This document shows positions 1 to 32,000 of a stretch of 32,000 nt of DNA, one piece after another (position 1 is the stretch's first letter; each line of letters opens with the position of its first letter). The position numbers and the translations under genes are program-made. Source of the DNA: an uncultured Alphaproteobacteria bacterium. Lineage in GTDB: Bacteria; Pseudomonadota; Alphaproteobacteria; Rhizobiales; Beijerinckiaceae. Location: NCBI GenBank assembly GCA_963759185.1, contig CAVWXV010000021.1:69247-101246 (forward strand). Reading direction: 5' to 3'. The notes under the pieces were generated by a model. It worked only from the letters and a program-made list of their open reading frames with translations, was not told the origin of the DNA and made no database searches.

Positions 1-1427
1 TGGCCGCCACCGCCGAGGGCAACGGGACCGTCGAAGTTCGTGGTCCCTCCTAAAAGCGTCAGATATTTCGTGTAAGACAGACCGAAGCGGGCATTGAACC
101 AAGGGAAGGGACCAGGGCTGCCGTGGCTGAACGGCAGATAGGCGACATCGAAGGTTATGCTGCTGCTGTTCGGACTGAGCGGATTACCGGTGGCGCTATT
201 CGTGCCGTATAAGGCGTCGGCCGAGCCCCTCACGGTATAATAGCTGGCGGTGAAGCTGTACGTGCTGTCGTAGACGTAATCCGCCGTGGCCTGGATGCTG
301 TTCAGATTGTCGCTCGGATTCGAGGTCAAGGTCTGCAGAAACGACGAATTATATTGGGCCGTTTCGTTGATGTCCGTCAGCTTGAGCTCGAATGCATGCG
401 GGCCATGAATGAACTGATATTGGGCGTCGAATCCGATGTCGAGGACCTGGTCGTTTCCGAAGCCGAAGACGCCGCCGGGTATTTCGTTGGCCAACATGCC
501 GAACGTGCCGATCATGAAACTGTGCTCACCGATCGTCGGCGCGAACGCGACCCGCCAATAAGGTGCGACGCCGTCGATGAGCGTATTGCCGGTCCCTTCG
601 CCGAGGGCGTTCTGGATTGAGTTGGAAAGACTGCGATAGCCGGTGATCTCGGCATAGATCATATTCTTCCACCACGTATAGACGCCGGCGCCCACGACTT
701 GGGCGGCGAAGAACCCTCCGCCGATCTGCGTCGTCGGCGGCGTGAAGCCAGGCCCGGTTGCCGAAGAAATATAAGGAAAGCCCCAGGCCGGCGTGGTGTT
801 CCACACATCCTGAACGGTCGGATTGTTGTTGACGTCGATGCCGTAAATAAAATCGATGCCAAAGAGTTTGGCCTTGTCGGTATAGCGGATATCCGTGTTG
901 TCGAGGGCCCACGCATGCGCCACGCCGTCATAGGTTCCCTGAATAAAGGCGCCGAGATTGCCGTAGATCGTGCCGCCGTAGAAAAGGCTCGCTTGCGAGA
1001 GAACCACGTTATCGTTCGTGTGCGTGTCCGGCGTGGGGGCCGCATCCATGTTTTTATCGAAATGCTCGAATTGCGGCCCCTGAATCATTGCCGCAATCGG
1101 CGGCGCTTTGGCGAAGGGCAGGCCGCCGCCCATCGTGTAGCCGTTGAGTTTGAACTCGCGTCCAAAGGGCGTCAGCTCGGGAAAAGCGGTGTGGCAGGTG
1201 GAACAGGGCTGCCCTGTCTGCGTCGCGAAACTCGGTATGGCCGCTGCCGGTTGCGGCTTCAACACCAGGCCGACGCAGAGCAGCGCGCCGGCGACGGCTG
1301 CGAGCCTGCCGAAGGCAATCCCGTTCCCCAGGCGACGCGAGGCATCATTGCCGGTGCCGGTTCCTTGGCGCCCGTCGAGCGATTGGCTCGCGGCGGCGTA
1401 AACCGGATTCGAAGATGTGGATGGCAT
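1..1427 (-). CDS. Monohaem c-type cytochrome fused to a putative outer-membrane beta-barrel (Cyc2-like fused cytochrome-porin architecture); 3' end runs off the window
   Basis: Manual reverse-complement translation stays open from ATG 1427 (alternative in-frame ATG at 1460) down to base 1, over 475 codons. It is absent from the ORF track, presumably because no stop lies inside the window. The N-terminus reads ...SRRLGNGIAFGRLAAVAGALLCVGLVLKPQPAAA | IPSFATQTGQPCSTCHTAFPELTPFGREFKLNGY, with a single CxxCH about 12 aa after a signal-peptide-like AxA site. The rest is G/Y/F/T/N-rich with strand-like alternating segments (YSFTASYYTVRG, ITFDVAYLPF, ARFGLSYTKY). The CDS call is solid; the functional class is inference. 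Confidence 0.8.
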   Translation of the reverse strand, partial: MPSTSSNPVYAAASQSLDGRQGTGTGNDASRRLGNGIAFGRLAAVAGALLCVGLVLKPQPAAAIPSFATQTGQPCSTCHTAFPELTPFGREFKLNGYTMGGGLPFAKAPPIAAMIQGPQFEHFDKNMDAAPTPDTHTNDNVVLSQASLFYGGTIYGNLGAFIQGTYDGVAHAWALDNTDIRYTDKAKLFGIDFIYGIDVNNNPTVQDVWNTTPAWGFPYISSATGPGFTPPTTQIGGGFFAAQVVGAGVYTWWKNMIYAEITGYRSLSNSIQNALGEGTGNTLIDGVAPYWRVAFAPTIGEHSFMIGTFGMLANEIPGGVFGFGNDQVLDIGFDAQYQFIHGPHAFELKLTDINETAQYNSSFLQTLTSNPSDNLNSIQATADYVYDSTYSFTASYYTVRGSADALYGTNSATGNPLSPNSSSITFDVAYLPFSHGSPGPFPWFNARFGLSYTKYLTLLGGTTNFDGPVALGGGG

Positions 1428-1528
1428 GGTCTCTGGCCCCCCAATCGTACCATCGATCATTGCGCGTGACGATAGTTAAAAGACTTACACCTGGTTAGGC
1501 ATTATGCAAACGCGAAATCAGACCGGTC

Positions 1529-1542
1529 TTGAGCTAGCTCAG
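1529..1542. promoter_or_regulatory. Candidate FNR/FixK/CRP-family box (TTGAGCTAGCTCAG; perfect 12-bp palindrome TGAGCTAGCTCA) in the divergent cytochrome-barrel / HiPIP intergenic region
   Basis: The sequence matches TTGA-N6-TCAA with one mismatch (TCAG). It lies about 70-110 bp upstream of the minus-strand cytochrome-barrel start and about 190 bp upstream of the HiPIP start. The call rests on the sequence pattern only. Confidence 0.3.
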
Positions 1543-1733
1543 AAAAATCTAGACACCTGCGACAAAGTTGCAATGCCGGATCGGCGCTGATTTGAGCTCA
1601 ATCAACAATAGATCGTCTGTCGCTTTTATTGTCTCTTCTGTGACGGCCGGTGCATATGCGGACCTCCAAATTCGATGTTGTGTTGCCGGACCGTGATTCG
1701 TGTGCGCCGGCACGCCTTTGGAAGGGATCGACC

Positions 1734-2006
1734 ATGACAAAACCATGCCAAGCGAAGTGTGACGCGGGTCGGCGCAATTTTCTGCAGAAGGCTCTCGCAG
1801 TTGCCGCTTCGGTGCCGGTGATCGCCATGACCGTCCGTGCTGCACAGGCGATGCAGATCTCAAAATCCTCAGTCGCTTATCAGGGTACGCCCTATGAAGG
1901 CAAAATCTGTGCACAGTGCCGCCTGTTCTCGGCGCCGCATTCCTGCCAAGCCGTCGAAGGCTCCATCAGTCCGAAGGGCTGGTGCAGGCTGTGGGCGACG
2001 GGCTGA
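1734..2006 (+). CDS. High-potential iron-sulfur protein (HiPIP) with twin-arginine signal
   Basis: Product: MTKPCQAKCDAGRRNFLQKALAVAAS... with the Tat motif RRNFLQ. The C-terminal part is ...GKICAQCRLFSAPHSCQAVEGSISPKGWCRLWATG, giving the four-Cys HiPIP pattern CxxC...C...GWCxxW. The internal ATG at 1734 is preferred over the ORF-track start at 1650. Confidence 0.85.
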   Translation: MTKPCQAKCDAGRRNFLQKALAVAASVPVIAMTVRAAQAMQISKSSVAYQGTPYEGKICAQCRLFSAPHSCQAVEGSISPKGWCRLWATG

Positions 2007-2258
2007 CGCTCTCTCATGCGCCGACCGTCGCTTCTAGGGGGTCGACAAGCCCTCTTCTTGCAGCAGAACAGAAGTGCGAAAGCGCCATGAGGATCGATTT
2101 GAGTTTAATAAAGAGCAGGTCTTTGTTGTCCTCTATTGTATATCAGTGCGATGAATGATGCGTATAGAGCCGTCGCTCGCAAAGTTACAGGAACAACGAC
2201 AAGCGGAATTTCACATTCGGATGAGCCGGAACCGTTGCGATGTTTGGAGAGACCCAGC

Positions 2259-2387
2259 ATGACAAAGCCATGTGAAGGGGATCGTGACGACGCACGGCGC
2301 AGTTTTCTGCAGACGGCTCTCGCTGTTGCCCCGCCGGATCGCCCGCCGCCGATGCGGGGCGCCGACGGTGCGACGCCATCTCCATAA
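2259..2387 (+). pseudogene. Decayed duplicate of the HiPIP 5' end (leader/Tat signal only)
   Basis: MTKPCEGDRDDARRSFLQTALAVA... parallels MTKPCQAKCDAGRRNFLQKALAVA of the HiPIP at 1734. The upstream DNA is also alignable (gatttgagctcaatcaac.. at 1589 versus gatttgagtttaataaag.. at 2096). After the signal peptide the frame gives PPDRPPPMRGADGATPSP-stop, and I could not recover a Cys-cluster domain in any frame. Confidence 0.55.
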
Positions 2388-2568
2388 GCCGCCTCGCCGA
2401 CGAAGCCGTCAGAAAATCGCCGGCCTATTTTAGCGCGTATGCGCCCCGTCCCCGGCCTTCTGAGTGTCATTCGCACTGCAGCGCCTCAACGGGGTCGAGT
2501 GCTGCGACTTTTCGCGCAAACGGGAGCGGAGCTAATTCCGTTATCGGCGTTGGCCAAGAAATCTCAGA

Positions 2569-3183
2569 CTATCGTTCGGAGGAATTGTACTCGACAAAGC
2601 TCAGATATGAAGCGAGGGCCTCAATTTCGTGTGGGGACAAGTTCCTCGCAATTCGGGGCATGGGCCCTGCGGCCGCGTGAAACCCTTCGCCCCACTGCTC
2701 GAGCCTCCTTTTCAAGTAGGAATACCCCAATCCTCCCAAACGGGGAATTTCTCTAACTCCCTCAGCATGCGGGGCATGACAAACAAGGCAGGCCGGAATA
2801 TTGGCATCCGGAATCCCCAGTTCATATATCTTACTTCCTGCGGCTACCAACGCCCCATCTCCGTCTTTAGCGGCTTCGGGAGGCAGCGTCGAAAAATAAG
2901 TTGCGAAGTCATGCGCCATCTCCGGACTGACATTTGCCGCGGCAGCCCACATATAATCTTTCGAATACGGATTATCTCGGATGTGCTCGCGAAAGTTCAG
3001 CAGCTGATTTTCGATGTATCGATGTCTCTGTCCGGCCAATCGTGGCGCGCTCGCAAATCCTTGGGCCGATATTCCATGGCACCACGTGCAATTGCGGACG
3101 GGGACGGACTCACCTGCCAACAGCGGACCGGCGGCAGAAGAAACAATCGCCAGGATTGCTATTTTTGATTTGATGAGTTTCAT
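2569..3183 (-). CDS. Dihaem cytochrome c (c4-type, class I)
   Basis: The 204-aa product has an N-terminal signal (MKLIKSKIAILAIVSSAAGPLLA) and two CxxCH motifs (CTWCH, CLVCH), each followed by the PRLAGQ / PRLGGL segment typical of c4 half-domains. Confidence 0.85.
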   Translation of the reverse strand: MKLIKSKIAILAIVSSAAGPLLAGESVPVRNCTWCHGISAQGFASAPRLAGQRHRYIENQLLNFREHIRDNPYSKDYMWAAAANVSPEMAHDFATYFSTLPPEAAKDGDGALVAAGSKIYELGIPDANIPACLVCHAPHAEGVREIPRLGGLGYSYLKRRLEQWGEGFHAAAGPMPRIARNLSPHEIEALASYLSFVEYNSSER

Positions 3184-3241
3184 GATCCAGATTCTCGCGC
3201 TTTACGCATATCGAAACCGGTGACCTGCAAAACAACCGAGT

Positions 3242-3889
3242 TCACTTCAGATAGCTGAGATAGGCCGCGAGGGCGGCGATCTGTGGTTGGGTCAAGTTAT
3301 GTGTGGTCGGCACCATAATGGCCGATATATCTTTCGCCGAACCTTGACCGCGCTCTTTGCTCCAATTGGTCAATACTTTTATGATGTACCAATAGAGTTG
3401 GCCTGCCAACCGGGGAATTTCGCCGTGACCCTTGGCCTCCGGACCATGACAAGCGAAGCACGCAGGAACGTTGGCTTCGGGTAATCCCTCCTCGAAGATT
3501 GTTTTTCCCAAGGCCCGGGACTCCCTGGGAGCCTCCCCAAATGGATTAGGATTTAGATCCTTGAAATGCGCGGCCAATCCCGGAATCATCGACGAACTCA
3601 GGCCGTGGGCCACGTTAAACATGATGGGGTTCGTCCGTCGGCGCTCAATAAAGGCCCGCAACTGATTTTCAATATACTCGGGCTGCTGCCCGGCGAGTTG
3701 CGGGATGGTAAAATATCCACGATAACCCTGCCCCGACAGCCCATGGCAGGTTTTGCAATATTCCAACTTAGCCTGAAGCTGTTGCTTCGAGGAGCCGTCC
3801 GCGCCCCTGTCGTCCGCGCGAGCCGCCGCGGAAAGGGCAATAGCGAAGACTGCTGTTTGCAATGCCAATCGTAAACTAAAGACCTTCAT
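3242..3889 (-). CDS. Dihaem cytochrome c (c4-type), paralogue of 4747..5397
   Basis: Starting at MKVFSLRLALQTAVFAIALSAAARA (ATG 3889) places GGAGG 6 nt upstream. Two CxxCH motifs are present (CKTCH, CFACH). The ORF-track start at 3943 adds an unlikely 18-aa extension. Confidence 0.85.
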   Translation of the reverse strand: MKVFSLRLALQTAVFAIALSAAARADDRGADGSSKQQLQAKLEYCKTCHGLSGQGYRGYFTIPQLAGQQPEYIENQLRAFIERRRTNPIMFNVAHGLSSSMIPGLAAHFKDLNPNPFGEAPRESRALGKTIFEEGLPEANVPACFACHGPEAKGHGEIPRLAGQLYWYIIKVLTNWSKERGQGSAKDISAIMVPTTHNLTQPQIAALAAYLSYLK

Positions 3890-3943
3890 GACCAGCCTCC
3901 GCGCCCTTCGTTTTGTGTCATTGTCCAGCTGACCTTCGTGCAA

Positions 3944-4442
3944 TCCAGTGGACGCTGGACTTGAGCGGCTTTTCGCTTAATTTGCGCTGGCGGCTTTGGC
4001 CCTTGAATGGCCATTGTCGGGACGTTGATCGAGAGTTCGGCGCGGATAGGATCACGCATCGCCCAGCCTTTAATCCTCCTGGAGCAAAGATTGAGCATGG
4101 TCTCCAGATAGAGCCAGCCTTCATCGGTTGGCACATCGGTGATAAGTGTGAAGCGTCCGGGGTGGAATAGAAAACGACAATTGCGTTCCATCGCGCGCAT
4201 TCCAGCTATGACACGCAATGTGCCCGTGCCTCATGATAAACAGTCACGTGGACCGCTGCCAATTCAATGCCGACGATCAAGCAAATTTCATCAATGCGAT
4301 GCATTTCGGCAACAGCCGAGTGATGCGGGCGATCCGCCCAGAATCCCGTGCGTGGGATCGCTTTATGACGGCGGGATTCGAACTTGCCAGATATGTATGC
4401 GCCGTTACGGTTCAGGTAAGGGTTGAGGTCACTCGCTGCCAT
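3944..4442 (-). mobile_element. IS3-family transposase remnant (fragment of the DDE/rve core, no intact ORF)
   Basis: ORF 3886..4218(-) contains ...ITDVPTDEGWLYLETMLNLCSRRIKGWAMRDPIRAELSINVPTMAI. This matches the conserved IS3 OrfB segment (D-I/V-T-Y-I...EGWLYLAxVxDLxSRxIVGWAM...). The downstream HSDRGSQY region is missing, and no terminal inverted repeats were identified. The outer limits of the remnant are uncertain. Confidence 0.55.
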
Positions 4443-4746
4443 AGGTTACAATGTTTACGATCCTTGCATTGCCAATCTCGGCTGCGATTGGAGAATATGT
4501 CCGAGGCGTCAGTGCGTCAGAGGGGGCTCAACCAAAAACCGTCAACGCCAACTCCCGACGGCGCCGAAACTTGCGCCCGGTCGTTCGTTTGGACGGCCCA
4601 ATGTCGGCGGAGCGGGCCGCCGCCGACATCGCGGTTGCGGCGCGCCAATCTTCTGTCAGTGGCCGGTGCCCCAAGCGGGCGCCAGTGGTGGTCTCGATCA
4701 GCGTGTCGGTCATGTAGTGGCGAGAGATAATGTTGGAGGGGGGATC

Positions 4747-5397
4747 ATGAAAATCATTAGCTTAAAGTCCTTGTCGTACGCCGCAATTCTTGCAATTGTT
4801 TTCGCTGCGTCGGGCCGCGCGGAAGAAAGCAGTACGGACACCGTTTCGAAGCAAGAGCTTCAAGCTAAGATAGTGTATTGCAAAACGTGCCATGGGGTGT
4901 CGGCGCAAGGTTTTCGTGGAGCTTTTCCAATACCACGACTGGCGGGGCAGCAGCCCGAATATATTAAAAATCAGTTGCGGGCCTTTATTGAGCGCCGACG
5001 GACGAACCCCGTCATGTTTAGGGTGGCGCACGTCTTGAGCCCGTCGATGGTCGCGGGCTTGGCCGCGCATTTCAAGGATCTAAATCCTAAACCAGTAGGT
5101 GGGGCTCCAAAGAAACTCGTGGCCGAGGGAAAAACAATCTTCCAGGAAGGACTTCCCAGCGCCGATGTTCCACCATGCGCGTCCTGTCACGGTCCAGAGG
5201 CTAAAGGCAACGGGGAATTTCCGCGGCTGGCCGGTCAGCTCAATGACTACATCATCAATAAGCTGGTGAATTGGAACAAAGAGCGGGGTCAGAATCCCGC
5301 AAAACCAGACACATCAGCTATTATGGCGCCGATCGCGCACCAGTTGACGGAGCAGCAGATTGCAGCTGTCGCTGCCTATCTCAGTTATCTGGAGTAA
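4747..5397 (+). CDS. Dihaem cytochrome c (c4-type), paralogue of 3242..3889
   Basis: The start MKIISLKSLSYAAILAIVFAASGRA (ATG 4747) is preceded by GGAGGGG. Two CxxCH motifs are present (CKTCH, CASCH). The product aligns over its full length with the 3242..3889 product. The ORF-track start at 4423 adds an Arg/Gly-rich non-protein-like extension. Confidence 0.85.
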   Translation: MKIISLKSLSYAAILAIVFAASGRAEESSTDTVSKQELQAKIVYCKTCHGVSAQGFRGAFPIPRLAGQQPEYIKNQLRAFIERRRTNPVMFRVAHVLSPSMVAGLAAHFKDLNPKPVGGAPKKLVAEGKTIFQEGLPSADVPPCASCHGPEAKGNGEFPRLAGQLNDYIINKLVNWNKERGQNPAKPDTSAIMAPIAHQLTEQQIAAVAAYLSYLE

Positions 5398-5535
5398 TCG
5401 CTTCCTTTGGATCAGATCATGTTGCCTTTAAACGCAACAATGACGCTCCTTAGATGCTCTGACTAATTGTTCTTGTCCTCGCCCATCTGAGGAGCAATTG
5501 CCAAACACTGGGCGGCGCGTTTGAAGACGGAGCGC

Positions 5536-5925
5536 TCACCGCCCCATATTGTTGAGATCCTGCGCGACGCGCTCGATTCGCGTCGCCGTTTCGTCGAGCG
5601 ACTGGGCGAGGCGATCCGCCCATTCGCCCTGCGCGCTCGTCTGATCATGCGAATCGGATTTGAGATCGGCGATCTCGGCTTCGAGTGAAGTGATTCGACG
5701 ATGTGCCTCCGCCAGTTCGTCGGCGACTGTAATGGCGGCCATGATGGTGAGGCGCTGATCGCCGATTTCGCCGAAATTCCGGCGCAGCATTTCGATTCGC
5801 TCGTCGATCTGCCGCGCGAACCCCTGGAGATGGGCTTCCTCGCCTTCGGCGCAAACCATGCGATAGGCATGGCCGGCGATCATGACCGACACTTGCGTCG
5901 CGCCGCCCTTGTCGTCAACGCCCAT
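5536..5925 (-). CDS. zapA: Cell division protein ZapA
   Basis: ...QVSVMIAGHAYRMVCAEGEEAHLQGFARQIDERIEMLRRNFGEIGDQRLTIMAAITVADEL... matches the ZapA core. The gene sits immediately downstream of a DUF4164 coiled-coil gene, as is usual in alphaproteobacteria. Confidence 0.8.
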   Translation of the reverse strand: MGVDDKGGATQVSVMIAGHAYRMVCAEGEEAHLQGFARQIDERIEMLRRNFGEIGDQRLTIMAAITVADELAEAHRRITSLEAEIADLKSDSHDQTSAQGEWADRLAQSLDETATRIERVAQDLNNMGR

Positions 5926-5944
5926 AGGTCACCCTCATATGGCC

Positions 5945-6235
5945 TCAATGCTCTTGCGCGGCAGCCTGCGCCAAGATCGTCCTGATGGTCGAACTCGCCT
6001 TGGCGAGCCGGCGCGCCACCTCGCCATTCGCCAATTCGAGCGATTTCGATCTAGCCTGGGCGTCGTCGAGTTCGAGGGCGAGGCGCGTGCGGTCGTCTTG
6101 CAACACCGCAAGCTCTTCTTCGAGGTTGCTGCGCTCTGCATCGGCCTTGAGCCGGCGCTCGCAGGCGGCTTCGAGCTGGTCGAGCGCAGCCGAAAGGTTT
6201 TTGAAGGCCAACTCAAGTTGGGCGTAAGTGCTCAT
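5945..6235 (-). CDS. DUF4164-type coiled-coil protein (ZapA-associated)
   Basis: The 96-aa product from the internal ATG at 6235 is MSTYAQLELAFKNLSAALDQLEAACERRLKADAERSNLEEELAVLQDDRTRLALELDDAQ... The upstream part of the 203-aa ORF-track version does not look like protein. Confidence 0.7.
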   Translation of the reverse strand: MSTYAQLELAFKNLSAALDQLEAACERRLKADAERSNLEEELAVLQDDRTRLALELDDAQARSKSLELANGEVARRLAKASSTIRTILAQAAAQEH

Positions 6236-6450
6236 TCGATACTGGATCTGGATCGCCGCTATTAGGCGCTCCTCCGGCGCCCTCGTCAACTCGCGAAGAC
6301 GCCAGGCCGGCAGTCGAATTGAAAAGTAACAACAACTATTTGCCCAATTCGGCTGAGACGGCTGCGAAGATCGTTGCCGAGACATGGCGCGTTTCGCAGG
6401 CAGAGGCGATCGGCGATCCGTCTCGATTCTGAAGCGAAAACGCTGTGCTG

Positions 6451-6474
6451 CAATGCACAACGAAATGCACAACG
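6451..6474. repeat. Perfect 12-bp tandem duplication (aatgcacaacga x2)
   Basis: Read directly from the sequence: gc AATGCACAACGA AATGCACAACGA tgg. Confidence 0.9.
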
Positions 6475-6836
6475 ATGGTCTGCTGTCAGCCTGCGGATCT
6501 ATTGTTTTCGCTTCGCATCGGTTCAGTCGATTTCGTCCGCATACTTCACCTGCCATTCCTATTTGGCGCGCTGCACTTGGCGTTTCGTCATTTTATTTCT
6601 AAACAGTCACCGCGACATTTTGGCCATGCATGGAAGGGCAGGGGATTCACCTGCGGCGTCTTGCGCAGCATTTGATCTCATGCAAGACAAAGGCACCCAA
6701 AGGAGCGTTGGCGCGGCGGCGATCTCGAGACGATCCTTAGGCGGGGTCGCTCAGCATCGGGAGGGTCTGTAGAAGCCCCAGGGATTTCGTGCAGATGTTC
6801 CGGGTCCAAGAATTTGAGGCAGGGCGCATTGGCTCT

Positions 6837-6878
6837 GTCTCATGGGCTCCGTCTCATGGGCTCCGTTTCATGCGGGCC
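6837..6878. repeat. 14-bp tandem repeat (gtctcatgggctcc x2 plus a degenerate third unit)
   Basis: Units at 6837-6850 and 6851-6864 are identical. Unit 6865-6878 (gtttcatgcgggcc) has 4 mismatches. Confidence 0.85.
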
Positions 6879-7356
6879 TTCCTCATTGGTTTACAGGGTT
6901 GGTATACGGCCGATGCGTTGAAGGAGCATGGACTGAGGCACGCTGCGCGGCGCAAATGATCTCCATCGGAGCTCGGCGGCAATGAACTGAACGCAGCCAT
7001 GAACGTTAGCCCTGTGGCAGAGCATCCAGAACTCGGACCTGTCGGAAATCGCCCCGAAGCCACGCGAATACGCAGAGGGACCGTGCCGGAAGCGGTAACT
7101 TGACGAGATTTTCGTGATGAAGGGAGTTGTAACCCGGGGTGTGACGACGATGGCGCAGTCTACAGGTGCGAGCCTGGGGCCATCGGTGCGGTCAGCACAC
7201 CGGTGGACATTGTCTGATGGACCGAGCAGCCGGCCGGCTTCTCAAAACGCGATAAAGTTAGAAGATTTCCAGCATTTGGAAGTGGAAAAAGGCGTGCGGT
7301 TTGATCCGCATTAAGGCGCGCGGCTTGATGAGCGCCTGATTTCGAGCGCATCGGGG

Positions 7357-7474
7357 CTAGAGCGGGATGAGGAAAAGTGGGAACCGGTTTTCCGCCCGCG
7401 TCCCGGTCTAATGTTTTGGAATCGATCACGTTCATGACTTTCGATTGATTCAATCCAAAGTCATGAACGTGATC
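7357..7474. repeat. Family-A palindromic intergenic element, copy 1 (ctagagc / ggaaaagtgggaaccggttttcc module plus long terminal hairpin)
   Basis: The element has ctagagc at 7357 and GGAAAAgtgggaaccggTTTTCC at 7371-7393. A perfect 18-bp inverted repeat follows, GATCACGTTCATGACTTT (7424-7441) / AAAGTCATGAACGTGATC (7457-7474), with an inner GATTG/CAATC stem. The same modular layout recurs at 28462-28575 and, in variant form, at 12560-12664. Confidence 0.8.
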
Positions 7475-7490
7475 TAGGGAGCAGGACGAG

Positions 7491-8499
7491 ATGGCGGTGA
7501 ATGTCGCGATCAATGGGTTCGGGCGCATCGGACGCAATATTTTGCGCGCGATCGTGGAATCGGGCCGAAACGACATTCGCGTCGTCGCCATCAATGATCT
7601 CGCGCCGGTCGAGACCAATGCGCATCTCTTGCGCTTCGATTCGGTGCATGGCCGCTTTCCCGGCGAGGTGAAGGTCGCAGGCGACACGATTGATGTCGGC
7701 ACTGGCCCGATCAAGGTGACGGCGCTGCGCGATCCGGCCGAATTGCCGCATCGGGAGCTCGGCGTCGATATAGCGCTCGAATGCACGGGCATATTCACTT
7801 CGAAAGAGAAGGCCTCCGCCCATCTCAAGGCCGGCGCCAAGCGCGTGCTCGTCTCAGCGCCGGCCGATCATGCGGATCTGACGGTCGTCTTCGGCGTCAA
7901 TCACGAGAAGCTGACCCGCGATCATATCGTGGTCTCGAACGCTTCCTGTACGACCAATTGCCTGGCGCCCATCGCCAAGGTCCTCAATGATGCGATCGGC
8001 ATCGAAACCGGCTTCATGACGACCATCCATTCCTATACCGGCGACCAGCCGACGCTCGACACGGTGCATAAGGATCTTTACCGCGCCCGCGCGGCGGCGC
8101 TGTCCATGATCCCGACATCGACGGGGGCGGCCAAGGCGGTCGGTCTCGTCTTGCCGGAACTGCAGGGCAGAACTCGATGGCTGCGCCATCCGCGTCCCGA
8201 CGCCGAATGTCTCGGTGGTCGATTTCAAATTCGTCGCCAAGCGGGCGACGACGCCGACCGAAATCGCAGACGCCATCAAGCGGGCGGCCGCACAGCAGTT
8301 GAAAGGCATCCTCTCCTTCACCGAGGAGAAGAATGTCTCGATCGATTTCAATCACGACCCGCATTCGTCGATTTTCCACATGGATCAGACGCGGGTCATG
8401 GATGGGACTTTCGTTCGTGTCGTTTCCTGGTACGACAATGAATGGGGGTTCTCCAACCGGATGGCCGATACCGCCGTTGCAATGGGGAAGCTGGCATGA
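7491..8499 (+). pseudogene. gap: Glyceraldehyde-3-phosphate dehydrogenase, interrupted by a +1 frameshift near 8169-8172 (authentic lesion or sequencing artefact)
   Basis: The N-terminal frame (7491...) reads [20 protein letters not shown]...[17 protein letters not shown]...VLPELQG, then turns to nonsense. The C-terminal frame, readable from about 8172 (the ORF-track ORF for it begins at 8215) to 8499, reads ..[21 protein letters not shown]...[23 protein letters not shown]. Deleting one base in ggcAGAActc restores G-(K/R)[18 protein letters not shown]. The total length is 1009 nt, which is 336 codons plus 1 nt. Confidence 0.9.
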
Positions 8500-9722
8500 C
8501 GAGATCTGCGCCTTTGGCTCCTTTTCCCACTCTTGACGATGCCCAACTTGCCGGAAAAAGGGTGCTTGTCCGCGTCGACCTCAATGTGCCGATGGAAGAC
8601 GGGCAAGTCGCCGACGCGACCCGCATGGATCGGATTCTGCCCAATCTGCGCGAGATCGCGGCCAAGGGCGCCAAAGTTATCATCTTGTCGCATCTCGGGC
8701 GGCCGAAGAATGGGCGCGACGAGAAATATTCGCTTCGTCCCGTCGTCGGCGAACTCGAAAAACGCCTCGGCAAAAAGGTCGGTTTCGCCGAAGATTGCAT
8801 CGGCGAAGCAGCCGAGGCTGCGGTGGCCGCGATGCGCGATGGCGATTATCTCCTCCTCGAGAACACCCGTTTCCACAAAGGCGAAGAGAAGAACGATCCC
8901 GATTTCGTCACTGCGCTGGCGAAGCTCGGCGATGTCTATGTCGACGATTCCTTCTCGACCGCGCATCGCGCGCATGCTTCGACGGAAGGGCTCGCCCATA
9001 AGATGCCCTCCTTCGCCGGCCGCTCGATGCAGGTCGAGCTCGAGATTTTGACCAATCTTCTGACCAGCCCGGTGCGCCCGGTGATGGCGATCGTCGGCGG
9101 CGCCAAGGTCTCGACCAAGCTCGAACTGCTCGGCAATCTGATGCGCCGCGTCGACCGGCTCGTCATCGGCGGCGGTATGGCGAACACTTTCCTCGCCGCC
9201 ATGGGCAAGGCGATCGGCAAATCGCTCTGCGAAATGGAATTCGCCGATATTGCGCGCAAGATCATGGCCGATGCGGCGGGGGCGAATTGCGAGGTCGTCC
9301 TGCCGGTCGATGTGGTGGTAGCGCCCAAATTCGAAGCGCATGCGCCGACGCGCGTCGTCGATGTCGATCATGTCGGCCAAGACGATATGATCCTCGACAT
9401 CGGCCCGAAATCGGTGGCGAAGGTCGAGGCCCTGCTCGAAACAACCCGCACGCTGGTCTGGAACGGCCCGTTCGGCGCCTTCGAAATCCCGCCTTTCGAC
9501 GCTGGGACGGTGGCGGTGGCCAAGGCTGCCGCGCGGCTCACCAAATCCGGCCAGCTCGAATCGATCGCCGGCGGCGGCGACACGATCGCGGCCTTGAACA
9601 AGGCCGATGCAGCGAGGGAGTTCACCTATATTTCGACAGCCGGCGGCGCCTTCCTCGAATGGCTCGAAGGCAAGCGCCTGCCCGGCGTCGAGGCCTTGCG
9701 CGACAACTTCCGGCAAATATGA
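8496..9722 (+). CDS. pgk: Phosphoglycerate kinase
   Basis: [33 protein letters not shown]...[14 protein letters not shown]...GGGDT... are typical PGK motifs. The ATG at 8496 overlaps the gap stop as ATGA. Confidence 0.92.
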
Positions 9723-9796
9723 TCCGGACGCGCCATCCCATCGATCGGAGCGGCGCGACGCGGCATGTCGGGTGATGCAGCGGCAGGGAGCGGGGC

Positions 9797-10819
9797 GTGA
9801 ACAAGGATCAGCTCGAACGCATTGCGCAGGCCATGGTCGCCAAGGGCAAGGGCCTGTTGGCGGCCGACGAGAGCACGGGAACGATCAAGAAGCGCTTCGA
9901 TGCGATCGGCATCGCCTCGACGGCGGAGACGCGGCGCGACTATCGCGAGCTGATGTTCCGCACCCGCCCGGCGATGGACAATCATATTTCCGGCGTCATC
10001 CTCTATGATGAAACGATCCGCCAGACGGCCGCGGACGGGACGCCGCTCGTCAAGCTGATCGAGGCGGCGGGCGCCATCCCCGGCATCAAGGTCGATCTCG
10101 GTGCCAAGCCTCTGCCGGGCTTTCCCGGCGAGACGATCACCGAAGGGCTCGACGGGCTTGCCGGCCGGCTCAAGGACTATTACGGGCTCGGCGCCCGTTT
10201 CGCCAAATGGCGCGCGGTGATCGACATTGGCGAAGCCATTCCGACCAGCGCCGCGATTGCGGCCAATGCCCATGCGCTGGCGCGCTATGCGGCGCTCTGC
10301 CAAGAGGCCGATATCGTCCCGATCGTCGAGCCGGAAGTGCTGATGGACGGTGGCCACACGCTGACGCGCTGCTATGAGGTGACGGAAGCAGTGCTGAAGA
10401 GCGTCTTCACCGAACTCTATCAGCAGCGGATCTTTTTGGAAGGCATTGTGCTGAAGCCGAATATGGTCGTCCCCGGCAAGAAGGCGGCGCGGCAGGCGCA
10501 CGTCGAAGAGGTGGCCCAGGCGACGGTGCGCCTCCTCAAAAATTGTGTGCCTTCCGCCGTGCCCGGCGTCGCCTTCCTTTCCGGCGGCCAGTCGGATGTC
10601 GAGGCGACCGCGCATCTCGATGCGATCAACCATTTGCGGCCCTTGCCCTGGTCGGTCACTTTTTCCTATGGCCGGGCCTTGCAGGCGGCGGCGCAGAAGG
10701 CCTGGGCCGGCAGACCGGAGAATGTGTCGGCGGCGCAGGCTGCCTTCGCCCATCGGGCGCGGATGAACGGGCTCGCCGCGCTCGGCGAATGGGCGGCGCC
10801 GCTCGAAGGCGCGGCCTGA
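9797..10819 (+). CDS. fba: Fructose-bisphosphate aldolase, class I
   Basis: GTG start at 9797 with GGGAG upstream. KGKGLLAADESTGTIKKRF...LEGIVLKPNMV...FLSGGQS... are class I aldolase signatures, including the Schiff-base Lys context VLKPNM. Confidence 0.9.
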   Translation: MNKDQLERIAQAMVAKGKGLLAADESTGTIKKRFDAIGIASTAETRRDYRELMFRTRPAMDNHISGVILYDETIRQTAADGTPLVKLIEAAGAIPGIKVDLGAKPLPGFPGETITEGLDGLAGRLKDYYGLGARFAKWRAVIDIGEAIPTSAAIAANAHALARYAALCQEADIVPIVEPEVLMDGGHTLTRCYEVTEAVLKSVFTELYQQRIFLEGIVLKPNMVVPGKKAARQAHVEEVAQATVRLLKNCVPSAVPGVAFLSGGQSDVEATAHLDAINHLRPLPWSVTFSYGRALQAAAQKAWAGRPENVSAAQAAFAHRARMNGLAALGEWAAPLEGAA

Positions 10820-10889
10820 GTTTCCGGCCATCGCGCTTTCGCCCCAATTTTCGGCAAGCTCTACGACGGTTCTCTCTTTCCCACCCGAA

Positions 10890-11543
10890 ATGCAATTGCC
10901 GATGGCCGAGGCCGCGCCGCGCCTTTATCTGATTACGCCGCCGCTCGCCGAGGCCGCGGGCTTCGCGCCTATGTTCGAAGCGGCGCTCGAAGCCGGCGAC
11001 ATCGCCTGCGTTTTTCTGCGCACGCAGGTGCTTGCGGCGAGCGAGATCAAGAAGATCATCGCCGCGCTCGCACCGCTTGCGCAAAAACATGATACCGCCG
11101 TCCTCGTCGAAGATCCGCTGCTCGCGGCGCGCACCGATGCCGATGGCGTGCATGTCATAGGCACCGGGCCGGCGTTCGAGGCGGCGCTTGCCGCGATGAA
11201 GCCCGACCGGATCGTCGGCGTCGGCGGCCTCGTGAGCCGGCATGAGGCCATGCTGGCCGGCAAATCGGGCGCCGATTATGTCATGTTCGGCGGACCAGAG
11301 GAGACAGCAGAGGAGGCCCTGGACCCGGCTGGGATCCTTGAACGCACCGCCTGGTGGGGGGAGATCTTCACTCTGCCTTGCGTCGCCTATGCGGCTGCCC
11401 TTTCCGATGTCGCCCCGCTCGCCGCGGCGGGCGCCGATTTCATCGCGCTTTGCGACGCGGTCTGGCAAAATCCGCAGGGCGCCGCAGCTGCCATAGAGAC
11501 GGCGATGCGGGCGCTCACTGCTGCAAGCGAACCGATCCCATGA
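10890..11543 (+). CDS. Thiamine-phosphate synthase (ThiE)-like protein
   Basis: LYLITPP...DIACVFLR...ADGVHV...GVGGLVSRHEAMLAGKSGADYVMFG resembles the ThiE/TenI TIM-barrel family. The position after fba is common in Rhizobiales-type genomes. The start could also be the ATG at 10902. Confidence 0.65.
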   Translation: MQLPMAEAAPRLYLITPPLAEAAGFAPMFEAALEAGDIACVFLRTQVLAASEIKKIIAALAPLAQKHDTAVLVEDPLLAARTDADGVHVIGTGPAFEAALAAMKPDRIVGVGGLVSRHEAMLAGKSGADYVMFGGPEETAEEALDPAGILERTAWWGEIFTLPCVAYAAALSDVAPLAAAGADFIALCDAVWQNPQGAAAAIETAMRALTAASEPIP

Positions 11544-12562
11544 TGCGCATCGCTTATGGCGTTCTTCTGCTTCTGCCGGCGATCGTCATCGGCGCGCCGG
11601 CAAGCCTGGCGCAGACGGTGCCTCCACCTTCCGCAAGGCAGACGCTGGCGCCGGGACCCGCATTGCCCACGCCTAAATCGCCCGAAGCTCAGTCGGCGAT
11701 GCCGGAAGCCAATCCCGCCGACGAGCGCAATGTGGATCTCGCCTTTGGCGCCTTTCAGCGCGGCTTTTACGAGACGGCGCTCAAAGAAGCGATGAAGCGG
11801 CTCGCGACCAACAAGCATGATGGCGCGGCGATGACGCTCATCGGCGAGCTCTATAATGGGGGGCTCGGGGTGAAGGCAGACTATGCCGAAGCGGCGCGCT
11901 GGTATGCGGCTGCGGCGGCGGAAGGCGATGTGGAGGCAGCATTCGCGCTCGGCGTCGCGAAATTGCAAGGCAAGGGCGTGCCGAAGGATATGGCCGGCGC
12001 CGCCGATCTCTTCCGCAAGGCAGCGGCAAAGAACCATTCCGGCGCGCTCTATAATCTCGGCATGATGGAGCTGCAGAAGACCGGCGCCGCCCCGGATTTC
12101 AAAAAGGCTGCCGATTATTTCGGCCGCGCGGCGGATCTCAACTTTTCCGATGCCGCCTATGCGCTGGCGATCCTTTACCGCAGCGGCCGCGGCGTCGCGC
12201 GCGATGATAAGGTCGCGGCGCTATGGATGAGCCGCGCGGCCAAGGAAAACAATCTTCCCGCCGAGGTCGAATATGCGATCATGCTGTTCAACGGCGTTGG
12301 CGTCGGCAAGGACGAGAAGGCGGCGGCGACGCTCTTTCTCAAAGCCGCCGCCTACAACAATCCCGTCGCGCAAAACCGTGTCGCGCGCCTGCTCGTCGCC
12401 GGCCGCGGCATAGAGCAGAATCTGGTCGAGGCGATGAAATGGCATATTCTCGCCAGAGCCGCCGGCGAGAAGGACCCTTGGCTCGATGACGTGTTGAACA
12501 AACTCACGCCCGAGCAGAAGAAGGCCGTGCAGGCCGCCGTGCATCAATATGTGGGCTATTAG
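11540..12562 (+). CDS. Sel1-repeat (TPR-like) periplasmic protein
   Basis: The start MMRIAYGVLLLLPAIVIGAPASLAQ (signal peptide) overlaps the upstream stop as ATGA. Repeated ...AARWYxxAAxxGxxxAxxxLGxxYxxGxGVxxD... Sel1 units follow. The ORF-track start at 11354 lies inside the upstream gene. Confidence 0.8.
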   Translation: MMRIAYGVLLLLPAIVIGAPASLAQTVPPPSARQTLAPGPALPTPKSPEAQSAMPEANPADERNVDLAFGAFQRGFYETALKEAMKRLATNKHDGAAMTLIGELYNGGLGVKADYAEAARWYAAAAAEGDVEAAFALGVAKLQGKGVPKDMAGAADLFRKAAAKNHSGALYNLGMMELQKTGAAPDFKKAADYFGRAADLNFSDAAYALAILYRSGRGVARDDKVAALWMSRAAKENNLPAEVEYAIMLFNGVGVGKDEKAAATLFLKAAAYNNPVAQNRVARLLVAGRGIEQNLVEAMKWHILARAAGEKDPWLDDVLNKLTPEQKKAVQAAVHQYVGY

Positions 12563-12664
12563 AGCATGATCCGAAAAGTTGGCTCGACTTTTCGGATAAG
12601 ATCATGCGTCAAAATAAAGGCTTAGAGCGCGATAGCGGCTCAACCTCATGCAATCATGCTCTAG
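12560..12664. repeat. Family-A palindromic intergenic element, copy 2 (MITE-like, 11-bp terminal inverted repeats)
   Basis: The termini are TAGAGCATGAT (12560-12570) and ATCATGCTCTA (12654-12664). The inner hairpin is perfect: ATCCGAAAAGT (12569-12579), loop tggctcg, ACTTTTCGGAT (12587-12597). An internal cttagagcg motif is present. The element starts on the Sel1-gene stop codon. Confidence 0.75.
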
Positions 12665-12677
12665 CGGAAACCCCAGT

Positions 12678-13808
12678 ATGACACTCGCCACCGCTTGGAG
12701 TTTTGCTCGCACTCAGCTTCGCGATCACAAAGCGCAATTGCGCTATTGTCTGCGGCTGACCTTGGCCGGCCTGTTGGCCTTCGGCCTTGCGCAATTCGGG
12801 AATTTTCCGCTGCGCGGACTCTGGGCCGTCTTGACGGCTGTCGTCGTGACCCAGATGAGCATTGGCGGATCTTTGCAGGCAACCACTGAATATGTGGTCG
12901 GCACGCTCGGCGGGGCGATCTATGCAAGCGCGATCGCAGTGCTCGTGCCACATACGACAATGCCGGCGCTCACCGCGGCTCTGGCGCTCAGCATCGCTCC
13001 GCTCGCCCTTTTGGCGGCGCTCAATCCGAAATTTCGCGTCGCGCCGTTTACGGCGGTGATCGTGCTCTTCGTGTCGAGCGAGTTTCGCCAAAGCCCGATC
13101 GAATCCGCCATCTATCGCGTGCTCGAAGTGCTGCTCGGAGGGGTGAGCGCCATTCTCGTGTCGGTCTTGATCTTGCCCGAGCGGGCGCACGCAAGAGCGC
13201 TCGAAGCCGCTTCCCGCATCCTCGAACGTATGGCAGAAGTTCTGCCCGCGCTTTTGGCGGGTTTTACGCGCGAACTCGATGCCGATACGATCGCCCGCCC
13301 GCAGAATGAGCTCGGCGCCGCCATCACCGGCTTCCAGGCGATCGCGGCCGAGGTCAAGAGCGAGCGTCTGACCTCGCTTGTCCCCGAGCCGGACCATGCT
13401 TCGCTGTCGCGGACGCTGCTGCGGCTGCGGCACGATCTGGTCATCATCGGGCGCGCCGCTGCAGCACCTCTGCCCGATCCTTTCGCAAAGCGTCTTGCGC
13501 CGCTGATCAAGCGCCTCGGCGAGAGCATAGGCGATGATCTGCGCGCCAGCGCCGCGGCGCTCGTCTCGCGGCGCCCGCCGCCGTCGTTGGAAGCTGTGGA
13601 CGCAGCATTTACGGCCTATACGCAAGAATTCGCCGCGCTGCGCAAGGAAGGTTTTACGCGCACGCTCGATGCCCAAGAGGTCGAGCGCGTCTTCGCGCTC
13701 GGCTTTGCGCTGGAGCAATTGCATCGCGATTTGACGGACCTGCACCGCTGCGTAACGGAGTCGGCGCGAGTGCCGAAGGGGAGGGAGATGCGGAAGGGCC
13801 AAGGATGA
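12678..13808 (+). CDS. FUSC-family (aromatic acid exporter / fusaric-acid-resistance-like) inner-membrane protein
   Basis: The N-terminal half is hydrophobic (LRYCLRLTLAGLLAFGLAQF...WAVLTAVVVTQMSIGGSLQATTEYVVGTLGGAIYA...). The C-terminal half is soluble and helical. The alternative start at 12648 overlaps the repeat element. Confidence 0.7.
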   Translation: MTLATAWSFARTQLRDHKAQLRYCLRLTLAGLLAFGLAQFGNFPLRGLWAVLTAVVVTQMSIGGSLQATTEYVVGTLGGAIYASAIAVLVPHTTMPALTAALALSIAPLALLAALNPKFRVAPFTAVIVLFVSSEFRQSPIESAIYRVLEVLLGGVSAILVSVLILPERAHARALEAASRILERMAEVLPALLAGFTRELDADTIARPQNELGAAITGFQAIAAEVKSERLTSLVPEPDHASLSRTLLRLRHDLVIIGRAAAAPLPDPFAKRLAPLIKRLGESIGDDLRASAAALVSRRPPPSLEAVDAAFTAYTQEFAALRKEGFTRTLDAQEVERVFALGFALEQLHRDLTDLHRCVTESARVPKGREMRKGQG

Positions 13809-14122
13809 TCGGGGCTGAGATGGCATAGCCTCGCCCGCGCCGGCGAGAAGGATTCTGGGCGCGATAGAGTGCGGAACAAACCGACACCCGCGCAGAAGAA
13901 GGCTGTGCAGCAATAGTGAGGTATTGACCCCTTGCAAACACTCCAAATAGGACGCGCAATTTTTCTTTTTGTTATCCCTGCCCGATCCGCCTTTGTACAT
14001 TCGTCTCAGCGCAATGCATTGTAGACTGTCCGACCATAGACCAACGCAGGGATTTCACTTATGATCTGCGGGGACAAAGAACCACCCCTCACTTAAGGTG
14101 GTGCGCTGGGAGGTAGAGCGTT

Positions 14123-14590
14123 ATGAGCAGGAGCTTGTTTGTGTCCGCATTAGCGGCTTTGACACTGTTGTGGAGCGCCGGATTGACGAGCGCCCAACCT
14201 TTTGGCACGGAAAAGGCTGCGAAAGCCATGATCCAGCGCGCCGTTGTGGCTCTCAAGGCCGACCCAGCTACCGCGCTCGCCGAATTCAACGACAAGACTA
14301 ACGAACAGTTTCACTACCGCGATCTTTACGTGTTCTGCATCAACATGTCCGATGGCAAATTTACAGCGCAACTGAATCCGGCTCTGATAGGCACGGACTC
14401 CCGCGCCTTTAAGTTCGAGCGCGACCCGTTCGGACAAAGAGTCTACGACGCCATTAAGAGCGCGCCGGAAGGGCGTATTATCTCAGTTGGATACAACGCC
14501 CCGAGGCCGGGAACGACCCAGCCCGTCCCAAAGGTATCCTTTGTGGTGCGCATCGACGGCCGGGGTTGCGGCGTCGGCTATTACAGATAG
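14123..14590 (+). CDS. Secreted single-Cache (sCache_2-like) domain protein
   Basis: Signal peptide MSRSLFVSALAALTLLWSAGLTSAQP with GGGAGG 9 nt upstream. YRDLYVFCINMSDGKFTAQLNPALIGTD...GRIISVGYNAPRPGTTQPVPKVSFVVRIDGRGCGVGYY fits the single-Cache fold pattern. No transmitter domain is attached. Confidence 0.65.
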   Translation: MSRSLFVSALAALTLLWSAGLTSAQPFGTEKAAKAMIQRAVVALKADPATALAEFNDKTNEQFHYRDLYVFCINMSDGKFTAQLNPALIGTDSRAFKFERDPFGQRVYDAIKSAPEGRIISVGYNAPRPGTTQPVPKVSFVVRIDGRGCGVGYYR

Positions 14591-14795
14591 CCGGTCCGAC
14601 TGCCTTTGCGGCGATTTGCCGGTCTTGCGGTCCGCCACGACCTCGAACGTAACACGCTGGCCTTCTCTCAGCTCGCGCAGGGCGGCGCGTTCAACGGCGC
14701 TGATATGGATTACAACCACTTTCTCATCGGGAAGCATCCGATTTGAATGCAGTGCCATCCCACGTGACTTCTGGTTATGGCGCAGAGCCGTCCCT
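14483..14795 (-). pseudogene. Decayed cold-shock protein (CspA-family) gene
   Basis: The C-terminal two thirds are well conserved: VVVIHISAVERAALRELREGQRVTFEVVADRKTGKS. In the N-terminal third, read in frame right after a TAA (GTALRHNQKSRGMALHSNRMLPDEK), the RNP1 motif (KGFGFI) and the W/F aromatic residues are lost. The normal stop is also lost, so the frame reads about 100 nt into the convergent Cache gene. Confidence 0.55.
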
Positions 14796-14881
14796 TAGAA
14801 AGGGCGCCTCCCCTTAATCTAAATCAAAGCATCCCCATCCGCCGCCGCCATCCTCGCCGGATGACGGCGAGGTGATTCGGC

Positions 14882-15898
14882 ATGGCGAGGCGGGCACGAG
14901 TGGGTGCGGCGGGGTCTGCGACGGGACATGGCCCGAACGCGCCGGGCATCGCTCCCGAAATGACCGCCGTGCCTGCCGCCGCGATTCCGGACATTAATCT
15001 GCACCTCGCCAACAAGCTGCGCGAGGCGGCGGGGCTGCTCGCGGGCCAAAGCGACAGCCCGTTTCGGATCGCCGCCTATCGGCGTGCCGCCGATGCCATC
15101 GCCGGCCTCGACCAAGGCGTCGATCAGATCCTGGCTGAGGGCGGGGTCGCGGCGCTCGATGCGATTCCCGGCGTCGGGCGCGGCATTGCCGCGGCGCTCG
15201 CCGAAATGATCCATTCCGGCCGCTGGACCTATCTTCAACGTCTGCGCGGCGCCGCCGAGCCTGGCGATCTCTTCCGCATCATTCCCGGCGTCGGGCCGAA
15301 GCTCGCCAAGCTTCTGCATGACGAACTCCATGTCGAGACGCTCGAACAGCTCGAAGCCGCGCTGCATGATCCCAAGACGCCGCATATAAGAACGATCGGC
15401 CCGCGCCGGATCGCGCTTTTGCGCGCCTCGCTTGCGACGCTTCTCTCGCGCCTGCGCCCGGCGCCGCAGGTGCCTCTCGAAGAGCCGAGCGTCGATCTCT
15501 TGCTCGACATCGATGCCGCCTATCGCCAAGCGGCCGAGGCCGGCAGTCTGCCGAAGATCGCGCCGAAGCGGTTCAATCCGAGCGGCGAGGCCTGGCTGCC
15601 GATCATGCATGCGGAGCGCGGCCCATGGCATTTCACCGCGCTCTATTCCAACACGGCGCGCGCGCATGAGCTCGACAAGACCAAGGATTGGGTCGTGATC
15701 TATGCCCAGGCCGATCATGGCGGCGAGACCCAGCGCACCATCGTCACCGAGACGCGCGGCAAGCTCAAAGCTTTGCGAATCGTGCGCGGGCGCGAGCGGG
15801 AATGTCTGAATTTCTATGAGGCGAGCGAAAATCTGGCTTCAGCGCCGGAGCAGGGTGAGGCGCCCCCTCACCTTGCCCGCGGATGCGCGGAAAAATAA
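14882..15898 (+). CDS. Helix-hairpin-helix DNA-binding protein related to the PolX (pol beta-like) N-terminal region, without a recognisable polymerase palm
   Basis: NLHLANKLREAAGLLAGQSDSPFRIAAYRRAADAIAGL resembles the 8-kDa lyase-like domain. Two HhH motifs are present (IPGVGRGIAAALAEMI, IPGVGPKLAKLLHDEL). The C-terminal roughly 130 aa (…WHFTALYSNTARAHELDKTKDWVVIY…) have no DxD catalytic motif. The start could be ATG 14960. The 3' end overlaps xerC by 31 nt. Confidence 0.65.
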   Translation: MARRARVGAAGSATGHGPNAPGIAPEMTAVPAAAIPDINLHLANKLREAAGLLAGQSDSPFRIAAYRRAADAIAGLDQGVDQILAEGGVAALDAIPGVGRGIAAALAEMIHSGRWTYLQRLRGAAEPGDLFRIIPGVGPKLAKLLHDELHVETLEQLEAALHDPKTPHIRTIGPRRIALLRASLATLLSRLRPAPQVPLEEPSVDLLLDIDAAYRQAAEAGSLPKIAPKRFNPSGEAWLPIMHAERGPWHFTALYSNTARAHELDKTKDWVVIYAQADHGGETQRTIVTETRGKLKALRIVRGRERECLNFYEASENLASAPEQGEAPPHLARGCAEK

Positions 15899-16914
15899 GC
15901 CTCGGCGAGGCGTTTCGTGTCCACCGCCGTATAGATCTGCGTCGTCGAGAGCGACGCATGGCCCAAAAGCTCCTGGATGGTGCGCAGATCGCCGCCGCGG
16001 CTCAAGAGATGGGTCGCGAAGGAATGGCGCAGCGCATGCGGCGTCGCCGTCTCGGGTAGGCCGAGCGCGCCACGCAATCTCTCGACCGTGAGCTGGATGA
16101 TGCGCGGAGACAAAGGCCCGCCTTTGGCGCCCAGAAACAAAGGCCCGTCGGACGCAAGTGGATAAGGACAGAGAGTGAGATAGCATTCGATCGCCTGCTG
16201 TATGGGCGCGATGATCGGGACGGACCTTTGCTTGCCGCCTTTGCCGAGGATGGTGATTTGGTCGTGGCCGCCGATCGGCGCGTCCTTGCGTGTGATCGAC
16301 AGGGCCTCTGAGATGCGCAGGCCGGCGCCATAGAGAAGCAAGAGCACGGCGGCATCGCGGGCGAGCACCCATTGCGGTTGCTCTTCGCCGGCGCGGGATT
16401 TTTGATCAACGAGCGCGCGCGCTGCCGAAGCAGGCAGGGCTTTCGGCAGGCTGCGTGCCAGCTTCGGGCTGCGCAGGCCGGCGAAGGCGGTGATCCGCAT
16501 GCCGTGATTGCGCTCCAGATAGCGGGCGAAGGAGCGCAAGGCCGAGAGCTGCCGCAAGAGCGAGCGGCTGCCTGTGCCACCATGGCGCCTTGCGGCGAGA
16601 AAGCCGCGCAGATCCGCCGTGGTGAGTTTGGAAAGAAGCGCGAGGCTCGGCGTCGCGCCCATATGTTCGCAGAGAAAATGCAGGAATTGGGTGAGATCGC
16701 GGCGATAGGCGGCAAGCGTATGGGGAGACGCGCGGCGCTCGCCGGCCAGATGGCTGAGCCAGGCTTGGGCCGCGCCGGCGAGATCGGCCGCGGCCGGCGC
16801 GATGGCGAAGAGATCGGCTGCAGACGGAGATGTAGCTTGAGAAGGTCGCACCGGCTTCATGGTGAATCTATGCCGCCGCAGAGATAAAGGAAGGGTTGCG
16901 GCAGCGTCATTCAA
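15868..16914 (-). CDS. xerC: Tyrosine recombinase XerC
   Basis: WLSHLAGERRASPHTLAAYRRDLTQFLHFL... in the N-terminal region, ...LLLLYGAGLRISEALSI...GKGGKQRSVPI...HALRHSFATHLLSRGGDLRTIQELLGHASLSTTQIYTAV carries the R..HxxR..Y catalytic signature. The start could be 16860. Confidence 0.8.
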   Translation of the reverse strand: MNDAAATLPLSLRRHRFTMKPVRPSQATSPSAADLFAIAPAAADLAGAAQAWLSHLAGERRASPHTLAAYRRDLTQFLHFLCEHMGATPSLALLSKLTTADLRGFLAARRHGGTGSRSLLRQLSALRSFARYLERNHGMRITAFAGLRSPKLARSLPKALPASAARALVDQKSRAGEEQPQWVLARDAAVLLLLYGAGLRISEALSITRKDAPIGGHDQITILGKGGKQRSVPIIAPIQQAIECYLTLCPYPLASDGPLFLGAKGGPLSPRIIQLTVERLRGALGLPETATPHALRHSFATHLLSRGGDLRTIQELLGHASLSTTQIYTAVDTKRLAEAYFSAHPRAR

Positions 16915-16925
16915 AAGGGATTGGC

Positions 16926-17017
16926 GAATCCTTCTCCCGATCGCAAGTCGGGCCTGCCCGACTTGCGCTTTGAAATGACGAGCTCGGGCAAGCCCGAGTT
17001 CGGTCGGGAGAAGGAAT
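16926..17017. repeat. Family-B (ccttctccc) composite palindromic element predicted to form a three-way junction
   Basis: The outer stem is TCCTTCTCCCGA (16929-16940) / TCGGGAGAAGGA (17003-17014). Inner hairpin 1 is GCAAGTCGGGC ct GCCCGACTTGC (perfect 11 bp). Inner hairpin 2 is GAGCTCGGGC aa GCCCGAGTTC (one G-U pair). The element fills the xerC / DUF1476 intergenic space. Confidence 0.8.
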
Positions 17018-17023
17018 GCGGCA

Positions 17024-17377
17024 TTAATGCCCCTGCCCTTGCTCCTTCGCCTCGGCGGCGACGGTCATGATCTCTTCCTTCGCCTTGGCGAAAAGTTCAT
17101 CCATCTCGCGGCGGATCTGATGGTCCGAGACCGCGACATGCGCGGCATCGAAATCGGCGCGGAGCTTCTTGAAGACCGCATCGTCGCCCTCTTCCTCGAG
17201 TTCGGCGGCGATGAGGCCCGCGGCATAATCCTCCGCCGCCTCGCCGGTCTTGCCGAGCTTTTCGGCGGCCCAAAGGCCGAGCCATTTGTTGCGGCGGACG
17301 GTGGCCTTGAATTTGAGCTCTTCTTCATGCGCGAGTTTGGCCTCATAGGCCTGCTCACGCTGGTCAAATGTCGTCAT
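17024..17377 (-). CDS. DUF1476 protein (homologue of the alphaproteobacterial F1-ATPase inhibitor zeta subunit)
   Basis: MTTFDQREQAYEAKLAHEEELKFKATVRRNKWLGLWAAEKLGKTGEAAEDYAAGLIAAELEEEGDDAVFKKLRADF... closely parallels the Paracoccus zeta-subunit/DUF1476 pattern. The internal ATG at 17377 is preferred over the track start at 17527. Confidence 0.75.
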   Translation of the reverse strand: MTTFDQREQAYEAKLAHEEELKFKATVRRNKWLGLWAAEKLGKTGEAAEDYAAGLIAAELEEEGDDAVFKKLRADFDAAHVAVSDHQIRREMDELFAKAKEEIMTVAAEAKEQGQGH

Positions 17378-18002
17378 CGCAACGCTCCTCGGCTCGCGCG
17401 GTCTCCACCGCTGAGATGATCTTAAGCTTGGCCTTGCTGTTTTGCCACTTTGGCGGACCTCAGCCGGTGCGGCCTTGCGCCAAATCAATAGCGCCAATTG
17501 CCGATCTTGGCCATGCAGGGCCGGCATAAGACGCCTGATCCGTCATGCCGGCCGGGCCGGACGGTGCGAAACCGGGACCGGCGTCGCGAATGTCGGCGCT
17601 CGGACCTTCCCGGCGGCCGGAGCAATACCTATATGACGGACGGATCGCCGCTTTGGTTTCGATCGAGGCAGCCCAGCGCAAACTGCGGCGATTCGGCGAG
17701 ACCGCCGTTCTAAAGCAGGGCAAAGCTGGCTCGTGGGTCAATCAAGCTCGCGTAAGGCTTTGTAAATATTATCAGAAAATGACCACTTTCCGCTGCGTTG
17801 TGGGACGAGGCGCTTTCGGATAGGGTAGGCTATCGGCTTGTATCCCTGTCCGGAAAAAGCTAGGACCCTTCCGGACCCGCGGCGCCGCAACGCGGAACGT
17901 TCGCCTGCCCAGCCTTGCGAATTCGATTGAAAACAGGGCCTGGGACACTCTCAAAGGAGCCAGGGCCACCCCATGGATCATCTCAAGCCAGGGTTAATCC
18001 CC

Positions 18003-18770
18003 ATGAACCGCCGCCGGCGCATTTACGAAGGCAAGGCCAAAGTCCTCTATGAGGGGCCTGAACCGGGCACGCTCATTCAACATTTCAAGGACGATGCAAC
18101 CGCGTTCAACGCCAAGAAACATGAGGTGATCGACGGAAAAGGCGTCCTCAACAACCGCATTTCCGAATTCATCTTCCAGAATTTGAACGACATAGGCGTC
18201 CCGACTCATTTCATCCGCAGGCTCAATATGCGCGAGCAGTTGATCCGCGAGGTGGAGATCGTGCCGCTCGAAGTCGTCGTCCGCAATGTCGCGGCGGGTT
18301 CGCTCTCGACCCGTCTCGGCCTCGAGGAAGGCACGCAGCTGCCCCGCTCGATCATCGAATTCTATTACAAGAACGATCAGCTGAACGATCCGATGGTGTC
18401 GGAGGAGCATATCACCGCCTTCGGCTGGGCGAGCCCACAGGAGATCGACGACATCATGGCGCTCGCCATCAGGGTCAATGATTTCCTGACCGGACTGTTC
18501 CTCGGCGTCGGCATCCGTCTCGTCGATTTCAAGATGGAATGCGGGCGGCTCTGGGAAGGCGACATGATGCGGATCGTCGTTGCCGACGAGATCTCCCCGG
18601 ATTCCTGCCGGCTCTGGGATATCAAATCGAACGACAAGCTCGACAAGGATCGGTTCCGCCGCGACATGGGCGGGCTCGTCGAAGCCTATACGGAAGTGGC
18701 GCGCCGCCTCGGGATTCTGCAGGAGAACGAGCAGCCGCGCGCGCCCGGACCGAAGCTCGTGCAGCAGTAA
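18003..18770 (+). CDS. purC: Phosphoribosylaminoimidazole-succinocarboxamide (SAICAR) synthase
   Basis: [41 protein letters not shown]...[15 protein letters not shown]... is the typical alphaproteobacterial PurC sequence. Confidence 0.92.
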
Positions 18771-18803
18771 GGGCGGCGCTTCGCAGTCTGATCGACAGCA
18801 TCG

Positions 18804-18834
18804 AAACCCGCCCCAAAAGGGCGGGTTTTTGCTT
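18804..18834 (+). terminator. Rho-independent terminator after purC
   Basis: AAACCCGCCC (18804-18813), loop caaaa, GGGCGGGTTT (18819-18828), running into TTTTTGCTT. Confidence 0.85.
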
Positions 18835-18883
18835 CTATCGCCGCCTCTGCTATCTTGCGCTTCCATGTGATGGGGCCGGACAG

Positions 18884-19450
18884 ATGGGTGTTCCCTCGCG
18901 CAATCCCAATCCGATGACGGCGGAAGATTTTTTCGCCTTCACACAGACGCGTCCTGATGAGGAAAAATGGGAGCTGATCGAGGGCGAGCCGGTCATGAGT
19001 CCGAGTGCGAGTTTTCCTCACCAAATCATAGTTCGAAATCTCATTTTCGCGCTTATGCAGAGGGAACGCGGCGTTCCTTGGATTGCTATCCCCGGGATCG
19101 GCGTGGAAGTGTCGAAGACCGACATTCCCGTTCCCGACGTGCTCGTGCGTCCACGCGACACGCTTCCGAGCTGGAAATGCGACGACATGATCGTCGCCTT
19201 CGAAATTCTCTCACCTTCGACGCAAGACCGCGATCTGCGTTGGAAGCGCCAGGCCTATGCCAAGCTCACGAGCCTGCAGCATTATGTCGTGATCGCCCAG
19301 GATGCGATCGAGGTCGCAGTCTATGACCGCGCCAATGGCTTTGCCGAAAGGCGCCTCGGCCGGCTCGATGCCAGCCTCGACCTGCCTGCCTTGGGGCTCT
19401 CTTTGCCACTTACCGAAATCTATCGGGATACGGGGCTCGCGCCGGCGTGA
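18884..19450 (+). CDS. Uma2-family (DUF820) putative endonuclease
   Basis: MTAEDFFAFTQTRPDEEKWELIEGEPVMSPSASFPHQ...PDVLVRPRD...VAFEILSPSTQDRDLRWKRQAYAKLTSLQHYVVI fits the Uma2 PD-(D/E)xK-like pattern. The start at 18884 lies inside a longer track ORF that overlaps purC. Confidence 0.75.
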   Translation: MGVPSRNPNPMTAEDFFAFTQTRPDEEKWELIEGEPVMSPSASFPHQIIVRNLIFALMQRERGVPWIAIPGIGVEVSKTDIPVPDVLVRPRDTLPSWKCDDMIVAFEILSPSTQDRDLRWKRQAYAKLTSLQHYVVIAQDAIEVAVYDRANGFAERRLGRLDASLDLPALGLSLPLTEIYRDTGLAPA

Positions 19451-19518
19451 AGCGCATTGCATGAGGGCGCCGTTGCCGTTAACGCTGGCGCGATCATCGA
19501 TCCAGGACAGGCAGGCCC

Positions 19519-19755
19519 GTGAAAGCGCGCGTCATCGTCACTTTGAAGCCGGGCATTCTCGATCCGCAGGGCAAGGCCATCGAAGGTGCCTTGAGGAGCC
19601 TCGATATTTTTGGCATCGACAGCGTCCGTCAGGGCAAGATTTTTGACATCGAGCTCACGATCGAGGATCGCGCCAAGGCTGAGGCCGTGCTGAAACAGGC
19701 TTGCGAAAAACTTCTCGCCAATATGGTTATCGAGAACTACCGGATCGAATTTTGA
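19519..19755 (+). CDS. purS: Phosphoribosylformylglycinamidine synthase subunit PurS
   Basis: GTG start. MKARVIVTLKPGILDPQGKAIEGALRSLDIFGIDSVRQGKIFDIEL... is canonical PurS. Confidence 0.9.
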   Translation: MKARVIVTLKPGILDPQGKAIEGALRSLDIFGIDSVRQGKIFDIELTIEDRAKAEAVLKQACEKLLANMVIENYRIEF

Positions 19756-19760
19756 GAGGA

Positions 19761-19786
19761 ATCCTTCTCCCGCAAGCGGGGGAAGG
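19761..19786. repeat. Family-B hairpin (CCTTCTCCCGC aa GCGGGGGAAGG) inserted between purS and purQ
   Basis: The stem is 11 bp with one T-G pair. It shares the (a)tccttctccc motif with the elements at 16926 and 20503. Confidence 0.7.
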
Positions 19787-19805
19787 GAGACACAAGGGAC
19801 AGGAC

Positions 19806-20496
<691 letters not shown>

Positions 20497-20502
20497 GCGC
20501 GC

Positions 20503-20556
20503 TCCTTCTCCCGCTTGCGCATCCTTCCCCTTTCAGGGGAGGGATCACCGAACCAA
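20503..20556. repeat. Family-B element between purQ and purL (ctccttctcccgcttgcg plus hairpin ATCCTTCCCCT ttc AGGGGAGGGAT)
   Basis: Read directly from the sequence. The stem has one mismatch, and the ccttctccc / ccttcccc motifs are shared with the other family-B copies. Confidence 0.65.
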
Positions 20557-20587
20557 TCGCCGTTCCTCAGCTTAGTCCCGCACCATT

Positions 20588-22795
20588 ATGAAAAAAGATC
20601 CCGCCATCACCCCAGAGCTCGTCGCCGCGCATGGCCTCAAGCCGGATGAATATGAGCGCATCCTAAAACTCATCGGGCGGGCGCCGACATTCACCGAGCT
20701 CGGCATTTTCTCCGCCATGTGGAACGAGCATTGTTCCTATAAATCCTCGCGGCTGCATCTGCGCAAATTGCCGACTAAGGCGCCTTGGGTCATTCAAGGT
20801 CCGGGCGAAAATGCCGGCGTCATCGATATTGGCGACGGGCTCGCTTGCGTCTTCAAGATGGAGAGTCATAACCATCCGTCTTATATCGAGCCCTATCAGG
20901 GCGCGGCGACGGGCGTCGGCGGGATCTTGCGCGATGTCTTCACCATGGGCGCGCGGCCGGTCGCCTGCCTCGATCTCCTGCGCTTCGGCGCGCCGGAGCA
21001 CCCCTTGACCCGGCATCTCGTCGGCGGAGTCGTTGCCGGCATTGGCGGCTATGGCAATAGTTTCGGCGTGCCGACCGTCGGCGGGTCGACGCATTTTCAT
21101 TCGGGCTATGACGGGAACATTCTCGTCAATGCGATGGCGGTCGGCATCGCTAGGAAGGACGAGATTTTCTATGCCAAGGCGACTGGCATCGGCAATCCGA
21201 TCGTCTATCTCGGCTCGAAGACCGGCCGCGACGGCATTCATGGCGCGAGCATGGCCTCGGCTGCCTTTGAAGCCGATGCGCAGGAGAAGCGCCCGACTGT
21301 CCAGGTCGGCGATCCTTTCTCCGAAAAGCTGCTGTTGGAGGCCTGTCTGGAGCTGATGCAGACCGGCGCCGTCGTTGCCATTCAAGACATGGGCGCCGCG
21401 GGGCTCACTTCTTCGGCCGTCGAAATGGGCGCCAAGGGCGATCTCGGCGTCGAGCTCGATCTCGACAAGGTCCCTTGCCGCGAAGAGGGGATGAGCGCCT
21501 ATGAGATGATGCTCTCCGAAAGCCAGGAGCGCATGCTGATGGTGCTGACGCCGGAGAAGGAGAAAGAGGCCGAAGCGATCTTCCGCAAATGGGGGCTCGA
21601 TTTCGCGATCATCGGCAAGACGACCGATAATCTGCGCTTCATCGTCAAACATCATGGCGAGATCAAAGCCGATCTGCCGATCAAGGAGCTTGGCGATCAG
21701 GCGCCGCTTTACGACCGGCCGCATGTGCCGCCGCTCAAGCCGGCTGCGATAACCGCTGCGGATATTGTGCCGCCCATTTCCAATGCCGAGGCGCTGCTCC
21801 GCCTCATCGGCAGCCCGAATCTCTCATCGAAGCGCTGGGTCTATGAGCAATATGATCATCTGATCCTCGGCAATACGGTGCAGCCGCCGGGCGGCGATGC
21901 CGCGGTCATCCGGATCGGCGAAGGGCCGAAGGGGCTGGCGCTCACCGTCGATGTCAATGAGATCTATTGCACGGCCGATCCCTATGAGGGCGGCAAGCAG
22001 GCGGTTGCGGAAGCCTGGCGCAATCTTTCCGTGGTCGGCGCCGAGCCAATGGCCGTCACCGACAATCTCAATTTCGGCAATCCGGAAAAGCCCGAAATCA
22101 TGGGCCAGTTCGTCGCCGCGATCGAAGGGATAGCGGAGGCCTGCCGGGCGCTCGATTTCCCGATCGTGTCGGGCAATGTGTCGCTCTATAATGAAAGCCC
22201 CGGCGGCGCGATCCCGCCGACGCCTTCGATCGGCGGCGTCGGTCTGCTCGAAGATGCGAGCCGGACCCAGACGATCTCTTTCAAGCGGCCGGGCGATTTG
22301 ATCCTGCTCATCGGCGAAACGGCAGGATCGCTCGGCGCCTCCGCCTATTTGCGCGAGATCCTTGGGCGCGAGGATGGCGCCCCGCCAAAAGTCGATCTCG
22401 CCGCCGAGCGAAAGAACGGCACCTTCGTGCGCGGCCTCGTCCGCAACCGGGCGGTGACCGCCGCGCATGACCTTTCGGAGGGCGGGCTCGCCGTGGCTCT
22501 GGCCGAAATGGCGCTCGCCGGCGCTATCGGTGCGAATGTCGACATAGTGCCGGCGCTGCCGCTGCATGGCTTCCTCTTCGGCGAGGACCAGGCGCGCTAT
22601 CTCCTGACCGCCGCTCCGGAAAAGGCCGAAGCCATAAGCGCGGCGGCACTGGCTGAGGGGATCGCCTGCCGCATCATCGGCACGACGGGCGGAGATGCGT
22701 TGACCATCAAGGGCGAGACCGCCATATTCATGGCTGACCTGAAACACCGGCACGAGCAATGGCTCCCCGATTTCATGCGCGGCGCGCAAGGCTGA
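20588..22795 (+). CDS. purL: Phosphoribosylformylglycinamidine synthase subunit PurL (FGAM synthase II)
   Basis: 735 aa: ...[15 protein letters not shown]...[27 protein letters not shown]... Confidence 0.95.
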
Positions 22796-22854
22796 CGGGA
22801 GCTATGGCGTAGATTTTGCTTGCGCCTTCGCCCAGAGAGACGAGGATCTAACCT

Positions 22855-23088
22855 ATGCCCATGGAACAATCAGAAATCGAGCGGCTCATCAAGGAAGGCA
22901 TTCCGGACGCCAAGGTCCAGTGCACCGATCTCGTCGGCGACAAGGACCATTGGGCCGCGGTAGTTATTTCTTCCGAGTTCACCGGCAAGAGCAAGCTTCA
23001 GCAGCATCAGCTCGTCTATAAGGCCCTGGGCGAGCATATGGGCGGCGTGCTCCACGCGTTGCAGCTCCAGACTTTCGCGCCCAAATAA
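22855..23088 (+). CDS. BolA-family protein
   Basis: 77 aa: ...[34 protein letters not shown]...[11 protein letters not shown]. It is paired with the downstream monothiol glutaredoxin, as is usual. Confidence 0.85.
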
Positions 23089-23153
23089 GTCTGAACATTC
23101 CGCTTCCCCCGGGCTTCTCGCCGAAGCCGTCAGAAATCCGAAAGGACCCGGCC

Positions 23154-23504
<351 letters not shown>

Positions 23505-23521
23505 GAGCGCCTCCTCAAATT

Positions 23522-23555
23522 AAGGCCGCCCGCGCCGTGAGACATGGGCGGCCTT
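23522..23555. terminator. GC-rich hairpin between convergent grxD and the small Cys-containing ORF (possible bidirectional terminator)
   Basis: AAGGCCGCCC (23522-23531) and GGGCGGCCTT (23546-23555) flank a 14-nt loop. On the minus strand the hairpin is followed by AATTT. No clear U tract follows it on the plus strand. Confidence 0.45.
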
Positions 23556-23629
23556 ATGCCGTAGCGAAGTGCTCACAGAAGCGGCCCAAATCGGTCACGT
23601 CTCGAAGCGGGCGTGGCTCTTGGGCAAAC

Positions 23630-23926
23630 TCATTCGCTCATATATTTTTCGCACGCAGAGCATCCGGAGAGCGCCGAGTATTGCTCATAGACGTCCTTGA
23701 TGATGTCGGTGAAGTCTCTCCGGGTTGTGCCGCGCGGCAGCACGATCTTTCCGGCAGTAATCCTGGCATTGGCCGCCTTGTATGCCTCTTCCACATCGGA
23801 AGAACCTTCGAAATATTCGCCATCATGATATTCGCACTCCTTAAGAGTGCCAACATCCAACAGTACTCGCATCGCCTCGCAACGAAGCTCTTCAACTTCT
23901 TCCATCAATCGCTTTGCTTGGCCCAT
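23630..23926 (-). CDS. Hypothetical small protein (98 aa) with a CxC...CxxC cysteine pattern, in an AT-richer pocket
   Basis: MGQAKRLMEEVEELRCEAMRVLLDVGTLKECEYHDGEYFEGSSDVEEAYKAANARITAGKIVLPRGTTRRDFTDIIKDVYEQYSALSGCSACEKYMSE. I recognise no domain. The composition is protein-like. The internal ATG at 23926 is preferred over 23980. Confidence 0.5.
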   Translation of the reverse strand: MGQAKRLMEEVEELRCEAMRVLLDVGTLKECEYHDGEYFEGSSDVEEAYKAANARITAGKIVLPRGTTRRDFTDIIKDVYEQYSALSGCSACEKYMSE

Positions 23927-24013
23927 ATACACGAACTCCAAATTACATAGAATCCTCTCAAATGGGGTTCCGTGCAGCACATTTCAAAACCAGGATTCGC
24001 GTTTTTCCAGGTC

Positions 24014-25639
24014 TCAGTAGACGTCGGTCTGATAGCTGCCGCCCTTCTTCATCTCCTGCACGAATTGGCGGGCTGCTTCCGCATCTCTGCGCGAATGTTC
24101 GGCGACAATGTCGATGACAGCCTTCTCGACATCGCCGGCCATGCGTGAGGCATCGCCGCAGACATAGAGATGGGCGCCGCGGGCGATCCACTCCCAAATC
24201 GTCCAGCCGGCCTCGCGCAGCCTGTCCTGCACATAGACCTTCTTCTCGTCGTCGCGCGACCAGGCGAGCGACAGGTTCGTCAGCACGCCCTGTTTCAGAA
24301 ACGCCTCTATCTCTTCTTCATAGAAGAAATCCGTCGCCTGGTGCTGATGGCCGAAGAAGAGCCAGGCGCCGCCCGTGGCGCCTTGCGCCTGCCGCTCCTG
24401 CAGGAAAGCGCGGAAGGGCGCGACGCCCGTTCCCGGCCCGATCATGAGGATCGGCGTGTCGCCGCGCGCCGGCAAAGCGAAATCATGGGCGCGCTGCACA
24501 TAGGCCTTGAGCTTCGCACCTTCTTGCAGACGCTCGGCAAGGAAAGACGAGGCGACGCCATGGCGCAGACGCTCGCCGACGAAATAGCGCACATGATCGA
24601 CGGTGAGGCTGACGCGGCCCGGAACAGCCTTGGGCGAGGAGGAGATGGAATAAAGCCGCGGCTGCAGCTGATCGAGACATTCGACCAGTGCTTCGGGGTC
24701 GGGATGGACGCCTGAAAATTTTTCGAATGCGGCGAGAACGTCGAGGCTCATTGCATCGCCGTCGGGATCTTCGCCCTTGGCGAGCTGCTTGGCCTTCTGC
24801 CGCCGTTCGCCGCCGGTGATATAGGAGAGGAGTTCGAACAGAGCGTCTGGCGCGGCACGGAGCGCGACATCGCTCAAGAGCACGTCGCGCAAAGGCCGAT
24901 CCATGATCGGGAAATCGGCCGGCGCATGGATCGCCGCGAGAATAGCGTCGACGACCGCCGGATCATTTTGCGGATAGATGCCGAAACTGTCGCCGACGGT
25001 ATAATCGAGGCCGCTCTCGGAGAGATCGAATTCGATATGATAGGCGGCTTTTTCCGAGCCTTCCTTGGTGAGTTTTCGGCGCGAGAGAAAAGTGACTTCG
25101 ACCGGAGTCTCCCGCGCATAGCCTTGTGGCTTCGGCGCGGCTGCTTGCGCCGGCACCATTGCTTTCGCCGCGGGCGCATGCGGCGCGGCCGGAGCCTCTT
25201 CGACGAGCGTTTTGAGCGCCCGCGCGGTGATTTTCTCGCCGGGGACGCAAAGGTTCAGGCGGGTCTCAGTGCCGCTCGCGATCGCGTCGGCATAGGTCTC
25301 GCACATATAGCCGCATTGGCCGCAGTCCTGCTGCGCCATGGCGGCCATCAGTCGCCGCCGCAGCGGCCGGCCCCTGGCGCGCTTCATGCGGTCTTCGAAA
25401 GCCATGGCAGCATCGTGCCATGGCGCGCCGTCGTCAGCCTCCACCTGGGCTTCCACTTGCGGCGCCTTGGCGAGGTTGGCGACGGCATCGGCCGAAATTG
25501 GCAGAGCCGCTGGCGCGAGATCGGTCGGCGCGAAGAGGCCGGCAAAAAACCCGTTCAGCCAGGCGCGCTGCTCCAGGCTGAAGGGCGCATTCTCGGGCAG
25601 CAGCGGGATCATGTCGGGAGGGGGGCTGGAAAAGCTCAT
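24014..25639 (-). CDS. Sulfite-reductase-type flavoprotein (CysJ-like FAD/NADPH module, no flavodoxin domain; N-terminal Cys-containing domain)
   Basis: The C-terminal part has ...RLYSISSSP...GVASSFL...PILMIGPGTGVAPFRAFLQER...VYVCGDASRMAGDVEKA...YQTDVY, the ferredoxin-reductase/CysJ signature. The N-terminal part has LLPENAPFSLEQRAWLNGFFAGL and QQDCGQCGYMCETY. The ATG at 25639 overlaps the upstream stop as ATGA. Confidence 0.85.
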   Translation of the reverse strand: MSFSSPPPDMIPLLPENAPFSLEQRAWLNGFFAGLFAPTDLAPAALPISADAVANLAKAPQVEAQVEADDGAPWHDAAMAFEDRMKRARGRPLRRRLMAAMAQQDCGQCGYMCETYADAIASGTETRLNLCVPGEKITARALKTLVEEAPAAPHAPAAKAMVPAQAAAPKPQGYARETPVEVTFLSRRKLTKEGSEKAAYHIEFDLSESGLDYTVGDSFGIYPQNDPAVVDAILAAIHAPADFPIMDRPLRDVLLSDVALRAAPDALFELLSYITGGERRQKAKQLAKGEDPDGDAMSLDVLAAFEKFSGVHPDPEALVECLDQLQPRLYSISSSPKAVPGRVSLTVDHVRYFVGERLRHGVASSFLAERLQEGAKLKAYVQRAHDFALPARGDTPILMIGPGTGVAPFRAFLQERQAQGATGGAWLFFGHQHQATDFFYEEEIEAFLKQGVLTNLSLAWSRDDEKKVYVQDRLREAGWTIWEWIARGAHLYVCGDASRMAGDVEKAVIDIVAEHSRRDAEAARQFVQEMKKGGSYQTDVY

Positions 25640-27486
25640 GGCTTGATCTCCTCTTCTTTAATTTCTTCTGCTGCGATCTCCTTTGCTGCGACCTCTTTTG
25701 CTTCGACCTCCTGGACGAATTTCTGAAGCGCGGCGATCTCATGCCGTGTGGTGAATTGATAGAAGCTTTCGGACGGATCGGCGCGATGGGCGAGATAGGT
25801 CTTGAGCAGGCGTTCGACAAGCTGCGGCGTCTTTTCGCTCGTCACATCGCGAAAGATCTCGCGGCCGATCGCGGCGGTTGAGCCGAAGCCGCCGCCGACG
25901 AAGAGATGATAGCCGTCGACCGTGTCGCCCTCGTCATTGATCGGCACGCGTGCGCCCAAAAGGCCGATGTCGCCGATATAATGCTGGGCGCAGGAATTGT
26001 GGCACCCGGTCAAATGGATATTGATCGGCTGATCGAGCCTGATGCGGCTTTCGCACCAGGCGGCGATCTCTTCCGCATGGCCCTTTGTGTCGGAGGCGGA
26101 GAATTTGCAGCCGCGCGAGCCGGTGCAGGCGACGAGCCCCGCGCGAATGCTCGACGCCTTCCAGTCGAGGCCGATCTTTTCGATCCGCTCTTGCGCCTCT
26201 TGCAGCCGAGCCTCGGCAATGCCGGAGATCAGCAGATTCTGCCAGACGGTGAGCCTGATGTCGCCGTCGCCGCAGTCGCGGGCGATGGCTGCGAGTTCGC
26301 GCATCTGCGCCGTCGTGATTTTGCCGACCGGCAGAACCACGCCGAGATAGAAAAGGCCGTCTTGCTTTTGGCGATGGACGCCGACATGCGCTTGCCGGCT
26401 CTGCATCGGCCGCGCCGCGACAAACCGATCATCGACGCGCGGCAAGGGATGTCCGAGCTTTGCTTCGACCGTTGCAAGAAATTTTTCGAATCCCCAAGCA
26501 TCGAGAACATATTTGAGCCGCGCCTTGGCGCGATTGGTGCGATCGCCATGATCGATGAAGACGCGCACGATCGCATCGGCGACTTTCGTCGCCTCGTCCG
26601 GTCTGATCACGACGCGCGTGTCGCGGGCGAGATCCTTATGGCCGGTGATGCCGCCGAGAACGACGCGGAAATAAAGGCCCGGCGGAGCCGATGCGCCATC
26701 TTGCACTTCCACCGCCTGGAAGCCGATATCATTGGTGTCTTCGAGCGTCGGAACAGCGCCGCCGCCATCGAAGGCGACATTGAATTTGCGCGGCAGGCCG
26801 GTCAACGAGCGATCGTTGAGAATATGAAAATGCCAGGCGCGCGCATAGGGCCGCGTGTCGATCAGTTCTTGCGGATCGATACCCGCCGTCGCATCGCCGG
26901 TGACATTGCGGATATTGTCGGCGCCGGCGCCGCGCGAGCACAATCCAAGATCGAGGATCGATTCCAATACATGCGTGGCATTCGCCGCCGCTATCTCCCT
27001 GATCTGCAGATTGGCGCGCGTCGTCACATGCGCATAGCCGCCGGCATAGTGGTCGGCGATATCGGCGAGCCCGGCCAATTGCCAATGGGTGAGAATGCCG
27101 TTTGGAATGCGCAGCCGGCACATATAGGAATCCTGCGCCGGCGCGACATAGAAGAGGCCGAGGAAACGCCAGCGGAAATTATCCGGCGGCTTCGGAAATT
27201 CGTCGCGCGCGGCCTGCTCTTCGAGCCGTGCATAGGCATCGAACGGATGCTGCTCGCGCTTCCATTTCTCCGGATCGGAAAGCTTTTGCCCAGCCGCTTC
27301 GAAGCGCGCCATGGCGGCGTGATGAGCCGCATCCGGGCCGCTTGCCGGTGCAGCCGGGGTAGTCTGTGGCGCCGCGGCCCCCGGGGGGACAAAGGCCGCG
27401 GCGCCGCGTCCGGCCCGCGCTACATTGAGGCCGGAAGCAAAACCTTCGAGATATCGCTTCTGCTCGGGCGTGAAATCGCCGCTCAT
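25636..27486 (-). CDS. NirA/CysI-family sirohaem-[4Fe-4S] nitrite/sulfite reductase
   Basis: 616 aa. Duplicated nitrite/sulfite-reductase ferredoxin-like halves are present, and the cluster-binding Cys are at ...CTGSRGCKFS...LTGCHNSCAQHY... The N-terminus is MSGDFTPEQKRYLEGFASGL. The C-terminal tail is made of E-[VI]-x-A-[KE] pentapeptide repeats. The substrate (sulfite or nitrite) cannot be decided from sequence alone. Confidence 0.85.
   Translation of the reverse strand: MSGDFTPEQKRYLEGFASGLNVARAGRGAAAFVPPGAAAPQTTPAAPASGPDAAHHAAMARFEAAGQKLSDPEKWKREQHPFDAYARLEEQAARDEFPKPPDNFRWRFLGLFYVAPAQDSYMCRLRIPNGILTHWQLAGLADIADHYAGGYAHVTTRANLQIREIAAANATHVLESILDLGLCSRGAGADNIRNVTGDATAGIDPQELIDTRPYARAWHFHILNDRSLTGLPRKFNVAFDGGGAVPTLEDTNDIGFQAVEVQDGASAPPGLYFRVVLGGITGHKDLARDTRVVIRPDEATKVADAIVRVFIDHGDRTNRAKARLKYVLDAWGFEKFLATVEAKLGHPLPRVDDRFVAARPMQSRQAHVGVHRQKQDGLFYLGVVLPVGKITTAQMRELAAIARDCGDGDIRLTVWQNLLISGIAEARLQEAQERIEKIGLDWKASSIRAGLVACTGSRGCKFSASDTKGHAEEIAAWCESRIRLDQPINIHLTGCHNSCAQHYIGDIGLLGARVPINDEGDTVDGYHLFVGGGFGSTAAIGREIFRDVTSEKTPQLVERLLKTYLAHRADPSESFYQFTTRHEIAALQKFVQEVEAKEVAAKEIAAEEIKEEEIKP
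25642..25710 (-). repeat. In-frame 15-bp tandem repeat encoding the NirA-family C-terminal tail (EVEAK EVAAK EIAAE EIKEE EIKP)
   Basis: The plus-strand units are ttttgcttcgacctc / ctttgctgcgacctc / ttctgctgcgatctc / ctcttctttaatttc, plus a partial unit. Adjacent units differ at 2-4 positions, and the last full unit is more diverged. Confidence 0.8.
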
Positions 27487-27745
27487 TCAATAGCTCTCCG
27501 ATCAAGCCGTACCAACGGCCTTAGGCTGCGACGAACACGGCAGGGTGCAGGCACAGGCTCGCGGCGACGCCGATGGCGTCCCCGCATGCTGGCTTTTCTG
27601 CATCGGCCGGCGCTGGCGCAATGCGCAATCGAAGGTGAGTGCTCTTCAAGAGCGAGCGGACGCCCTTGTCCACATCGCAGCCGCGCAAATTCCTTGCGCA
27701 AATCCAATCATTGTCTTGCCTGCCGCTCAGCGCGGCAGCCCATTC

Positions 27746-28273
27746 TCAAGCTTCAGTGCTCGCAGGCGCCGATGGCGGCGCGTCGGGGGAAATGCCGCGC
27801 GCTTCCGGATAGGCGGCATTGACCATGATGCCCGCGATGCGGGACAGCACGGCAACCCAGGCTTTGGCGACGATTTCGTTGAAATCCTCTTCGCCCAGCT
27901 TTTCACGCAGAGCCCAAAGCAAGGCCGACAGGAAAGGCTGGTAATCGGTGATCTTGACCCCGGCCTTCATATGGGTCACGCCGAGTTCCTGCATGGTGTT
28001 GAGCGTGTCATGCAGGCGGTTCATGCTGCGCGTCAGCAAGGCCAGCATATTGCCGAACTTCTGCTTCTGCTCTTCGATGTCGCCCTTGAAGAGTTCGCGC
28101 GTATGCGGCGCCGTCTCGAAGAGGCGTGCAAAGAAAATATCCCCGAGTGCCTTATTGGCCTCGTAAAGGGTCTTTGCGTAGCGCTGCAGAACCAATTCGC
28201 TGTTTCCTTCCGGACGCGGCGGGATGATGCGCGCAAGCGTCCGTTTCACGATTTCGACGTCTTCGTTATTCAT
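27746..28273 (-). CDS. Single-domain globin (sensor-globin / 'hemin receptor'-type family)
   Basis: From the internal ATG at 28273 (AGGGG upstream): MNNEDVEIVKRTLARI...FFARLFETAPHTRELFKGDIEEQKQKFGNMLALL...ELGVTHMKAGVKITDYQPFLSALLWALREKLGEEDF... This matches the FYxRLFExxPxxxxLFKGDMxxQxxKL...LGxxHxxYGV globin pattern with a proximal His. The ORF-track start at 28423 adds 50 unlikely residues. Confidence 0.75.
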   Translation of the reverse strand: MNNEDVEIVKRTLARIIPPRPEGNSELVLQRYAKTLYEANKALGDIFFARLFETAPHTRELFKGDIEEQKQKFGNMLALLTRSMNRLHDTLNTMQELGVTHMKAGVKITDYQPFLSALLWALREKLGEEDFNEIVAKAWVAVLSRIAGIMVNAAYPEARGISPDAPPSAPASTEA

Positions 28274-28461
28274 TGCTTGACCCCTGAATTGCACCCTTCG
28301 GCATTGCGTCACCATGCGTTGACACATCATCCATGGCGGCGCGATCCACCATGCAATGACGCCCTCCGCGACATTTTCCGCACGTGGCGCAATTCTCGTG
28401 CCGCGACCAAAATTTGGGATCAACCGAAGACGTCATCGTCTCCATGCATTCGGAAGAGGCC

Positions 28462-28575
28462 CTAGAGCATTTTCAGCAAAAGTGGATACCGGTTTTGCGT
28501 CCGAAAATGCTCTAGCTTCTTGAATGAGAGCGGTTTCGAACAGGTTTGATGTGGACATCAAACCTGAAACCGCTC
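28462..28575. repeat. Family-A palindromic intergenic element, copy 3
   Basis: The termini are CTAGAGCATTTTC (28462-28474) / GAAAATGCTCTAG (28503-28515), enclosing GCAAAAgtggataccggTTTTGC. A long hairpin follows: GAGCGGTTTC-gaac-AGGTTTGATGT gg ACATCAAACCT-GAAACCGCTC (28528-28575). A partial relative (ccgacttttcggttaagagc) lies at 29145-29164. Confidence 0.8.
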
Positions 28576-28983
28576 CGCCGCTTGCTCCCAGCTGCGGGAG
28601 CGGTGTCGAAGCGCCGGCGACATGCCTGTCGCATGACTGCCTGGAAGCGGCAGAGGAGTGGTCGAACGTCTTTGTTCGAACCCGGCGGGCTTGGCTCATC
28701 CGAAGTCGCCGTTCGGCTCCAGCCCAAGGCTGCAGAGAACGACCTGCCAAAACTCAAGCAAGAAGCGCGCCAAATTTAATGGGCTGGTTTCTGATCAGGC
28801 GCGCCTTTCGGCTTGATCCGGATCGGTAAATCGGGCATATGGCCGGCTCTCGGAGCGTACCGAAGCATTTGGTCTGGCTTGGCCCTTTGGCCGGCCCGCG
28901 AATGCTTTGCGCAGCGCCCGACTGCACTGACCGTGCTCGTCATGAAACCTGGCCGGTCGAGGTTTGTGAAAAGGGTCGGCCCT

Positions 28984-29109
28984 ATGAAAGTTCGTAATTC
29001 GCTCAAGTCCTTGCGCGGGCGCCACCGCAACAACCAGCTGGTCCGCCGCAAGGGCCGCGTCTATATCATCAACAAGGTGCAAAAGCGCTACAAGGCGCGG
29101 CAGGGCTAG
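28984..29109 (+). CDS. rpmJ: 50S ribosomal protein L36
   Basis: [41 protein letters not shown] (41 aa). This is the Cys-less L36 form typical of alphaproteobacteria, embedded in a longer track ORF. Confidence 0.9.
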
Positions 29110-29398
29110 TCGCAAGGGCCAATATCTGGCTTTCGATCGGCGGCCCGACTTTTCGGTTAAGAGCTTGGCTGTGCGCCCGAGGCCTCGCGGGCTTTTGAAT
29201 TCGTGGCCGCCGCTTCGTCGCGCAGAATGAGCGAGATGCCGAAATGGCAAGCGGCGCGGAATGGAGCGCCGCCGGGCATGGCTTTGTGTCAGGCTGGCCC
29301 GACCCGGGGCGGAAAGCTCTCTTGAACGGGGCAGACGGGGTAAGGCGCCCGTGGCGCTGCCTCGCGAAGAAAAGCCAGATGGAGAAGGTTGGAGGCCA

Positions 29399-30238
29399 AT
29401 GCGGTCGCGCTTTTCCCTTTCACTGATGATCGTCGGTTTTGCCGTTTGGCTGCCGCTGCAGTTGGCTTTGCTCGTTCCGGGCATGGCCTTGGCTGCCGGG
29501 GCGACGAGCGAATTCGGCCCCGGCTGGATCGAAGAAGATGACGCGCCGAATGTGCCACCGGGAGCCATCCCGCGATTTCCCGGCATGCCGCCGATCCAAG
29601 TGATGCCGGACGGACGCATCCTGCGCCCGCAAGCAGCCGATCCGCGCCGGATTGGTGCGATGAAACCGAGCCTCTCGCCGGAGGAACAGGCCAAGGCTGC
29701 CAAGGCGGAGGCGCTGAAGCGGGCGATGGCGCCGCAAAAGACGCATGCGGAAATTCGCACCGAGATGCTCGACGCTTTGTTCAAACATCTCGGCAAGGCG
29801 GCCGATGCCGATGAAGCGAATGGGATTGCCGAGGCGATCGAGCGGATCTGGCTGCGGTCTGATTCGGCGACCGCCAATCTATTGATGGAGCGCGGCCTTG
29901 CCGCAATGCAGGCGAGGCATCTGCCGCTGGCGCTCATGCTTTTCGACAAGCTCCTGGCCCTGGAACCGGCTTGGCCGGAAGCTTGGGAAAAACGCGCTAC
30001 GACGCGCTTGCTCGGCGGCGATGTCGACGGTGCCGTTGCCGATCTGCGGCAGGTTCTGAAGCTTGAGCCGCGGCATTTTTCGACGCTCGCCGCTTTGGGC
30101 TTCGTCTTGCACCGCGAGGGCTTCGACAAGGAGGCGCTTGCGGTTTTGCGCAAATCGCTCGCGCTTGATCCGCAGCAGCCGCAGATCAAGGATCTGGTCG
30201 ACAAGCTCGGCGTCGCAGTCGAGGGCCGGGATATTTAA
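29399..30238 (+). CDS. TPR-repeat protein with N-terminal signal/anchor
   Basis: The start MRSRFSLSLMIVGFAVWLPLQLALLVPGMALAAG follows GGAGG. The C-terminal part has TPR-like units (…ALMLFDKLLALEPAWPEAWEKRATTRLLGGDVDGAVADLRQVLKLEPRHFSTLAALGFVLHREGFDKEALAVLRKSLALDP). Confidence 0.75.
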   Translation: MRSRFSLSLMIVGFAVWLPLQLALLVPGMALAAGATSEFGPGWIEEDDAPNVPPGAIPRFPGMPPIQVMPDGRILRPQAADPRRIGAMKPSLSPEEQAKAAKAEALKRAMAPQKTHAEIRTEMLDALFKHLGKAADADEANGIAEAIERIWLRSDSATANLLMERGLAAMQARHLPLALMLFDKLLALEPAWPEAWEKRATTRLLGGDVDGAVADLRQVLKLEPRHFSTLAALGFVLHREGFDKEALAVLRKSLALDPQQPQIKDLVDKLGVAVEGRDI

Positions 30239-30326
30239 GACTTGATCCCGAAACGCCGCAGAGGCTCGCGATCTGAGCCGGCATGCCGGCGTAGAGCGAC
30301 CGCAGCTGGCGAAATCTGCGGCAAAA

Positions 30327-31760
30327 TCAGTCCGCCTTGCCGTCGATATAGGCGATCCTGACCATATTGGTCGCGCCCGGCGTTCCGAAGGGGACACCGG
30401 CGACGATGATCACCCGCTCGCCCGAACCGGCGAAACCTTCGGTCCGTGCGTTGGCACAGGCGCGGTTCGCCATATCGTCGACATCATGCGCATCCTCGGT
30501 GACGAGAGCATGGACCCCCCAGACAACGGCGAGGCGGCAGGCCGTCTCATGGCTCGGCGTCAGCGCGAGAATGGGCGATTCCGGCCGCTCTCGCGCAATG
30601 CGCAAGGCCGTCGAGCCCGAGGACGTCCAGGCGACGATGGCCTTGAGATCGAGCGTTTCGGCGACATTGCGCGCGGCGGAGGCGATGGCGTCGGCGCCGG
30701 TCGCTTCCGGCACCGGGCGCTGGGCATTGATGATCGACCGATAATAGGGGTCCTGTTCGACCTCTTCGGCGATCTTGTTCATCATGGTCACGGCTTCTAC
30801 CGGATAGCGGCCCGACGCGCTTTCGGCCGAGAGCATGATCGCATCGGCGCCTTCGAACACGGCGGTTGCGACATCGGAGACTTCGGCCCGGGTCGGCACC
30901 GGCAAGGCGATCATCGATTCGAGCATCTGTGTCGCGACGACGACGGGCTTGCCGAGCCGTCGCGACATGCGGGTCATGCGCTTCTGCAGGCCCGGAACTT
31001 TTTCGAGCGGCATTTCGACGCCGAGATCGCCGCGCGCCACCATCAGCCCATCGGAAATCTCGATGATCTCTTCGAGCCGCGAGATCGCCTGCGGCTTCTC
31101 GATCTTCGCCATGATGAAGGCGCGCCCGCGCACGAGCTTTTTCACCTCGGCGACGTCATCGGCGCGCTGCACGAAGGAGACGGCGACCCAATCGACACCC
31201 TCATTCAGCCCGGCATCGAGATCGACACGGTCCTTATCGGTCATTGAGGAGACGGAGATCTCCGTATCGGGCAGGCTCACGCCCTTGCGGTTGGAAATCA
31301 TACCCGCCACATCGACGACCGCCACCGCCTTTTGCGGATGCGCCTCGATGATATGGAGGCGAACCTTGCCGTCGTCGATCAGAACCGCATGGCCCGGCCG
31401 CAAGGCCCGCAGGATCTCCGGATGCGGCAGGTGCACGCGGCCGATATCGCCAGGAGCTGGATCCGAATCGAGGACGAAATGTGCGCCGCGGCTCAGTTGG
31501 ACCGCGCCATCCTTGAAGGTTCCGACCCTGAGCTTGGGGCCCTGAAGATCGAGCAATATGCCGATCGGCCGGCCGAATTCGGTCTCCAGCGAGCGGATCA
31601 TGCGCACCCTTTCGCGCATGTCGTCATGGCTCGCATGGCTCATATTGATCCGAAAGACGTCGACTCCCGCGCGAAACAGCTCGGCAATGACGGTGCGGTC
31701 GGCCGAGGCGGGACCCAAAGTCGCGATGATCTTGCAGCGGCGGAGCCGTCGCATCGGCAT
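30327..31760 (-). CDS. pyk: Pyruvate kinase
   Basis: 477 aa: KIIATLGPAS...FRINMSHASH...MAKIEKPQAI...MVARGDLGVEMP...ATQMLESM... Confidence 0.93.
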   Translation of the reverse strand: MPMRRLRRCKIIATLGPASADRTVIAELFRAGVDVFRINMSHASHDDMRERVRMIRSLETEFGRPIGILLDLQGPKLRVGTFKDGAVQLSRGAHFVLDSDPAPGDIGRVHLPHPEILRALRPGHAVLIDDGKVRLHIIEAHPQKAVAVVDVAGMISNRKGVSLPDTEISVSSMTDKDRVDLDAGLNEGVDWVAVSFVQRADDVAEVKKLVRGRAFIMAKIEKPQAISRLEEIIEISDGLMVARGDLGVEMPLEKVPGLQKRMTRMSRRLGKPVVVATQMLESMIALPVPTRAEVSDVATAVFEGADAIMLSAESASGRYPVEAVTMMNKIAEEVEQDPYYRSIINAQRPVPEATGADAIASAARNVAETLDLKAIVAWTSSGSTALRIARERPESPILALTPSHETACRLAVVWGVHALVTEDAHDVDDMANRACANARTEGFAGSGERVIIVAGVPFGTPGATNMVRIAYIDGKAD

Positions 31761-32000
31761 GTCCTTTTCTTCAGTGTGGAGTTTCTAGCAGTGCAGCGCG
31801 GATGGACATAAGGCACAAGGGACGAAAATCACGCCCTTTGAATGGCGCGGTTTATAGCTCATTTTTGTGACGGCAAGCCCGACGCCGGAAAATGATCGGT
31901 CCTTTGGCCGAGCGAGGCCATCATAGTTTCGAGTTTGGTACCGGGCGCGCCCTGACGCAAGTCGAAGCGGGTCGCCGCTGACGCGGCCGCAGGTTTCGCA

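Follow-up and report, generated by a model that had tools for sequence, protein, structure and literature searches.

The whole 32,000-nucleotide stretch of DNA that was analysed, hereafter the window, carries at its left end a block of redox genes that probably forms a Cyc2-type extracellular electron-transfer module of composite origin, which would serve Fe(II) oxidation and be switched on at low oxygen. The cluster is a new example of a gene set published from related soil bacteria and not a new system. The initial annotation had described a Cyc2-like fused cytochrome-porin running off the left edge, a Tat-exported HiPIP divergent from it, three dihaem c4 genes, an IS3 transposase remnant in mid-block and a neighbouring zapA gene, and all of these identifications were confirmed. 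The features are as follows:

1..1460, minus strand: cyc2, fused monohaem cytochrome-porin (translation, match to the 503-aa protein P0001, Cyc2 motif, AF2 barrel)
1592..1605, no strand: palindromic box TTGAGCTCAATCAA of the FNR/FixK type, in the promoter region between the divergent cyc2 and HiPIP genes
1734..2006, plus strand: Tat-exported HiPIP, 90-aa precursor (GRRNFLQ motif, four Cys, Pfam and NCBIfam matches, PioC match)
2259..2387, plus strand: remnant of a second tandem HiPIP gene (Tat-signal part only, no Cys cluster)
2569..3183, minus strand: c4a, dihaem cytochrome c4, 204 aa (two CxxCH, PF00034, 1h1o E 1.5e-22)
3242..3889, minus strand: c4b, dihaem cytochrome c4, 215 aa from MKVFS, in a reading frame open to 3943 (two CxxCH, PF00034, 1h1o E 8.3e-26)
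3886..4366, minus strand: IS3-family transposase remnant in the c4b-c4c spacer (fragment matches to rve and IS3, window 3886-4218)
4747..5397, plus strand: c4c, dihaem cytochrome c4, 216 aa (two CxxCH, PF00034, 1h1o E 2.8e-24)
5536-5925, minus strand: zapA, adjoining the redox block

Within the window, positions 1-1427 of the minus strand translate without a stop into 475 residues, and the candidate start codons of cyc2 are the ATGs at 1460 and 1427. The exactly matching full-length protein P0001 is 503 residues long; its start codon is the ATG at 1460, and its last residues are LAYSWLMF, with a C-terminal phenylalanine. Therefore, just 17 C-terminal residues and the stop codon lie beyond the left edge, which supplies the C-terminus that the initial annotation had wanted from outside the window. 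The only CxxCH of the protein (PCSTCH) is positioned 12 residues past the AAA/IPSF junction at which the signal peptide, ending in LVLKPQPAAA, gives way to the mature sequence IPSFATQTGQPCSTCH. The signature stretch reads AIPSFATQT-GQP-CSTCH-TAF-PEL and includes the PxL motif four residues past the haem site. Residues C86, C89 and H90 and at least 20 of their neighbours are invariant among 40 homologues; P94 and L96 are likewise invariant. Exactly one CxxCH is present in 137 of 150 diverse representatives of the family.

The protein shares with Cyc2 of Mariprofundus ferrooxydans PV-1, and with the definition of the family given by Keffer et al. 2021 (PMC8406198), the signal peptide, the single CxxCH, the PxL motif, a length above the minimum of 365 residues and a predicted barrel resembling phosphate porins. 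In the AxPxFAR[Q/K][T/Y] motif just upstream of the CxxCH, eight of the nine positions agree, and the arginine of the family consensus PSFARQT is replaced by threonine. Strict agreement with the signature was found in 96 of the 120 top matches, whereas the closest subclade has methionine or threonine at the arginine position. Because of its FATQT sequence, the protein from the window would fail the strict PxFAR filter of the Keffer et al. 2021 tree (PMC8406198), in which it probably belongs to the Acidithiobacillus ferrooxidans-type cluster. The substitution counts against a reading of the protein as an Fe(II) oxidase.

Searches of Pfam, which the initial annotation had proposed, and of NCBIfam and PDB profiles returned no match to the protein. 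The structure prediction that it had also proposed yielded a porin-like barrel: the AF2 model contains about 17 strand segments with strand pLDDT of 80-90 and matches OmpT, MOMP, OprP and AlgE in Foldseek at E-values of 1e-7 to 1e-5. The barrel of the family has been described as 16-stranded (Keffer et al. 2021, PMC8406198). The haem peptide (residues 66-96) has pLDDT below 50, which makes its placement relative to the pore one of low confidence and also counts against the Fe(II)-oxidase reading. The names of the nearest homologues are Beijerinckiaceae or Methylovirgula. Two Methylocapsa orthologues, from M. acidiphila (485 aa) and M. palsarum, share 56-57% identity with the protein, and they have been listed as homologues of A. 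ferrooxidans Cyc2 with E-values of 3.5e-45 and 2e-53, respectively (He et al. 2017, PMC5566968). In a tblastn search, a protein on the Acidiphilium cryptum plasmid pACRY03 aligned over 84% of the length with 37.6% identity. The signature motif, the single haem site, the predicted porin barrel and the published BLAST links of the orthologues to A. ferrooxidans Cyc2 together support the assignment of the 1-1460(-) product to the Cyc2 iron-oxidase family, as a haem-porin with a predicted location in the outer membrane.

The HiPIP reaches 21.6 bits against Pfam HIPIP (PF01355, cut-off 22) and 60.6 bits against NCBIfam Iro (NF041615, cut-off 100). The product of 1734-2006(+) is classified from its sequence as a HiPIP but, because of the latter score, not as an Iro equivalog. 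Its top match among solved structures is PioC (6xyv, E-value 3.7e-9), in an alignment of 46 residues that contains all four cysteines. The HiPIP remnant is underlain by a direct repeat (1718-1812 and 2243-2337, 76% identical), and tandem HiPIP pairs are found in three homologous loci (L011, L016 and L046). Each of the three c4 proteins matches PF00034 in two stretches and aligns over its full length with the structures 1h1o, 1etp, 6q2u and 8uf3, of which the top match, 1h1o, is the c4 that belongs to the iron chain of A. ferrooxidans. Orthologues of c4a in other loci were detected at E-values of 1e-67 to 1e-113. The c4b and c4c genes are inverted paralogues with 76% nucleotide and 67% amino acid identity.

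The sequence 3886..4366 between them is a remnant of an IS3 element and not an element. Its matches to rve (E 2.5e-4) and to IS3 transposase (E 1.4e-6) are both below the cut-off, and by blastn it matches a transposase annotated as IS3 on an Azospirillum plasmid. An intact IS3 insertion sequence was ruled out, as the alignment covers only some 50 residues of the rve core, which correspond to positions 223-273 of the 369 in the transposase.

The IS remnant and truncated HiPIP copy within the block, the substituted arginine of the signature and at least one frameshift elsewhere in the window, in gap, could be read as marks of a decaying, non-functional island, or the haem motif as a fortuitous CxxCH in a plain porin. 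Such an explanation is extremely improbable, given the invariance of the CxxCH and its surroundings, the five intact open reading frames with signal sequences (cyc2, HiPIP and c4a-c), the age of the IS scar and its confinement to the spacer, and the conserved linkage to redox carriers.

This linkage was assessed in 79 homologous Cyc2 loci. In 48 of them, a HiPIP gene is found no more than 1 kb from the Cyc2 gene, and the orthologous c4 trio is present in 16. Where at least 3 kb of sequence was available on both sides, 48 of 57 loci contained a HiPIP or the c4 trio. A Methylocystis plasmid from a peat bog combines Cyc2 with three c-type cytochromes. Since the linkage is kept across many genomes, the genes are considered to form a functional module. 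None of the 79 loci has zapA or DUF4164 in the vicinity of the module. As the initial annotation had noted, the window includes no terminal oxidase, bc1 or rusticyanin among the open reading frames checked in its remainder. Genes for an oxidase, bc1 or a cupredoxin are neither linked in the window nor conserved across the 79 loci; this lack counts against a chain for Fe(II) oxidation.

The gene set itself is not new, since a Bradyrhizobium sp. from a pyrite-oxidising enrichment has been described to possess Cyc2, a HiPIP and three periplasmic cytochromes c (Percak-Dennett et al. 2017, as reported in He et al. 2017, PMC5566968). According to that description, on which the comparison is based, both clusters contain a Cyc2 homologue, one HiPIP and three periplasmic c-type cytochromes including Cyc1/CycA1 homologues, both hosts belong to the Hyphomicrobiales, and horizontal acquisition was suggested for Bradyrhizobium too. 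The host family is apparently different (the nearest homologues of the window are named Beijerinckiaceae/Methylovirgula), and the zapA neighbour, the IS3 scar and the HiPIP remnant are traits of the window's own. With the rus-operon chain of A. ferrooxidans (Cyc2, Cyc1/c4 1H1O, rusticyanin, aa3 oxidase and the HiPIP Iro), the window shares the fused monohaem cytochrome-porin, a 1H1O-type c4 and a HiPIP as candidate carrier. In contrast to that chain, rusticyanin and cox genes are not linked in the window, its HiPIP falls below the Iro cut-off, and its genes do not form one operon but at least four transcription units, as judged from their orientations. A. ferrooxidans Cyc2 and the window's orthologues are approximately 31-34% identical (He et al. 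2017, PMC5566968). PioABC of Rhodopseudomonas palustris TIE-1 likewise combines an outer-membrane conduit with a HiPIP carrier, PioC, the nearest solved structure to the window's HiPIP. However, its conduit consists of the decahaem PioA in the 26-strand PioB, whereas that of the window is a monohaem fused porin.

Based on these comparisons, a route for the electrons can be proposed. The module would comprise a 503-residue outer-membrane protein, in which one c-type haem on a short N-terminal peptide is fused to the predicted barrel, and soluble high-potential partners in the periplasm, namely a HiPIP of the PioC/Iro kind, exported by Tat, and three c4 cytochromes of the Cyc1 kind, exported by Sec. 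Dissolved Fe(II) would enter the pore and reduce the haem, from which the electron would pass to the HiPIP and/or a c4 cytochrome in the periplasm and then to a terminal oxidase encoded elsewhere in the genome. Cytochromes c4 and HiPIPs are known electron donors to cbb3-type oxidases, and an oxidase of this type is therefore the likeliest candidate. The electron-uptake or Fe(II)-oxidation-like chain suggested by the initial annotation is thus supported by the identities of the components and their conserved linkage, with Fe(II) oxidation itself attributed by homology.

The same type of conduit may have a role other than iron respiration, such as oxidation of Mn(II), Cu(I) or reduced humic quinones, or detoxification of Fe(II) in acidic iron-rich soil without energy conservation. 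With 4978 representatives at 50% identity, the family is very large, and it is common in organisms without known iron oxidation; for many hosts of close homologues (Methylocapsa, Ralstonia, Burkholderia), iron oxidation is not known (He et al. 2017, PMC5566968). Other functions were left open by He et al. and Keffer et al., the latter of whom regard the role of homologues distant from the three tested proteins as uncertain (Keffer et al. 2021, PMC8406198), and no oxidase or bc1 is linked. We nevertheless consider such a role unlikely, because there is no positive sign of another substrate and the nearest characterised relative of each of the three components belongs to an iron-oxidation system.

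The direction of electron flow is touched by the regulatory box. The box at 1592..1605 is the single exact match to TTGA-N6-TCAA in the 32 kb, and 24 of the 79 homologous loci have the motif upstream of Cyc2/HiPIP, with 27 occurrences in total against 0.85 expected (approximately 30-fold enriched). Its position and enrichment suggest that it is a putative site for low-oxygen control of the cyc2-HiPIP pair, and its recognition is a small new point of this analysis. In the Fe(II)-oxidation reading, the box would turn the pair on at low oxygen, where Fe(II) persists. The box is equally compatible with an anaerobic, reductive role, in which Cyc2 would pass electrons from the quinone pool or from periplasmic carriers outward, under little or no oxygen, to Fe(III) or a different acceptor outside the cell. 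The isoform Cyc2B and Cyc1 have been implicated in Fe(III) reduction by acidithiobacilli, Acidiphilium and Acidocella reduce Fe(III), and the Cyc2 homologue on the Acidiphilium plasmid pACRY03 has two genes for U32-family peptidases and one for an SCP2-domain protein nearby. These neighbours may be UbiU/V/T-like and function in O2-independent ubiquinone synthesis. Yet HiPIP and Cyc1-type c4 are high-potential carriers and hence poor reductants, Fe(II) oxidase activity is what biochemical tests of three Cyc2-family proteins have shown in every case, and a quinol dehydrogenase of the CymA/NapC type is linked in none of the 79 loci, so that outward flow is quite unlikely.

If Fe(II) oxidation is the function, it may extend beyond this genome. 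It is possible, albeit doubtful, that Hyphomicrobiales of acid soil and peat, including relatives of methanotrophs and methylotrophs (Methylocapsa, Methylovirgula, Methylocystis, Roseiarcus and Rhodoblastus), share a widespread microaerobic Fe(II)-oxidising chain under FNR/FixK control, in which the Cyc2 pore is combined with interchangeable periplasmic partners. These would be either a HiPIP or a c4 trio spread by lateral exchange; the window would be one of the rare cases with both. Such a chain would connect the cycling of iron with that of one-carbon compounds in peat, a link that has gone unrecognised.

The base composition is consistent with separate histories of these partners. The initial annotation had taken the block for a horizontally acquired segment of lower GC and distinct codon usage. 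The GC content of the block is indeed lower (0.564, compared with 0.617 for the rest and 0.602 for the lowest 5.4-kb segment elsewhere), so the profile is not uniform, but the difference is carried mainly by the c4 genes, and the claim holds for the c4 trio and the IS remnant and not for Cyc2. The c4 genes have a GC content of 0.53-0.55 and GC3 values of 0.546, 0.616 and 0.571, as opposed to 0.744 ± 0.053 for 21 backbone genes (z-scores -2.4 to -3.8). GC3 is 0.745 for Cyc2 (z-score about 0) and 0.659 for the HiPIP. A modestly lower GC content of the Cyc2 gene is typical of the barrel gene across 54 loci and is therefore no evidence of transfer. Identity at four-fold sites to Methylocapsa loci is 0.63-0.77 for the c4 trio and 0.41-0.50 for Cyc2. 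One uniform foreign island was rejected, since deviant composition and a history discordant with that of Cyc2 are limited to the c4 trio and the IS remnant. Two parts make up the block, a HiPIP-Cyc2 pair whose codon usage resembles that of the host and a c4 trio with an old IS3 scar. The scar, the low GC3 and the history unlike that of Cyc2 point to lateral exchange of the trio among Beijerinckiaceae-like genomes, and DNA of the same IS3 remnant also lies between c4c and c4b in two homologous loci (L064, 76%; L005, 70%).

On its motif, its predicted fold and the published homology of its orthologues, the protein encoded at the left edge of the window can be assigned to the Cyc2 family, as the initial annotation had proposed in describing it as a Cyc2-like fused cytochrome-porin. 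Translation of positions 1-1427 on the minus strand gives a stop-free frame of 475 residues. A database search identified an identical full-length protein of 503 residues (P0001), encoded on a 186-kb contig, which starts at the ATG at position 1460 and ends with ...LAYSWLMF, so that the window lacks only the final 17 residues. The ATGs at 1460 and 1427 are the sole possible start codons of cyc2. The protein contains a hydrophobic stretch extending to AAA, followed by IPSFATQTGQPCSTCHTAFPELTPFGREFKLNGYT, and a single CxxCH motif. The beginning of the precursor (1265-1460, minus strand) has a polar N-terminal extension of approximately 40-50 residues ahead of the hydrophobic signal core, with no closer start codon. 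Such an extension is unusual for a Sec signal peptide; long, unconserved N-termini are likewise present in Cyc2 homologues.

The published criteria for Cyc2 are a signal peptide, one CxxCH, a length of more than 365 residues, the sequence AxPxFAR[Q/K][T/Y] directly upstream of CxxCH, which was termed unique to Cyc2, PxL four residues downstream of CxxCH, and a fused 16-strand porin akin to OprO/OprP (Keffer et al. 2021, PMC8406198). For 40 homologues, the consensus reads A-PSFARQTGQPC--CHTAFPELTPFGRRFKL, in which C86, C89, H90, P94, and L96 are invariant. The invariant haem region disfavors the alternative that the gene encodes a plain porin or belongs to a dead island, which is unlikely. The arginine of the upstream motif is replaced by threonine in the window protein; its nearest relatives carry methionine or threonine at that position, and 30 of 150 diverse family representatives also depart from the motif, either at the arginine or by substitution of phenylalanine with tyrosine. 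The AlphaFold2 model of the protein contains about 17 strand segments, with a mean pLDDT of 70 (80-90 in the strands and below 50 in the haem peptide). A Foldseek search of the PDB with this model retrieved outer-membrane porins exclusively, including OprP. Searches of Pfam and NCBIfam with the protein and three homologues produced no matches at E up to 10, and neither did a profile search against PDB sequences with the protein itself; therefore, no Pfam, NCBIfam, or PDB-sequence model fits this family.

Proteins of Methylocapsa palsarum NE2 and M. acidiphila B2 (485 residues) were reported as homologues of Acidithiobacillus ferrooxidans Cyc2, with identities of 34% (E 2e-53) and 31% (E 3.5e-45), respectively (He et al. 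2017, PMC5566968). The window protein is 56-57% identical to the M. palsarum protein and to an M. acidiphila protein with this length of 485 residues. Cyc2 homologues from Acetobacteraceae are also on the published record, and a tblastn comparison of the window protein with that encoded by plasmid pACRY03 of Acidiphilium cryptum gave 37.6% identity across 84% of the length. At 50% identity, the family comprises 4978 representatives when E values up to 0.001 are admitted and 733 when the limit is set at 1e-30.

The genes next to cyc2 encode candidate electron carriers.

Features adjoining cyc2 in the window
1734-2006, plus strand: HiPIP gene, with GRRNFLQ and four cysteines
2569-3183, minus strand: dihaem cytochrome c4 gene, c4a
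3242-3889, minus strand: dihaem cytochrome c4 gene, c4b
3886-4218, minus strand: IS3 fragment
4747-5397, plus strand: dihaem cytochrome c4 gene, c4c
5536-5925, minus strand: zapA
5945-6556, minus strand: DUF4164 gene

The earlier identification of a Tat-dependent HiPIP, three dihaem c4 cytochromes, an IS3 remnant, and an adjoining zapA was thus confirmed. The nearest solved structure to the HiPIP is PioC (E 3.7e-9), a protein of the Rhodopseudomonas photoferrotrophy operon; against the NCBIfam Iro model, the HiPIP of the window scores 60.6 bits, under the cut-off of 100. The top structure match of all three c4 proteins is 1H1O (E 1.5e-22, 8.3e-26, and 2.8e-24), the c4 that A. ferrooxidans has in its iron respiratory chain. 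These partner proteins point to iron chains, as judged from sequence similarity. The plus strand carries, at 2259-2387, the start of a second HiPIP gene (MTKPCEGDRDDARRSFLQTALAVA...) that is truncated and lacks the cysteine cluster. Its DNA shares 76% identity with the 5' end of the intact HiPIP gene; it is a relic of a tandem HiPIP pair such as those in L011, L016, and L046. A Logan contig of 1324 bp (SRR28002569), which includes c4a and part of c4b, is 100% identical to positions 2252-3575; since it originates from another public run, the same strain or module was present in a second sample.

The association of these carriers with Cyc2 is conserved. The comparison covered 79 loci with Cyc2 homologues; their sources were Methylocapsa, Roseiarcus, Rhodoblastus, Stellaceae, Acetobacteraceae, and numerous metagenome-assembled genomes of soil and peat. 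A HiPIP gene is located at most 1 kb from the Cyc2 gene in 48 of the 79 loci, and an orthologous c4a/c4b/c4c trio is present in 16 (E 1e-67 to 1e-121). Where both flanks extend for 3 kb or more (57 loci), the HiPIP or the trio is present in 48. The two occur together only in M. palsarum NE2 (L008) and L054; they behave as largely alternative neighbors of Cyc2, and the window therefore represents the rare type with both. The flipped order of the window, c4c(-) c4b(+) c4a(+) [HiPIP] Cyc2(+), was seen again in about ten loci. Clustering of all neighboring ORFs of the 79 loci revealed nothing further that is conserved, and in particular no oxidase. Neither zapA nor the DUF4164 gene was found near the module in any of the 79 loci, and the chromosomal site therefore varies between genomes. 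In this clade, the HiPIP-Cyc2 pair forms the conserved core, whereas the c4 trio appears to be an accessory that moves on its own and is partly located on plasmids.

The block at 1-5397 had been described as an island of lower GC that could have been acquired horizontally. The lower GC is real (0.564 compared with 0.617 in the rest of the window, where the lowest comparable stretch has 0.602), but it is the c4 genes that deviate, rather than one island as a whole. Their GC3 values are 0.546, 0.616, and 0.571, compared with 0.744 ± 0.053 for the backbone; that of the HiPIP gene is 0.659. Cyc2, with a GC3 of 0.745, matches the backbone. Across 54 loci, the GC content of Cyc2 genes averages 3.5 points less than that of their own flanks, which we attribute to the composition of the barrel and not to transfer. 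Because the deficit is general and the GC3 is that of the backbone, low GC of the Cyc2 gene was rejected as a sign of transfer. For the trio, identities at four-fold degenerate sites bear on the proposed acquisition.

Identity at four-fold degenerate sites between the window and homologous loci
L010 (closest locus): Cyc2 0.71; c4 trio 0.58-0.77
L005, L007, L049 (Methylocapsa): Cyc2 0.41-0.50; c4 trio 0.63-0.77
L002: Cyc2 0.48; c4 trio 0.33-0.47

Since these identities differ, the histories of Cyc2 and the trio are discordant. The block thus consists of two modules, the Cyc2 part and the c4 trio, and the discordance is most simply read as the result of a lateral exchange of the trio. The IS3 scar is also found between c4b and c4c in L064 (76%) and L005 (70%); therefore, it is old and moves with the trio, and a recent insertion was rejected. 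Recent local duplication of the three c4 genes around the insertion sequence was also rejected, because the orthologous trio has the same arrangement in many genomes and the identity between c4b and c4c is no more than 67%.

Two relatives are plasmid-borne. Methylocystis sp. MJC1 from an alpine peat bog carries a 354-kb plasmid (NZ_CP107559.1, 235455-254942) with a Cyc2 homologue of 45.6% identity, after which come three c-type cytochromes; an IS66 element is located upstream, and a regulator of the Crp/Fnr family about 4.6 kb downstream. On the conjugative plasmid pACRY03 of A. cryptum JF-5 (1-9637), the Cyc2 homologue adjoins a transposase, a monohaem c-type cytochrome, two U32-family peptidase genes, and an SCP2-domain gene. 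The U32 and SCP2 genes presumably resemble UbiU/V/T of oxygen-independent ubiquinone synthesis. The A. ferrooxidans plasmid record CP084173.1 has match statistics identical to those of pACRY03, which could mean that both records represent one plasmid or that one of them is misassigned.

The 306-bp divergent spacer between cyc2 and the HiPIP gene contains the sole exact match to an FNR/FixK-type box in the 32 kb, TTGA-N6-TCAA at 1592-1605. The homologous loci have 27 such boxes within about 1 kb upstream of Cyc2, spread over 24 loci, whereas shuffling gave an expectation of 0.85 and a maximum of 5, which corresponds to approximately 30-fold enrichment. The density is 0.34 per kb upstream of Cyc2 compared with 0.025 per kb elsewhere, and the 54 lowest-GC windows used as a control contained one box. 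The boxes are oriented toward the 5' ends of HiPIP or Cyc2 genes and occur mainly in HiPIP-type loci, with none in the trio-type Methylocystis plasmid locus. No Irr ICE-type box was found. For the iron-oxidation genes of A. ferrooxidans, the regulator described in print is RegBA, and the literature searched contained no connection between cyc2 and FNR. The boxes suggest that the cyc2-HiPIP pair may be induced at low oxygen.

Cytochromes c4 and HiPIPs are known electron donors to oxidases. In A. ferrooxidans, Cyc1 feeds the downhill branch and CycA1 the uphill branch, which could explain the presence of several c4 paralogues. The published cluster of a pyrite-oxidizing Bradyrhizobium, which comprises Cyc2, a HiPIP, and three periplasmic cytochromes c, includes homologues of Cyc1 and CycA1 among these three cytochromes (He et al. 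2017, PMC5566968). A path of electrons can be proposed in which Fe(II) would reduce the haem in the pore of Cyc2, as in the model of Keffer et al. 2021, and the electrons would pass to the HiPIP and/or c4 and finally reach an oxidase whose genes lie elsewhere. A candidate acceptor is an oxidase of the cbb3 type, which would be consistent with the FixK-type box as well as with c4 and HiPIP acting as donors. The rival explanations are that electrons flow outward, to Fe(III), and that the system has a non-respiratory role or another substrate. No oxidase, bc1, or cupredoxin was found among the ORFs checked in the rest of the window.

Cyc2 is the main candidate marker of microbial Fe(II) oxidation. 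Its function was tested in three distant proteins only (Keffer et al. 2021, PMC8406198), and a 2023 network study placed Hyphomicrobiales next to AfCyc2 and AfCyc1. The module in the window is of an already published kind, and the locus itself therefore changes little; new is one further uncultured carrier from Hyphomicrobiales. The alternation of partners, the discordance between the histories of the trio and Cyc2, and the enrichment of FNR boxes are modest additions. The comparative picture of a HiPIP-Cyc2 core, a mobile c4 trio, and FNR/FixK-type boxes may be the useful part, since it leads to the testable prediction of low-oxygen induction and electron delivery to a high-affinity oxidase, for which M. 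palsarum NE2, M. polymorpha RX1, and Methylocystis sp. MJC1 are culturable strains.

The remainder of the window contains housekeeping genes (gap, pgk, fba, purS/Q/L, pyk, L36, and glutaredoxin), and searches for Rfam families and tRNA genes gave no matches. The gap gene (GAPDH; 7491-8500, plus strand) has a one-base frameshift near 8165, after ...LPELQG, beyond which the C-terminal portion is read in a different frame as far as about 8498. Since gap is a housekeeping gene, the break resembles an indel from assembly or sequencing, and it is a warning that the window may contain other small indels. A small gene at 23633-23983 on the minus strand, with a domain related to phage lambda ea8.5, has the lowest GC of the window (0.50-0.52; GC3 0.58). 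It lies in a local GC dip between genes for glutaredoxin and a FAD/NAD-binding reductase, and may be a small foreign insert. At 14876-17064, a helix-hairpin-helix protein gene on the plus strand and a gene for a tyrosine recombinase of the phage-integrase/Xer type on the minus strand overlap at their 3' ends.
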